From the NCBI GenBank assembly GCA_963798085.1, contig CAWCRS010000003.1, positions 416,001-480,000 of the forward strand: a stretch of 64,000 nucleotides of DNA. Direction: 5' to 3'. Position 1 is the stretch's first letter. Each line of letters opens with the position of its first letter. The DNA is from an uncultured Gemmatimonadales bacterium (lineage in GTDB: Bacteria > Gemmatimonadota > Gemmatimonadetes > Longimicrobiales > RSA9). The notes below the pieces were generated by a model. It did no database searches. It was not told where the DNA came from and worked only from the letters and a program-made list of their open reading frames with translations. The translations under genes were made by a program, and so were the position numbers. Positions 1 to 64,000 of this stretch are shown here, one piece after another.

Positions 1-258
1 GACGACAGCCGTTCGCGAAGAAACCGCAGTTCCTCGAGCCGAGCCCGCCATCGCCCCGTCGCCTCTCTGCGCCGTCCACGTTCTCAGCGGTGAAGGAGTA
101 GTGGCGAGACCGATGGAGTCGGCCCTAGTTTGCGCTCGCCGCAGGAGAGTCGGGCTCCCGCCCCCGAGCCCGGCCGGCGTTGCCGGCGCCGCGCGCCTGC
201 GCCGGAACGGACCGCCGGTCAGACCTCGAACAGACCGCCGATCGAAAGGAACACCCCA

Positions 259-2694
259 ATGCCGACCCGCCACAGCTGCCTCAGCTTTCGTCTGCTGACA
301 CTGGGTTTGCTGCTGCTGCCCGCCGCCGTCAGCGCACAGGGCACACTCGCCGACTACCAGCGCGCCATCAGCCTGCGAACGAAGCTGCAGGGGATGGTGG
401 TCAATGCCCCGGATCAGGCCACCTGGATCGCGGGAACCGAGCGGTTCTTCTATCGCAAGTCGGTGGCGGGCGGCAATGAATTCGAGATGGTGGATGCGAC
501 AACGCAGCAGAAGCGACCGGCGTTCGATCATGCCCGTCTCGCCTCGGCGCTCGCCGCGGCCGGCGGTCACACTTACACGGCTCTCACGCTGCCCTTCAAC
601 AACGTCACCTTCGTGAACGGTGAAGGCGCCATCGAGTTCGTGGCGGACACGGCGCGCTGGCGCTGCACCGTGAGCGACTACCAGTGCAGCCGTCTGGGGC
701 CGGCGGGCCCCGGCTTCGGCCGCGGCGGCCGGGGCGGTGGCGGCGGCCAGTTCCAGGGCGGGCGCGGCCAGGGTGCGGGCAGCGAAGCGGAGCCGGTGCG
801 GCTCTCGCCGGACGGCAAGACGGAAGCGCTCATCGAGAACTACAACCTGTACGTCCGCCCGGCCGGCACGCACAACGCCACGGCGCTGAGCTGGGACGGC
901 TCCGAGGGCAACGCCTACGTGCTGCAGTCCATTTCCTGGGCGCCCGACTCGAAGAAGCTGGCCGCCTACCGTGTCATTCCCGGCTACCGCCGCATGGTGC
1001 ACTACGTGGAGTCGTCGCCCGCGGACCAGCTGCAGCCCAGGTCCTTCGAGCGCTTCTATGCCAAGCCCGGCGACGTGCTGGACAAGGAGCAGCCGGTCCT
1101 GTTCAATCTGGCATGCGAAGCAGGAGTTCATCGTCGATAACACGCTGTTCCCGAATGCCTACGACCTGTCACAACTGGAATGGCGGCGGGACAGCCATGC
1201 GCTGACCTTCGAATACAACCAGCGCGGCCATCAGGTCTATCGCGTGATCGAAGTCAATGCGGCGAACGGCAGGGCGCACGCCGTGATCTCGGAGGAAACG
1301 AAAACGTTCTTCGACTATCGCCCGATCCGCGCCAACCAGACCGACTCGGGGCACAAGTTCCGTTTCGACATCGATGATGGCCGGGAAGTGATCTGGATGT
1401 CGGAGCGCGATGGCTGGAATCACCTGTATCTGTTCGATGGCGTGACGGGCCAGGTGAAGAACCAGATCACGAAGGGCGACTGGGTGGTGCGCGCAGTGGA
1501 CAGCGTGGACGTGCAGAACCGCCAGATCTGGTTCCGTGCCAGCGGCATGAACGCGGGCAAGGACCCCTATTTCATGCACTACTACCGCATCAATTTCGAC
1601 GGCACGGGCCTGGTCGCGTACACGGATGGCCGATGCCAACCACACGGTCAGCTGGTCGCCGGACCAGCAGTACTACGTGGATACGTACTCGCGCGTGGAT
1701 CTGGCGCCGGTCGTCGGAGCTGCGCCGCACGAGCGACCGCACGGTGATGATGACCGCTCGAGAAGGGCGACATCTCGCAGGAGCTGCAAGCGCGGGCTGG
1801 CAGCCGCCCGAGGTGTTCGTCGCCAAGGGCCGCGACGGCGAGACCGACATCTGGGGCGTGATCATCCGGCCCACCAATTTCGATCCACGCCGAGAAGTAT
1901 CCGGTGATCGAGAACATCTACGCCGGGCCGCAGGGTTCGTTCGTGCCCAAGACGTTCGCGGCCGTACAACGCGATGCAGCGCGCTGGCCGAGCTGGGCTT
2001 CATCGTCGTGCAGATCGACGGCATGGGCACGGCGAATCGCTCGAAGGCGTTCCACGATGTCGCCTGGCAAGAACCTGGGCGATGCCGGCTTCCCCGATCG
2101 CATCCTGTGGCACAAGGCGGTGGCGGCGAAGTACCCCTGGTACGACATCACGCGCGTCGGCATCTACGGCACATCGGCGGGCGGACAGAACGCGCTGGGC
2201 GCGCTGCTCTTCCATCCGGAGTTCTACAAGGTGGCGTTCTCGGCTGCCGGCTGCCACGACAATCGCATGGACAAGATCTGGTGGAACGAGCAGTGGATGG
2301 GCTGGCCGCATCGGCCCGCAGTACGCGGCTTCGTCGAACGTCGACAACGCGTACAAGCTGCAGGGCAAGCTGCTGCTGGTGGTGGGCGAGCTGGACACGA
2401 ACGTCGATCCGTCCTCGACCATGCAGGTCGTGAACGCGCTGATCAAGGCGAACAAGCAGTTCGATCTGCTCGTGATCCCGGGCGCCGACCACACCTCGGG
2501 CGGCGTGTACGGTGACCGCAAGCGCTTCGACTTCTTCGTGCACAACCTGCTGGGCGTCGAGCCGCCCGACTGGAACAGCGGCGCCCTTGTGACGGACGGC
2601 ATGGACGACCTGGATGGCGACCTGCTGGGTCTGCCCGCCGGCATGACCGACGACAACTTCTTCGATACGCCGTACGCGCCCTGGACTGCACTGA
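259..2694 (+). CDS. S9/DPP-IV family secreted peptidase (multiple frameshifts, probably sequencing errors; 3' end approximate)
   Basis: Signal peptide ([16 protein letters not shown]). DPP-IV N-terminal propeller motifs ([16 protein letters not shown]). Catalytic [15 protein letters not shown] and GADH are spread over ORF fragments 130-1140, 971-1747, 1633-2433, 1904-2515 and 1974-3488. Likely true stop is TGA 2692-2694. Confidence 0.85.
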
Positions 2695-2720
2695 CCGCGG
2701 TTTCAACACGGAGTCAGCAG

Positions 2721-5684
2721 ATGAAGCGATGGAGCAGTGGATTGTCGAGGCGGCTGGCGCGCAGCAGGCCGGCGCTGGCGGCGTCCCCGGCCCGGCGGAC
2801 CAGTCTGCGTCTGGCACTGTCAGCGCTGCTGCTCGCGGCGTCCGCGGCTGCACAGCAGCCGCTCAAGACGCTGACCTTCGCGGACTACCCGCGCTGGTCA
2901 CGCATCACGGACGTGCAGCTGTCCGCGGACGGGCGCTGGATGGCGTACGCGTACGCGCCCAATGAAGGCGATGCCACGCTCTTCGTCCGCGACCTCACGG
3001 GCACGGCGATCGACACGATTCGCACGCGCCAGTGGTCCGGCGTTCTCCGAGGATTCGCGCTGGGTTGTCTACACGGTGAATCCACCCGGGCAGAGCGGCG
3101 GCCGCGGGGGTCGGGGCGGGCGAGGTGGCGGCGGTCGCGGTCAGACGCCACCGGACAACACGACGCCGCAGCGCGGTCAGGGCGGCGGCCCGCCGGCGGC
3201 GCCGCGCATGCTGCAGCTGCTGGAGCTGGCAACGGGCACGAAGACGGACATTGTGCCGGATCCCCAGTCCTCCGCTTTCTCTGCCGACTCGAAGTTCCTC
3301 GCAGTTCGCCGCAGCAAGGCGAACCGCGAGGCCACCCACGACGGCACCGACCTCGTGCTGCGCAACCTGAGCATGGGCACGACGCTGAACATCGGCAACG
3401 TGTCCGCGTTCGCGTTCAACAAGCCGGGAGCGCTGCTCGGCTAGGACGGTCGATGCGGCCGGCAAGGTCGGCAACGGCCTCTACCTGATGGACCCTTCGA
3501 GCGGCGCGGTGCGGGCGCTGGACACGGACACGCTGCGCTATGACCGGCTGACGTGGAGCCGCGACGGTTCCCGCCTGGCCGTGCTGCGCGGCGAGACGGC
3601 GAAAGGCAAGGAGCAGCGTTCCAATGCGCTGGTCGCATTCAGCGGGCTGGCCGGCGGCGCGAAGAACGCTGGACCGCAGCCGCAGGAGCGGAGGCGCGAC
3701 GGGAGCCGAAGCCGCATCGTCGCCTGTCATGATCAGCGCCGGCACTCGCCTCGACTGGGATCCCGCCGCCGATCCGGCATTCCCGAAGGACATGGTGCTG
3801 TCCGAGCTGGGCGCCATGGAGTGGAGCCGTGATGGCGCCCGCCTGTTCCTGGGTGTGAAGCCGCAGCAGGACAAGGTCGAGGAACCGCCGGCGGGCAGCG
3901 ACCCGAAGGCAAACGTCGAGATCTGGCACTGGGGCGATGACAGGCTGTTATCAGTGCAGAAGATTCAGGCCGATGCCGATCGGCGCGCGACCTGTCCGCT
4001 GCGCTCGAATCTGGCGGACCGGCACTTCGTGCAGCTGGGCGACGCCGACATGCCTCGCCTGCTGACCCACGCGCGACGGCCACTGGGCCATGGGCGAGAA
4101 CGACAAGCCCTACATCCGCGACTGGGATGAGGCGGATGGCCTGGGCGATCTCGTGCGCGTCAGCACGGCGACCGGTGAGCGCACCACGCTGGCCGACCGT
4201 GTGCGCTTCCCGCTGGGCGTGTCACCCGACGGCAGGTGGAACCTCTGGTTCAAGGAAGGCAAACTCTGGCTGCAGGACATTGCCTCCGGCGCGCGCACCG
4301 ACCTCTCGGCCGTGGCCGGCACGAGCTTTCTCAATGTCGAGTACGACACGCCCGGCGAAAAGTCGTCGTACGGCATTGCGGGCTGGTCGAGCGATGGCCG
4401 CTCCGTCCTCGTAAATGCCGAGTTACGACTCTGTGGCCGCTGCCGCTCGCGGCGGGTGGAGGGCGATCGAACCTCACGCGCGGCATTGGTGACGAAGGAC
4501 CAGGTGCGTTTCCGCGTGGAGAATCTCGCGGCCGATGACGACGAGCCCGGCATCGACACGTCGAAGCCGATCGTGCTCACGCGTACGGCGAATGGACGAA
4601 GAAGTCCGGCTACTGGACGTTGGAGCCGGGAAGAGAACCGCGGCCGTTGATCTGGGAGGATCGCTCGATCGGTCAGAGAGGAAGGCGAAGAACGCGGACC
4701 GTGTGGTCTTCACGGCCAGACCTTCGTGGATTTCCCGGACTGGTACAAGCGGCGCTGCAGCTTCGCAGCCCGGTGCGCGTCACGGACGCGAATCCGCAGC
4801 AGAAGGAGTACGCGTGGGGCCGGCGCAGTGCTCATCGACTACACGGACCAGCGGGGCCACAAGCTGCAGGCCACGCTCTCCCTGCCTGCCGGCTACGTCG
4901 AGGGAAGGAGTATCCGATGCTCGTCTACTTCTACGAGAAGCTCTCGCAGAACCACCACCAGTACTCGATGCCCACGTACGACGACCGGCCACACATGTCC
5001 ACGTACGCGAGCGACGGCTACCTCGTGCTCATGCCGGACATCGTGTACGACATGGGCAAGCCCGGCACCTCCGCCTGGATGACATCACCAGCGCCACGAA
5101 GAAGGTGATCGAGCTCGGCTACGCGGATCCCGCGCACATCGGCGCGCAGGGTCACAGCTGGGGCGGCTACGAGTCCTCGTTCCTCGTCACGCAGACAGAC
5201 ATGTTCGCCGCCGTCGTCACGGGCGCGCCGCTGACGAATCTCGAGAGCATGCACAACATCCTGTACAAGCAGTCGGGCGGCGGCAACGCGCCGTTGATCC
5301 AGTGGGGCCAGGGCCGCATGGGCACCGTGCCCTGGGAGGATCCCGAGGGGTACGCGAGCCAGTCGCCGGTCCGCTTCGTCGAGAACATCCGAACGCCGTT
5401 CATGATCATGCAGGGCACGGCCGATGGCGCGGTCGACTGGAACCAGGGTCTCGAGTTCTACGTCGCGGCCCGGCGCGCGGGCAAGAAAGTCATCTTCCTG
5501 ACGCTATCCCGACGAACCGCACCATCTCGCGAAGAAGGAGAACCAGAAGGATTTCCAGCGTCGCATGAAGGAGTTCTTCGATCACTATCTCAAGGGCGCG
5601 CCGGCGCCGAAATGGATGACGGATGGCGTGCCCTACCTGGATCGCGCGCGCGAGATCGTTGCCGCTCCCAGCGGTTCGCGCTGA
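2721..5684 (+). CDS. S9 family prolyl oligopeptidase-like secreted peptidase (heavily frameshifted)
   Basis: ATG 2721 after GGAG, signal peptide ([15 protein letters not shown]), SADGRW/SPDGRW propeller repeats, catalytic [14 protein letters not shown] and YPDEPHHL, pieced together across frames. Stop TGA 5682-5684. Confidence 0.8.
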
Positions 5685-5717
5685 TAACGGGCTGTCAGTC
5701 GTGGTGCACCGCCGGGG

Positions 5718-6533
5718 GTGCGCGTGACGCACCTCCGGCAGATCGTGCGTGCGAGCGCTGTGGACGACACCGGCGCCGCCGTGTTTCCCTTCTCGGTTCC
5801 CGCCATCCGCTCGCTCGAGTCACTCGATGTCTCGGCCAATGTCGTGTACTTCGTGGGCGAGAACGGCTCGGGCAAGTCCACACTGCTGGAGGCCATCGCC
5901 GCGGGCGCCCGCCTGCCCACGGTGGGCAGCGCCGAGGTCGCGTATGACGAAACCCTGGCGGCGCAGCGCCGGCTGGCGGCCGCGTTCCGCCTGATCTGGG
6001 AAAAGCGAACGCACCGCGGCTTTTTCCTGCGCGCGGAGGACTTCTTCGGTTTCGCCCGCCGGCTGCGCAGCATGAAGACCGAGCTGCGGCAGCGCATGGA
6101 CGAGGTGGAAGTCGAGTACAAGGACCGGTCCGCACTGGCGCGAGGCCTGGCGCTGGGTCCGCTGGCCGGGTCCATCCACGAGATAACCCGGCGTTATGGC
6201 GAAGACCTGGATGCGCAATCGCATGGCGAGAGCTTCCTGACGCTGTTCCGGGCGAGGTTCGTGCCCGGCGGCCTGTATCTGCTGGACGAGCCGGAAGCCG
6301 CGCTGTCGCCGCAGAGCCAGCTGGCACTGCTGCTCATGCTGAAGCAGATGGTGGCGCAGTCAGGGCAGTTCATCATTGCCACGCACTCGCCCATGCTGCT
6401 GGCGTACCCGGGCGCGCGCATCTACAGCTTCGACCAGTCGCCCATTGCCGAGGTGGCCTGGGCGGACCTGGACCACGTCACGCTGACGCGCGCGTTCCTC
6501 GCCGATCCGGAGTCGTTCCTGCGCCGCCTCTGA
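5718..6533 (+). CDS. Predicted ABC/AAA-type ATPase (COG3910-like)
   Basis: Walker A GENGSGKST, SHGESF signature, LLDEPEAALSP, IIATHSP. Confidence 0.9.
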   Translation: MRVTHLRQIVRASAVDDTGAAVFPFSVPAIRSLESLDVSANVVYFVGENGSGKSTLLEAIAAGARLPTVGSAEVAYDETLAAQRRLAAAFRLIWEKRTHRGFFLRAEDFFGFARRLRSMKTELRQRMDEVEVEYKDRSALARGLALGPLAGSIHEITRRYGEDLDAQSHGESFLTLFRARFVPGGLYLLDEPEAALSPQSQLALLLMLKQMVAQSGQFIIATHSPMLLAYPGARIYSFDQSPIAEVAWADLDHVTLTRAFLADPESFLRRL

Positions 6534-6552
6534 AGCGCGCGCCGCCCGCCGA

Positions 6553-7188
6553 CTACAGTCCCAGGTCGAGCGCCGCTCGGATCAGCATATAGGCGGCAAG
6601 CGCAACCAGAACGACGCCCATGATGCGGTGAATCCGCTGCTGCATTCCAGGTCCGATCATGTGGTGTATGCGGCGCAGCACAAAAGTGAGGGTGGTGAGG
6701 TACGAGGCGAGGCCGAGCCCGCCGAACAGAATGAAGACCGCGGACTGGGACGCTGTGAAGCTCTCCACGATGCCGAGGTCCCTGGCAAGCTTCGCGCCCA
6801 CCAGCCACCAGAACATGATCGGCGGGTTCGTAACGGCGAGGGTGAAACCCGCCGTGAAGGACAACCCCCGACTGCGCAGTGCCGGACTCTGCGGCAGGTC
6901 GACATTCGACGCGCGGGCTGCGTTGCGGAACGTGAACCACGCGAGCACCAGCAGCACAATCGCGCCGGCCAGCCCGAACCAGCCCTCGATCGTGCGGTGG
7001 CGCAGGAACGTGGCCAGGCCGAAGAGCGCGATGACGCCGTACATCACGTCGGACACGACGGACCCCGCCACGACCATCAGAGCCGCACCGACCTCGTTCG
7101 CGATAGCCCGCTTCGCGATCTCGATCTGTGTAGCGCCGATGGGGATCGCCGCGAAGAACCCCAGCACGTACGCCAGCAGCTGGAGCAA
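6553..7188 (-). CDS. LysE/RhtB family translocator
   Basis: About 210 aa and hydrophobic, with AIPIGA at the N-terminus and the GFTLAVTNP motif. Confidence 0.8.
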   Translation of the reverse strand: MLQLLAYVLGFFAAIPIGATQIEIAKRAIANEVGAALMVVAGSVVSDVMYGVIALFGLATFLRHRTIEGWFGLAGAIVLLVLAWFTFRNAARASNVDLPQSPALRSRGLSFTAGFTLAVTNPPIMFWWLVGAKLARDLGIVESFTASQSAVFILFGGLGLASYLTTLTFVLRRIHHMIGPGMQQRIHRIMGVVLVALAAYMLIRAALDLGL

Positions 7189-7208
7189 CCGCCTCTACTC
7201 CCGGCAGT

Positions 7209-8516
7209 TCACGCGACGCAGTGGGGCGCGTGGTTCAGCCACGGTACCACATCGTCCTGTACCACATCATGCGCATCCAACGCCTCGAAGCAGCGGACAA
7301 CCCGGCATGTCTTTGCCATCTTGTTGATGCAGGTCAGGTTTCGACAAGGGCTCCAGGCGATGTGCACGAAGGACGGCGCCGACTGATTGGCCGGAAAAAA
7401 GCCGGCACGCGCCGAGGCGTACCCGTAAAAACGCGCGGGTGTCGCACCGAAGGCGGAGATCACAACGGTGCGATTGCGGAAGTCGTTTCGACTGCTGCGC
7501 GTCACCTTGCGTGCGGCGGCAATGTGCAGAGGACCGGTGTCGCCACTGAAAAAGCAGTCGGCCGCGTCAATGACTGCGGCATACGTGTCCAGCGCTACCG
7601 TTGCAGGCAGGATCCGCACCCTGGCGCGCTCCGCCGTCGTGAGGCTTTCGAGCAGTCGTTGCTCAATGCCCGGCTGCGCGTGTCCCGCACCCAGCACGAT
7701 GGTGAGCGGCAGCGCCGCGAGCTCGCGCAGCAGCGTCGCCTGCAATTCCAGGGGCATGCGCGTGTACGGCGACAATGTGTCGGGGTTGAAGAGCACGAAC
7801 GGATCGCCCGGTGTCAGGCCGGCGCCGCCGAGGAATCGAGACGCGCGTTCCACCGCCGCCTCGGACAGCTGGATCGAGACGCCGGTGAAGGGGCAGCTGC
7901 GCACAGGCTCCAGCACTCTGGAGAAAAGGCGGTGGATCAGCTGGTGTGCCTGTACGACGACGTGATTCGCAATCCGCGGGTCCCGCTGGTTGCGGATGGC
8001 CGTGGCCGCGAGCGGTTTAATGTCGAGCACGGGCATGCCCCGAGGTACCACCGCATCGTTGCGGATGAGCGGGCAGAAATTGAACACCAGATCGTAGTTG
8101 CGACGCATGACCAGACTGCGTACGGCCTCGAAATCGTCATGCGTGGGCGCGGGCCCGCCATGGAGAACTGCGAACAACTCTGTTATCTCGGGGTTCCCGG
8201 CCACCAGATGGCGGGCCAACCGCGAGATCACGTAGTCAATGTCGGCGTGCGGCAGGAAATCACGCAGCCCGGCAATGCAGGCCTGCATCATGACCGCATC
8301 GCCAATGTTGAGGTCTGCGATCACGAGGATCCGGTCGAGACGCCGGACCGCCGCGATGCGGGCGCGCGCGGCACTGAGCAGGTGATCGACGACGACGCGG
8401 CTGCCGCCGGTCATGCCGAGCATGGTATCGAGCAGCCGCGCACCGCCGCGCGGAAACATCTCCGTCAGGCTGCTCGACAGATGAAACAATCTCTGGTATC
8501 GGGCGGGCTCAGCCGT
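7209..8516 (-). CDS. Glycosyltransferase family 9 (heptosyltransferase-like); start uncertain
   Basis: NIGDAVM and SGDTGPLHIAAA motifs. RBS GGAGGT at 8521-8526 precedes an in-frame ACG at 8516; the next ATG is at 8459. Confidence 0.8.
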   Translation of the reverse strand, partial: TAEPARYQRLFHLSSSLTEMFPRGGARLLDTMLGMTGGSRVVVDHLLSAARARIAAVRRLDRILVIADLNIGDAVMMQACIAGLRDFLPHADIDYVISRLARHLVAGNPEITELFAVLHGGPAPTHDDFEAVRSLVMRRNYDLVFNFCPLIRNDAVVPRGMPVLDIKPLAATAIRNQRDPRIANHVVVQAHQLIHRLFSRVLEPVRSCPFTGVSIQLSEAAVERASRFLGGAGLTPGDPFVLFNPDTLSPYTRMPLELQATLLRELAALPLTIVLGAGHAQPGIEQRLLESLTTAERARVRILPATVALDTYAAVIDAADCFFSGDTGPLHIAAARKVTRSSRNDFRNRTVVISAFGATPARFYGYASARAGFFPANQSAPSFVHIAWSPCRNLTCINKMAKTCRVVRCFEALDAHDVVQDDVVPWLNHAPHCVA

Positions 8517-9420
8517 GAGAACCTCCGGTCGCAAGGTCGGAGCCGCGCGGAACGGACGCGTTCGTCCTGCTGCAGCCCGCACCGGCCGCAACCGCTGGCG
8601 ACCCGGCTGCAGACTGTGGACGCCTGCTCGCTCTGGCCGTTTCTCCCGCTGCGTGCGGCTGCACCGGCCCGGTCCCGGGCTGCCACGACTCGAGTGCAAG
8701 CGTAAGCAATGCGAACGGCAAACGCGAGCGGATCTTGAGCAGGACGCGCGTGGGATCCTCGGCGATCCACACTTCCGCGCGACGGCTGGCGCCGAAGATA
8801 CCATCATTGTTCACTACCGGCTGGATCACGATCGCATCGAACGTTCCAGCCGGTACCGTCACGCGCTCGCGTCGCAGGACCGTGACGGTTACGGGATTCT
8901 CCGCCCGCCTGAAATAGCGATCGAAACGGTACGTCTTCCCGGGCTCGAGCGGGATCGTGCGAATGAAGAACAGGAAGGACGCATCATCGAGCGGCTCGGA
9001 AACCGATAAGGCAGTGCTGTCCGCCGTCTCGTCGAACATGCTCGTGTCTCCCGGACAGAATGCCCACGCGTGATGCACGTGACTCGATCCTTCGTTCAGC
9101 GTCTGAACGAATCGGACCGAGCGCATGGCGTCCGGATCGAACGAACTCTCGAACGCATCGTTCACGTGAAAGAGCAGTGTGCCACCGCGGAACGCAACGG
9201 TGAAGTGGATCAGGGGGTCACTGTCCAGCGGTTTCATTCCGGTTACGGTCAGGGTGCCTGAACCCACATGCAAGACGCCGAACTTCATTGCGTAGGTCAG
9301 GTTTTCGCCGACCCTGAAGGGCAGCGGAGCCGACAGCTGCCGCGCGCTGAGCCCACCGGGCAGCAGCCCGGCCACCAAAGCAGCGGTCATTGTTCCCCGG
9401 TTGCGAACCCGGGCGTACAT
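8509..9420 (-). CDS. DUF3108 domain-containing secreted protein
   Basis: PFRVGENLTY, LDDASFLFFIR, ERVTVPAGTF and EVWIAEDP motifs; signal-peptide-like N-terminus. Confidence 0.8.
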   Translation of the reverse strand: MYARVRNRGTMTAALVAGLLPGGLSARQLSAPLPFRVGENLTYAMKFGVLHVGSGTLTVTGMKPLDSDPLIHFTVAFRGGTLLFHVNDAFESSFDPDAMRSVRFVQTLNEGSSHVHHAWAFCPGDTSMFDETADSTALSVSEPLDDASFLFFIRTIPLEPGKTYRFDRYFRRAENPVTVTVLRRERVTVPAGTFDAIVIQPVVNNDGIFGASRRAEVWIAEDPTRVLLKIRSRLPFALLTLALESWQPGTGPVQPHAAGETARASRRPQSAAGSPAVAAGAGCSRTNASVPRGSDLATGGSHG

Positions 9421-10003
9421 GCTGCCCCGCCCGCCCGCCAGCGAGGCCAGGGGGCGGCCTGCCCGCGCTTTCGGGACTCGTACGCGCCTCTCGCGACGCA
9501 TTGCCTCTGTCATGATGATTTGCCTGCCCGCCGACGACACCGGCCGGAATGAACTGCAGATCGAGATCGTCCGAAGGCGGTCTCCTGCAGACGACGATCG
9601 AGCCGGCACGCGATCATCGCCTGCGCCGGTCCTACGTTGTGCTTCACGGGAATGTTCCGGTTCTGCCCTGTCACGCATCCGTCATGTGCAGCATGACACG
9701 AACGTGACGCATAGGTATAACATGGTATTACAGACTGCGCGGCGACGCGAGCAGTGTTGCCGATTGCCCAGTGAAACACACGGCTGGTTGTGCGTCGAAC
9801 CGGCGTTGACGCGGACACGATCCAGGCGCGCGCGGAGCAACGCTGCGTGCCTGCCGGGTGCGACGACTTGTGCGTAACGTTGTCCGGCACTGGAGTCGGC
9901 GAGGCCCTGTTGCACCCGACCCTGCGGGCCGCGCGACCGGCGAGCCGATACTGTCAACGGAGAAGCCCGCTACCGCACGAACCACTCGTTGAAGACACGA
10001 GCA

Positions 10004-10465
10004 ATGTCAGCGAACCCGGCCAGCATGGATCCCGTCGAGTTTGTACGCGCGGACGCCCGTCTGCGACGCAACGCGATTGGCCTTGCCTTCTGCGGCGTGG
10101 TTGTCGGAGCGCTGACGATCGGGTGGGTTCTGCCCTGGTTCCTGCGGGTGGTGCAGGAGAAGGCATTGCGTGCCGGCGGGTTCGACCGGCGCATCGTGTG
10201 CATGAGCTTCCTGGTGGTGGTGTCGTTGGTGGCGGCAAGTGTGGCTGGCCTTGGTGTGAGCGCCGTGCGTCAGGGGCGGCGCGTCTGTGCGGCGGACCGT
10301 TATCCGCTGGCCGGCATGAAGGTGCTGCGGGATACGCGTGTGCTCCGCGGACGCGCCGCGCAGATCACGGGCCGCGGGCAGATGCTGATCGGCGGCACGC
10401 TCGTGGGTCTCGCGCTGTTGCTGCTCGCCGTCTCCATCTACGGTGCTCTTCTGCTTCTGCATTGA
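10004..10465 (+). CDS. Hypothetical membrane protein (3 TM)
   Basis: Three hydrophobic segments and a RYPLAGMKVLRDT loop. Confidence 0.55.
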   Translation: MSANPASMDPVEFVRADARLRRNAIGLAFCGVVVGALTIGWVLPWFLRVVQEKALRAGGFDRRIVCMSFLVVVSLVAASVAGLGVSAVRQGRRVCAADRYPLAGMKVLRDTRVLRGRAAQITGRGQMLIGGTLVGLALLLLAVSIYGALLLLH

Positions 10466-10933
10466 AGCGCGCCGCCAACGCCTTTCGCCCGACTCTGACC
10501 CTCCGGTCCGGCGCACATCGGGCATGGCCGTTCCTCCCGCCTGACGCGGTTCGGTTCGATCCGACGTCCGCCGCGCTGCGGTGCGGAGCCGAAACGGACG
10601 CTCTTCCGCATCGTCGCCAGCTGTAAGAGTCTGTTTTGGCGTGGGATGGCGTGATACCTTGATACGGCTTCGCGCCAAGCGCTGCGCCGCGTTCATGAGC
10701 CCTGCCGCCGGGGCCATGCCCGGACCGACCTTTCCGCACGTCGCGTGACGATGGGCGCCTTCTTCGATCTGCCGGGACAGTTCCGGGTCCCATCATCATC
10801 GGGCTGAGCGGTCTGGCGCCAATCGGCGCTGTCGCGCGCATTGCGCGTCGCGGCTGCACCTGAACGCAATGCCGGGAGGCATGCGCCTGTGCGCGAGCCT
10901 GCCCGTTTCTCGCCTTCGTGATGCGGAGGTTTC

Positions 10934-13900
10934 ATGGCCAGCAGGAAGCAGACTACGAAGCGTGCTGTGAAGCGGGGTCGCAAGAGTGCAGCGAAGTCGT
11001 CGGCCGCGCGAGTGAAGGCCGCTTCGACGACGCAGCCGGATCGTTCGGCGCACGCACTGCAGGATGCTGCAGTGGAGGCGGCGCTGGCGACGGGCGAGCT
11101 GAGCGGGCCGCTCGAAGATTATTTCGGTGCGGCGAACTACGCGGAGCTGCGGCAGCTGGCGAGGGAAGCATCGACGCGCGCGGCGGTGCGGGGTGGTCCC
11201 CGCGTACTGATCCTTCCGGGCATCATGGGCTCGAAGATCGGCACGCAGGGTCCATTGATCTTCGATCATGTCTTCTGGGTCGACCCCATCAGCATTGCGG
11301 CGGGCAAGCTGGCGGACCTGGCGCTGCCGGGCAGCAGGAAATTCGAGCCGCTGGGTGTCATTCTGCTGGCCTACCTCAAGCTGAAGCTGCGACTCGTCGC
11401 TGCCGGCTATAACGCGGAGTTCTACCCGTTCGACTGGCGCCAGAGTGTGGACGATCTGGGGCGTGGCCTGAAGCAGCGCATCGAGCAGACGCCGGGGGAG
11501 TTGTCACTGGTGGCGCACAGCATGGGCGGGCTGGTGTCGCGCGCCGCCGTCGCGCAGGGCGCGAAGGTCAAGCGATTGATCATGCTGGGCACGCCCAACT
11601 TCGGCTCGTTCGCACCCGTAATGGCCATCCGCGCGACGTATGATGTGGTGCGCAAGGTGGGCTGGCTGGACACGAAGCACACGGCCGAGCAGCTGAGTCG
11701 CGATGTGTTCGGCACGTTTCCCGGGCTCGTGCAGATGCTGCCTTCGCCCGACCACTGGGACGGCCTGAACCTGTACGACCGCGCGACGTGGCCGGGTGAC
11801 CTGGCGCCGCACGCCGATATTCTGGCCGCCGCGCCCGGCGTGCAGAAGTCGCTGTCGCCGGGCCGCGACAACTTCTACCTGATCGCCGGCGTGGAGAAGT
11901 CCACGGCGGTGAGCACGCGGCTGGAGACTGACAACGGCGTCACGCAATTCGTGTACGACTACTCGCTCGAGGGTGACGGCACGGTACCCCTTGCCTTCGC
12001 GAAGCTGCCCGGCATTGCAAAGACGTACTACGTGGTCGAATCGCACGGCAGCCTGCCCAACAACGGCACGGTCGAGCAGGCCGTGCTGGACCTGCTGGAG
12101 AAGGACAGCACGAGTGTGCTGCCGGAGAGCTGGACGCCGCCGCAGCAGCGCGGCGCGGCGACGCGCCGGGAATCGGAGCTGCGCACGGAGCCGTTCGGCG
12201 GGCGGCGCGCCGGTCTGCTGAGCCAGTCGGAGGTGCGCCACCTGCTGGATGAGGTGGCCTCGCCGGACGCCGCGGAAACGGGCGAGGCGACAGGCGCGGC
12301 CACGGCCGCCGCGCCTGCGGCAGCGCCTCTAACGCCCGGTTATCAGCACGCCTTCGACCACGTGGTCGTGGGCCGGCGCACGCAGCATCGCATTGACCTG
12401 CGCTTCGCACAGGGCAGCATCACGGAGGCGAACACGCGTGCCATTCTGCTGGGCGTGTTCAGCGATGTCACGCCGTCGGGTGCGGCGAGGGCGCTGGACG
12501 AGCGCCTGGACGGCGCCATTACGGATCTGTTCCGCCGGCGCATGTTCGAGGCGAGGGTGGGTGAGGTGTTCGTGCTGCCCAAGGGCCGGCACCTGCTGGC
12601 GGCGGACTTCGTCACGTTCGTGGGACTGGGAAGTTTCGACCGCTTCGGCGACCAGTCGCTGCAGACGGCGGCCGAGAATGTGATCCGCATGCTGATCGCC
12701 GCCCGCATCGAGGAGTTCGCGACCGTGCTGTTCGGCGGCGGCTCGGGCGAGAGCCCGGCAGGCGCGCTGCAGAACCTGCTGACGGGATTCTTCCGCGGGT
12801 TGCGTGATGCGGATCACGATCAGGATTTCCGGCGCATCGTCATCTGCGAACAGGACCCGGCGCGCTACATCGCGCTCAAGTCGGAGCTGTTCCGTCTGTC
12901 CAGCACGGCGCTGTGCCAGGATGTGGAGATCACGTTCGAGGAGAAGCCACTGCCCGAGCCGCCGATCCTGACGGCGACCGAGACGCGCGGCGTCTCGCGC
13001 CTGGATCCGGTCTACCTGATCGTGCGCCAGGAGCAGAATGTGGCTGGCGACACGCACATCCGCTCCTCACTGCTGACTGCGGGCGCCAAGGCGACGATCA
13101 TCTCCGGCGTCCTCACCAATCCGGCCAGCGATCTGGAAACGCTGCGCCGCCAGATCGCCGAGGTGGATTCGACGAATTTCGAAAAAGCGGGGCCACAGCT
13201 GGCGCAGGCGGTGCTTTCCGAGCAGATCGTGCAGGTACTGCCCCGCTACCGCGACCATCACCTGGTCGTGGTGCACGACGCGGCCATGTCGCGTGTTCCG
13301 TGGGAAGTCATGGGACTGCGGTCGGGCGATGGTGACGCGGGTGGCGTGTGGTTCCCGGCTCTCGAGAAGGGCCTGACACACCGTTATGCCGCGGACAATC
13401 TCTCGGTTGCGAAGTGGCTGGAAGAGCGCGTGCAGGATGACAAGCTGAACATCCTGGTCGTGATCAATCCCACTGAGGACCCGGGCCTGGCGGCGGCCGA
13501 CATCGAAGGTGACCGCGTCGCAAAGCTGTTCGCGGGCCGTACCGACGGCGTGGTGCAGGTGTTGAAGGGCGCGGCGGCCACGCACCGCGCACTGCTGGCC
13601 GCATTCAGCTCGGGCAGGTACGATGTGATTCATTATGCGGGCCACGCCTTCTTCGACCCGCAGAATCCCGAGCGCAGCGGCATTCTCGCCCATCGCGAAG
13701 AGCCGCTGACCGGCGCGCAGCTGGCCGGGCTCAACAACCTGCCCACGCTGGTATTCTTCAATGCCTGCGAATCGGCGCGGGTGCGCGGCGTGCGCGGTGG
13801 CCCGAAGCTGAAGTTCAAGGCGCCCGCCTCGAAGCAGGAACACGCCGAGCGCGCGGTGGGCTTCGCCGAGGCGTTCATGCGCGGCGGCATTGCCAATTTC

Positions 13901-14122
13901 CTGGGCACGTACTGGCCCGTGCACGATGCGTCCGCCGGTGATTTCGCAGAGACGTTCTACGGCGAGCTGGTGCAGGGCAGCACGCTGAGCGACGCCCTGC
14001 TCGCGGGCCGCCGCCGTGTGCACGAGTTGACGGTGAACGAGGGTCAGAAGGACTGGGCCGATTACGTCTTCTATGGCAGTCCCGACTTCAGTCTGAAGCA
14101 ACCGCCGCCGGCGGGCGGCTGA
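10934..14122 (+). CDS. Fusion of alpha/beta-hydrolase (LCAT/PGAP1-like lipase), Macro/M17-N-like domain and CHAT caspase-like protease
   Basis: RBS GGAGG. Lipase motifs ILPGIMGS, FDWRQS, AHSMGG (11513-11530), GTPNFGS, GDGTVP and H. CHAT dyad HYAGH (13631-13645) and NACES (13760-13774), plus GTYWPV and WADYVFYG. Confidence 0.9.
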   Translation: MASRKQTTKRAVKRGRKSAAKSSAARVKAASTTQPDRSAHALQDAAVEAALATGELSGPLEDYFGAANYAELRQLAREASTRAAVRGGPRVLILPGIMGSKIGTQGPLIFDHVFWVDPISIAAGKLADLALPGSRKFEPLGVILLAYLKLKLRLVAAGYNAEFYPFDWRQSVDDLGRGLKQRIEQTPGELSLVAHSMGGLVSRAAVAQGAKVKRLIMLGTPNFGSFAPVMAIRATYDVVRKVGWLDTKHTAEQLSRDVFGTFPGLVQMLPSPDHWDGLNLYDRATWPGDLAPHADILAAAPGVQKSLSPGRDNFYLIAGVEKSTAVSTRLETDNGVTQFVYDYSLEGDGTVPLAFAKLPGIAKTYYVVESHGSLPNNGTVEQAVLDLLEKDSTSVLPESWTPPQQRGAATRRESELRTEPFGGRRAGLLSQSEVRHLLDEVASPDAAETGEATGAATAAAPAAAPLTPGYQHAFDHVVVGRRTQHRIDLRFAQGSITEANTRAILLGVFSDVTPSGAARALDERLDGAITDLFRRRMFEARVGEVFVLPKGRHLLAADFVTFVGLGSFDRFGDQSLQTAAENVIRMLIAARIEEFATVLFGGGSGESPAGALQNLLTGFFRGLRDADHDQDFRRIVICEQDPARYIALKSELFRLSSTALCQDVEITFEEKPLPEPPILTATETRGVSRLDPVYLIVRQEQNVAGDTHIRSSLLTAGAKATIISGVLTNPASDLETLRRQIAEVDSTNFEKAGPQLAQAVLSEQIVQVLPRYRDHHLVVVHDAAMSRVPWEVMGLRSGDGDAGGVWFPALEKGLTHRYAADNLSVAKWLEERVQDDKLNILVVINPTEDPGLAAADIEGDRVAKLFAGRTDGVVQVLKGAAATHRALLAAFSSGRYDVIHYAGHAFFDPQNPERSGILAHREEPLTGAQLAGLNNLPTLVFFNACESARVRGVRGGPKLKFKAPASKQEHAERAVGFAEAFMRGGIANFLGTYWPVHDASAGDFAETFYGELVQGSTLSDALLAGRRRVHELTVNEGQKDWADYVFYGSPDFSLKQPPPAGG

Positions 14123-14165
14123 CCGGGCTGACTCGTACTGACGCGAATCCGGATGGAGGAGAGCG

Positions 14166-15573
14166 ATGCCTGACCAGACATGTTTCGTGATTCAGGGCTT
14201 CAACAAGAAGCAGGACTATCCGACGGGCCGGACGCTGGACCTGGACGCGTCGTACGCGGTGATCAAGGAAGCCGTCGAGTCCATGGGTCTGAACTGCGTT
14301 CGTGCGGATGAGATCAAACACTCCGGCACGATCAATGAACCGATGTTCCAGCAGATCCTGGATGCCGACATCGTGATCGCGGATCTGTCGACGTACAACG
14401 TGAACGCGGCCTACGAGCTGGGCGTGCGCCACGCACTGCGCCCGTATACGACGATCATTGTGGCCGAGAATCAGATGAAATACCCGTTCGACTTCAGCCA
14501 CATCGCCATTCAGTCGTACGAGCATTCTGGGTTCGGATATCGGACGGCGCGAGGCCGCGCGCTTCCAGGACGTGCTGCGCGGCCTGATTGCCGCGCTGCT
14601 GCAGAAGAGCAACACGGACAGTCCGGTCTACACCTTCATCCCCGCACTGACGCCGCCGGCCCGTCCCGCACCACCACCACCGCCACCGCCGCCACCCGCG
14701 CCCCCGGCCGCTCCCGCGACACGCGGCGCCTCGCCGGCGCCAGCCGCTGCGCAGCCTCAGGCGGCGGGCGCAGCCGCCGGCACGGCCGCAGCCGCAGGTG
14801 AGAGCATCAAGTCGCGCACCGACCGGGCAAGAGACGCACTGCGCCGCAGCGACTTCGTGACCGCACGCGCGGAGCTGCTGTCGCTGCAGAACGATCTGAA
14901 ACAGTCAGGCACTCCGGACGCCTCGATCACACAGATGCTGGCGCTGGCTACCTACAAGGGCGGCAAGCCCACCGTGGATGCAGCACTGGGTGAAGCACGC
15001 GGTTATCTCGCGGAGCTGGATCCCGCCAATTCGCATGACACGGAGACGCTGGGACTGTGGGGCGCCATCCACAAGCGGATCTGGGACCGGAGCAGGGATC
15101 CGGCGGCTCTCAATGAGGCCATCCGCGGTTACGAGCGCGGATTCCAGCTGCGACAGGATTACTACAATGGCATTAACTACGCGTTTCTGCTCAATGTGCG
15201 CGCGCACGAGCTGACCGGGACGAAGCTGCCCGAGGCCGTGACCGACTGGGTGATCGCGGAGCGGGTGCGCCAGCAGGTGCTCGAGATCTGCGCCACGGAG
15301 CTGCAGAAGATCCCGGCTGTAGACGTCACTGCCGATGACGCGGCGTCGAAGGAGCTGATCGACCGCAAGTACTGGATCCTTGCGACACTGCAGGAAGCGG
15401 CCGCAGGTCTGGGCGACGACGCTGCCATGGACCAGTGGAAGCAGCAGGCGGCCGCGCTCAATCCTGCGGGCTGGATGCTGGAATCGACGATCAGTCAGAT
15501 CATGCGCCTGCAGCAGCTGCTGGCCGATCCGCCCACGCGCGCGCTGGGCGCCGCCGCCGGCGCCGGTACCTGA
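14166..15573 (+). CDS. Nucleoside-deoxyribosyltransferase-like (DRHyd/ASK-type) domain + Pro linker + TPR-like (DUF4071/TPR-S-like) protein; one frameshift near 14525
   Basis: RBS GGAGGAG. CFVIQGF, CVRADE, ADIVIADLSTYNVNAAYELGVRHAL and PFD motifs, then after removing one base EHLGSDIG...DSPVY, ETLGLWGAIHKR, DYYNGINYAFL and YWILATLQEA. Confidence 0.8.
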
Positions 15574-15668
15574 AGACGCGGCGATCTGCGTCGAGCCATG
15601 TGCATGAGGACTGCATGCAACAGGCGGGTGCGAAACCGCCGATCCGGCCGGCCTGACGCTCTGTCAGG

Positions 15669-16286
15669 GTGAGCTACGATCTGAGTCTGACGCGCGGCAA
15701 TTACGCCTGGGAGAACGCCGGCGTCGAGATCGCGCCCTTCGAGCTGCGCGAGCTGATGGCCGGCGATCGCTCGTTGCGTGGCGAGCTGATCGATGGCGAA
15801 CTGGTCGGCTTGCGCTGGGGCGGCCATCCGGATGGCGACACGGTCGTGTTCCGCCTGGCCGACGGCAATCTCGTTGCCAGCGATCCCGACCGCCCCACGG
15901 TCAGCAAGCTGGTCGACATGGCCACGCGGCTGCGCGGGCGCGTGCTGGGCGATGACGGCGAGCGCTACGCCCGCGATGGCAGCTGGACGCACCCTGCGGC
16001 CGGCGCCGGCCGCGTCGGTGGTGCGACGCAGGACCGCCGCCAGTTCTTCCGCGGCCTGTTCGACATGGCGCGCCAATCCGTGCGCGCCACCCCAGCCCGC
16101 CCGAATGCCCCCTTCCACAAAGGCGATCGCGTTCGCGATACCGCGGGCAATGTGGCAACCGTTCTCGGCATCGAGTACGTCAACGGCGGCGGCCTCAATG
16201 TGCTGGTCACGCGCTTCCCGGATGGGAGGCTGGTGAAGAGGGCGCTGAGGACGACGCAGGACCTGGTGAGGGAGGCGCAGGCGTGA
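15669..16286 (+). CDS. Hypothetical protein (YDLSLTR...RVLGDDGERY domain plus small C-terminal beta domain)
   Basis: Clean ORF with GC-typical codon usage and a globular-looking sequence. Confidence 0.6.
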   Translation: MSYDLSLTRGNYAWENAGVEIAPFELRELMAGDRSLRGELIDGELVGLRWGGHPDGDTVVFRLADGNLVASDPDRPTVSKLVDMATRLRGRVLGDDGERYARDGSWTHPAAGAGRVGGATQDRRQFFRGLFDMARQSVRATPARPNAPFHKGDRVRDTAGNVATVLGIEYVNGGGLNVLVTRFPDGRLVKRALRTTQDLVREAQA

Positions 16287-16332
16287 ACCGCGTCACGAGG
16301 ACCATGATCGGTACGCCACGTCTTCTGGTAGC

Positions 16333-16571
16333 TCCACGCAAACGGATCGTTATCACACAGGGGACACGGGGGGATCTGAGGGGCGCTGGTCGGGAGCGGG
16401 ACAAGCCCATGGCCTTTTTGTCGTTCCAGGCAAACGGATCGTTATCACACAGGGGACACGGGGGGGGTTAGGGGCGCTGGTCGGGAGCGGGACAAGCCCA
16501 TGGCCTTTTGTCGTTCCACGCAAACGGATCGTTATCACACAGGGGACACGGGGGGATGCGAGGGGCGCTGG
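16333..16571 (+). repeat. Tandem repeat, about 2.6 copies of a 90-92 bp unit
   Basis: Units start at 16333, 16425 and 16515: TCCA(C/G)GCAAACGGATCGTTATCACACAGGGGACACGGGGGG...AGGGGCGCTGGTCGGGAGCGGGACAAGCCCATGGCCTTTT. Confidence 0.95.
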
Positions 16572-16747
16572 CTGGCACCTGGACCAACCCGGTCGTGGGG
16601 GAGGCCGGTGCTTGGAGGATCTGATTGACGGATTACGAAAACATCACGTGCACCCGATCAGGGCCGGTCACCCGTAGATCCTGATTTGTGCAATATCTGT
16701 TGAAACAGATTCCGCGGTCCTCTCCTGTCACGCCCGACTGCGTGAAC

Positions 16748-16814
16748 CGCGCCCCTCAGTAGCCTCAGTTCCCCCGTGTTATCCTCTGTGTGAAAACAAT
16801 CTGTTTGCCTGGAA
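16748..16814 (-). repeat. Diverged inverted copy of the tandem-repeat core
   Basis: Reverse complement reads TTCCAGGCAAACAGATTGTTTTCACACAGAGGATAACACGGGGGAACTGAGG...GAGGGGCGCGG. Confidence 0.8.
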
Positions 16815-17328
16815 CTCCCTGCACGCCGACCGGAGCCGCCCGCTCACCGTGACCTCGCACCACAGCCCCACCCCTCCGCAGCCGTCGCTCCGGCAGCCCG
16901 AGGAGGAAGATGCTGAAGGCGCAGCCGGCGCAGGTCACGCACCAGGGGCAGAAGGCGTGGATGAAGAAGACTTCGACGCTGGTGTTGTAAGTGGCGAAGG
17001 CGGCGGCGCAGCAGCCGAGTGCGAACAGCGTTGTAGACACGCCGCGGTCTTCGAAAAAGCGCGGGCGGGTGCCGGCGAGTGCGGTGGACAGGAGCGCCGT
17101 GTACGCAACCACACCAATGTAGACAACGGGGATGCCCGCCAGCTTCGACCACTCCGAGAGCTGCACCGTTTCGCAGCCTTTGCCGGCGACGCCGCAGAGG
17201 AGTGTGCCCAGTATGCCAAGGCGGTACAGCGACAGATAAATGGCAATCATCAGTCCGACCAGCGCCAGCAGGGCAATGCCCATGCGCCGGTAGATGGTGG
17301 CTGCGGATACAGTGGCGCCTTCATTCAT
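16765..17328 (-). CDS. Vitamin K epoxide reductase (VKOR) family protein
   Basis: Loop cysteines C..GCETVQLSEWS..GIPV, CPWC redox motif and multiple TM helices. Confidence 0.9.
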   Translation of the reverse strand: MNEGATVSAATIYRRMGIALLALVGLMIAIYLSLYRLGILGTLLCGVAGKGCETVQLSEWSKLAGIPVVYIGVVAYTALLSTALAGTRPRFFEDRGVSTTLFALGCCAAAFATYNTSVEVFFIHAFCPWCVTCAGCAFSIFLLGLPERRLRRGGAVVRGHGERAAPVGVQGVPGKQIVFTQRITRGN

Positions 17329-17574
17329 GGCTGGCCCGGCTCCGGCTCAACGGTGGCGCGCGTGGCAGTCGCACCCGGGCGGTGCATGACGCGCTGCTGC
17401 CAGTATCGACAGCACTCCATGTGTACACGCAATGGTGTGCGGACAATGCGGGCGATCCCCCGACAACGTGTCGCCGGATGCCTTACACGGGTTGCGCAAA
17501 CGCGGAAGTTGCAGCCGGCCGAGCGAGGATCTGGCGGAAACGAAGCGCGCGCGGAGCGGCGCCGTCGCCTGCAA

Positions 17575-17914
17575 TCAGAAAGGCGTGAAGCCGGGCAGGA
17601 ACTTGAACAGGATGACCAGGCTGATGACCACGAAGAGCGCCAGCATGAGCGGCCCGAAGAAGACCCGGCTGAAGAGCGGGCTGTCGTAGCGCAGGTGCAT
17701 GTAGAAGAGCACGACAATGACGAACTTCGTGGCCGAGAGAATGAGCAGGACGGGCACGAGGATGCGCGCCAGTGCGGGAATGTAGAAGATCGCGACTTCG
17801 ACAGCGGTGATGACGGTGAGGATGACACGCCACCAGCACGTACGTGCCCACGGTCGCGTGAGCGGCGTGGCCCGGGTCGTGGGTCGTGCTCGTCGTTGCT
17901 GCGGGTTCCGCCAC
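17575..17914 (-). CDS. ctaF: Cytochrome c oxidase subunit IV (caa3 type), frameshift near 17830
   Basis: ILTVITAVEV and LSATKFVIVVLFYMHLRYD motifs; last gene of the cta cluster. Confidence 0.8.
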
Positions 17915-17933
17915 GATCGTGCTCCTGTTGATC

Positions 17934-18536
17934 TCAGTTGATCAGGTAGATGAGCGTGAAGATCGCGATCCAGACGATGTCGACGAAGTGCCAGTAGAGT
18001 CCCGCGATCTCCAGGCGAAGCGCGTTGTGCGAGCGCAGCCGGCCTTTCCACGCATCAGTCCAGAGGATCAGCAGCCAGATCACGCCCACCGTGACGTGAG
18101 CGCCATGGAACCCCGTCAGTATGAAGAACGACGAGCCGAACAGGTTCTTCTGCAGCGTCAGTCCTTCGTGGTAGAAGTGCGTGAACTCGTACGACTGGAA
18201 GCCGAGGAACAGTGCGCCCAGCACGCACACCGCCATGATTCCGAAGAGCGCGGCCTTGCGCCGGTCGCGCTGCACCGCATCGAGCGCGATCACCATCGCG
18301 AGCGAACTCATGAGCAGCACGAACGTGCTGATGCTGGTCAATGGAATGTTCAGGATCGCGCGCGGCAGTGGCCCGACAATGCTCTCGTGCTTGTAGACCA
18401 TGTACGTCGAGATCAGCGACCCGAAGAACAGCGTCTCCGAGCCGAGGAAGATCCAGAAGCCGAGCTTCCAGGTGTCGAGGCCGGTTGCGGTGGGCGCGTG
18501 GCCGGGTGCGCGGATCGCGGCGGATTCCGTGCTCAT
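17934..18536 (-). CDS. ctaE: Cytochrome c oxidase subunit III
   Basis: WIFLGSETLFF, FFILTGFHGAHV and GLYWHFVDIVW motifs. Confidence 0.95.
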   Translation of the reverse strand: MSTESAAIRAPGHAPTATGLDTWKLGFWIFLGSETLFFGSLISTYMVYKHESIVGPLPRAILNIPLTSISTFVLLMSSLAMVIALDAVQRDRRKAALFGIMAVCVLGALFLGFQSYEFTHFYHEGLTLQKNLFGSSFFILTGFHGAHVTVGVIWLLILWTDAWKGRLRSHNALRLEIAGLYWHFVDIVWIAIFTLIYLIN

Positions 18537-18558
18537 CTGCTCCCGCCGGCTGAACTGT

Positions 18559-18792
18559 GTTGCTGGCAGTGGTTGCTCGGGCTGGTTGCTGGGGAACAGA
18601 TCACAGCCAGGCCCGCAGCAGATCCGAGCGGTTGGCCGGCATGTGCGGGACACGCGGCCCGGGTGCTCCGCCGCGTCCGCTCACGCAGAGTGATCGATTC
18701 GTCTAACACCATCTTCACGCGCGTCCTCTCATCCCAACTGCAAGATCCGTTGTCAATTCAGTCGTTCCCCACCAACCAGCCCCAGCAACGCC
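18559..18792. repeat. Inverted-repeat element between ctaD and ctaE
   Basis: 26-bp arms at 18572-18597 and 18764-18789 with 2 mismatches (GTTCCCCAGCAACCAGCCCCAGCAAC consensus). Confidence 0.8.
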
Positions 18793-18804
18793 GTTCGCAG
18801 TCTC

Positions 18805-20620
18805 TCAGGCATGCCCACCCTCATACGCCCAGTTGACCACGCCTACGGCCGCCCAGGCTACGCCCATGAGTGGCGCCCACCAGAGGTGCGTCAGGAACAG
18901 GGCGAACGTGCCGACCACGCCCATGGCGGTGAACAGCGGCCAGTAGGAAGGTGGCGGCATGTGGAACGACTCGGGCGGGCCGAAGGCGACGGCTTCGACG
19001 CGCTCGCGCTCGAGCCACAGCGGTTCCCGGCTGTGCACCGTGGGTATGCGCTGGAAGTTGTGCTCGACGGGCGGGCTCTCGGTCGCCCACTCGAGCGTCG
19101 CTGCGCCCCACGGATTGCGGCCCGCGGGCTCGCCATGTTTGAGACTCCGGAACACGTTGATGAAGATCAGCAGCACGCCCACCGCGGTCAGGAATCCGCC
19201 GACCGTGGCGATCATGTTGAGGTTGCCGAGGCCCAGCTCGCTCGAGTACGTGAATACGCGCCGAGGCATGCCCAGCAGGCCGATCCAGTGCATGGGCAGG
19301 AACGTCGTGTGCAGGCCGACGACGTAGAACCAGAAGCTCCACCTGCCCAGCCGCTCGTTCATCAGACGGCCGGTGACCTTCGGATACCAGTAGTGGATGC
19401 CGGAGAGCACGCCCAGGATGAGGCCGCCCAGCAGCACGTAATGGAAGTGCGCGACGACGAAATACGTGTCGGTCTGCTGCAGGTCGTGCGGCGATGTCGC
19501 ATGCATCACACCGGAGACACCGCCCATGGTGAAGGTCGCGACCGCGGCCGTCGCGTACATCATCGCAGCTGGTGAAGCGGATCGAGCCGCCCCACATGGT
19601 GGCAATCCAGTTGAAGATCTTCACGCCCGTCGGGAATGGCGATGATCATCGTGCTGATGGTGAAGAACGAATCGGCAATCGGCCCCATGCCGGTGGCGAA
19701 CATGTGGTGCGCCCAGACGCCCCAGCCGATCGAGGCCGATCAGTGCGCCCGAGTACACCATCACGGCGTAACCGAAGAGCGGCTTGCGCGAGAACGTCGG
19801 AATCACTTCGGACAGGATGCCGAATGCGGGCAGGATCAGGATGTACACTTCCGGATGCCCGAACAGCCAGAACAGGTGCTGCCAGAGTATGGGATCGCCG
19901 CCGGCCGCGGTGGCGAAGAAGAGCGTGCCCCAGAAGCGGTCGAATGTGACCAGGAACAGCGCCACCGCGAACACGGGCAGTGCGGTGATGATGATGAAGC
20001 TGGTGATCAGCGCCATCCAGGTGAACAGTGGCAGGCGCATCAGTGCGCATGCCGGGCGCGCGCAGGTTTACGATCGTGGCAATGAAGTTGACGCCGCCCA
20101 TGATCGACGCGATGCCCAGCATCTGCAGGCCGAGCGCCCAGAAATCGATGTTGAGGCCGGGCGCGAACTGGCGCTCCGTGAGGTTGGCGTACCCGAACCA
20201 GCCGCCGTTGGGCGCCTGACCCACGAGGAAGCTCGAGTTCATGAACAGCGCGCCGAAGAAGAAGATCCAGAAGGAGAGCGCGTTGAGGCGAGGGAACGCC
20301 ACGTCGCGGGCGCCGATCTGGAGCGGCACGATGAAGTTGAAGAATGCTACGGCAATGGGCATCCCGACCAGGAACACCATGGTCGTGCCGTGCATGGTAA
20401 ACAGCTGGTTATACGTGTCCGCGGTAACGAAGTGGTTTTCCGGCCGGGACAGCTGTATGCGCATCAGCAGGGCTTCGATGCCACCGACCAGGAAGAAGAC
20501 CAGTGCGGTGAGGCCGTACATTACGCCGATCTTCTTGTGATCGACGGTCGTGAGCCACTCCCACACGACCGACCTGCGCTCGTGCGTAGCGACTGCCACC
20601 GGTGTTGCAGTGCTTGCCAT
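18805..20620 (-). CDS. ctaD: Cytochrome c oxidase subunit I (several frameshifts, probably artefacts)
   Basis: TVDHKKIG, FTMHGTTM, WLFGHPEVYILILP, AHHMF and FVVAHFHYV across ORFs 19646-20620, 19621-20040 and 18805-19605. Confidence 0.92.
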
Positions 20621-20647
20621 CCGGATCCTCGATAACGCGCTGTCCGC

Positions 20648-21820
20648 CTACTTCAGACTCACGAGGTACGCGGCAATCGCGTGGATTTCATCGTCGGTCA
20701 GCCCGGTGGGCGGGAAGCCCGCCGCGCCCTGCTGCGCGCCCGGCATGTGTGCACCCGCCTTGAGCGACTGCGGGTTGTGGATCCATTGCTCGACGTTGGC
20801 AGCCGTGTTAGCCGCTGCGCCCGCACCCACCGTGGGCCGTGAGCCGAAGCGCGTGAGATTGGGCCCGACCACGCCCTTCGCCGTGGTGTTCGCGATCGTG
20901 TGACAGGCGATGCACGCCTTGCTCAGGAAGATCCGCCTGCCCTGCTCTTCGAGCGTTTCCTGCGCGGCGCCGCCTGCGCCCTGCGCCGCGGCAGCGCCGG
21001 TGGGCGGAGTGGCCGGGGCACCACCTGCCGCGGCCTGCGCGCCACCGCCGGCGGCCGGCGCTTCCCGCATGGAGGCGACCCACGCATCGAATTCGGATGG
21101 CGGCACGGCCACCGCGTACATCGCCATGATGCCGTGCGCCTCGCCGCAGAACTCGGCGCACTGGCCGCGGTAGGTGCCGGCCTCGTCCACTGTGAACACC
21201 AGGCTGTTCGGTCGCGGCCGCTCGCCTTCGACCGTGCGCGGCGCGGGCATCACATCGCGTTTCCCGCCAATGCGCGGAACCCAGAAGCTGTGAATCACGT
21301 CCGCGGATTCCAGTCGCAGATGGACTTCACGACCGACCGGCACGTAGAACTGATTCGCCGTCACCACGTTCTGTGCCGGGTAGCGGAACTCCCACCACCA
21401 CTGGTGCCCGTAGACCTCGATCTCGAGTGCGTCCGCAGCCGGCGGGCGTTGCGACGAAAACACCGTCTGCACTGTCGGCACCGCAATGAACGTGACGATC
21501 ACCGCGGGAATCAGTGTCCACAGGATTTCCAGCCGGGTGTTGCCGTGGATCTGCTTCGGGTGCGGCCGGCCGGGTTTTTCGCGGAATCGGATGATGATGA
21601 TGACGATGAGCACCAGGACCAGTGCGAGGATGGCCATGGTCCAGGCGAGGGTGTTCAGGAACACGCGGTTCAGCGAGCGGCCGAATTCGCTGACCGGCTG
21701 GAAGGTGGTCTGCTCGTACTGCTCGCCGCCCGTGCATGCGGCGGCGAGGCTGACGGCCAGCGGAAGGACTCGCCACAGGCGATGCCAGCCGGTCGCTCTC
21801 GAATACGTCACAACTCTCAT
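20648..21820 (-). CDS. ctaC: Cytochrome c oxidase subunit II with fused cytochrome c (caa3)
   Basis: Lipobox LAAAC, HQWWWEFRY, DVIHSFW, CuA motif CAEFCGEAHGIM and heme c motif CIACH. Confidence 0.95.
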   Translation of the reverse strand: MRVVTYSRATGWHRLWRVLPLAVSLAAACTGGEQYEQTTFQPVSEFGRSLNRVFLNTLAWTMAILALVLVLIVIIIIRFREKPGRPHPKQIHGNTRLEILWTLIPAVIVTFIAVPTVQTVFSSQRPPAADALEIEVYGHQWWWEFRYPAQNVVTANQFYVPVGREVHLRLESADVIHSFWVPRIGGKRDVMPAPRTVEGERPRPNSLVFTVDEAGTYRGQCAEFCGEAHGIMAMYAVAVPPSEFDAWVASMREAPAAGGGAQAAAGGAPATPPTGAAAAQGAGGAAQETLEEQGRRIFLSKACIACHTIANTTAKGVVGPNLTRFGSRPTVGAGAAANTAANVEQWIHNPQSLKAGAHMPGAQQGAAGFPPTGLTDDEIHAIAAYLVSLK

Positions 21821-21882
21821 GGTTTGAACCGGATCGCGCTTTCTGTCGAAGGCCGGGATGTTACCGCAGCGTCCCGGGGTGG

Positions 21883-22845
21883 TCAAGCAACGGCGCTGGT
21901 GCGCGTGTCGAGCCTCGCGAGTGTGGCCCATGCCGCCAGTGCGAACCAGACGGCGGCGCCCACGGCCAGGTGCAGCGCCTGGAGCGCGTGCGGCAGGCGC
22001 AGCAGGACGAGCGCCGCGGCCACGCCGAGCTGTACGAACACGAGCGCGAGGGCCAGTACCGCCATGCGCCTGGCGCGCGGCGATGCGCCGCCCCGTGTCA
22101 CCAGCACTGCGGCAACGATGACGAACACAAGTGCGAACGCGACCAGGCGGTGACCCCACTGCACGTGCGCGGTTGTCGCCTGTGCGGGCGGGATCAGCCA
22201 CCCGCTGCACAGGGGGAACCCCGTACACGCCGCCGCTGCGCCCGGCGTATTGGCCGTTGCGGCCCCGAAGGCGACGACCACGAGTCCGACCGCCGCAGCC
22301 GCCGTGGCCCAGCTCGCGGCACGCCGCACGTTCCCGGTGCTGCCTGCTGTGTGGCTCTCACCGAGCGCCCCGCCGCGCGCCGCCGCATTGATCAGCGTGG
22401 CCATGAAAACGAGCGCGGTCACGAAGTGCACGATGGTCACGGCAGGCGGCAGGTCGAGCCACACCGTGACGGCGCCGAGCAGTGCCTGCAGCACGAAGAG
22501 CGTCGTCGCCAGCACGAGGGGCCGGAGCATGCCACCCCTGCCGCTGACGGCGGGCGCTCGCCGGTGCAGCAGGGCATAACCGAATACCGCGAGCACGACA
22601 ATGCCGATGCCGGCGGCGAGCAGGCGGTGCGTGTACTCGATCAGCGTATTGAGTGTGAAGGGCGGGATCCACTCGCCATGGCAGCGCGGCCAGTCATTGC
22701 CGCAGCCCAGGCCTGATCCCGTGATGCGCACAATGCCACCGAATACCACGAGCGCGTACGTGTAGCATGCCGCGAGCAGCGAGAGCAGCGCGAGCCGCTG
22801 TCTCGGTGCCCCGGCATCGTCACCGACGCGCGTGTCTGCGATCAT
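21883..22845 (-). CDS. ctaA: Heme A synthase (COX15/CtaA)
   Basis: GSGLGCGNDWPRCHG, IEYTHRL and CTGFPLCSG motifs; conserved His residues in TM helices. Confidence 0.92.
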   Translation of the reverse strand: MIADTRVGDDAGAPRQRLALLSLLAACYTYALVVFGGIVRITGSGLGCGNDWPRCHGEWIPPFTLNTLIEYTHRLLAAGIGIVVLAVFGYALLHRRAPAVSGRGGMLRPLVLATTLFVLQALLGAVTVWLDLPPAVTIVHFVTALVFMATLINAAARGGALGESHTAGSTGNVRRAASWATAAAAVGLVVVAFGAATANTPGAAAACTGFPLCSGWLIPPAQATTAHVQWGHRLVAFALVFVIVAAVLVTRGGASPRARRMAVLALALVFVQLGVAAALVLLRLPHALQALHLAVGAAVWFALAAWATLARLDTRTSAVA

Positions 22846-23003
22846 GCCAGCTGCCGTGCTCAATCCTGCGCTCCTGCGGCGTCTGCTGCGTCCGGCTGTG
22901 GGCCGCGCCAATATCACCCGGCGTCCCCGCCGCCGCCAGTTTGCCGGGCCCCCGCACGCGTACTACTCTGCTGGCGGGAATCCCCGTGCAGCGAGCCGCC
23001 GCT

Positions 23004-24215
23004 ATGCGCAGGATACAACACATTCTTCTCGTGTTTTCCGTTCTCGGAGCGAGCCGCGCGAACATGGCAGCCGCACAGAGCAATGGCACGGCGGGTGCAC
23101 GGCCGCGGGCCCGCGAAGCCGGCGTGATCGTCGGCATCTTCCAGCCGGGTGCTCAGAACGCGATCACGGATGTCGCGGGCGTCCGAGTGGGTCAGACGAC
23201 GGTGGTGCGCGAAGGCGTGAATACCGGTGTCACCGCGATCCTGCCGCATGCGGGCAGCATCTTCCGCGAGAAGGTGCCCGCCGCGATCGTCGTGGGGAAC
23301 GGCTTCGGCAAACTGCTCGGCATCTCGCAGGTGCAGGAACTGGGCGAAATCGAAACGCCCATCCTGCTGACCTGCACGTTGTGTGTCTGGAAAGCGGCGG
23401 ACGCCATGGTCGCGTGGCTGCTGGCACAGCCCGGCATGGAAGACGTGCGCTCCATCAATCCCGTCGTCGGCGAAACCAATGATGGCGGACTGAACGACAT
23501 TCGCGCGCGCCCCATTTCGCCGCAGGATGTCGTGCACGCGCTCGAGTCGGCGAACAGCGGACCCGTCGAGGAGGGCGCGGTGGGCGCGGGTCGCGGCACA
23601 TCCGCGTTCGGCTTCAAGGGCGGCATCGGCACCAGCTCGCGCGTCCTGCCCGCATCGGCCGGCGGCTACACGGTGGGGGTGCTCGTGCAGTCCAACTTCG
23701 GCGGCGTTCTCGTCATCAATGGCGCGCCCGTGGGCCGCGAACTGGGGCGTTACTCCTTCCAGCGTGAAGTCACGGGCCGGGGCGGCCGCGGGGGTGGCAG
23801 CGATCGCCTCGAGTCACCGGACGGCAGCATCATGATGGTCGTGGCGACGGATGCGCCGCTCAGCGCACGCAGTCTCGAGCGCGTCGCGCATCGCGCGCTC
23901 ACTGGCCTGGCGCGCACGGGCGCGACCATGAGCAACGGCTCGGGCGACTACGTGATCGCCTTCTCCACGGCGGACAGCGTGCGCCGGCGAGGCAACGAGC
24001 GGTCGCGCCAGATCGAGGATCTCTCCAACGATGCCGTGACGCCGCTGTTCCAGGCCGTTGCGGAGGCCACGGAAGAAGCGGTGTATAACTCGCTGTTCAA
24101 GGCGGTCACGGTGAGCAACGGCCGCAATCAGACGGAAGCGCTGCCCATCGAGAAGACACTCGAGATCCTGAAGAAGTACAACGCGCTGAACTGGGACCGC
24201 ACCATCGGGAAGTAG
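23004..24215 (+). CDS. P1/S58 family aminopeptidase (DmpA-like), secreted
   Basis: NAITDVAGVRVG, GNGFGK, VVGETND, GFKGGIGTSSR, QSNFG, DGSIM and NGSGD motifs. Confidence 0.92.
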   Translation: MRRIQHILLVFSVLGASRANMAAAQSNGTAGARPRAREAGVIVGIFQPGAQNAITDVAGVRVGQTTVVREGVNTGVTAILPHAGSIFREKVPAAIVVGNGFGKLLGISQVQELGEIETPILLTCTLCVWKAADAMVAWLLAQPGMEDVRSINPVVGETNDGGLNDIRARPISPQDVVHALESANSGPVEEGAVGAGRGTSAFGFKGGIGTSSRVLPASAGGYTVGVLVQSNFGGVLVINGAPVGRELGRYSFQREVTGRGGRGGGSDRLESPDGSIMMVVATDAPLSARSLERVAHRALTGLARTGATMSNGSGDYVIAFSTADSVRRRGNERSRQIEDLSNDAVTPLFQAVAEATEEAVYNSLFKAVTVSNGRNQTEALPIEKTLEILKKYNALNWDRTIGK

Positions 24216-24234
24216 GCGACCGGCTCCCTCACGG

Positions 24235-25443
24235 TCACTGGCTCGAAGCAGCCGCCGCGTTCGTTTCCGCGGGCCCGAGGAACGCCTCGATGTCCGCCGC
24301 CCTCGCCTCCGCATCTTCCTCGCCGATCTGCATGATGCGCTCGAGGTAGTCAGGCTGGAACAGCAGCAGCGACAGCATGTCCGGGCTCTTCTGCTCGCGC
24401 GTGCCCAGGCCGCGCACCATGAAGCGGAACGCTTTGGGCAGGCGGGGCTCGAACTCGGCGGCCATGCGACCCAGGTCGCGGGAGGGACGGATAACGAGGA
24501 GGTCCACCGGTCGCATACCCGAACGCCGTTCATCGGGCACCGTCTGCAGCAGCTCGTTGATGCGCTGCAGGCGAAGCGCGTCCTGATCGATCAGGTCGAG
24601 GAACACCGCATTGAGCAGCGCGCCCAGGATCTGCGCGGGCGGCGGGTAGCCGGTGATCTGCAGCGCATCCGCTTCGGCCTGCGAGCGGTCGTAGCGTGTG
24701 GAGATGGCGATGATGCGGTCCGCGCCCAGATGCAGTGCCGGTGACAGTGGTGCGGCCAGCCGGATGCCGCCATCACCGTACCAGTTGTTGCCCACGCGGA
24801 TCGCCGGGAAGAACAGCGGCAGCGCGGTGGACGCCATGACGTGCTCGATGCAGAGCGTCGTCTTCTCGGCGCGGCGTTGCGGCCGCTTCCACGGCTCAAT
24901 GGCGCCGCCCTGGAAGAACACGACGGACTGTCCGGTCGAATACAATGTGGCAGTAACGGCAACGGCCAGCAGCTTGCCCGTTGCCAGGTTCCTGCCGATA
25001 CCGGTCAGTACGCCGTCTCTCGACTCGATCACCTCATGCAGCAGCACGCGCAGCGGCGAGGTGTTGAGGAAGGCGCGAACCTGGAGCGCGGGCGCGCCGC
25101 CCGAGATCAGGCGGAAGCCCCAGCGCATCACGGTCCAGGAGATGGACGCGGCATCCACCTTGAACACTCGCTCGGCGGTCAGCCCCTGCCAGAGATCGGA
25201 CAGGCTGAATACCGCCTTCCTGAAGTTGCCGGGATGCGACGCGAGTGAAGCGATGTTGACGGCACCGGCGGACACGCCGGTGAGAATCGGGAGCTGCAGG
25301 TCCGGATAGTGGCGTGCGATCCAGCGCAGCACGCCGACCTGGTATGCCGCGCGGGCGCCGCCGCCGGTCAATACGAGGCCCAGTGGCCCGCTTGCGACGA
25401 GGCGTTCATCCTGCGGCAGAGTGGAATCCGTCCTGTTGATCAC
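24235..25443 (-). CDS. Patatin-like phospholipase (start uncertain)
   Basis: LTGGGARAAYQVG, GVSAGA and DGG motifs. Confidence 0.9.
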   Translation of the reverse strand: MINRTDSTLPQDERLVASGPLGLVLTGGGARAAYQVGVLRWIARHYPDLQLPILTGVSAGAVNIASLASHPGNFRKAVFSLSDLWQGLTAERVFKVDAASISWTVMRWGFRLISGGAPALQVRAFLNTSPLRVLLHEVIESRDGVLTGIGRNLATGKLLAVAVTATLYSTGQSVVFFQGGAIEPWKRPQRRAEKTTLCIEHVMASTALPLFFPAIRVGNNWYGDGGIRLAAPLSPALHLGADRIIAISTRYDRSQAEADALQITGYPPPAQILGALLNAVFLDLIDQDALRLQRINELLQTVPDERRSGMRPVDLLVIRPSRDLGRMAAEFEPRLPKAFRFMVRGLGTREQKSPDMLSLLLFQPDYLERIMQIGEEDAEARAADIEAFLGPAETNAAAASSQ

Positions 25444-25725
25444 GGTCTCGAACGTTGTTATGTGGCGCAAACATACCGCATTCAGGCCGCCTCCGGGAGC
25501 GCAGCTCGGATGGGCTGCCCCAGCATCGCACACCGAGGTCGATTCTGCATGCTGCCGCAACGCCCGCAGCCGGGACCGTGGCTTTGCCGCTACGGGTAGC
25601 AGTGTTCTTCGGGTGTCACTTCTCCAGTATTCGGCTCGCGCCTCCGCGCGATGCGTCTATCCGGTTGTCGCGCCAGCCGCCGCACTTCGCGGCAATGCGC
25701 GGCGCCCCCACGCTGTGAGCACGGT

Positions 25726-28057
25726 ATGGTCCATCTGCAGTTGAACGCCCGCACCAATGCGCGGGCGCGTGTGCACGTCGCGCTTGTGCTCTCGCTGCTG
25801 GCGCCCGCGCTGGTTGCCTCGTGCAAGAGCGGCGATTCCACCGCTCCGCCGGGCGGCACGGCGACAGTCAACGTCGAAGCGGCCGGCAACTCCGTCGAAG
25901 TGGGCGGCACACTGCAGCTCACCGCGACGGCACTCGACGCATCGGGCAACAACCTCAGCAAGACCTTCGCGTGGGCGTCATCGAACCAGGGCGTGGCGGT
26001 CGTCTCACCCACGGGCCTGGTCAACGGCGTCGCAGTGGGCGCCGCCACCATCAGCGCGACCGCGGATGGCAAGTCCGGCAACTTCACGGTCACCGTGACT
26101 GCGCCGACCGTTCCCCTGATCAGCGCCGTGTCGCCCAGCCCGCTGGTCGCCGGCCAGACCGCGACGCTCACCGGTGACAATTTCAGCACCACGCCCACGA
26201 GCAACATCGTGACCATCGGCGGCGCCGCCGTGACCGTAACGGCCGCCACCAAGACCTCGCTGACCGTGGCAGTGCCGTCGGCCCTGTGCACGGCAGGCAC
26301 CGCCGCCGTGAAGGTCTCCGTCAATGGACGCGCCAGCAACAGCCTGCTGCAGCCCGCGCCGAAGACGGGCACGGACGTGACGGTCGCCACCGGCAAACAG
26401 ACGATCCTCACGAATCCTGCCGACTTCTGTCTGCAGTTCGCGGCAACCGGCGCGAATGAAGCGTACCTGGTGGGCGTGCAGAACCTCACGGAGTCCGGCA
26501 CCTCGGTGCAGAGCGTGATCGTGGGCAATGCTTCCGCAACGGGCGCCGAGTCCGCAGCCACACTGCCCGTCGCGGCTTCCAGCATGCAGCCTGCCGCTCC
26601 CACCACGGCGGACCTCGCCAGGATGAAGCGCTGGGACCGCCAGCGGGCCGGTGAACTCACCCTGCGCATGGCTGAGCGCGCGCAGATCCCGTTCGCGCAG
26701 GTGGCCAGCAACATCCGCCAGTCCCTGCGCGGCACCGCGTCGCTCACGGCCGCGGCCTCGGTCGTGCCGGGCACCGTGCAGGTGGGCGACAACGTGACCG
26801 TGCGCATTCCCGACCGGAACCGCAGCCTCTGTCAGAATTACGCCGAGATCACCACCGTCGTCCGCCTGGTAGGGCTGCACAGCATCTGGCTCGAGGACAG
26901 CGGCAATCCGGCCAACGGTTACACCGCTGCAGATTTCACCACGATGGCCGCCGATTTCGATAACACCATCTACCAGAACGATGTCGACTACTTCGGCGAG
27001 CCCAGCGACCTCGACAACAATGGTCGCATTGTGATGATCGTGACCAAGGAGGTCAACAAGGAGGGCGTGCTGGGTTTCACCACCAGCGCCGATTTCCAGA
27101 CGCGCACGCAGTGTCCATCCAGCAATGGCGGCGAGGTCTTCTACACGATCGCGCCTGACCCCAATGGCACGTACGCGGACGCATACGCGCGCGCCGACGG
27201 CCTGGCGGATGCACCCATCCTCACCGGCCACGAGTTCTCGCACATCCTGCAGTTCGTCAATCGCGCGGCGGCGGGCGTGTCCACACCTGCGGCCATCTGG
27301 GAGCTGGAAGGCCAGGCAACGCTCGCCGAAGAGATCACCGGCCACAAGTTCACCAGTCGCTCACCCGGGCAGAACTACGGCTTCAATGTGGCGTTCATGG
27401 GGATCTATAACAACGCGTTGGCGTCGGATCATGCGTGGTACGCCGCCGGCTTCTTCGATCTGGCTCTGTACTGGGGCTTCAACGGCGCCTGCGACCCCAA
27501 CGTGACAGGGCAGTGCGACACGAAGATCAGCGGCACGCCCGAGCAGTGCACCTGGCTCGCCGCCAACACCGGCGCACCGTGCTTCCCGGGCCGCGAAGTC
27601 TACGGCGTGCCCTGGTCGTTGCTCCGCTACATCTCCGACCAGTTCTCGACTCGCTTCGCGGGCGGCGAAAAGGAGCTCCACCACAAGCTCATCACGGACC
27701 CGGGCACCGGTTTCCAGACGCTCGCCAACGTGAGCGGCCAGCCCATCAATGTGCTGCTGGCGCCGCTGGGCCGCCGCGCAGTACGTCGATGACCGGACCG
27801 CCGGCGCCGACCCGACACTGCAGTTCACCAGCTGGAACATGTTCGAGGCGTTCAGCCATTTCCGTGTCTCCGTGCCGCTGGTGCCGCGCGATCGCAGCTT
27901 CGCTACATTCACCGACCAGGCCAGCGTGCGCGGCGGCTCGACTGCCTACTTCCGCGTCAGTGGCGCGAGCCGGCCGGCCACCGCGTTGCGCGTACGCACC
28001 GCCACGGAAGCGCTGCTGCCCTCGACCACTCAGGTGTGGATCGTGCGCTTGCAGTAA
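25726..28057 (+). CDS. Lipoprotein with Ig-like (Big_2) and IPT/TIG domains plus M30-like zinc metalloprotease domain; frameshift near 27770
   Basis: Lipobox LVASC, WASSNQGVAVVSPTG, FGEPSDLDNNGRI and HEFSH...EGQA motifs; continues in ORF 27749-28057. Confidence 0.8.
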
Positions 28058-28266
28058 ACAGGCTGTTGCCCTTCTGACGGGCGGGGTCGCGGCCTGCATG
28101 CGACCTCGCCCGTTTGCTTTCCAAACCCGCTGTCAGGCCCCGCGTGTCCGCTTTCCGCATCGCTTTGCGCGTCACTGGACAGTCCGGTAAGAGGCTGGCC
28201 TGCCGTTCCCCGCTGCGCCGCCCGACAGCTCCGGACCGTTCCAGCCAAGCCAATGGAGCCAGACCC

Positions 28267-29499
28267 ATGTCCAGCGTTCTGCAGAGCGTTCTGACCCGCA
28301 TGCTCGCATTCGCCGCCCGCGACCGGCAGCGCATCTTCATCAGCTACCGCCGCCGCGGTGAGGGCGCGGGGTACGCCGGCCGCCTGGCGGACCGGCTGAT
28401 CCACGAATTCGGGTCGGACCAGTGCTTTCGGGATATCGACGACATCGAATCAGGCACCGACTTCGTGGAAGCCATTTCCCACGCCGTGGGTTCATGCGAC
28501 GTGCTGATTGCCGTGATCGGCCCCGACTGGCTGAGCGCCACCGACGCGCACGGCCAGCGGCGGCTCGAGAATGAGCGCGATTTCGTGCGTCTGGAGATCA
28601 CGGCCGCCCTGGCAAGGGACATACGGGTGGTGCCCGTGCTGGTCGGTGCCGCGCTCATGCCCACGCCCGAACAGCTGCCGGACGCCATGGCCGCGCTGTC
28701 CCGCAGGCAGGCACACGAGCTGAGCGACACCCGCTGGGACTACGACGTCAGCCAGCTCATCACGTCCATCGAGCGGCTCGGTATCCGCCGCGCGCGCGAC
28801 GCCAGTCGCCAGCCCGTGCGCCGCCGCTGGAAGCTCGCGGGCGCGCTCGTGGCCGGCTTCACCGCGATCAGCCTCGGCATCGCGGCGCTCAGCTCTGCCA
28901 TCGACCGCATGAACACGGCTTCGCTGGATACTCTCCCCGCGTTCACTCCCGCCGCCGGCGGGAGTGCGGTCGATGGCATCCGTACTGCGTCCGAATCCGT
29001 TCCGCTGCGTACCCCGCACACCGAGTTGGTGAAGAGCGGCGCAGACCGCCGGGACGTGTCGTATCAGCCACCCGACCCGACACTCGGACAGGGACCCGCC
29101 ATTCTCGCCGCCATGCGCCGCGCGAATCAAGCGGAGACGGAGGCGTTCCGTGCGCTCGATGAGGACGTGCTCAATGGCCCGTTCACAGGCGAGGCCCTGG
29201 CCATGGAGCAGCTGGCGCTGCGGGGTCTGGCTGCCGCCGGCCAGTTCACGGTCAACACGCTGCACGACCAGCGCATCCTCTCGCTGAACGTGAGCCCGGA
29301 CGGCAGCAGCGCCACGGTTCGGGCGGTGGAGACCTGGAGCGACGTCCACTATAACGCGCTGTTGCGCCAGTGCATGTTCCGCGTGCCGCCGCACGAAGTG
29401 CCGCAGACCGTGCGCCTGCTGCGGGTGGCGGGATTGTGGCGGGTGACGGCAATTGAAGGCGACGCCGCCGAATCACCGGATCCGACGCCCTGCGTGTGA
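28267..29499 (+). CDS. TIR domain (TIR_2) protein with TM helix and C-terminal extracytoplasmic domain
   Basis: IFISYRR, FRDIDDIESGTDF, AVIGPDW, DFVRLEI and VVPVLV motifs; hydrophobic segment LAGALVAGFTAISLGIAAL. Confidence 0.88.
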   Translation: MSSVLQSVLTRMLAFAARDRQRIFISYRRRGEGAGYAGRLADRLIHEFGSDQCFRDIDDIESGTDFVEAISHAVGSCDVLIAVIGPDWLSATDAHGQRRLENERDFVRLEITAALARDIRVVPVLVGAALMPTPEQLPDAMAALSRRQAHELSDTRWDYDVSQLITSIERLGIRRARDASRQPVRRRWKLAGALVAGFTAISLGIAALSSAIDRMNTASLDTLPAFTPAAGGSAVDGIRTASESVPLRTPHTELVKSGADRRDVSYQPPDPTLGQGPAILAAMRRANQAETEAFRALDEDVLNGPFTGEALAMEQLALRGLAAAGQFTVNTLHDQRILSLNVSPDGSSATVRAVETWSDVHYNALLRQCMFRVPPHEVPQTVRLLRVAGLWRVTAIEGDAAESPDPTPCV

Positions 29500-29608
29500 G
29501 GCTGTGGTGCGACGCGGAACGGCGGCAGCATCAGCAGAGTCGCCTGGCACGCACTGCGCGCGCGCCAGCTGACGCGTGCGGCTGGCGCGTCAGCGCTGCT
29601 GCGCGCTG

Positions 29609-29815
29609 CTACTTCAAGGTGATCTCGCCCTCGATGTCGTGATCCAGGCCCACACCGCTCAGGCGGATGGTGGCGTGCGCGGTCAGCGTCTCGTCGCCGC
29701 GGATGCGGCCCGAATCGATCGCCTCACGCACCGCCTGCTCGATCTCGCGCTGCGCCGTCACACCGAAGGTCTTGAGAAACTTGCGCAGGCTGAGGTTGAA
29801 CGCGTCCTCGTTCAT
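29609..29815 (-). CDS. DUF6494-like small protein
   Basis: MNEDAFNLSLRKFLKTFGVTAQREIEQAV pattern. Confidence 0.75.
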   Translation of the reverse strand: MNEDAFNLSLRKFLKTFGVTAQREIEQAVREAIDSGRIRGDETLTAHATIRLSGVGLDHDIEGEITLK

Positions 29816-29925
29816 GATCCCCGCAATGTGTTGCTGGTGACGGCCGCGGCCGGCGCCCGCCGGCGCGGTGCGTGCATTGACAGCCTCATGCCGCGCCCTC
29901 GTTCTGAATCACCTCTCGGAAACGG

Positions 29926-31605
29926 TCAGTCGGAGCCACCCGCCGTCACCGCCTTCGCCGTCACGTAGTAGTTCACGTCGACCTTGAACTCGGCGGAATC
30001 GGCCAGCTGCACACTCATCGTCTGCCACGCCTCCGTCGGGTGGATCACGGTGTAGCCGCCGACCGACAGTGTCACCGGCACCTGCATGCGGAAGCCCGGC
30101 ACGACATTGGCCCAGCGGTAGCGCAGCCTGCCTCCGCTGATGCTGTATTCCAGCACCGGGATCTTCGTGGTCGTCAGGTACTGCTCGAACACCTTGCTCA
30201 GGTCCGTGCCCGCCTGCTGGCTGATGTAGTCCTCGACCTGTTTGCCGGTCACGGTCTGGTGCCAGAACGTCTGGTTCAGGCCGCGCAGGATGCCTCGCCA
30301 TTTCTCGTCATTGCCCACGATCTGGCGGATGGTGTGCAGCATGTTCCCGCCCTTCGGGTACATGTCGCCCGAGCCTTCCTGATTCACGCCGAACGCGGGC
30401 ACGATGGGCCGGTCGTTACGGACGCCTCGCCGGACGCCCACTGTGTACGCGGCGCCCTTGTCCTTGCCGAACAGGCACTCCGTGTACAGGCCCTCCGCAT
30501 AGTTGGCGAAGCTCTCGTGCACCCACATGTCGGCCAGGTCCTTCGACGTGAGGTTGTTGCCGAACCATTCGTGGGCACTCTCGTGCACAATGATGAAGTC
30601 CCACTGCATGCCCAGACCGGTGCCCGATGCATCACGGCCGCGGTAGCCGTTGGCGAACCAGTTGCCGTACGCGACCGCGGTCTGGTGCTCCATCCCCGTG
30701 TTAGGCACTTCGATGAGCTTGTAGCCGTCTTCGTACCACGGGTACGGCCCGAACCAGTGCTCGAAGCACTTCATCATCGACTTCGCCTGCGCGAACTGCC
30801 GGTGGGCCGCCTCCAGGTGGTAGGTCAGCGGCCAGAAGTCCATGCTCAGCGGTCCCTTCTCACCGTCGTAGGTTTCCGTGTAATGGTCGTAGCTGCCCGC
30901 AGCCACCGCGATCGCGTAGTTGTTGATGGGATTCACCACGAACCACTCGTATGTTGTGGTGCCATCCGCGTTGTGCGTGGTGCTGCGCAGGCGGCCATTG
31001 GAAACGTCGAGCAGTGGATCCGGCACCGTCAGCGCAACACGCTGGCTGTCCGGCTCATCCATTTGCGTGTCCTTGTTGGGCCACCAGATGCTCGCGCCCA
31101 CGCCCTGGTCGGTCGTCACCACCCACGTCCGTCCCAGGCTGTCCGCCGTCCACGTGAAGCCGCCCTCCCAGGGTGGCCGCCTGGCCACGCGCGGCCGGCC
31201 GTGATAATGGACTGTCAGCGTACGACTCGTGCCGGCCCGCTGCGCCGAAGGCAGCGTGACGAAGAAGGCGTTGCCATCCCGCCGGTACGTCACGGCTTTT
31301 CCGTCCTGCACCATGCTGTCGACGTCCAGCGGCGTCATGAGATCGATCTGCATCTCCTGCGCCGGCTTCAGCACGCGATAGGTGATGGCGTTGTAGCCGC
31401 GGATCGAACTGTCCGCGGGATTGATGGCGACGTGCAGGTCGTAGAACGACACATCCCACCACGTCCGTGCGGGCGAGGTCAGCGAGCCACGCAGCGTGTC
31501 CGCGTGCGTGAAGCTCTGCTGCTGCTGCTGCTGCTGCGCGCGTCCGCGCGTGCTGGAACCGGCAAGCAGAACGATCCCGAGTGCAATAGACAGCATCCGT
31601 CGCAT
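29926..31605 (-). CDS. M1 family aminopeptidase, secreted
   Basis: GMEHQ, HESAHEWFGN, WVHESFANY and MYPKG motifs; signal peptide; RBS GGAGG. Confidence 0.93.
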   Translation of the reverse strand: MRRMLSIALGIVLLAGSSTRGRAQQQQQQQSFTHADTLRGSLTSPARTWWDVSFYDLHVAINPADSSIRGYNAITYRVLKPAQEMQIDLMTPLDVDSMVQDGKAVTYRRDGNAFFVTLPSAQRAGTSRTLTVHYHGRPRVARRPPWEGGFTWTADSLGRTWVVTTDQGVGASIWWPNKDTQMDEPDSQRVALTVPDPLLDVSNGRLRSTTHNADGTTTYEWFVVNPINNYAIAVAAGSYDHYTETYDGEKGPLSMDFWPLTYHLEAAHRQFAQAKSMMKCFEHWFGPYPWYEDGYKLIEVPNTGMEHQTAVAYGNWFANGYRGRDASGTGLGMQWDFIIVHESAHEWFGNNLTSKDLADMWVHESFANYAEGLYTECLFGKDKGAAYTVGVRRGVRNDRPIVPAFGVNQEGSGDMYPKGGNMLHTIRQIVGNDEKWRGILRGLNQTFWHQTVTGKQVEDYISQQAGTDLSKVFEQYLTTTKIPVLEYSISGGRLRYRWANVVPGFRMQVPVTLSVGGYTVIHPTEAWQTMSVQLADSAEFKVDVNYYVTAKAVTAGGSD

Positions 31606-31913
31606 CAATGGCCTCCCGTGAATTCCGGCCGTTGTGCCCGGCCCTGTTGTGAAACTCGGACGACCGGGTGCGGCCGACAAGGGCTCGTGCACTCACGGTG
31701 AGCCGCAGGGATCGTTGCGCGAGGGCACCGGATCTCTGCAGGAGGCGCTCGCTTGCCGGCCCAACCCGGCAGGTTCCCGCACAACAGATCTTCCCGCAGC
31801 GATGTTCCCCGGTCCCACGACAATGCCGCCGGTGCCCGACGCATTGTAGGTTGAAGCGTCGCACGCGCGCTCGACTGGCCGGGCGCAGCAACAGGCAGGC
31901 AAGGAGGCGTTGC

Positions 31914-32417
31914 ATGGCTCCCCGTGGCGCATCGCAAAACCCGAAATGGACGCCGGCGCCCGACAGCCTCGTGCGCAGCTTCGCCACGCTCATCGGCAGC
32001 GTGCCCGAAGCGGAAACACGGAAGATGTTCGGCTACCCTGCGGCCTTCCATGGCGGCCACATGTTCGCGGGCCTGTTCCAGGACACGATGATCCTCCGCC
32101 TCGCGCCCACCGAGCGCGCCGCCTTCCTCGAGCAGAAAGGTGCGCGCCTGTTCGAGCCCATGCCCGGCCGTCCCATGAAGGAGTACGTCGTGGTGCCACC
32201 CGCGCTCCTGAAATCGCCGGCAGAGCTGCGCACCTGGCTCGCCCGCTCGGCAGCATACGCCGCATTGATGCCGGCAAAGGAACCGAAGGTGACGAAATCG
32301 GAGAAAGGGACGAAGTCGGAGAAAGAAACAAGGTCGAAGCAGAAGCCCGTGGAGAAGCCCGGAGGCAGCTCCGCAGCGGCCAGCTTGAAGCCGAAGCAGT
32401 CCCGTCGCCGCAAGTGA
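31914..32417 (+). CDS. TfoX/Sxy N-terminal domain protein
   Basis: RKMFGYPA, GHMFAGL and FEPMPGRPMKEY motifs; Lys-rich tail; RBS AAGGAGG. Confidence 0.85.
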   Translation: MAPRGASQNPKWTPAPDSLVRSFATLIGSVPEAETRKMFGYPAAFHGGHMFAGLFQDTMILRLAPTERAAFLEQKGARLFEPMPGRPMKEYVVVPPALLKSPAELRTWLARSAAYAALMPAKEPKVTKSEKGTKSEKETRSKQKPVEKPGGSSAAASLKPKQSRRRK

Positions 32418-32614
32418 GGGCTTGCAGGCGCTCCACTGACGTGCAGTGTGAGACTCTTCGCGCTATCCTGCTCTCTCTGCAGCCTCCCGCCTGACAGCAT
32501 ATTAACACCCGCAGTCGAGGAGGTTTGACCCGCAGCCTTGCGCTCGTCTCGGGATTGCAGATGGCCGCCTCGCGTCTGCGTGGCTTCGTGAAGCGTTGCT
32601 GGAGCGCCAGGGCG

Positions 32615-32758
32615 TCGGACCGTCCTGGCATTCTTGGGTTGTGCGCCGTTGGCATATGGTGGCGACGCTGCGGGCTATCGAGTGACCGGTTTGCATTTCG
32701 GGCCGGGTCGCGTTGATAACACAAGCGGACGGAAGGAAAGAATGCCAGGACGGTCCGA
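32615..32758. repeat. Perfect 21-bp inverted repeat around a 102-bp core
   Basis: TCGGACCGTCCTGGCATTCTT (32615-32635) pairs with AAGAATGCCAGGACGGTCCGA (32738-32758). Confidence 0.9.
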
Positions 32759-32824
32759 TACGCTGAGGATCAGCCCCTCTCCGACTCGCCGGCGCATCGC
32801 TCCACGCGTCCCACAGCGGCTCGA

Positions 32825-34078
32825 TTAGCGCGCCAGGATCCCCTGCAGCACATCCAGCCGCCCATCGATCCCGGCCGCCGGCTGCAATCCCAGCAGTGCG
32901 GCAATGAACGGATAGATGTGGATGTTCTCGAACGGCTGCAGCCGCACACCCCGCCTCACGCCCGGACCCATCGCGAGGAAGATGCCGTACATGTCGCGGG
33001 TGGGCGCCCAGCCGTGTGTCGCGGGATTCTGCTCACCCGGGCTGTCCCGCCGCCGCATCAGCCAGCCCTCATCCGCTACCACCAGCACGTCGCCAATGCG
33101 CGGATTCTCCCTGACGTGCCATGCCTCGGGAATCTCGGATCGCAGATACACATGGAGGTGCGGCGCGCGCGACAGTCCCGCCTTCACGGAGCGCATGCGC
33201 GCCGAATCCCCCGCCGCGAAGTGCAGGTACGTCAGTGTCCCCGCGTCGACGACGTGCACACCCGCCAGGTTCACGTAGTCGTCGAGCACAATGCGTTCCT
33301 TCTGCACGGTCGCGATGCCGTGATCGGACACGATGACGACGTTCACGCGATCGCCGTACGGCAGCGTTGCCACGCCATCGAGCAGTCGCCCCAGCGACCG
33401 GTCCGCTTCGCGGATCGCCTCGTTGACTGGCGCCGTGTCGGCGAGGTAGCGATGCGAGCTGTCGTCGACAATGGGGAAATACAACGTGATCAGGTGCGGC
33501 CGCTGTTCCGCCGGCATGGCCAGCCACGCGAGCACGCGATCCACACGCGCATCATTCGGCAGGCGATGCTCGTAGCGCGTCCAGTACGTCGGCTGGATGC
33601 CTTCCACCGGCGCTTCCGTGCCCACGAAGAACATTGCGGCCGTCACCATGCCCTGCTTCTCCGCCGTCACCCAGATCGGCTCGCCGCCGTACCAGCGCCC
33701 GTCTTCCACAGTCGAGCGATCGCGCAAACTGTACACCGCATCGAACGCCGGATCGAAGAACTCGTTGCCCACGAGCCCATGGTGCCCCGCGTACATCCCC
33801 GTGGCAATGCTGTAGTGATTGGGATAGGTCTTGGTAGGAAATACCGGAATCAACGCCTCGGCTCGCGCCCCCGCGTCCGCCACCCGCTGAAAACTGGGCG
33901 TGATGCCCCGGTTCAGATAGTCCCAGCGAAACGCGTCGAACGAAATGAGGATGACATAATCCTTATCGACCTGCCCCCTACCGTTCCGCCCCCCTGACCC
34001 ACCCTGCGCCTGCACCCCCGCAGCCAGCCCCAGCCCGAGCACGACCCCCAGCAGACAACCCCACAACCGTCGCTCCAC
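32825..34078 (-). CDS. Nucleotide pyrophosphatase/phosphodiesterase (alkaline phosphatase superfamily)
   Basis: ISFDAFR, FPTKTYPNHYSIATG, GEPIW, VSDHG and ENIHIY motifs. Confidence 0.92.
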   Translation of the reverse strand: MERRLWGCLLGVVLGLGLAAGVQAQGGSGGRNGRGQVDKDYVILISFDAFRWDYLNRGITPSFQRVADAGARAEALIPVFPTKTYPNHYSIATGMYAGHHGLVGNEFFDPAFDAVYSLRDRSTVEDGRWYGGEPIWVTAEKQGMVTAAMFFVGTEAPVEGIQPTYWTRYEHRLPNDARVDRVLAWLAMPAEQRPHLITLYFPIVDDSSHRYLADTAPVNEAIREADRSLGRLLDGVATLPYGDRVNVVIVSDHGIATVQKERIVLDDYVNLAGVHVVDAGTLTYLHFAAGDSARMRSVKAGLSRAPHLHVYLRSEIPEAWHVRENPRIGDVLVVADEGWLMRRRDSPGEQNPATHGWAPTRDMYGIFLAMGPGVRRGVRLQPFENIHIYPFIAALLGLQPAAGIDGRLDVLQGILAR

Positions 34079-34168
34079 GTGCCGCTCCCCCTCGATCCGT
34101 TGATCCATGCGTCAACGTATCACCCGCAATCACCTCTTCTCCCTCCGCGCTCTCTCGCGGTGAGGAGT

Positions 34169-35824
34169 TCAGTCGAGGTTGACCTGCTTGATGTCGAGGA
34201 TCTCGGGCGCCATGCGCAGCCGGGCCAGCACGTCATCGCCCAGCCAGCCGTCGATGCTGATGGCGGCCAGTGCTTCGCCGCCCTGGATCAGTCGCGACTG
34301 GTGGTACTCGGCAATGTTGGCGCCCGCGGCGCCCAGCAGTGTGCCCACGCGACCGATCACGCCCGGCACATCCAGGTTGCGCATGACCAGCAGTGCACCG
34401 CGCGGCCGCACGTCCACGTGGTACTGTCCAATGCGCACGATGCGCGGATGCGTCGCGTCCAGCAGCGCGCCTGCCGCCAGCGCGAAGCCGGATGCGGTCG
34501 ACGCTTCCACCTCGATGTACTCACCGTAGTCCGGATGTCGCGTGAGCTGTGTCGACCCGACGTGTGTGCCGCGCGACTGCGCGAGGTGGATGGCATTCAC
34601 GAAGTTGATCGCGTGACGGCCCACCACCCGCTCCAGCACGCCGATCAGCGTCGCGGAAGTCAGCGGCCGCAGTGCCACGTCGGAGCTGCCCGCGTAGCGC
34701 ACGTCCACCCGCCGCACGGGCCCGTCCGCCACCGCCTGGATCAGCCGCCCCAGCCGCTCCGCCAGGTCCAGCAGGGGGCGCAGCCGCTGCATGGCCTCGC
34801 CACCAATGGCGGGCGCATTGACCGCGCGGGACAGATCGCTCTCCAGCAGCGCGGCGCGCACCGCATCGGCGATCTCGATGGCCACGTTCTCCTGTGCCTC
34901 GATGGTGGCGGCACCCAGGTGCGGGGTTAACACCACGTTGGAAAGTGCCCGCAGCGGATGGTCGCGCGGCGCCGGCTCCTGCTCGTACACGTCGAGCGCC
35001 GCGCCCGCAATGCGACCCTCGGTGAGCGCGCGCACCAGCGCCAGCTCGTCGATGATACCGCCTCGCGCCGCGTTCACGATGAACGCGCCCGGCTTCATGC
35101 GCTGGAACTGCGCGTCACCGATCATGCCCCGCGATTCATCGGTGAGCGGCACGTGCAGTGTGATCACATCGCCCCTCTCCAGCACCTGGTCGAGCGTGGC
35201 CAGCTCGATGTCCAGCGCCTCGGCGCGCTCCGCCGTCAGGAACGGATCGAAGGCGACGACGCGCATGCCGAACGCCTTCGCCCGCTGCGCCACCGCCGTG
35301 CCGATGCGGCCCGCGCCCACCAGCCCCAGCGTCTTGCCGTACAGCTCAATGCCGCCGAAGCTCTTGCGGTCCCAGTGCCCCTCCTTCATCGAGCGGTCTG
35401 CCGCTGACACCCGCCGCACCAGCGCCAGCAGCAGCGCGAACGCCAGCTCTGCCGCTGACACTGTGTTACCCGACGGCGCATTGAGCACGGCAATGCCGCG
35501 CTCGGTCGCTGCCTCCACATCGATGTTGTCGACGCCCACACCGGCCCGCCCAATGACGCGCAGCCGCGTGGCGTACTTGAGCGCATCGCGCGTGATACGA
35601 GTCGCGCTGCGCACGATCACCGCATCCGCGTCACCCACCGCGCGCGCCAGCTCTTCGCCCTTCACGCCCAGCCGCTCCACCACCTCGAATTGCGGATCGT
35701 CCACCAGCGGCGCCAGCCCCGATGCCGAAATCGGATCCACGATCACCACCCGGAACCGCCTGCCATCCACGGCGGGTTCCCCGCTCGCGGTCTCCACTAA
35801 CACTTCGCTCTGCTGCCTGCTCAT
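34169..35824 (-). CDS. serA: D-3-phosphoglycerate dehydrogenase (type I, ASB+ACT)
   Basis: RAGVGVDNID, GAGRIG, NAARGG and TPHLGAAT motifs; C-terminal ACT DVPGVIG. Confidence 0.95.
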   Translation of the reverse strand: MSRQQSEVLVETASGEPAVDGRRFRVVIVDPISASGLAPLVDDPQFEVVERLGVKGEELARAVGDADAVIVRSATRITRDALKYATRLRVIGRAGVGVDNIDVEAATERGIAVLNAPSGNTVSAAELAFALLLALVRRVSAADRSMKEGHWDRKSFGGIELYGKTLGLVGAGRIGTAVAQRAKAFGMRVVAFDPFLTAERAEALDIELATLDQVLERGDVITLHVPLTDESRGMIGDAQFQRMKPGAFIVNAARGGIIDELALVRALTEGRIAGAALDVYEQEPAPRDHPLRALSNVVLTPHLGAATIEAQENVAIEIADAVRAALLESDLSRAVNAPAIGGEAMQRLRPLLDLAERLGRLIQAVADGPVRRVDVRYAGSSDVALRPLTSATLIGVLERVVGRHAINFVNAIHLAQSRGTHVGSTQLTRHPDYGEYIEVEASTASGFALAAGALLDATHPRIVRIGQYHVDVRPRGALLVMRNLDVPGVIGRVGTLLGAAGANIAEYHQSRLIQGGEALAAISIDGWLGDDVLARLRMAPEILDIKQVNLD

Positions 35825-35918
35825 CTGCGCTCTCCGCGCCTCCTCGCCGCCGCGTGATCCCTCGTGACGCCCGCGCGCAACACGAATCCCCGCGCACCGC
35901 GCTTGATGCCGCCGACGC

Positions 35919-37017
35919 TCATGGCCGGAACAGGCCTGTCAGCGCGTCCAGCAGCGCGTCCACCTCTGCCACCGTGTGATCACCCATGTGACCAATGCGG
36001 AACGTGCTTTCCTTGAGTTTGCCGTATCCGGTCGCAATGGCGAATCCCTGCTGGCGCGCGCCCGCGACCACCTGTGCGCCCGTCATGCCGTCGGGCACAC
36101 GTACCGCGGTGACGGTCGGGGAGCGATGGCCCTCCGCCGCCACGACCCCGACCTGCACGCCACGCTCGTTCATGGCCTGCACCCACGCGTACACCCGATC
36201 CGCCATGGCCTGGTGCCTCGCCCACCTCGCCTCGATACCTTCGCTTTCAATGTGCTGCATCTGCACCGCCAGCGCGTACAGCAGCGACACTGCGGGCGTG
36301 TTGGGCGTCTGGTTGCCCTGGATGTTCTTCTCGTACTCGAGGATGTCGAAGTACACGCCGCGATCGGCCTTGCTCTTCGCCCGCTCCAGCACACTGTCCT
36401 GGGCCACGCCGAACGCCAGCCCCGGCGGCAGCGCCAGACACTTCTGCGAACCCGTCAGCGCGAAGTCGATACGCCAGCGGTCCGTGCGCAGCTCGGCGCC
36501 CGAGAGACCCGACACGCTGTCCACCAGCAGCGCCACATCACCGTTCTGATGCGCGACTTCCGCCAGCTCGCGGATGTTGTTCAATGCGCCCGTCGAATGT
36601 CTCCGAGTGTGCCACCGTCACCGCGTCGTCAATGCCGCGCCGCAGGGCATCGTCCAGCATTTCGGCCGCGTGCACCTCGCCCCACGGCACTTCCAGCGCG
36701 TCCGCCCGCAGGCCGTTGGCCAGCGCAATGCGATAGAAGCGCTCGCTGAACGCGCCATTCACCAGCGACAGCACGTGGCGGCGCGCGCCATTGCGCACGG
36801 CCGCCTCCATGAGTCCTGTCCCCGACGAAGGCACGATGTAGACCGGTCGCGAGGTCTGGAAGACAGTCTTGAGGCGCGGCTCGATGAAGCCCATCAGCTC
36901 TTCCATCTCGGGCACGCGATGACCGATCATCGGCCGGGTCATCGCCTGCAGCACTTCGGGCCGCACTTCGGTGGGACCCGGCAGGAAGAAATGGCCGTAC
37001 TTGAGAGGCTCAGACAC
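35919..37017 (-). CDS. Class V PLP aminotransferase (alanine/serine-glyoxylate type), frameshift near 36590
   Basis: FLPGPTEV, IGHR, SSGTGLMEAA, HSET, VDSVS, GSQKCLALPPG, TPNTP and FRIGHMG motifs. Confidence 0.9.
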
Positions 37018-37753
37018 GTTGCGATTCCGGTTCGGGTTGCGTTCGTCGCCGCTCGCCCGCGGCCAGCAGCGACACTCCCTTCTCATAAACAGCCTGATAG
37101 TCCGCTGACCGCGGCTGCGCTCCGCCCAGCGCCAGCGGCAGCACGGGCGAAAGTGACGCGTCGCGAATCACGTGATCCGCTGCCGCGACGACTGCGGGTC
37201 GCTCGACAACACCGCAGTAGGCAACCAGCGCATCCACGACGGGCCTCGCCTCCGCGTCCGTCGCGCCATCACCGACCAGCATGATGGGCGCCGGTAATTC
37301 CCGCCGCCATGACTCGAGCAGCTCGCGCTTGCCTCCCCGCCTCGCCAATGGCGAGTGCTCATCGTAACCCGCGTAACTGCCATCCGGCGCGAAGAAGACA
37401 TCGACCGCGCCAACGTCGACTGCATCCAGTCCCAGCTCCAGCGCGAGGAACTGCACGGCCGGCAGCAGTCCGCCGCTCACCACGCACACACGCATGCCTT
37501 CACTGCGCAGCGCGGCAATCACCGCGCGCGCATCCGGCACCAGTGCTTCCACGTAGGCAGCAGCCAGCTGCCGGAGCGCTTCCCGCCCCGGTCGCACCAG
37601 CGCGAGCCGCCGGCCGTACACCGCTTCCAGCGGCACATCGCCGTCCATCGCGGCCCGCGTCAGGCGTTCTACTTCCGGGTTGGAACGCGCCAGGTATTCA
37701 ATGCCTTCGATCGTGCTCAACGTGGAATCGCAGTCGAAAACGACGGTGCCCAT
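37010..37753 (-). CDS. serB: HAD-IB phosphoserine phosphatase
   Basis: FDCDSTLSTIEGI, LTRAAMDG, VSGG and VGDGATD motifs; upstream of serA in an operon. Confidence 0.8.
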   Translation of the reverse strand: MGTVVFDCDSTLSTIEGIEYLARSNPEVERLTRAAMDGDVPLEAVYGRRLALVRPGREALRQLAAAYVEALVPDARAVIAALRSEGMRVCVVSGGLLPAVQFLALELGLDAVDVGAVDVFFAPDGSYAGYDEHSPLARRGGKRELLESWRRELPAPIMLVGDGATDAEARPVVDALVAYCGVVERPAVVAAADHVIRDASLSPVLPLALGGAQPRSADYQAVYEKGVSLLAAGERRRTQPEPESQRV

Positions 37754-37972
37754 CCGCCGTGGCGGATGGACTTCATCGCGCGCGGCCACTTCAGGACGCG
37801 CGCCCGCGGAGTGCTCCGCCGGCAACGTGGGTCAAGGCTGGATATTTCGACACGGGGTCGTCAAAATGGACGCACAGGCCGGCGCCGGCAAGCCGGCGGC
37901 GCGCCACGACTCGCCCGCTGTGCCGCCGGCCGGCGGCACATGCACGGCCTTCCCCTCGCCGGATCGTTCGCG

Positions 37973-40225
37973 ATGAGCCCTCGGCCCTTCGCCAGCTCTC
38001 CCCGCCTGCGCCCGCTCTTCTGCGCCATGATGTGCAGCGCTGCGGCCGCGGCTGCGGCCGCGCAGCAACCCGCAATGTTTCGCGCTCATCCGGATTTCGC
38101 CGCCTTGCGTGATTCACTGAACATGGTAAGCGACACGGTTGCTCTGCGTCACCGTGCACTGGCCCGCTCTTCCGATGCCGCCACCCTCGTGGAGCAGGGC
38201 TTCGCGGGCCTGCGCCTGTTCGCACTCACGCACCGGTCGGATGACGCGAAGCGCGCGCGTGCTGCGTTCGATGATGCGACCCGCTCGGATCCGGCGAATG
38301 CCTGGGCGTGGTACGGACTGGGCCTCAGCTGGGCCGATGGTCCCGAGCGTCACGCTGCCACGCCCGCGCTCGTCACACGTCGCGCGCTGGCCGAAGCGTT
38401 CGGCTTCGACCCGGCGTCCAGAGCCGTGCACGCGCTGCACCACGCGCTCGAGCTGGATCCCGCGCTCACCGGCGCAGCGCAGACACTCGTGCCACTCGCC
38501 CTCGAGAAGCGCAGCCAGAGCGCGCTCGCAGCCGCTGCCGGTTCCCTTGCCAGGGCCGAAGAGGAAGGTCGCTTCGAAACTGCGGCGCTGGTCGCACTGG
38601 CCCGCGCCGAGGATGCGCTGGGTGATCACCAGAGCGCTGTGGAAGCGGCAAGGCGCGCGGCCACCAACGCATCGGCAGCCAATGCCGCCGACACACGCTA
38701 CACGCTGTCTACCGTGCTGTTCGGCAATGCCCTGGATGACGAGGGCGCGCGTGCCTGGTTCGACGCCATCGATGGACTTTCACCCGCGCTGGCCGCGCGC
38801 TACGCCACCGACCTCGAGCCGCTGTTCGAGGACTGGGAACACGAGCGCTGGCAGGCCGGCGACCTCGACGCGCACCGCGCCTTCCTGCGCAACTTCTGGA
38901 CGGAGCGCGCCGCGCTGGGCGGCGTGTCCGTGCCCGCGCGCCTGGGTGACCACTACCGCCGTCTGGCCGGCGCCCGCGCCCGCTTTCCGCGCAACCGCAA
39001 ATGGGGTGCGCCGCCCTCTAACGCGCTGTTACTCAAGCGCCCGGACCTGCCCTTCGATGACCGCGGCCTGATCTACGTTCGCCATGGCGAGCCCTGGGAC
39101 ATCATCCGCACACCAAAGCTGGGCGCGCCGCCCACCGAATCATGGGTGTATCGCACGCCCGAAGGCGGGTTCAGTGTGCTGCACTTCGATAACTACGCGT
39201 CAGCGGAGCGCAGTCCCTTCGCCGCCGGTGACCCGCAGGCCAGCGACGCCGACGGCGAGATGGGCGATGCCTACAACGAGTACATGCTCATGTACAACCT
39301 GCCCTGCGATCCGGCATGGGCCGGCGACCGCATGCGGTACGACCGCCGCCTCGCCCTGATGCGCTGCAACGAATTCGATCGCCGCTCCATCAGCGCCGAG
39401 GTGCGCCGCGATGCTCGTCTGGCCCTGCGCACCGACAGCGACCGCCCGCTCTTCTCGCGTGAGCTGCCCTTCGCGTACGACCTGTACACGTTCCGCGGCC
39501 AGCAGGGTCTCACGGATGTCACCGCAGCGCTGCTGCTGCGCGGCGGGTCCATCGCGCCGGAACCCGGACGCGACAGCGTCGCCTGGAGCCTGGACGTCTC
39601 CTTCATCCTCGCCGATACCGTGCGCGACAGGGTGAGCCGCCGCGACACCACGCTCACCACGCGCACCGCATCCACGCTGACGGACGCGGAGTGGCTGCGC
39701 GCTCACATCACCATGCCCGTGACACCCGCTGATGCCGTGGCCGAGCGGCTCGTCGTACGCGAGAGCGCCGATCCCGGACACGGCCAGATCTACGGGCGCG
39801 CGCTCGACGTGCCCGACTACTCGCGCAAGGAGCTGCAGCTCAGTGACATCGTGCTGGCCGCACCGGATTCCGGCGGCAGCTTCACGCGTGATGGCGTGGC
39901 GCTCAGCCTCGTGCCCACCCGCGAGTTCCCCGGCGGCGCGTTCCGCATCTTCTACGAGGTCTACAACCTCACACCCGACGCCGCGTACCAGACCGACGTG
40001 CGCATCGAGCGGCCGCGCGGCGGCCTGCGCAAACTCCTCGGCGGCGGCACCGTGCTCACACTCCGCTTCCAGGGCAGTGCGTCGCTGCGCGACTCATTGC
40101 TTCCCGAGCTTCGTCGCGTTGATACTTCCCTCGATCCTGGCGACTACCGGATCCGCGTGCGCGTGACCGATTCGGCCACCGGCCAGAGCGCCGAGCAGCA
40201 GCGCGCGTTCACTGTGGTGCGGTGA
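37973..40225 (+). CDS. Secreted TPR + GWxTD-like domain protein
   Basis: Signal peptide, TPR-like helices, FW...HYRRL, DDRGLIYVRHGEP...ESWVY and Ig-like C-terminus (IFYEVYNL, PGDYRIRVRVTD). Confidence 0.7.
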   Translation: MSPRPFASSPRLRPLFCAMMCSAAAAAAAAQQPAMFRAHPDFAALRDSLNMVSDTVALRHRALARSSDAATLVEQGFAGLRLFALTHRSDDAKRARAAFDDATRSDPANAWAWYGLGLSWADGPERHAATPALVTRRALAEAFGFDPASRAVHALHHALELDPALTGAAQTLVPLALEKRSQSALAAAAGSLARAEEEGRFETAALVALARAEDALGDHQSAVEAARRAATNASAANAADTRYTLSTVLFGNALDDEGARAWFDAIDGLSPALAARYATDLEPLFEDWEHERWQAGDLDAHRAFLRNFWTERAALGGVSVPARLGDHYRRLAGARARFPRNRKWGAPPSNALLLKRPDLPFDDRGLIYVRHGEPWDIIRTPKLGAPPTESWVYRTPEGGFSVLHFDNYASAERSPFAAGDPQASDADGEMGDAYNEYMLMYNLPCDPAWAGDRMRYDRRLALMRCNEFDRRSISAEVRRDARLALRTDSDRPLFSRELPFAYDLYTFRGQQGLTDVTAALLLRGGSIAPEPGRDSVAWSLDVSFILADTVRDRVSRRDTTLTTRTASTLTDAEWLRAHITMPVTPADAVAERLVVRESADPGHGQIYGRALDVPDYSRKELQLSDIVLAAPDSGGSFTRDGVALSLVPTREFPGGAFRIFYEVYNLTPDAAYQTDVRIERPRGGLRKLLGGGTVLTLRFQGSASLRDSLLPELRRVDTSLDPGDYRIRVRVTDSATGQSAEQQRAFTVVR

Positions 40226-40261
40226 GGCAATGACCGGCGTGCGCCGGCGGGGGGCGGAAGC

Positions 40262-40489
40262 ATGTTGGACGACACCGAGATCTACACACTCGCACGTTTC
40301 AGCAACCGCCACGACGCGGAGAACGCGCAGCGGCACCTGACCGAATCAGGCGTCGACAGCGAGATCGTCCCCGAAGAGCAATCCGACCTCCCCGCCGACC
40401 TCGCCTGGGCCCTGCCCGCCCTCCTCCGCTGCCGCTCCAGCGACCGCATCCAGGCCATCCTCGTACTGGAACGCGCACGCGTGCTCTGA
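40262..40489 (+). CDS. DUF2007 / putative signal-transducing small protein
   Basis: ARFSNRHDAENAQRHLTESGVD pattern. Confidence 0.6.
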   Translation: MLDDTEIYTLARFSNRHDAENAQRHLTESGVDSEIVPEEQSDLPADLAWALPALLRCRSSDRIQAILVLERARVL

Positions 40490-40497
40490 GCTGTGGC

Positions 40498-40803
40498 TCA
40501 GAAGCGGCTTTCGTTCCGCAGCAGCCGCACAACCCACGCGTAACGCGTACCCGCCTCCAGCGCCACGGAATTCTCCGGCGCTCCGTACCCCGCCAGCTCC
40601 GTGTGCACGACGTACGCGCCCGCACGCAGGTCCCTTAACTCGAAATTGCCGCCGGCATCCGTCATCGCCTGGGCCACGACCCTCCCGGTGGAGTCGCTGC
40701 GCAGAAATACCTGCACACGCACTCTCGCCAGTGGCCGGCCATCGCGGTTGGGGCAGAAGGCTGCCGACTGCCGGGGGCGCGTCGGGGGCGCCCGTCGGTA
40801 CAA
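40498..40803 (-). CDS. Carboxypeptidase-regulatory-like (transthyretin-fold) domain protein; start uncertain
   Basis: DGRPLARVRV...TDAGGNFELRDLRAGAY...GY pattern. Confidence 0.6.
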   Translation of the reverse strand: MYRRAPPTRPRQSAAFCPNRDGRPLARVRVQVFLRSDSTGRVVAQAMTDAGGNFELRDLRAGAYVVHTELAGYGAPENSVALEAGTRYAWVVRLLRNESRF

Positions 40804-40923
40804 CTATAAATATGCGAGAATGGCCGGTCCCATCCAGCACGCCTCACCGCAACCGCGCCGCAGGCGGATCCCGACCCGCCCGCACTCTTGCGGCCGGCCC
40901 TGCTCCCTCCCTATCTGCATGTC

Positions 40924-41190
40924 ATGGATGATCAGGATACCGTCGAGATCGCGCGCTTCACGCATCGCTATGAAGCCGAAATGGCGCAGGGCTACCTGCA
41001 CGATGCCGGCATTGAATGTCTGGTGATGACCGATGACGCCGGCGGTGCCGACCTCGGCCTCACCCTTACCCGCCCCGCCCGCGTCCTCGTCCTCGCCAGC
41101 GACGAGGCCGAGGCCCGCCAGGTCCTCGAAGACGCCGGCGTCCTTGACTCGGGAGGCAACAGCGAGGGAGACGTGGAGGACGCGGAGTGA
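40924..41190 (+). CDS. DUF2007 / putative signal-transducing small protein
   Basis: ARFTHRYEAEMAQGYLHDAGIEC...RVLVLASDEAEARQVL pattern. Confidence 0.75.
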   Translation: MDDQDTVEIARFTHRYEAEMAQGYLHDAGIECLVMTDDAGGADLGLTLTRPARVLVLASDEAEARQVLEDAGVLDSGGNSEGDVEDAE

Positions 41191-41303
41191 TTCGCGGGCT
41201 CGCCCTAATACCTCTTTCACCGCGGAGGACGCGGCGGACGGATTTCTAACGGATTATTATCACACGCAACCGCAACCTCCCTCACTCGATCTCCGGCGTG
41301 TCA

Positions 41304-42467
41304 TCAGGCCGGCGGGACAGGTGCGATGGGCAGGAGCGAAGCTCCCGGTGCGGGACGCAGAACGTACAGCGTCGCCTGCTTCCCCGTGGAGCGGCGATAC
41401 TCGTATTCGACGCGTTCCTTGAAATCGCGCACTGCGTAGCGCGCCACCAGCGACAGCGTGCAGCCGCCGAAGCCCGCGCCCGTCAGGCGGCTGCCGAACA
41501 CGCCCGAAATTGAGCGCGCGGCCCGCACCAGCGCCTCCAGCTCGGGGGTCGACACCGCAAAATCGTCGCGCAGGCTCTCGTGTGACTCGTTGATGTAGCG
41601 GCCCACGCGCCAGATCGCGCCCGCCTCGAGCGCCGCCGCGGTGTCGCGCGTCCGCTCGATCTCTGTTACCACGTGTCGCGCGCGTCGGCGCAGCACCTCG
41701 GGCAGATCGCCGGCGCGGCGCGCGAATTCCTCCATCCCCACATCGCGCAGTCGGCGCACGCCCAGCAGGCGAGCGGCTTCCGCACACTCCGCCACGCGCT
41801 CGTTGTAAGCGGACGCGTGCAGATCGCGCGCGACGCCGGAATCCGCGGCCACCAGCATCACATCATCCTGCATGGGCACGGGCATGCACTCCAGCGTCCG
41901 GCAATCCAGAAAAATTGCATGACCCGTCTCGCCGAAGACGGACGCGAACTGGTCCATCACGCCGCAGCTCACGCCCACCCACTCGCATTCCGCGCGATGA
42001 CACAGGTCGACGATCTCGAGGTCCGTCAGTGTGCGATTGGCCGCGCCCAGCAGTGCGCGCGCAGTAGCGACTTCCAGCGCGGCGGATGAAGAAAGACCCG
42101 CGCCCCGCGGCACATCGCCGGAGATGGCCAGGTCGGCGCCGGGCAGTCGCACGCCCACGCGTTCCAGCATTGCGGACACGCCCTGCACATAGGAAGTCCA
42201 GAGCGGCCGGCGTTCGGCGGGATGATCGAGATGGAAGGCCGCGTCCTCGCCCAGGTCCACGGCCAGCACGCGCACCCTCCGGTCACTGCGCGGCGAGGCC
42301 GCCACTGCAACATCCAGGTCAATGGCGAGAGGCAGCACGAAGCCATCATTGTAGTCGACGTGCTCGCCAATGAGATTCACGCGCCCCGGCGCGCGGGCCA
42401 GCACAGCCGGCGGCTGGCCGTAAGCCCACTCGAATGCTTCCGCTGCCCGGTCCCCGGCGTATCGCAT
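41304..42467 (-). CDS. galK: Galactokinase
   Basis: APGRVNLIGEHVDYNDG, PRGAGLSSSAA, CGVMDQ and RLTGAGFGG motifs. Confidence 0.95.
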   Translation of the reverse strand: MRYAGDRAAEAFEWAYGQPPAVLARAPGRVNLIGEHVDYNDGFVLPLAIDLDVAVAASPRSDRRVRVLAVDLGEDAAFHLDHPAERRPLWTSYVQGVSAMLERVGVRLPGADLAISGDVPRGAGLSSSAALEVATARALLGAANRTLTDLEIVDLCHRAECEWVGVSCGVMDQFASVFGETGHAIFLDCRTLECMPVPMQDDVMLVAADSGVARDLHASAYNERVAECAEAARLLGVRRLRDVGMEEFARRAGDLPEVLRRRARHVVTEIERTRDTAAALEAGAIWRVGRYINESHESLRDDFAVSTPELEALVRAARSISGVFGSRLTGAGFGGCTLSLVARYAVRDFKERVEYEYRRSTGKQATLYVLRPAPGASLLPIAPVPPA

Positions 42468-42643
42468 GCGGAAACCCGTATTGCGTGTGGTAATCGGCGG
42501 CACCGCGAGGCTGCGACGCGAGAGTCCCAACATGCCCCGGCCTGCCCTTCCCGGCAAGCAGTTTCTGACTGGCGCATGCCCCGCGACCACCCCACTTTGT
42601 CCTCCCCTGCACACCTCACACCCTCCAGGGCCTGCGAATGAGC

Positions 42644-44381
42644 ATGCAAGCAAAGCTCCGCCGTGCATTGACCGCGCTCGCGCTCACCGGCAGCGCCGCC
42701 GTTACCGCGTGCAGCCGCGAACCCGCCGTGGAGCCCGCTACGCTCGTGCTGCGCAACGGCAAGGTCGTCACTGTCAATGACTCGCTGCCCGAGGCACAGG
42801 CGGTGGCCGTGCGTGGCTACACCATCGCCGCAGTGGGGACCGACGCGCAGATCCGGCGCTACATCGGCCCCAGCACGCAGGTCATCGACCTGAAGGGTCG
42901 CCTGATGGTGCCGGGTCTCATCGAAGGACACGGCCACTTCATGGGTCTGGGCACTGCAGAGATGGTGCTCGATCTGACCACCGCAAAGAACTTCGATGAC
43001 ATCGTCGCCTTGGTCCGCGACGCCGTGAGCAAGGCCCGCCCCGGCGACTGGATCTTCGGCCGCGGCTGGCATCAGGAGAAATGGGACCGGAAGCCCGAGC
43101 CCAATGTCGAAGGGGTTCCACTGCACGCCGCACTGGACAGCGTCTCACCGGCTAACCCGGTGCTGCTCACGCACGCCAGCGGTCACGCCGCCTTCGCCAA
43201 TGGCGCGGCACTGCGCGCCGCGCACGTCACGCGCTCGACACGCAACCCCAATGGCGGCGAGATCGTGAAGGATGCGTCGGGCGAGCCTACCGGACTGCTG
43301 CGCGAGACGGCGCAGGGGCTGGTGAACCGCGCTGCCGACGCCCGCTCCCGTTCCCTCGACGATGTGCGTGCCGAACGGCGCCAGCAGGTCGTTCTCGCCG
43401 GCAAGGAAGCGGTCGAGCACGGCATTACCAGCTTTCAGGACGCCGGCTCCTCCTTCGACATCATCGATTTCCTGAAGTCGCTCGAAGACCGTAACGAGCT
43501 GCCGCTGCGGCTGTACGTCATGATCCGCGGCGAGCCGCCCGAGTCGCTCGAAGCCAAACTCGATCGTTACCGCATGGAACCCCAGGGCAATGACTACCTC
43601 ACCGTGCGTGCCATCAAGCAGGTCATGGATGGCGCCCTCGGCTCCCATGGCGCCTGGCTGCTGCAGCCCTACACTGACATGCCCTCGAGCACGGGCCTGA
43701 ATACCACGCCGCTCGATGTCATCGAGCGCATCGCTCGCATCGGCTTCGCCCACGGACTATCAGGTGAACATCCACGCGATCGGCGATCGCGCCAACCGCG
43801 AAGTGCTCGACGTCTACGAGCGCATCTTCGCGCAGGACACGACGAAGCACGACCTGCGCTGGCGCATCGAGCACGCGCAGCATCTCGATCCCGCCGACGT
43901 GCCACGCTTCGCGCCCCTGCACGTGCTGGCATCGATGCAGTGCAACCACGCCACTTCCGACGGACCCTGGGTGCCTTCTCGCCTGGGCGATGAACGGTCG
44001 AAAACCGGCGCCTATGTCTGGCGCGACCTGATCAATGCCGGCGCCCAGATCAACGTCGGCACCGACGTGCCCGTCGAGCACCTCGATCCCATCCGCAACT
44101 TCTACTCGTGCGTCACCCGCATGACGAAGGATGGCACGCCCTTCTATCCCGAGCAGAAGCTCACCCGCGAGGAAGCATTGCGCGGCTACACCATCAACAA
44201 TGCATACGCCGCGTTCGAGGAGAACATCAAAGGCTCGATCAAGGCAGGGAAATACGCCGACTTCACCGTCATCGACAAGGACATCATGACCATCCCCGAC
44301 GCCCAGATCCCCACCGCGCGCGTCGACTACACCATCATTGGTGGCGAAATCAGGTACAGGCGGGAGGGCGTTTCTAACTGA
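42644..44381 (+). CDS. Amidohydrolase_3 (YtcJ-like) lipoprotein, frameshift near 43755
   Basis: PGLIEGHGH, DGALGSHGA, HAIGDRA, RIEHAQ, GTDVPVE and GKYADF motifs. Confidence 0.9.
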
Positions 44382-44403
44382 CTGTCAGGCTGGATTTCGT
44401 TTC

Positions 44404-44655
44404 TCGGGCTGGGGCTCGGGCTGGGCTGGGAACTCACGGCGGAATCGGGATTCGCTGCGCGCCGGCGCCTGCTGCGCTGCGATGCCCGACAGCAATGGAG
44501 TACTGCCAACCCCACCGCACGGCCAGCCCATCCACCGCGCATGCGGACTGAAACGTGTCTTCCCAGCCGGAGCCCCGGCAACGCCGCTTCTCCATTGGAT
44601 CCGTACGAATCCGTTCCCCAGCAACCAGCCCCAGCAACCAGCGCCAGCAACGGCG
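44404..44655. repeat. REP/MITE-like element with CCAGCAACCAGC subunits between convergent genes
   Basis: GTTCCCCAGCAACCAGCCCCAGCAACCAGCGCCAGCAAC starting at 44613; degenerate inverted arm at 44404-44433. Confidence 0.65.
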
Positions 44656-44667
44656 TCCAGTCCGTTC

Positions 44668-45579
44668 CTAGTAATTGAGCAGCAGCTCCAGACTCACGAC
44701 CCGCTCGGGCGTGAGAAAGAACTGCCCTACGTACGAGTTGCCCCCTAGATAACGCAGCAGCAGACCGGCGTTGCGCCCGCCGCGCGTGGCGTGCACGCCG
44801 GCCGCAAGCGCGTACGAGCTTTGCCATGCGGAACGCTCCGCGCTCTGCCAGTCGGCGCCTGTCGTGACCATCCAGTGGTGACTGGCGAACGGATGCAGCC
44901 GCGCGTCTGCTCCCGCCTGCAGCGTGAAGCGGTCCTGGCGACGGTCTTCGATCAGGATCTCCGTGTTGTCCGTGTTCGAGTGGAACACCCAGCCGCCACC
45001 GCCGTAGATCCGCAGCCCCGCGACATTCCTGGCCAGCATGCCGTCGATCGCCTCGCCGCCCATCTCAATGCGCTGCCCGCCTGTGGACTGCGAGAATTCG
45101 TCGCCCAGGTGTGAGCTGCGGTGAATGATGCGCAGCCGGACTGCGGTCGGACCCCACGCCATCTCGACCGGCATGCCCACCGCCCAGTCTTCCGAGAGAT
45201 CGTCACGGCTCGGCAGCTGGATGCGGAAGCGTGCGAAGACGCCGGCGGTCGCGCCGAAGAGCAGGCCGCCGCCCGGCCAGGCGTGATAGAGCACGGGTAT
45301 CGTCGTCCCAATGGCAGCAGCGGCCTGCATCTCCGCCTTTGTGCCGGGTGATCGCAGGTAGAGCGGTCGCTCCGGTCCACGGCGCTCGAACAGGTCTGTT
45401 CGCACCAGGCCGATCGCGAAATGCGGCTCGAGCGGATCCGCTACCGGACTCGGGAAGAGGCGGACTTCGGGAAGGAACGACCAGGATCCCGCACCACTGC
45501 CATCCTGTGCTCGCGCGCTGTTGGGGAGCAGCGCCAGCAGCGCTGCCCCCCAGACTGCGGCCATGCGGTGCTGGCTCAA
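44668..45579 (-). CDS. DUF1207-like outer-membrane/secreted protein
   Basis: Signal peptide; FPSPVADPLEP and HRSSHLGDEF motifs; beta-strand pattern. Confidence 0.65.
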   Translation of the reverse strand: MSQHRMAAVWGAALLALLPNSARAQDGSGAGSWSFLPEVRLFPSPVADPLEPHFAIGLVRTDLFERRGPERPLYLRSPGTKAEMQAAAAIGTTIPVLYHAWPGGGLLFGATAGVFARFRIQLPSRDDLSEDWAVGMPVEMAWGPTAVRLRIIHRSSHLGDEFSQSTGGQRIEMGGEAIDGMLARNVAGLRIYGGGGWVFHSNTDNTEILIEDRRQDRFTLQAGADARLHPFASHHWMVTTGADWQSAERSAWQSSYALAAGVHATRGGRNAGLLLRYLGGNSYVGQFFLTPERVVSLELLLNY

Positions 45580-46013
45580 TTCGAAAGAACCACGTACGCC
45601 GGTTCGCCCGTGCGTGCGGAGATGCCTGCCGCCTGCTGCACCGCGGCATCGAGCTGGACACCGGACGCGCTTGCCGGTACGCGGACCGTGCGCTCTGCCG
45701 GCGCATCATCGCCGCTCGCCGCGGCGCACTGTACGGTGATCGTCATCGGACTGTAGATCCCCCATGTGATCACGCGCACCAACGCATTCATGAAGCTCAT
45801 CTGCGTTTCTACCTTCGCCACGCCGTTCGGACACTTCTGCGCCGTCTCCACGACGTGCGGAGGCACCAGGCCATCCACGAACGAGGTCGCCCACTTGTTT
45901 TCGACAACCGTACCCGACGGCTGCCGGCCCGTATCCACGATTGCGTGATAGCAACCGCCGCTCACGAGCGCGGCGCCAACCAGCAGACTGCTGCCCAACC
46001 AGCGACTCTTCAC
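45576..46013 (-). CDS. Bor/Iss family lipoprotein
   Basis: Lipobox SGGC; GLVPP, CPNGVAKVETQMSF and TWGIYSPMTITVQC motifs; RBS AGGAGG. Confidence 0.75.
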   Translation of the reverse strand: MKSRWLGSSLLVGAALVSGGCYHAIVDTGRQPSGTVVENKWATSFVDGLVPPHVVETAQKCPNGVAKVETQMSFMNALVRVITWGIYSPMTITVQCAAASGDDAPAERTVRVPASASGVQLDAAVQQAAGISARTGEPAYVVLSN

Positions 46014-46457
46014 GACGTACCTCCTGATCCTCGAGAAACCTCGCCCCACACCGGGGCATGGACCAACCACCTCCTACCGCACCCGACCCGCATCCTGATT
46101 TCACCCGGCCTCGCGGGATCGTTGGCTCACTCCCTTCGAAGCTCCTGCCAGCGGGTCGCGGCTCGGGCAGCTTTCGTCGACGACCTGGCGCGTGCGCCGC
46201 TCGCCACGCGAATCGGCTCAACGCGCATGCTTCCACCCGCCGGGTCCTATTGTGCCCCCCGCCGGCGAGGGGCACAATTGTGTCCGGGCCGCGGAACGCC
46301 GTCAAGCGCGGGCTTCAGCCGATTTCTTGCGGGTCGCGGCACTGAACATTCCAGCCTCGACGCCTGCACGCGCCCAACAGGCGACGCCCCTGCCGCGTCA
46401 ACAACGATCGGGTGGCACCGCGGGAACAGCCGTGGTGCCGTTGAGGTTGGAAACCGG

Positions 46458-47606
46458 ATGCTGAAACGAATGACAATGACTGTGGGCCGGCGGCGTTTCG
46501 CCTCCCTTGCCGCCGCACCGCTGTTGCTCTGCATTGCCCTGCCGGGTTGCAACGGCGCGCCTCCCCCGCCAACCGCACAGCATGTCCCGGTCGCGATTGC
46601 CACCGCGCAATTGCAGGATGTGCCTGTCGATCTCACCGCCAATGGGCGCGTCGAGCCGATCCAGACGGTCTCGATCGAGCCGCAGGTGAACGGGGTCATC
46701 ACCGAGGTCGCCTTCCATGAAGGCGATGATGTGCAGGTGGGCCAGGTCCTGTTCCGCATCGACGCGCGGCCCTACGAAGCGGCACTGCGTCAGTCGCAGG
46801 GCGCGCTGGCCCGCGACCTCGCTCAGGCGGTCAGTGCCGAAACCGACGCGAAGCGCTTCGCGACGCTTGCGGGCAAGGACTTCGCTACGCGCTCCGAAGC
46901 GGAGAAATCGCAGGCCACCGCGGCCGCACTGCACGCTACCGTCCAGGCGGACAGCGCCGCGGTCGAGGCCGCCCAGCTGAACCTCAGCTATTGCACCATC
47001 CGCGCACCGGTCGCCGGGCGCACCGGCAGTCTGCTCGTGCACCTCGGCAATGTGGTGCGTACCGGGGCTGGTACCTCGCTGGTCGTGATCAACCAGCTGC
47101 GTCCCATCCTCGTGCGGTTCGCTGTGCCGCAGCGCGAGCTGGGCGACGTGCAGAAGTACGGAACCGCCAGGCCACTCGTCGTCACCGCGCTGCCCGCTGA
47201 GGGGCAGGGAACAGACACCGACGGCGCACTGGTCTTCATCGACAACAAGGTGGATGGCACCACCGGCACGGTGACACTCAAGGCGAAGTTCGACAACGCC
47301 GGCGCCGTGCTCTGGCCCGGCCAGTTCATCACCGTGCGGCTGCGCCTCTACACGCAGACCGGCGCCGTGACTGTGCCGCCCGAGGCCGTCGTGCCCGGCC
47401 AGAATGGTAATTTCGTGTTTGTCGTGGACAGCACCCACAAGGCGCACATGCGCAAGGTGGTGGCGGGACGCACCACCGACACCGCAATCGTCATCGACCA
47501 GGGCGTGCAGGCCGGTGAGCAGGTGGTCACGGATGGGCAGTCCCGCCTCTTCGACGGCGCTACCGTCGACATCCGCGTCCGCGCCGAGCAGGACGAGAAC
47601 TCATGA
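46458..47606 (+). CDS. RND efflux periplasmic adaptor (MdtA-like)
   Basis: PQVNGVI, IDARPY, IRAPVAGRTG, DNKVDGTTGT and LWPGQF motifs. Confidence 0.93.
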   Translation: MLKRMTMTVGRRRFASLAAAPLLLCIALPGCNGAPPPPTAQHVPVAIATAQLQDVPVDLTANGRVEPIQTVSIEPQVNGVITEVAFHEGDDVQVGQVLFRIDARPYEAALRQSQGALARDLAQAVSAETDAKRFATLAGKDFATRSEAEKSQATAAALHATVQADSAAVEAAQLNLSYCTIRAPVAGRTGSLLVHLGNVVRTGAGTSLVVINQLRPILVRFAVPQRELGDVQKYGTARPLVVTALPAEGQGTDTDGALVFIDNKVDGTTGTVTLKAKFDNAGAVLWPGQFITVRLRLYTQTGAVTVPPEAVVPGQNGNFVFVVDSTHKAHMRKVVAGRTTDTAIVIDQGVQAGEQVVTDGQSRLFDGATVDIRVRAEQDENS

Positions 47607-50600
47607 ACATCGCAGAACCGTTCATTCGCCGGCCCGTCATGACCACACTGGTCATGATCACGGTGCTGTTTTTCGGCATCTTCGCCTATCGTCTGCTGCC
47701 CGTCAGCGACCTGCCGAATGTCGACTTCCCCACCATCACCGTGTCCGCCAGCCTGCCCGGCGCCAGTCCCGAGACCATGGCGTCCGCGGTTGCCACACCG
47801 CTGGAGAAGCAGTTCTCCACGATTGCCGGCGTCACGGACATGACATCCAGCAGCCAGCTGGGCTCGACGTCCATTACACTGCAGTTCTCGCTGAGCCGCG
47901 CAATCGATGCGGCCGCGCAGGATGTGCAGTCGGCCATTTCCAAGACGCTGCGCAGTTTGCCGCAGGGCATCGTGCCGCCTTCCTACCAGAAGGTGAACCC
48001 GGCCGACGACCCCATCCTCTACCTGTCGCTGACGTCCGATGTGCTGCAGCTCTCCAAGCTGGACAACTACGCGGAGACGTTCCTCGCGCAGCGCATCTCG
48101 ACCGTCGATGGCGTTGCACAGGTGTCGGTGTTCGGCGCGCAGAAATACGCCGTGCGCATCCAGCTCGACCCGCGCGCACTCGCCAGCCGCGGCATCGGCA
48201 TCGATGAAGTGGCTGCCGCCGTCAATAACGCCAACGTCAACATGCCCAGCGGCACGCTCTGGGGTTCCGAGCGCGCCTACACCATCCGCGCCAATGGCCA
48301 GATCGGCAATGCCGCCACATTCCGCAAGCTGGTCGTGGCCTGGCGCAATGGCGCACCCGTCCGCCTCGAAGACCTCGGCCAGGTCATCAATGACGTACAG
48401 GACAACCGCAACGCCAGCTGGTTCGACGGCGCGCGCTCCGTAACCCTCAGCATCCAGCGCCAGCCCGGCACCAACACGGTCGCCGTCGCCAATGGTGTGA
48501 AGCAGCTCGTCGCTTCACTGCACGATGAGCTGCCGCCCTCGGTGAAGGTCCACACACTGTACGACCGCTCCGAATCGATTCACGAATCCGTGCACGATGT
48601 GAAGTTCACCCTCTGGCTCACGCTCTGCCTCGTGGTCATGGTGATCTTCCTGTTCCTGCGCAACGTCTCCGCCACCGCCATTCCCAGCGTGGCGCTGCCG
48701 CTCTCCATCGTGGGCACCTTCTCGGCGATGTACCTGCTGCACTACAGCCTCGACAACCTCTCGCTCATGGGCCTGACCCTGGCCGTCGGCTTCGTCGTCG
48801 ATGATGCCATTGTCATGCTCGAGAACATCGTGCGTCACGTCGAGATGGGGAAACCGCGCATGCAGGCCGCACTCGACGGTGCGCGCGAGATCGGCTTCAC
48901 CATCGTGTCCATGACCCTGTCCCTTACGGCCGTCTTCATTCCCGTGCTGTTCATGGGCGGAATCCTTGGCCGCCTGTTCCACGAATTCGCCGTCACCATC
49001 AGTGTCGCGATCCTGGTGTCCGGCTTCGTCTCGCTCACGCTGACACCCATGCTCGCCGCGCGCTTCCTGCGTCGCCAGGACGGGCGTCATGGTCGGCTGT
49101 TCAATGCCTCCGAACGCGTGTGGGATCACATACTCGGCGGCTACGAGCGCAGCCTCGTCTGGGTCATGCGCCACCGCCCGCTGGCCGTCGTCTTCTCGCT
49201 CGTCATCCTGATCGCCACAGTCGCGCTCTTCATTCGTATGCCCAAGGGTTTCCTGCCGTCCGAGGACACGGGCCGCCTCGGCATCACCACGGAAACCGCG
49301 CAGGGCACGTCCTTCGAGGCAATGCTGCGCCATCAGCAGGCCGTGGCCGACATCGCCGCGCGTGACACCAACGTTGCGGATTTCATGTCCGCGGCAGGCG
49401 GCGGACGCGGCAGCGGCAATCAGGGCCGCCTCGTGCTGCGCCTCAAACCGCGCGGCCAGCGCCTTGACGTCGATGCGCTCACCCGCGAGCTGAATCGCAA
49501 GCTCAACACGGTGCCGGGCATTCGTGCGTACGTGCAGAACCCGCCGCCCATCCGCATCGGGCCGCGTACCACGAAGAGCATCTATCAGTTCACTTTGCAG
49601 AGTGCGGATGTCGATGCGCTGTATTCCGCCGCAGGTGTGCTCGAGGACAGTCTCAAGGGATTGCCGCAGCTGAAGGATGTCACCACCGATCTGCTCGTCG
49701 GCAACCCGGAAGTCAGCGTCGACATCGACCGCGATCGCGCCGCCGCGCTGGGTGTGACGCCCGCGCAGATCGAAGCGGGTTTGTACGACGCGTACGGCTC
49801 GCGCCAGGTCTCCACCATCTACACGCCCGACAACGAGTACTGGGTGGTGATGGAGCTGCTGCCCGAGTTCCAGCGTGATCTGCCCGCCCTCGACATGCTG
49901 TACATCCGCTCGGCGACCGGTGCGCTCGTACCGCTGGGCGCCGTGGCCTCGCTCGCGCGCTCCGCCGGCCCGCTCGCGGTCAACCATTCCGGCCAGCTGC
50001 CCTCGGTCACGCTCTCCTTCGACGTGCCCAAGGGCATCTCGCTCGGCTCCGCGGTCAATGCCGTGCAGCGCGTGGCCCGGCGCGTGCTGCCCGCCAGCAT
50101 CACGACCGGCTTCTCCGGCACGGCGCAGGCGTTCCAGCAGTCGCAGCAGGGCCTGCTGCTGCTGCTCGCGCTCGCCGTCTTCGTTATTTACACCGTGTTA
50201 GGAATCCTCTACGAGAGCTTCATTCACCCGCTCACCATCCTGTCCGCCCTGCCCTTCGCGGCCTTCGGCGCGCTGGTCGCGCTGCTGCTCTCCGGCACCG
50301 ACCTCAATGTGTACGCCTTCGTGGGCGTGATCATGCTCGTCGGCCTGGTCAAGAAGAACGGCATCATGATGATCGACTTCGCCATCGAGTCGGAGCGCAA
50401 TGACCGCGTCGATGCCGCCACTGCCATCGTACGCGCCAGCGTGGTGCGCTTCCGGCCCATCATGATGACCACCATGGCCGCGCTCATGGCATCGCTGCCC
50501 ATTGCCTTCGGCACGGGCGCGGGCGCCGAAGCACGCCGCCCCCTCGGCATCGCCGTCGCCGGCGGCCTCGCCTTTTCGCAGTTCGTGACGCTCTACGTGA

Positions 50601-50725
50601 CGCCCGTCGTCTACACGTACCTCGACGCGCTGCAGCGTCGCCTGGGTGTGCGCCACGCGCGCACGCCGGCCAGTACCGAAGTCGAACAGGCACGCGTGCA
50701 CCCCGCGGCGTCGCCCTCCTCATGA
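47603..50725 (+). CDS. RND efflux permease (MdtB/C-like)
   Basis: FIRRPV, LPNVDFPTI, GFVVDDAIVMLENI, VKKNGIMMIDF and RFRPIMMTT motifs. Confidence 0.95.
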   Translation: MNIAEPFIRRPVMTTLVMITVLFFGIFAYRLLPVSDLPNVDFPTITVSASLPGASPETMASAVATPLEKQFSTIAGVTDMTSSSQLGSTSITLQFSLSRAIDAAAQDVQSAISKTLRSLPQGIVPPSYQKVNPADDPILYLSLTSDVLQLSKLDNYAETFLAQRISTVDGVAQVSVFGAQKYAVRIQLDPRALASRGIGIDEVAAAVNNANVNMPSGTLWGSERAYTIRANGQIGNAATFRKLVVAWRNGAPVRLEDLGQVINDVQDNRNASWFDGARSVTLSIQRQPGTNTVAVANGVKQLVASLHDELPPSVKVHTLYDRSESIHESVHDVKFTLWLTLCLVVMVIFLFLRNVSATAIPSVALPLSIVGTFSAMYLLHYSLDNLSLMGLTLAVGFVVDDAIVMLENIVRHVEMGKPRMQAALDGAREIGFTIVSMTLSLTAVFIPVLFMGGILGRLFHEFAVTISVAILVSGFVSLTLTPMLAARFLRRQDGRHGRLFNASERVWDHILGGYERSLVWVMRHRPLAVVFSLVILIATVALFIRMPKGFLPSEDTGRLGITTETAQGTSFEAMLRHQQAVADIAARDTNVADFMSAAGGGRGSGNQGRLVLRLKPRGQRLDVDALTRELNRKLNTVPGIRAYVQNPPPIRIGPRTTKSIYQFTLQSADVDALYSAAGVLEDSLKGLPQLKDVTTDLLVGNPEVSVDIDRDRAAALGVTPAQIEAGLYDAYGSRQVSTIYTPDNEYWVVMELLPEFQRDLPALDMLYIRSATGALVPLGAVASLARSAGPLAVNHSGQLPSVTLSFDVPKGISLGSAVNAVQRVARRVLPASITTGFSGTAQAFQQSQQGLLLLLALAVFVIYTVLGILYESFIHPLTILSALPFAAFGALVALLLSGTDLNVYAFVGVIMLVGLVKKNGIMMIDFAIESERNDRVDAATAIVRASVVRFRPIMMTTMAALMASLPIAFGTGAGAEARRPLGIAVAGGLAFSQFVTLYVTPVVYTYLDALQRRLGVRHARTPASTEVEQARVHPAASPSS

Positions 50726-50726
50726 C

Positions 50727-52685
50727 GTGAGCGAGCCGCCCGCGCGGCTGCCGGAATCCACGGGCGAGGTGCCCGCCATCTCGCCCGCACCACTGCCCTT
50801 CCACCTGAGCGCGCTGCGCACCACCGGCCGGGGCGTCGATCCCTTCGTGATCGCCGGACGCCGCGCTTTTGCACTCGGCAGCGAAGACACAGGCGTGCAT
50901 TGCGTCTGCCTGGATGGTCTGCACGCGCTCCATGACACCCGCCTGCACGATGCCGTTTTCCAGTCCGTCGAAGTCACCGCGCTCGGCACCGAACGCCAGC
51001 TGCTGCTGCACGGCGCGCAACTGCTCGAGCGCGTGCACATTCCGCGCGAGCAGCCCGCCGCGATTCTCGAATGGACACACACGCGCTCCATCGACGGCGC
51101 GGCCGCCGCTGTCGAGTTGCGCTTCACATGGCAGATCCAGCCCTCACCCGTCACGCCGGAACCGCCGCCCGCCTGGCGGCGTCAGGGCGGGGCGCTGATC
51201 CTCAGCCACGCAGGCCGCGTCATCGCCTGCCTGTCCGACCATAACGCGCAGTTAGAAGCGTCGGAAACCGCGCAGGGTCTGCACTGCCAGCTGCGCGCAC
51301 GGCTCGCGCCCGGCGAGTCCGTGCGCCTGCTCGTCACGGTTGCAGCAGGTGCAGGCGACGCTGTGGCTTCTGCTTTCGTACCGCTGCGCGATCCCGCCGC
51401 GCTGGTCCGTGCGGCGGGCGCCGGACTGCGCCGTCTCCGTCACGAGCGATTGTCCCTGGATGCACCGGACGAGCGTGCCGGTGAGGCGATCGAATGGGTC
51501 AAGTACCGGCTGGATCGCCTGCGCATCGACGTGCCCGGCGGTCGCTCCATGGTGGCCGGCTTCGGTTGCCCCGGCACGAACGGCAATGGTGGTCGCGATT
51601 GTGCGCTCCGCCACCTGTCCAGCGATGCCGCGTGGTCCGCGCTGGCGGCGCTTGCCACTGGCGATTTCGAAGCGGCTCGTGATCTGGTGCGCTGCCTGGG
51701 CAGTCTCCAGCAACCGGATGGCGCGATCCCGCTCGCCGCTCCGAGCGCTCCCGCCGCGGCGTCCCAACCGGACATCGAGGCCACCGCACTCTGGCTGCTG
51801 CTCGTCGCCCGAACGCTTGCATGGACCGGCGACCTGGCTTTCGTATCGGCGGCGTGGCCGCGTGTGCGCGCCGCTGCCGATTGCCTGCGTGCGGCGTCGC
51901 CCCGGGCCGGTGATGCGCGCGGACTCGGCCCGGTCGCGTTGCGCGAACTCGCCATTGCCGCCGAGTCCGTCGGCAATGCCGGGCTGGCGCGCGCGGCAGG
52001 AGACGCCGCTTCGGCGGGTTCCGCTGCGACGCGGCCCGCGGTAACGACGGGCGCATGGCCCGGCGTCGTCGCCCGCAACCTTGAGGGAGGGGTGTCACGC
52101 CACGCCATCGACGGCTGGCGCAGCTGGAGCGCCTATGCCAATGGCCGGCCCGAATCAGCCTTCGCCCTCTGGCGAGGCCTGCTGGAGGGCGGCTTCGCGG
52201 CCGCGCGTGGTTCGTGGCCTGACGTGCGTGATTCCCCGGACGGCCCGCCAGTGCAGGCGGCAGCTTCTGGATCCGCCGCCCGCGGCTGCGTCGATCACGC
52301 CCTTTCTGCGGCCGCGGCGATCTGGCCGCTGGCATTCGGCCTCCTGGGCGCCGATCCGGATGCGCTCCGTCATCGACTGCGGCTCCGGCCACAGCTGCCG
52401 CAGGAATGGGATCGCCTGGACGTGCGCGGGCTCTGCGTAGGCAATGCCGTCTTCGCGCTGCGCTACCGTCGAGCCGCCGCGTCGCATGTCTTCACGGTCT
52501 CGCAGGAGTCGGGCGCAGTGCCCTTCCGGCTCGTGCTGGAGCCCGCCATTGCAAGTGGCATCACCCGCGTGCGACTGGATGGTCAGGACGCCTCGCTCGA
52601 CGTACGGCGATTCGGCGAGCGTTGGCTGGTGCCGGTCCAGCTCATGGCGGAGCGCGAGCGCAGCATCGAGATCACGTCGGGGTGA
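50727..52685 (+). CDS. Amylo-alpha-1,6-glucosidase/GDE-like six-hairpin glycosidase-like protein (divergent)
   Basis: SMVAGF, ALATGDF, QQPDGAIP, ATALWL and GLLGADPDA...LRPQLP pattern. Confidence 0.55.
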   Translation: MSEPPARLPESTGEVPAISPAPLPFHLSALRTTGRGVDPFVIAGRRAFALGSEDTGVHCVCLDGLHALHDTRLHDAVFQSVEVTALGTERQLLLHGAQLLERVHIPREQPAAILEWTHTRSIDGAAAAVELRFTWQIQPSPVTPEPPPAWRRQGGALILSHAGRVIACLSDHNAQLEASETAQGLHCQLRARLAPGESVRLLVTVAAGAGDAVASAFVPLRDPAALVRAAGAGLRRLRHERLSLDAPDERAGEAIEWVKYRLDRLRIDVPGGRSMVAGFGCPGTNGNGGRDCALRHLSSDAAWSALAALATGDFEAARDLVRCLGSLQQPDGAIPLAAPSAPAAASQPDIEATALWLLLVARTLAWTGDLAFVSAAWPRVRAAADCLRAASPRAGDARGLGPVALRELAIAAESVGNAGLARAAGDAASAGSAATRPAVTTGAWPGVVARNLEGGVSRHAIDGWRSWSAYANGRPESAFALWRGLLEGGFAAARGSWPDVRDSPDGPPVQAAASGSAARGCVDHALSAAAAIWPLAFGLLGADPDALRHRLRLRPQLPQEWDRLDVRGLCVGNAVFALRYRRAAASHVFTVSQESGAVPFRLVLEPAIASGITRVRLDGQDASLDVRRFGERWLVPVQLMAERERSIEITSG

Positions 52686-52709
52686 GGCGGGACCGGCAGG
52701 ACCGGGCGC

Positions 52710-52740
52710 AAAAAAAAGATCCGCCCCGCAGGGCGGATCT
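52710..52740 (-). terminator. Intrinsic terminator for the minus-strand small gene
   Basis: 10-bp stem AGATCCGCCC/GGGCGGATCT with a 4-nt loop, followed by a T-run on the minus strand. Confidence 0.85.
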
Positions 52741-52770
52741 CCTGGAGAATTTGCCGAAAATCGATCTGCT

Positions 52771-52971
52771 TCAGCGCCCGTTTCGCGCGACCATGCGGCC
52801 GTCACCGCGGAGCAGCTCACGCAGGTGGGCAGGCCGCTCGGGCACGGACGTGCGAATGATCGTCCGCGCGTAAGCTATTTTCTCGTCTTCCGATAGCTTG
52901 TCGACCACCGCAATGGGAGCGCCGTAGCGAAGGAGTAACCGCTTGGCATCCCGGGCAACCGTGTCGTCCAT
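52771..52971 (-). CDS. Small hypothetical protein (66 aa)
   Basis: RBS AGGAGG, amphipathic helices, own terminator and an upstream TTGAAA..TAAGTT promoter-like sequence. Confidence 0.7.
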   Translation of the reverse strand: MDDTVARDAKRLLLRYGAPIAVVDKLSEDEKIAYARTIIRTSVPERPAHLRELLRGDGRMVARNGR

Positions 52972-53182
52972 CGGCCCTCCTGAAGGGGGAACTGCGAACC
53001 TCCTAACTTATCGATTTTTCCTCGAATTTCAACGGCTGCGAACCGTTTCGGGCCCGCTCCTCGCGGTTCTGACCGGCTCGTCGAAGGGGACTGTCTCGGG
53101 AGATTGCCTCCGTCGATGACCGTGTAGCAGCCGGTCTGATTGCTGACCCGGCTGCCTCGCCGATTGCTGTCCTGGATGGGAC

Positions 53183-53308
53183 TTACTTCGACCGGGAGGA
53201 TGCCTGCTTGGTGGTGGCGGCAGCCTTCGCCGTCTTTCTCGGCCGCCGGTTGCCGTAGGTCCCGCGGTACCGCTTCCCCTTCTTCGTGCGACGATCGCCC
53301 TTGCCCAT
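53183..53308 (-). CDS. 30S ribosomal protein bS31/THX
   Basis: MGKGDRRTKKGKRYRGTYGNRRPRK signature; RBS GGAGG. Confidence 0.9.
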   Translation of the reverse strand: MGKGDRRTKKGKRYRGTYGNRRPRKTAKAAATTKQASSRSK

Positions 53309-53384
53309 GAAGCCTCCGTCCGATTGTTCGAGCTGCGTCAGTCTCCAATCTCGACTCGCGCCCGGCACCTCGCCAGTCCCCCAC

Positions 53385-54719
53385 CTAGGCTTTCTCCTTT
53401 TCGTGGCTCAGATAGACAGTGCCGTTCTTCATGACGAAGCGGACGTGCTCGAGTGCGTGGATATCGGACGTCGGATCGCCTTCGATGGCCACCAGGTCCG
53501 CGAACGAGCCCGGTTTGAGCACGCCGATGAGATTGGGCATGCCGATCAGCTTCGCTGCGCTGATCGTGGCCGCCTGCAGCACCTGCGGCAGCGCCATCCC
53601 CGCCTCCGCGTAGGCGAACAGGACGTGCCTGGCCGCCTGCCCCTGCGGCATGCTCATGTCGATGTACATGTCGGAGCCGGCCGCGATGGGAACCCCCGCC
53701 CGTATCGCGCGCATGAGCCGGTCGTGCAGCCCCGCCACCATGCCGGCGAGCTGCTGGGTGCTCGGTTCCGGTGAGCCCGGCGAAGAGCCCCGAACGAAGA
53801 GTCGCATGAAACCTGTGTCGACATCGGTGGGAACCATGAAGGTGCCCTTCTTCGCCATCAGCGCGAGCGTCGAGTCGGCAACGCTGTAGGCGTGTTCCAC
53901 GCTCTCGACGCCCGCCTCCGTTGCTCGCCATACCGCGTCATCGTCGGTGGCGTGTGCGGCCACCCTGACGTGCATGCGATGCGCTTCGTCAACGATGGCG
54001 CGCATCTCTGCAGGCGACAGGTAACCGGGGTTGGGAGTGTTGTTCGAGTAGATCTTGATGACGTGCGCGCCGTAGGTGATGTTCTCGCGCACCGCCTGCG
54101 CCGCGTCTTCGGCGCCGTGCACGATGCGGTATTCGTCCTTCGCAATGTCGTGGAACGACTGCTGTACGCCTGGAAACTGTCCGCCTTCCGGGCTCAGCCC
54201 GGGACCCGACACGAACATGCGCGGTCCGTCCACGCTGCCATCTTCAATGGCGCTGCGCAGCGCGACGTCGCCGAATTGTCCGGAATTGCCCAGATCCCGC
54301 ACGCTGGTGATGCCCGCGGCCAGAAATGTGCGCGCCCTTGCCGCGCCGTGCAGCGCGCGCAGTGGCGTTCCCTCCACCACCACAGAGCGCACGCCCTCCA
54401 TGGTCAGACCGGGGCCCAGTTTCTCGAGGTAGAGCAGGTGCGTGTGCGCATCGATCAGACCCGGCATGACGGTGAACGCACGCAGATCGATCACACGCGC
54501 GCCCGCCGGCACACTCAGATTCTCGCCCACACTCACCACCCGATTGCCGCGCACCAGGATGTCCCTTGCCGGCAGCATCCTTCCCGATTCGCTGTCGAAG
54601 AAGCGACCCGCGCGAATCAGTTTCGTGCCCGTGTCCGGCGGCGTCTGGGCCCGCAGAACTGTGGTGTTTGCGAGCAGGATGACGGCAGCAACTGCGAGCG
54701 CGCCCCGATGGATGCTCAT
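53385..54719 (-). CDS. Metal-dependent amidohydrolase (Xaa-Pro dipeptidase-like), secreted
   Basis: PGLIDAHTH, GITSVRDLG, VAAHA, SVEH, AGSD and ADLVAIEGDP motifs. Confidence 0.9.
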   Translation of the reverse strand: MSIHRGALAVAAVILLANTTVLRAQTPPDTGTKLIRAGRFFDSESGRMLPARDILVRGNRVVSVGENLSVPAGARVIDLRAFTVMPGLIDAHTHLLYLEKLGPGLTMEGVRSVVVEGTPLRALHGAARARTFLAAGITSVRDLGNSGQFGDVALRSAIEDGSVDGPRMFVSGPGLSPEGGQFPGVQQSFHDIAKDEYRIVHGAEDAAQAVRENITYGAHVIKIYSNNTPNPGYLSPAEMRAIVDEAHRMHVRVAAHATDDDAVWRATEAGVESVEHAYSVADSTLALMAKKGTFMVPTDVDTGFMRLFVRGSSPGSPEPSTQQLAGMVAGLHDRLMRAIRAGVPIAAGSDMYIDMSMPQGQAARHVLFAYAEAGMALPQVLQAATISAAKLIGMPNLIGVLKPGSFADLVAIEGDPTSDIHALEHVRFVMKNGTVYLSHEKEKA

Positions 54720-54892
54720 TGTTTGACCCGTAGTGGAGTGAACCCTGATGAGCGGATGCCCACTGCGCTTCAGTTTACGGGACGGCCGCGATGCCGCGCG
54801 AGTTTCAGCGGGTCAGAGGCAGGCGGGTGGAGCCGGCCGGCGACGACCGCGACGGCGAGAATCGCCTGTCTGCGATCGCCGCCGGCATGTCG

Positions 54893-55524
54893 TCAGTGCG
54901 GTCCGATACCGATGGCGAACAGCAGCTTCAGAAAGAGATCATGCTGCATGGTGTTGCTGCCATTGGTGAAATCGAACTGACTGATGTAGTCGGACACTTC
55001 CGCGTCCAGATGGAACATGCTCTCCGGGAAGAGCGAAACGCCGGCGCCGAGCTGACCCGTCAGACGGGTCTGGTCCTTCAGGTAGCCACCGACCCCTGCC
55101 TGGTCCAGCCGGTCCTCATCGAAGTTGTACCACTTCGCGCCCGCACCTACCACGGCGTACGGACGCACCAGCGGCAGTGGCAGTGGTCGTATCACCAGCG
55201 CACCGGTCGCCGTCAGCACGGTCGACCGCAGCGCGCATGTCGAGCAGCCCACATTGTCCAGCGGCACGTCCGAATTGGTCGCATACGCCGCGTCAAAGCG
55301 GACATTCAGCGGCTGCTTCATGCTCCCGAATTCCAGGTTAGCGCCATACGCGAACGTCGATTCTTTCTTGCCGAAATCCACGGCCTGGACCTGCCCCAAT
55401 GCCGGGTCGGCGCGTACATGCCGAGCCACGGCGTGACCCTGAAGCCCTGGGCCTCAGCCGAAAACGGCAGCGCCATGACTGCCGCCGCCGCAAATGCCAG
55501 CATCCCTGTTGCCTTGAAACTCAT
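54893..55524 (-). CDS. Outer-membrane beta-barrel protein, frameshift near 55400
   Basis: Signal peptide (AAAAVMALPFSAEAQ), TPWLGMYAP, RPYAVVGAGAKWY and alternating beta strands. Confidence 0.7.
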
Positions 55525-55564
55525 ACTCGTTCTCCGTTTCGAGTTCTCCCTCGCTCGTGGGTTA

Positions 55565-55580
55565 TGCAAACCGGGTGCCC
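55565..55580 (-). promoter_or_regulatory. Putative sigma54 (-24/-12) promoter for the beta-barrel gene
   Basis: GGGCACCCGGTTTGCA gives GG-N10-GC, about 40 bp upstream of ATG 55524. Confidence 0.55.
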
Positions 55581-55818
55581 ACTGCCGTAAGGTGTTTCAC
55601 CAAAATGAATTGTGGCCATGACCCGCCTCCGGTTCCTCGGAGCGACGACGGGCGGCCGCTCCCCACGCGCCTCGTACTTCTGGTGAGCCGATGGCCTCCG
55701 TCTTCCCGCGCTTCGCTGAAGCCCCCCCGAAACCGGTACCCTTGCCCCTCCCTCCAACCACCTCGCACCCGCCGGCACGCAGCCCGGAACGTGCCCCTCG
55801 CGCCGTCGCCGGGCCGTC

Positions 55819-55846
55819 GCAACCTTTTGCTACCGGGATTCGTCTA
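55819..55846 (+). promoter_or_regulatory. Putative ECF sigma promoter
   Basis: GCAAC-N17-CGTCTA with a T-tract after the -35, about 60 bp upstream of ATG 55909. Confidence 0.5.
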
Positions 55847-55908
55847 TATTAGGAGCGGTGCGGGACTGGCCCCTTTCCCCCACCACTCGGCTTCAACGAA
55901 GCACAGGC

Positions 55909-56325
55909 ATGAGTCTCTGGCTGACTGTCACGCTCGCGGTCGTCGTCTCAATCACCGTCGCCTCCGTACGCGCGCTCATTCTGCGTGTAATGAAGCGGCG
56001 GCGTCCGCGCGTTGTGGAGCAGCCCAACTCGGCTTACACGCCGAAGCTCGTGCTCGACCGCGATGCCCGCGATCTCTGGCGCGCCATTCCGCTGGAACGG
56101 GTACACGAGATCAACCGTGGTGAAGTGCAGCGCCTGCTGGATCGCGTCGAAGCGCTCGGTGTCGACGGCCTGACTCAGCGCGAACGCACATTCCTCGATC
56201 GCATGGCCGAGCTGAATCCGCCGCTCCCCGAACCGCAGCGCTCCAACGGTCGCTCCGGCGATCCCTTCTGGCCTGACCCCTTCGGATTCGAACGACGCCT
56301 CGGCACCCACGACGCCAATCACTGA
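55909..56325 (+). CDS. Membrane-anchored DUF6576-like protein
   Basis: N-terminal TM; EVQRLLDRVEALGVDGLTQRERTFLDR motif. Confidence 0.65.
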   Translation: MSLWLTVTLAVVVSITVASVRALILRVMKRRRPRVVEQPNSAYTPKLVLDRDARDLWRAIPLERVHEINRGEVQRLLDRVEALGVDGLTQRERTFLDRMAELNPPLPEPQRSNGRSGDPFWPDPFGFERRLGTHDANH

Positions 56326-56629
56326 GCCCGTTGATCCGTCATTCCCGCCACGCCTTGCCGTCCAGTTACAAAGCCAGTCACTCCTCCAGGCAGCGCCCCA
56401 CTGTGTCCGCTGTGTCCTCCGTGCGCTGAAATCCGTTGTTATCCCTTGGCCTGCCACCACCGCGACGTCTACGCATTACCCGTGGCCCCTCCCCGCATCC
56501 CCCTGCCGTCTCGGCCCTGTTCCCCCTGCAACGTCTCGACGCAGGCGCACCCCGCCGCGCATGATTGACATCCGCCACTCCCACCCCCAAGTCTCCTGAT
56601 CATCAGGCAGCCCACCAACCCTGACTCCC

Positions 56630-59051
56630 GTGAAACGCAACATTACTGTTCTCAGTCTCACGCTCGTTTGTCTGCTGGGCGCCCAGGCCGTCATTTCCAC
56701 TCACCTGTCCGCACAGGATGCGCGGCGCTATCCAATCGTGCCTGCGCCCTCCCGGCTGGTCGCCCGGCCCGGCGAGTTTGCTCTGAACCGGAGCACGACC
56801 ATTGTCCTGTCGCGGCCTGCGGACGCCGAGCTGCACCGCATTGCCGAGACGCTCGCGCGCCCGCTCCGCGCTCTGTCAGGCCTGCCACTGCCGATCGCGA
56901 CGCGAGCGGCCCGCGCGAGCGAGGACAACGCCATCGTCCTGCGACTGACAGGACCAGCCGCGTCGTCACGCACCGCAGCGGCTCCCTACGACTGGTCCGC
57001 GGGCATCGACGAAGCCTACCATCTCTCTGTTGACGGGAATTCGATTGCATTGTCGGCGACGACGCACGCCGGCGTCTTTCGCGGGATACAGACGCTGCGC
57101 CAGCTGCTGCCTGCCGCCATCGAAACCGTGTGGAGCGATGCGGATTCCACAGCGACTCCTGCGCTCACGACGGTAACCGTGCCAGCGGTCGACATCACGG
57201 ACGCGCCCCGTTTCCGCTATCGCGGCATGCACCTCAATGTGGGGCGTCATTTCTTCCCGGTCTCGTTCATCAAACGCTACATCGACAGGCTCGCCGCCTA
57301 CCGCATGAACGTGTTCCACTGGCATCTCGACGGAGGACCAGGGCTGGCGCATCGAGATTCGCAGGTATCCTCGCCTCACGACGGTGGGCTCGTGCCGCGC
57401 CGAGACCATTGTCGATCGCAACTTCGACCCGTATGTCGGCGATGGACAGCCCTACTGTGGCTTCTACACGCAGCAGGAAATCCGTGAGGTCGTTGCCTGG
57501 GCTGCTGCGCGCTACATCACGATTCTGCCCGAGATCGAGATGCCCGGCCACTCGGTGGCCGCGCTGGCCGCGTATCCCGAGCTGGCCTGCACGCCCGGTC
57601 CATTCCAGGTATCGACGCGCTGGGGCGTCACGGAAGACATCTACTGCCCGAGTGAGCGCACCTTCGGCTTCCTCCAGGATGTGCTGACCGAAGTGATGCG
57701 CCTCTTCCCCGGTCGCTACATCCACGTTGGTGGCGATGAAGCGCCCAAGCGCGCCTGGCAGAAGAGCGAGCTGGCGCAGCAGCTGATCCGCAGGGAAGGG
57801 CTGCACGACGGGGATGCGCTGCAGAGCTGGTTCATTCGCCGCATCGAGAGATTCCTGAGCGGGCACGGCCGCCGCCTGATCGGCTGGGACGAGATCCTCG
57901 AGGGCGGCATTGCCCCCGAAGCCACGGTCATGTCCTGGCGAGGCATCGATGGCGGCATCGCGGCGGCCCGACAGGGTCATGATGTGATCATGACGCCTGA
58001 CAGCCATGTTTATTTCGACTACTACCAGGGTGACCCTGCCGGCGAGCCTCTCGCCATTGGCGGATTCACACCGCTCGATCGCGTCTACGGCTACGAGCCC
58101 GTGCCGCCCGAGCTGAGCGCGGCCGAGGCCGCACACATCCTGGGCACGCAGGGCAATGTCTGGACCGAGTACATGAAGACCACGGACTACGTCGAGTACA
58201 TGGTCATGCCCCGCATGCTGGCGCTTTCCGAAGTGCAGTGGTCACCACGCGAGCGCCGCAATTACAGCGATTTCCTGCAGCGGCTGCCGGCCCAGCTGCT
58301 GCGCCTGGATGCAGCGGGCGTGCATTACCGCGTGCCTGATGTGGTGGGCCTGGAAAGCGACGCCATCACACTCGAGCCGACGGTGCACGTGACGCTCTCG
58401 GTGCCGCTCTCCCGCGCCACGATCCGCTACACCACGGACGGATCCGATCCATCGACTGCATCCGCTCTGTACGCCTCGCCCTTCGACCTGCCCGTCAGCG
58501 AGCAGCCCGTCACGGTTGCGGCTCGTGCCTTCCTCGCCGATGGACGCAGCAGCGCCATCCGTCGCGCCAGCTTCACGCATACCACTCTGCGCGAACCCGA
58601 TCCCGTGCGCGAGGACGTGCTTGCGCCCGGGCTGTGTGTCGATCAGTTCGAAGGCAGCTTCCGGCGAGCCGATGACGTGCGTGCGCGCTCGCCGCTGCGT
58701 ACGGTCGTGTCCCCGCTCGTGCAGCTGCCCGCGGACATCGCCGCCGAACGCTTCGGCCTGCGCTACACCGGCTATCTCCACGCACCAGCAGATGGCATTT
58801 ACACGCTTTATCTGTCGTCCGATGACGGCAGCCGCCTTCGCATCGGCAGCTCACTCGTGGTGGACAATGATGGCGCGCACGGGGAAGTCGAAAAGTCGGG
58901 CCAGATCGCACTGCACGCCGGCTGGCACGCCCTCGAAGTCGACTACTTCCAGGCCGGCGGCGGCAAGGCCCTCTCTCTCGCCATGGCCTCGACCGGCAGT
59001 GCCAAACACCCGGTTAACGCCACGCAGCTCGCCTGCCTCGCCTCCAGGTAA
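56630..59051 (+). CDS. Beta-N-acetylhexosaminidase GH20 with Fn3-associated and PA14 domains, frameshift near 57330
   Basis: DAPRFRYRGMH, FHWHL, PEIEMPGH, catalytic HVGGDE, GWDEI, IRYTTDGSDP and SSDDGSRL motifs. Confidence 0.93.
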
Positions 59052-59055
59052 ATAC

Positions 59056-59290
59056 GCCACCGCGGAGAACGGGAAGACACCCGGAGAAGCCGCGGAGTGA
59101 CGAACTTTTGTTGTTAACGGATTACCAATCAACGGAATTACAGATCAACGGAAACGGACCAGCGGATTGAAAGGGGGCGTGGCATCCCGAGAGCATCATC
59201 GCTCCGCGGTTACGGCGTCTCCGGCAACCGCGTTGGCAAACGCCCCGCTGCAGTACGATCTGTTCCCCGGCAACCAGCCCCGGCAACGCA
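59056..59290. repeat. Composite REP-like intergenic element between convergent genes
   Basis: CACCGCGGAG motif with an imperfect inverted partner, tandem AACGGA units and GTTCCCCGGCAACCAGCCCCGGCAAC at 59262-59287. Confidence 0.6.
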
Positions 59291-59325
59291 GCACCAATGA
59301 CCGCGAAGCCGGGCTGCGATGCGCG

Positions 59326-59544
59326 TCAGTTCATGGCTTCCTCAGCCGTGTAGCCTTCTTCGCTGACGATGCTGGCCAGGGCGCGGGGTGACGTCCGGGT
59401 ATCGTCGTAGTCGACGGTAGCGCGGCCTTTGGCCAGGTCCACGATGGCGTGCGTCACGCCGGCGGTGTTTTCCAGCGCTTCCTTCACGGTCTTCACGCAG
59501 TGGCCGCAGCTCATGCCGCTGACCTTCAGTGTGGCGGTGGCCAT
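59326..59544 (-). CDS. copZ: Copper chaperone (HMA domain)
   Basis: GMSCGHC motif, 72 aa, downstream of copA; RBS GAGGAGG. Confidence 0.9.
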   Translation of the reverse strand: MATATLKVSGMSCGHCVKTVKEALENTAGVTHAIVDLAKGRATVDYDDTRTSPRALASIVSEEGYTAEEAMN

Positions 59545-59712
59545 GCCGGCCTCCTCGTCAATGCAGTTGTGGAGTGCGCGCGCTCAGGGGTAGCGCCGCA
59601 ACAGGAAATATCACTTGACCCGGATCGTGGCCAGCGTGCCAGCCGCAGTTACGACAACCCGACGCATCATGACGGCGGTCCCGGCAGGCTCCGGTGTTGG
59701 CGATCGCTCGCA

Positions 59713-62307
59713 TCATGCGGCCCGCACGATGCGGCTGAGCCGCAGTGAATTGGAAACCACGCTCACGGAGCTGAGGGCCATTGCCGCGCTCGCGAACACG
59801 GGCGATAGCAGCAGACCGAACGCCGGGTAGAGCACGCCGGCCGCAATGGGAATGCCGATGATGTTGTAGGCGAATGCCCAGAAGAGGTTCTGGCGGATCA
59901 CGCGCAGTGTGCGTCGCGAGAACTCGATGGCATGGGCAATGCCGGCCGGGTCACCGCCCACCAGCGTGACATCGGATGCTTCAAGCGCCACGTCCGTGCC
60001 CGTGCCGATGGCCATGCCCACATCGGCCTCGGCCAGCGCGGGCGCATCGTTGATGCCGTCACCCACCATGGCCACCCGCCGGCCACTCTCGCTGCGCAGC
60101 TGCCTGACAATGCGTGCCTTCTCCGCGGGCAGCACGCCCGCAATGACGCGTTCGATGCCGACCTCCTTTGCCACCGCGTTCGCCGTGCGCTCCGCATCGC
60201 CTGTCACCATCACCACCTCGGCGCCCAGCGCGCGCAGCCGCTGCACGGCGGCGCGGCTGCCCGGCCTCACGGCATCGGACACACCGAGCACGCCGGCGAC
60301 AGTCTCGTCAATTGCGACTAACACTGCCGTACGACCGCGGCCTGCCATTGCGGTCGCGGCGGCCTCTGCGCCCTGCGTCCTGATGCCACGCGCCTCGAGC
60401 AGCGCGAGATTGCCCACGATCACCCGGCGACCAGCGACGCTCCCCTCGACGCCACGACCGCCGTACGACTCGAACTCTGACGCTTCGAACAATGGAAGCC
60501 CGCGCTGTGCCGCCGCATTCACGACTGCCGCAGCCAGCGGGTGCTCGGAGGCGCGCTCCAGTGACGCGGCCAGCAGAAGCATGTCGTCGGCATCGAAGCC
60601 GTTCGCCGTGTCCGTTTCGACGACGGTCGGCCTGCCCTCGGTGAGTGTGCCCGTCTTGTCGAGGATCACCGTTCCCACGCGGCCCGCCGACTCCAGGCTG
60701 GCACCGCCGCGGAAGAGGACGCCGCGGCGGGCCGCCGCGCCCGTGGCCACCATGACCGCCGTCGGCGTGGCCAGGCCCATGGCACACGGACACGCGATGA
60801 TCAGCACGGTGACGAATGAGACGAGCGCATAGAGGTACGCTGGCGGCGGACCGAAAACGTACCACAGCACGAACGCGACAATCGCAACGGATACGACGAC
60901 CGGTACGAACACACCCGCAATGCGGTCGGCCAGTCGCTGAATGGGCGCGCGCGTCGACTGCGCCTCCTGCACCATGCGCACGATCTGCGCGAGCGCGGTG
61001 TCCCGCCCCACGCGCGTCGCGCGAAAACGGAACGCGCCGCTGCCGTTCACGGAACCGCCCACGACTTCATCGCCGACGCCTTTCTCGACCGGCAGCGGCT
61101 CGCCGGTCAGCATCGACTCGTCCACGGCACTGCGTCCCGCTGTGACCACACCGTCGACGGGAATGCGCTCGCCCGGATGCACGGCAATGACATCGTCCGG
61201 CGCCAGCGCGGCTACTTCGACATCGACCTCGCTGCCCTCGCGCAGCACCTTCGCCGTCTTCGGCTGCAGGCCCATGAGCGCGCGGATCGCGTCACCCGTG
61301 CGGGCACGCGCGCCGCTCTCCAGCATCTTGCCCAGCAGCACCAGCGCCAGAATCACCGGCACCGCCTCGAAATAGACATCGACGGACAGGCCCGAACGCG
61401 CGAACAAACCCGGTATTACGGTGACCACCGCGCTGTACGCCCAGGCTGCGCCCGTGCCCAGCGCGATCAGCGTGTTCATGTCCGCCGTGCCGTGCAGCAG
61501 TCCGCTGTACGCGCCCCGGAAGAACTGCCGGCCCGACCAGAACAGCACGGGCGTGGTGAGCAGGAGCAGCACCCAGCGCAGGGCGGCCGGCGGAACCAGG
61601 CCGAGTCCCGGCACCGCACGAATCATCAGACTCGCGAAAGGCATCATCAGCCGGTCGAACAGGTCGGCCGGACCCGCCGACTCGGCGTGTGCCGCCATCA
61701 GAGGCGTGGAGAGCAGCATGGCCAGCACGCCCGCCACTGCGGCCACGATGAAGCGCGCACGCAGCATCCGGTACTCGCGTGCCCGCGCCTGCTTCTCCAG
61801 CTCGACCGGGTCACCCGCATCAATGGGAGAGGCGAGCTCATAACCGGCGTGTTCCACGGCCTGCTGCAGCTCCGCTGGTGTCGTGCTGTCCGGCAGATAC
61901 TCGACCCGCGCCTGACCCGTTGTCAGACTGACGCCCGCGTGCAGCACGCCCGGCAGCCGCAGCAGCGCGCGCTCGACGGGCGAGGCCGTAGCCGCCCATT
62001 CCAGTCCGGCAATCGGCAGGATGGCTGTAACCGTGCGCGCGTCGTATCCAGCCGCGCGCACCAGTCCGACGAGCGTCGTCGCATTACTCAACGACGGATC
62101 GTACGTGACCACTGCACGCTCGGTCCCGAAGTTGACTGCTGCCTCGTCGACACCAGCGCCCTTCTGCAGTTTGCGCTGTATGCGCGAGGCGCACGCGGCG
62201 CACGTCATTCCCACCAGCGGGATCTGAATGCGCGCCGCGCCCCGCCGTCCGGCTTCCAGCGTGCCGGTCGCTTGCACCGCGGTCAGCGAATCCGTCTCGT
62301 GCGCCAT
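59713..62307 (-). CDS. copA: Cu(I)-translocating P1B-type ATPase
   Basis: [33 protein letters not shown] and MALSS motifs. Confidence 0.95.
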
Positions 62308-62315
62308 GCCCCTGC

Positions 62316-62759
62316 TCAGCGAGCGTGCGTGTACATGAGGTCCAGCACTTCCTGGTAGGCGCGCTCCGCGTCCAGCCGGTCACCCGAGCGCAGCGCATCC
62401 GTAACACAGTGTTGCAGATGATTGCGCATGAGCAGCTTGCTCACGCCGCGCAGCGCCTCCTGCACGGCCGATACCTGCACCAGGATGTCAGCGCAGTAGC
62501 GCCCTTCCTCCACCATGCGGTGCACCCCGCGGATCTGACCCTCTATGCGACGCAGCCGGTCCAGTGCCCGGCGCTGGATCTGCGGCTCCACACCCGCAGC
62601 CATGCGCAGGCCCGCCTCTCCCGGGACAGCCTCGGCCTCGCCTGGCTGGTGCACGGGCAGCGGCGGCCGTGCGGGCGCGGTGCCGGCGGCCGTGTTCGGC
62701 CGGGCCCGTGCGGTCGTGGCACTGCGGCTGCGCGTCGTCGTGCGTCGTCGTTCGCTCAT
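62316..62759 (-). CDS. csoR: Copper-sensing repressor CsoR family
   Basis: [18 protein letters not shown] and HLQHCV (Cys-His-Cys ligands). Confidence 0.9.
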
Positions 62760-62765
62760 GATGCC

Positions 62766-62811
62766 ATACCCCCCTAGGGTATAGTATCGCCCCGCTGCGC
62801 GCTCTGCGCAA
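62766..62811 (-). promoter_or_regulatory. CsoR operator and sigma70-like promoter of csoR-copA-copZ
   Basis: ATACCC-CCCTA-GGGTAT palindrome with G/C tract (62766-62782) immediately downstream of TTGCGC-N17-GATACT. Confidence 0.8.
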
Positions 62812-62998
62812 GTCACCACCTCCCCGCCTGACCCGACACCCAGCCTCACGGGCCGCACGCGCTCCGCACCGCCGACGCCAGACCCGGCCTGACCGTCGCC
62901 CGCCGACAATCTCGTTACCGCCCGGTTGCCGACCTCCGTCGATCCGCGTTTACATTAGGCGCCGGGATCGTACGCCTGTCTTTCCGTATTCGAGGCAC

Positions 62999-64000
62999 AT
63001 GAGAAACAGAACCGACTGGACGCTACGGAGCAGCGCGCTGCCGCTGCTCGCTGCACTGCTCACTCTGGTCGCCGCGCGATCCGCCGGGCCGCAGCCTCGC
63101 GCTGTCGTCGGGAAAGCGGGTGCCGCGACTGTCCACACGCAGCAGGACGCGCCGCGGCTGGTCGTAATTCTGGTGGTCGATCAGCTGCGCGCCGATCTGC
63201 TCGACCGCTATGACGCGCTGTTCAAGGGCGGCTTTCGCCGGCTGCGTGATGGCGGCTTCCGCTTCACCAATGGCACCCAGGATCATGGCGATACGGAGAC
63301 CGGTCCCGGACATGCCGCGATATCGACGGGACTCTTCCCTGCGCACAACGGCATCACCTCGAACGAGTGGCACGAGCTGGGCGCCGACGGGCAATGGCAC
63401 CTCATGTACTGTGTGGGCGACAGCAAATCACCGATCGTCGGGCAGCCGGAGGCCCCGGGACGTTCGCCGGCCAACCTCTTTCACGGCGGCTTCGCGGATT
63501 GGCTGCTGGCGGCACGGCCGGGCGCCCGCGTTGTTTCCGTTTCGCGCAAGGATCGCGCGGCGATAACGCTCGCGGGCCAGTCGCGAACGCACGTCTACTG
63601 GATCCTGTCGTCGACAGGCCGTTTCGTAACGTCGCGTTATTACGGTGATGCGCTGCCCGGCTGGGTCGCTCGCTTCAATGCGGACTCGATGCCGCGCTAC
63701 TACGCGGACTCGGTGTGGACGCTGCAGGCGCCGCCCGCGGCGGTGCCTCTGGCCCGGCCGGACAGCGCGCGCTACGAGTGGGATGGCGTGCACACCGCGT
63801 TTCCGCATCATTTCGGCGAAGCCGGCGAACCGCGCACAGCGGAGGCATTCAACACGTGGGTGACGGAGCACACGCCCTTCGCGGACGCCGCCACGCTTGC
63901 CCTGGCGCGCACTGCGCTCGTGGCGGATTCGCTGGGTCGTGATGCGATTCCGGACTATCTCGCGGTCAGTGTTTCGCAGACCGACGCCGCGGGGCATGAC
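62999..64000 (+). CDS. Alkaline phosphatase family (PafA-like) protein, truncated at the window end
   Basis: Not in the ORF track because it has no stop. Signal peptide, PRLVVILVVDQLRAD, TETGPGHAAISTG, SRKDRAAI and DYLAVSVSQTD. Confidence 0.88.
   Translation, partial: MRNRTDWTLRSSALPLLAALLTLVAARSAGPQPRAVVGKAGAATVHTQQDAPRLVVILVVDQLRADLLDRYDALFKGGFRRLRDGGFRFTNGTQDHGDTETGPGHAAISTGLFPAHNGITSNEWHELGADGQWHLMYCVGDSKSPIVGQPEAPGRSPANLFHGGFADWLLAARPGARVVSVSRKDRAAITLAGQSRTHVYWILSSTGRFVTSRYYGDALPGWVARFNADSMPRYYADSVWTLQAPPAAVPLARPDSARYEWDGVHTAFPHHFGEAGEPRTAEAFNTWVTEHTPFADAATLALARTALVADSLGRDAIPDYLAVSVSQTDAAGHD

Follow-up and report, generated by a model that had tools for sequence, protein, structure and literature searches.

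A lipase-Macro-CHAT fusion protein and its probably ThsI-like neighbour in an uncultured Gemmatimonadales bacterium

Gene A (P0001; 10934..14122, plus strand), a single open frame of 1062 aa in the 64,000-nucleotide stretch analysed here (the window), joins an LPLA2-like lipase, a Macro-fold domain and a separase-like CHAT protease in one chain; the protein is widespread, and its carrier here is a soil bacterium. Judged from its sequence, the protein is most likely a ligand-gated, self-cleaving latent lipase, and the new part of its architecture is the Macro-CHAT module together with a conserved Arg-Gly site that precedes the lipase. Gene B, which follows on the same strand, is likely to be ThsI-like, on architecture rather than on sequence comparison with a tested ThsI. 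A and B are very probably not an obligate pair, and because they rarely occur together, it is fusion protein A rather than the pair that is worth testing.

Domain architecture of gene A

Pfam places LCAT at residues 150-380 of A, Peptidase_M17_N (PF02789, E 2.8e-11) at 506-619 and CHAT (E 3e-37) at 752-1049; NCBIfam profiles gave no match above cut-off. In the structure model (mean pLDDT 87.6), helices at 44-53, 57-64 and 66-82, together with conserved columns, delineate an N-terminal lipase cap at approximately residues 40-86 (11051..11191, plus strand). The alpha/beta hydrolase that follows (11192..12106, plus strand) matches lysosomal phospholipase A2 (VIA Z 27.2, rmsd 3.0, 291 aligned) and carries a Ser-Asp-His triad, S196-D348-H371, both features of an LPLA2/LCAT-like lipase. 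The C-terminal CHAT domain (13001..14107, plus strand) matches separase (VIA Z 21.9) and Csx29 (Z 21.2), and its caspase-like fold and His-Cys dyad (H904-C945, with a conserved R-x-R loop after it) are those of a CHAT/separase-like, clan CD protease. A profile search of solved structures returned a slight match to CHAT protein 8tl0.

Among 8000 candidates scored, 1173 are homologues of A, the best 120 at 48-66% identity. The initial annotation had described intact lipase (AHSMGG, D, H) and CHAT (HYAGH, NACES) catalytic residues, and conservation bears this out: across 97 aligned homologues S196 is kept in 96, and D348, H371, H904 and C945 are each kept in all 97. The lipase triad is intact in 91, and the CHAT dyad in 94, of 96 full-length diverse representatives. 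Cultured Corallococcus strains carry copies at 52-53% identity, so native tests are possible. An assignment of A as Borvo BovA was rejected, the PADLOC match spanning only 100 of 711 profile positions, inside CHAT, with no BovB among the four proteins scanned. Literature searches found no paper combining CHAT, Macro, lipase and bacteria, or CHAT, caspase-like, hydrolase, Macro and anti-phage, nor, among the papers listed, the names 'Macro-CHAT' and 'DUF7379'; an earlier description may exist in Burroughs and Aravind 2020 (PMC7685563) or Burroughs et al. 2015 (PMC4678834).

The Macro-fold domain and the R86-G87 site

The central domain of A (12392..12928, plus strand) resembles the leucyl-aminopeptidase N-terminal domain (VIA Z 18.3, rmsd 2.4, 179 aligned) and superposes on TTHA0132 with a TM of 0.80; both of these have the Macro fold. 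ADP-ribose-binding Macro domains carry a GD(I/V)T motif with an adenine-binding Asp, plus Gly-rich phosphate loops. The two Gly-rich loops are kept in A, and the motif reads G-S-I-T, with Ser replacing the usual Asp, a change shared by 92 of 97 close homologues; Asp occupies the position in 36 of 96 diverse full-length representatives. The aminopeptidase N-terminal domain, the closest to that of A, is not known to bind ADP-ribose. The earlier 'Macro' label thus holds for the fold, but the domain is of leucyl-aminopeptidase N-terminal type and has Ser for the usual Asp. That it reads an ADP-ribose-type ligand is a tentative proposal, its chances somewhat short of even.

A candidate cleavage site, R86-G87 (11189..11194, plus strand), lies in the loop that joins the cap to the lipase. 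RG occurs there in 93 of 97 close homologues and in 45 of 79 scorable diverse full-length representatives, compared with 1-10% per 8-mer for three further linkers; it is missing from the remaining 34 of the 79. Of the full-length relatives 25 of 30 keep it, and of the hydrolase-only relatives 8 of 45, counts that leave out 11 ORFs that are open, short or without the anchor motif. Co-evolution of RG with CHAT, which these counts seemed to favour strongly, finds no support in four independent tree pairs, which give 1.4 for and 1.0 against (p ~1). Cutting of a hydrolase zymogen at R-G by a caspase-like protease has precedent (Evans et al., bioRxiv 10.1101/2025.11.14.688446), and activation of A by its own protease may be put at roughly even chances.

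Gene B and its likeness to ThsI

Gene B (14166..15573, plus strand; 468 aa when read through a frameshift) combines an N-terminal MilB/NDT/TIR-like nucleotide hydrolase domain (14166..14645, plus strand) with a TPR-S, or ASK1-like TPR, domain (14800..15540, plus strand; PF20308 at E 4e-22, PF13281 at E 2e-10). Homologues number 3963 among 8000 scored. The YELGVRHA motif of the NDT-like domain lies at 14412-14435, as had been claimed, and its E84 (14415-14417) is invariant in 70 of 70 aligned rows, as are RAD and N80. For a stand-in 63% identical to B, TIR-STING, MilB and NDT tie as fold matches of the N-domain (Z 11.7-12.0), and the best match is the ASK1 regulatory region 5ulm (Z 16.6, rmsd 3.5, 214 aligned), in agreement with the resemblance first noted for the TPR-like region. 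A sequence search of solved structures gave nothing useful for B. The poly-Pro linker described initially is present in this gene but is no family trait, since at least five prolines occur in 2 of 70 rows, this B among them.

One extra base at 14525/14526 (14525..14526, plus strand) disrupts the frame of B, and placing an X at this point gives the 468-aa reading. This +1 frameshift is probably an assembly error: the alignment crosses the break without a gap in 70 of 70 homologue rows, and genes near B are broken in like manner. None of the contig pieces listed spans the frameshift; among the sequencing runs listed, one contains a 0.15 share of the locus words and none is an RNA run.

ThsI, the effector that cADPR activates in type VIII Thoeris, has a CMP-hydrolase-like domain together with the TPR domain that Aravind and colleagues had predicted; cADPR toxicity is shown for it and its target is not (Yirmiya et al., bioRxiv 10.64898/2025.12.03.692087). 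B has this same CMP-hydrolase-like plus TPR-S architecture, and its homologues adjoin separate TIR genes (ThsB_TIR at locus L207, and on plasmids) as well as SLATT genes. Together these features suggest that B is a signal receiver and not a phage sensor or signal maker, and the architecture makes an effector without its TIR partner more likely than a sensor. The initial proposal that B senses infection and makes a nucleotide signal is accordingly unlikely, this architecture having already been described as that of a cADPR-responsive effector. No ThsB TIR gene lies in the B operon, the nearest TIR_2 being 12.5 kb away. The genome holds 17 TIR_2 matches; seven TIRs from B-homologue loci have no match in it, and no small ThsB-type TIR was found in this 90% complete genome.

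Genomic setting and co-occurrence of A and B

B starts 43 bp past A on the same strand, and GGAGG precedes both starts, so the original description of two co-oriented genes, each with a strong ribosome-binding site, is correct. B is near A in none of 47 other close A loci. In 50 A-family genomes no B orthologue was found (the best match had E 2e-25, against 1e-71 to 1e-108 for orthologues), nor, among 73 family genomes searched, in any of the six others with a close A, which is present in seven of the 73. One class sample of 301 genomes contains A in three and B in four, with no overlap. A stands beside the cox operon without B (G001 and L090), a site that it occupies, again with no B, in a genome of the same genus. 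B-like genes do lie within 5 kb of five distant A relatives, and the top-scoring relative of A and the second-ranked relative of B come from contigs of equal length, so that the pair probably recurs once. Rare co-occurrence had been named beforehand as grounds for refutation, and by that measure a dedicated system does not hold. A functional tie between A and B at this one locus may nonetheless exist.

A defence-island setting was rejected: around A and B the window holds the cox operon and genes for an S9 peptidase, ABC ATPase, LysE, glycosyltransferase and VKOR, and GC is flat. Neither promoter nor terminator scans rose above chance. In A's own clade, flanking genes are housekeeping, and none of 47 full-length or 58 hydrolase-only loci has a caspase, TIR, SLOG, patatin, TPR-S or DRHyd neighbour. 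Such a neighbour is present at 18 of 43 distant A loci. TPR-S is fused, after CHAT, in eight distant relatives, this genome's paralogue included, and Macro-CHAT is a mobile unit, found by itself and also in fusions with TIR, caspase or M64 peptidase. The TPR-S fusions and the caspase, TIR and SLOG neighbours of distant relatives suggest that A and B belong to an NAD-signal immune network, and the general setting of NAD-derived signalling, caspase-like protease and lipase is to this extent upheld. Many Gammaproteobacterial copies of A adjoin LysR genes (assigned by Pfam, the LysR cluster being shared by 57 loci) and peroxiredoxin genes (ahpC/ahpD, recognised by eye). These copies have lost Macro-CHAT approximately 4-5 times while keeping the lipase, and no Macro-CHAT orthologue is present elsewhere in five of five such genomes tested.

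Proposed activation and rival explanations

The best explanation, held with slightly better than even confidence, is that A and B are separately inherited neighbours, A being the older resident of the site and a self-contained latent effector and B an accessory effector of ThsI-like kind that lacks a local TIR. Upon infection or stress, a TIR protein elsewhere in the genome would make an ADP-ribose derivative; by analogy with ThsI, the TPR-S domain of B would bind cADPR and its hydrolase domain would attack nucleotides. An ADP-ribose-type ligand may bind the Macro domain of A and switch on the CHAT protease, which would cut after Arg at R86-G87 and possibly also within its R951 loop, so releasing the lipase to act on membrane lipids. 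Macro-CHAT as an undescribed ADP-ribose-gated protease module is possible, at somewhat less than even chances. If the scheme is true, A unites a sensor, a protease and a latent lipase in a single chain and constitutes a new reader for TIR-made signals. The scheme also bears on how effectors without an adjacent TIR might be triggered in TIR-rich soil bacteria, as with A in all of the 47 other close loci and B in several soil genomes. A full relay, in which B would hydrolyse TIR-made cADPR, as Raw does, to give linear ADP-ribose, the Macro domain of A would read it, and A would cut itself at R86 to release a membrane lipase, with Macro-CHAT as an ADP-ribose-gated NAD-signal counterpart of SAVED-CHAT, is improbable.

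The absence of defence neighbours in 105 close A loci, the retention of A at one site in related genomes and the loss of Macro-CHAT beside LysR/peroxiredoxin genes would also fit an A domesticated into a non-immune job, such as membrane lipid remodelling or stress response, with B an unrelated mobile defence gene behind it; an immune-type protease module would then have been put to ordinary use. This account is rather unlikely given the patchy presence of A in the family, the strong constraint on its protease dyad, its relatives fused to TPR-S, TIR and caspase, and a co-oriented B so close behind it. In Csx29 and separase, the fold matches of A CHAT, the CHAT domain is under the control of TPR regions; this and the eight relatives with TPR-S after CHAT would likewise accord with A and B as a split form of giant lipase-CHAT-TPR-S proteins, the TPR-S of B binding and regulating CHAT directly. 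However, the TPR-S of B does not match that of the paralogue at E 1e-3, close A orthologues manage without TPR-S, and none of 15 longer B homologues carries CHAT or lipase (weak evidence as to fusion), and a split form is accordingly very improbable.

The initial model, a dedicated system in which B senses infection and makes or releases a nucleotide signal that activates A, draws on the tight spacing, the invariant hydrolase Glu and TIR fold ties of B, the prediction that DRHyd domains make signals (PMC7159879), the one probable second co-occurrence and the B-like genes near five distant A relatives. Co-occurrence nevertheless fails in every survey, and the same architecture lies downstream of TIR in type VIII Thoeris, leaving this model with little probability.

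Comparison with known systems

Like ThsI (bioRxiv 10.64898/2025.12.03.692087), B has CMP-hydrolase-like and TPR domains and homologues beside TIR and SLATT; it differs in having no adjacent TIR, in being frameshifted in this assembly and in having A as its neighbour. Its fold also resembles residues 95-531 of the ASK1 N-terminal region, although B has no kinase and ASK1 is eukaryotic. Drosophila Raw, a cADPR hydrolase that has a TIR fold and catalytic glutamates (PMC13455253), is likewise eukaryotic.

The precedent for the proposed cleavage of A is LcCaspase/LcHydrolase (Evans et al., bioRxiv 10.1101/2025.11.14.688446; pairing predicted in PMC7159879), in which a caspase-like protease cuts an alpha/beta hydrolase at conserved Arg-Gly sites to yield a toxic enzyme. 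LcHydrolase stands as a protein of its own, of 296 aa, and both of its sites fall within the fold (compared by eye), whereas A is one chain with CHAT instead of C14, an LPLA2-type lipase, a Macro domain and one conserved RG before the first strand. A does not show the LcHydrolase layout of a ~300-aa hydrolase beside a C14 caspase, and none of 47 close loci has a caspase neighbour. SAVED-CHAT of type III-B CRISPR (bioRxiv 10.1101/2023.06.23.546230) and the caspase of type IV Thoeris, which cuts after Arg (bioRxiv 10.1101/2024.10.24.620036), are nucleotide-signal-gated caspase-like proteases and in this respect resemble A as proposed here, but the putative sensor of A is Macro-fold rather than SAVED, its substrate is apparently fused, and no CRISPR or TIR lies beside it. 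The Macro domain of the type II Thoeris effector (TM-Macro) receives an ADPR-derived signal; that of A is of aminopeptidase N-terminal type and is joined to enzymes, without membrane helices. The giant DUF7379-LCAT-(Macro)-CHAT-TPR-S proteins, at 1600-2000 aa and often downstream of a C14 caspase, have an extra hydrolase domain and a fused TPR-S, neither of which A possesses, yet they share its lipase-Macro-CHAT core at ~30% identity and include a paralogue in this same genome.

Gene layout and assembly quality

Gene A occupies a single open frame encoding 1062 residues (10934-14122, +) and is followed after 43 bp by gene B (14166-15573, +), with GGAGG ahead of both start codons. Pfam places LCAT, Peptidase_M17_N, and CHAT domains in A, so the lipase, Macro-type, and CHAT parts described in the initial annotation are real, as are the spacing and the ribosome-binding motifs. 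B carries a single surplus base at 14525/14526 and, with an X placed there, reads as 468 residues; the alignment shows no gap at the break in any of its 70 rows. This frameshift is likely an assembly error, because neighboring genes show similar breaks in an error-prone assembly. Compared with their orthologues in G001, a genome of the same genus, the S9 peptidase (2883-5654) aligns as 8 fragments in three frames, with cox1 (18787-20620) split over two, pointing to indel errors near A and B. None of the contig pieces listed spans 14525/14526.

Directly 3' of B lies a 205-residue ORF (15669-16286, +) with no Pfam, PADLOC, or NCBIfam match, which is not found between A and cox in G001. A gene 12.5 kb from B (28114-29499, +) encodes a TIR_2 protein that is extended at the C terminus and predicted to contain a membrane segment. 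Elsewhere in the genome, 22 tRNA genes lie on one strand within 3.7 kb (G000:C5:189593-193300).

Architecture and conservation of A

In a structure model of A (mean pLDDT 87.6), residues 87-391 resemble lysosomal phospholipase A2 (Z 27.2), residues 478-665 the leucyl-aminopeptidase N-domain (Z 18.3), and the C-terminal part separase (Z 21.9) and Csx29 (Z 21.2). The family comprises 1173 matches among 8000 candidates scored and, with partial matches counted, 918 clusters at E < 1e-30 among 1.84 billion representatives. Judging by the nearest relatives of A that carry a name, the host probably belongs to Gemmatimonadota. The full-length architecture is present in 96 of the best 150 representatives, with the lipase triad (S196-D348-H371) intact in 91 and the protease dyad (H904-C945) in 94. 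The Macro-fold domain retains two Gly-rich loops. In canonical Macro domains the Asp of a GD motif binds adenine; the motif in A is GSIT, as in 92/97 close homologues, and GD occurs in 36/96 diverse ones. In A, Ser stands in place of that Asp, so any ligand binding by this domain is putative. A may contain a new ADP-ribose-gated protease module.

Three Arg-Gly pairs are conserved in more than 90 of 97 A homologues. Two sit at helix ends within domains; the third, R86-G87, lies in the loop separating the helical cap from the lipase and is a candidate cleavage site. R949 and R951 are retained in the loop following C945. Evans et al. demonstrated cleavage of another hydrolase at two R-G sites by a caspase-like protease, with the resulting fragments killing cells (bioRxiv 10.1101/2025.11.14.688446). 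Two observations count against cleavage of A: among the diverse proteins that could be scored, RG occupies the candidate site in just 45 of 79, and on independent tree pairs loss of RG does not follow loss of CHAT.

A is, as its relatives' sequences indicate, a modular protein. Macro-CHAT without lipase accounts for 32 of the best 150 representatives (fragments partly included), about ten of which, at 580-670 residues, open with Met followed by a short leader. Other fusion partners of Macro-CHAT are a C14 caspase (P0393), a TIR domain (P0417, with Val aligned at the catalytic Cys), and an M64 peptidase (P0287, L096). Conversely, the lipase occurs without Macro-CHAT in many Gammaproteobacteria, and a quick family tree requires 5 architecture changes, 4 of them forced by well-supported branches. 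Distant relatives of 1600-2000 residues end in TPR-S in 7 of 31 proteins scanned and in a source-genome paralogue. The latter (G000:C5:708242-713023, -; L167:8243-13024) has 1593 residues and combines a DUF7379/LCAT hydrolase with CHAT and a C-terminal TPR-S domain; 2.4 kb further downstream, a TIR-WD40 gene is encoded in the same orientation. At L074:8001-11696, an A-type hydrolase carries, in place of Macro-CHAT, a fused trypsin-like protease together with a non-specific endonuclease. In many Gammaproteobacterial loci (L033, L043, L048, L064, and others), A or its hydrolase-only form lies directly behind a LysR regulator and adjoins peroxiredoxin-type genes recognized by eye as ahpC/ahpD, suggesting an oxidative-stress link; Macro-CHAT has been lost several times among these loci.

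Genomic association of A and B

The initial annotation proposed A and B as a candidate immunity/cell-death module, but for the most part the two genes are distributed separately. Close A relatives occur in 7 of 73 family genomes (in one, A is truncated at the end of a contig), and among those seven a B orthologue occurs only in the source genome; these tallies include the unpublished G016, G038, and G462, and no claim is based solely on those three. In G001, A is flanked by the S9 peptidase on one side and, with no intervening gene, by the cox operon on the other, and at a further locus, L090, A is again beside cox and B absent. A is therefore the resident of this site, and B was gained here or lost there. 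A B orthologue is found in 0 of the 50 A-family genomes searched (50 of 68, comprising 31 with close full-length, 10 with distant, and 9 with other loci), 7 of which have weak B-family matches. A sample of 301 genomes from one class has A in 3 and B in 4 with no overlap, which shows only that the link is non-obligate, because chance overlap is near zero anyway. Favoring a tie, the A homologue P0004 (66% identity) and the B homologue P0126 (60% identity) each derive from a single 13,033 bp JGI contig and are probably on the same one, adjacent or not. The pair is an occasional association rather than a conserved system.

A defense neighborhood was likewise not borne out for close A. Within 5 kb flanks searched for TPR-S, DRHyd, TIR, caspase, SLOG, and patatin, immune-type neighbors are absent from all 47 close full-length loci (of which 39 have 4 kb or more of flanking sequence) and all 58 hydrolase-only loci, but present at 18 of 43 distant loci, a tally biased toward the distant group since that group supplied the seeds for caspase, TIR, SLOG, and patatin and part of those for TPR-S. 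Two duplicates were removed, L159 was reassigned by hand to the distant group, and the loci are not independent. By Pfam scan, the immediate neighbors of close A loci are housekeeping genes only. Lacking any defense context, A may have a housekeeping role. At L201 (G513:C182), genes for TIR-NUDIX, DRHyd-Macro, DRHyd-TPR-S, and TPR-S-patatin proteins are clustered; a distant A of that genome, G513, is on another contig.

Comparison with known systems

Pfam finds TPR-S and MAP3K_TRAF_bd in B. Its fold was read from a model of an intact homologue, 63% identical, whose best match is the ASK1 regulatory region (Z 16.6), upholding the ASK1 likeness first noted for the TPR region; over full length against the ASK1 N-terminal region, Z is 14.9 with rmsd 15. 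For the proposed NDT-like domain, the N-domain of that model ties in fold among TIR-STING, MilB (a CMP hydrolase), and NDT, and the Pfam NDT match of B is weak. In P0262-P0264, a B-type module is fused behind an nSTAND1 NTPase.

ThsI, the effector of type VIII Thoeris, combines a CMP-hydrolase domain with a TPR domain that Aravind and colleagues had predicted and is toxic once cADPR is supplied (Yirmiya et al., bioRxiv 10.64898/2025.12.03.692087). B homologues on a viral contig and on plasmids resemble this system in adjoining TIR genes: a ThsB_TIR gene directly follows the viral homologue (36% identical), and annotated TIR genes lie within about 2 kb in 4 of 5 plasmid loci opened, three of those four also bearing SLATT. 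B in soil Acidobacteria and in G167 is without such a TIR neighbor. The source genome (90% complete) contains 17 TIR_2 matches and 8 CHAT genes, and a small ThsB-type TIR was not found in it. By its architecture, B is best classified as an orphan, ThsI-like effector.

Literature searches found no description of a lipase-Macro-CHAT protein; the 2020 paper of Burroughs and Aravind, reportedly the source of TPR-S, may already include lipase-CHAT-TPR-S architectures. A represents a variant, as yet unstudied, of the theme of protease-gated hydrolases, here in a single chain. Related literature comprises work on type IV Thoeris (Rousset et al.), the papers of Kaur et al. 2020 and 2021, and those on the Raw cADPR hydrolase and SAVED-CHAT.
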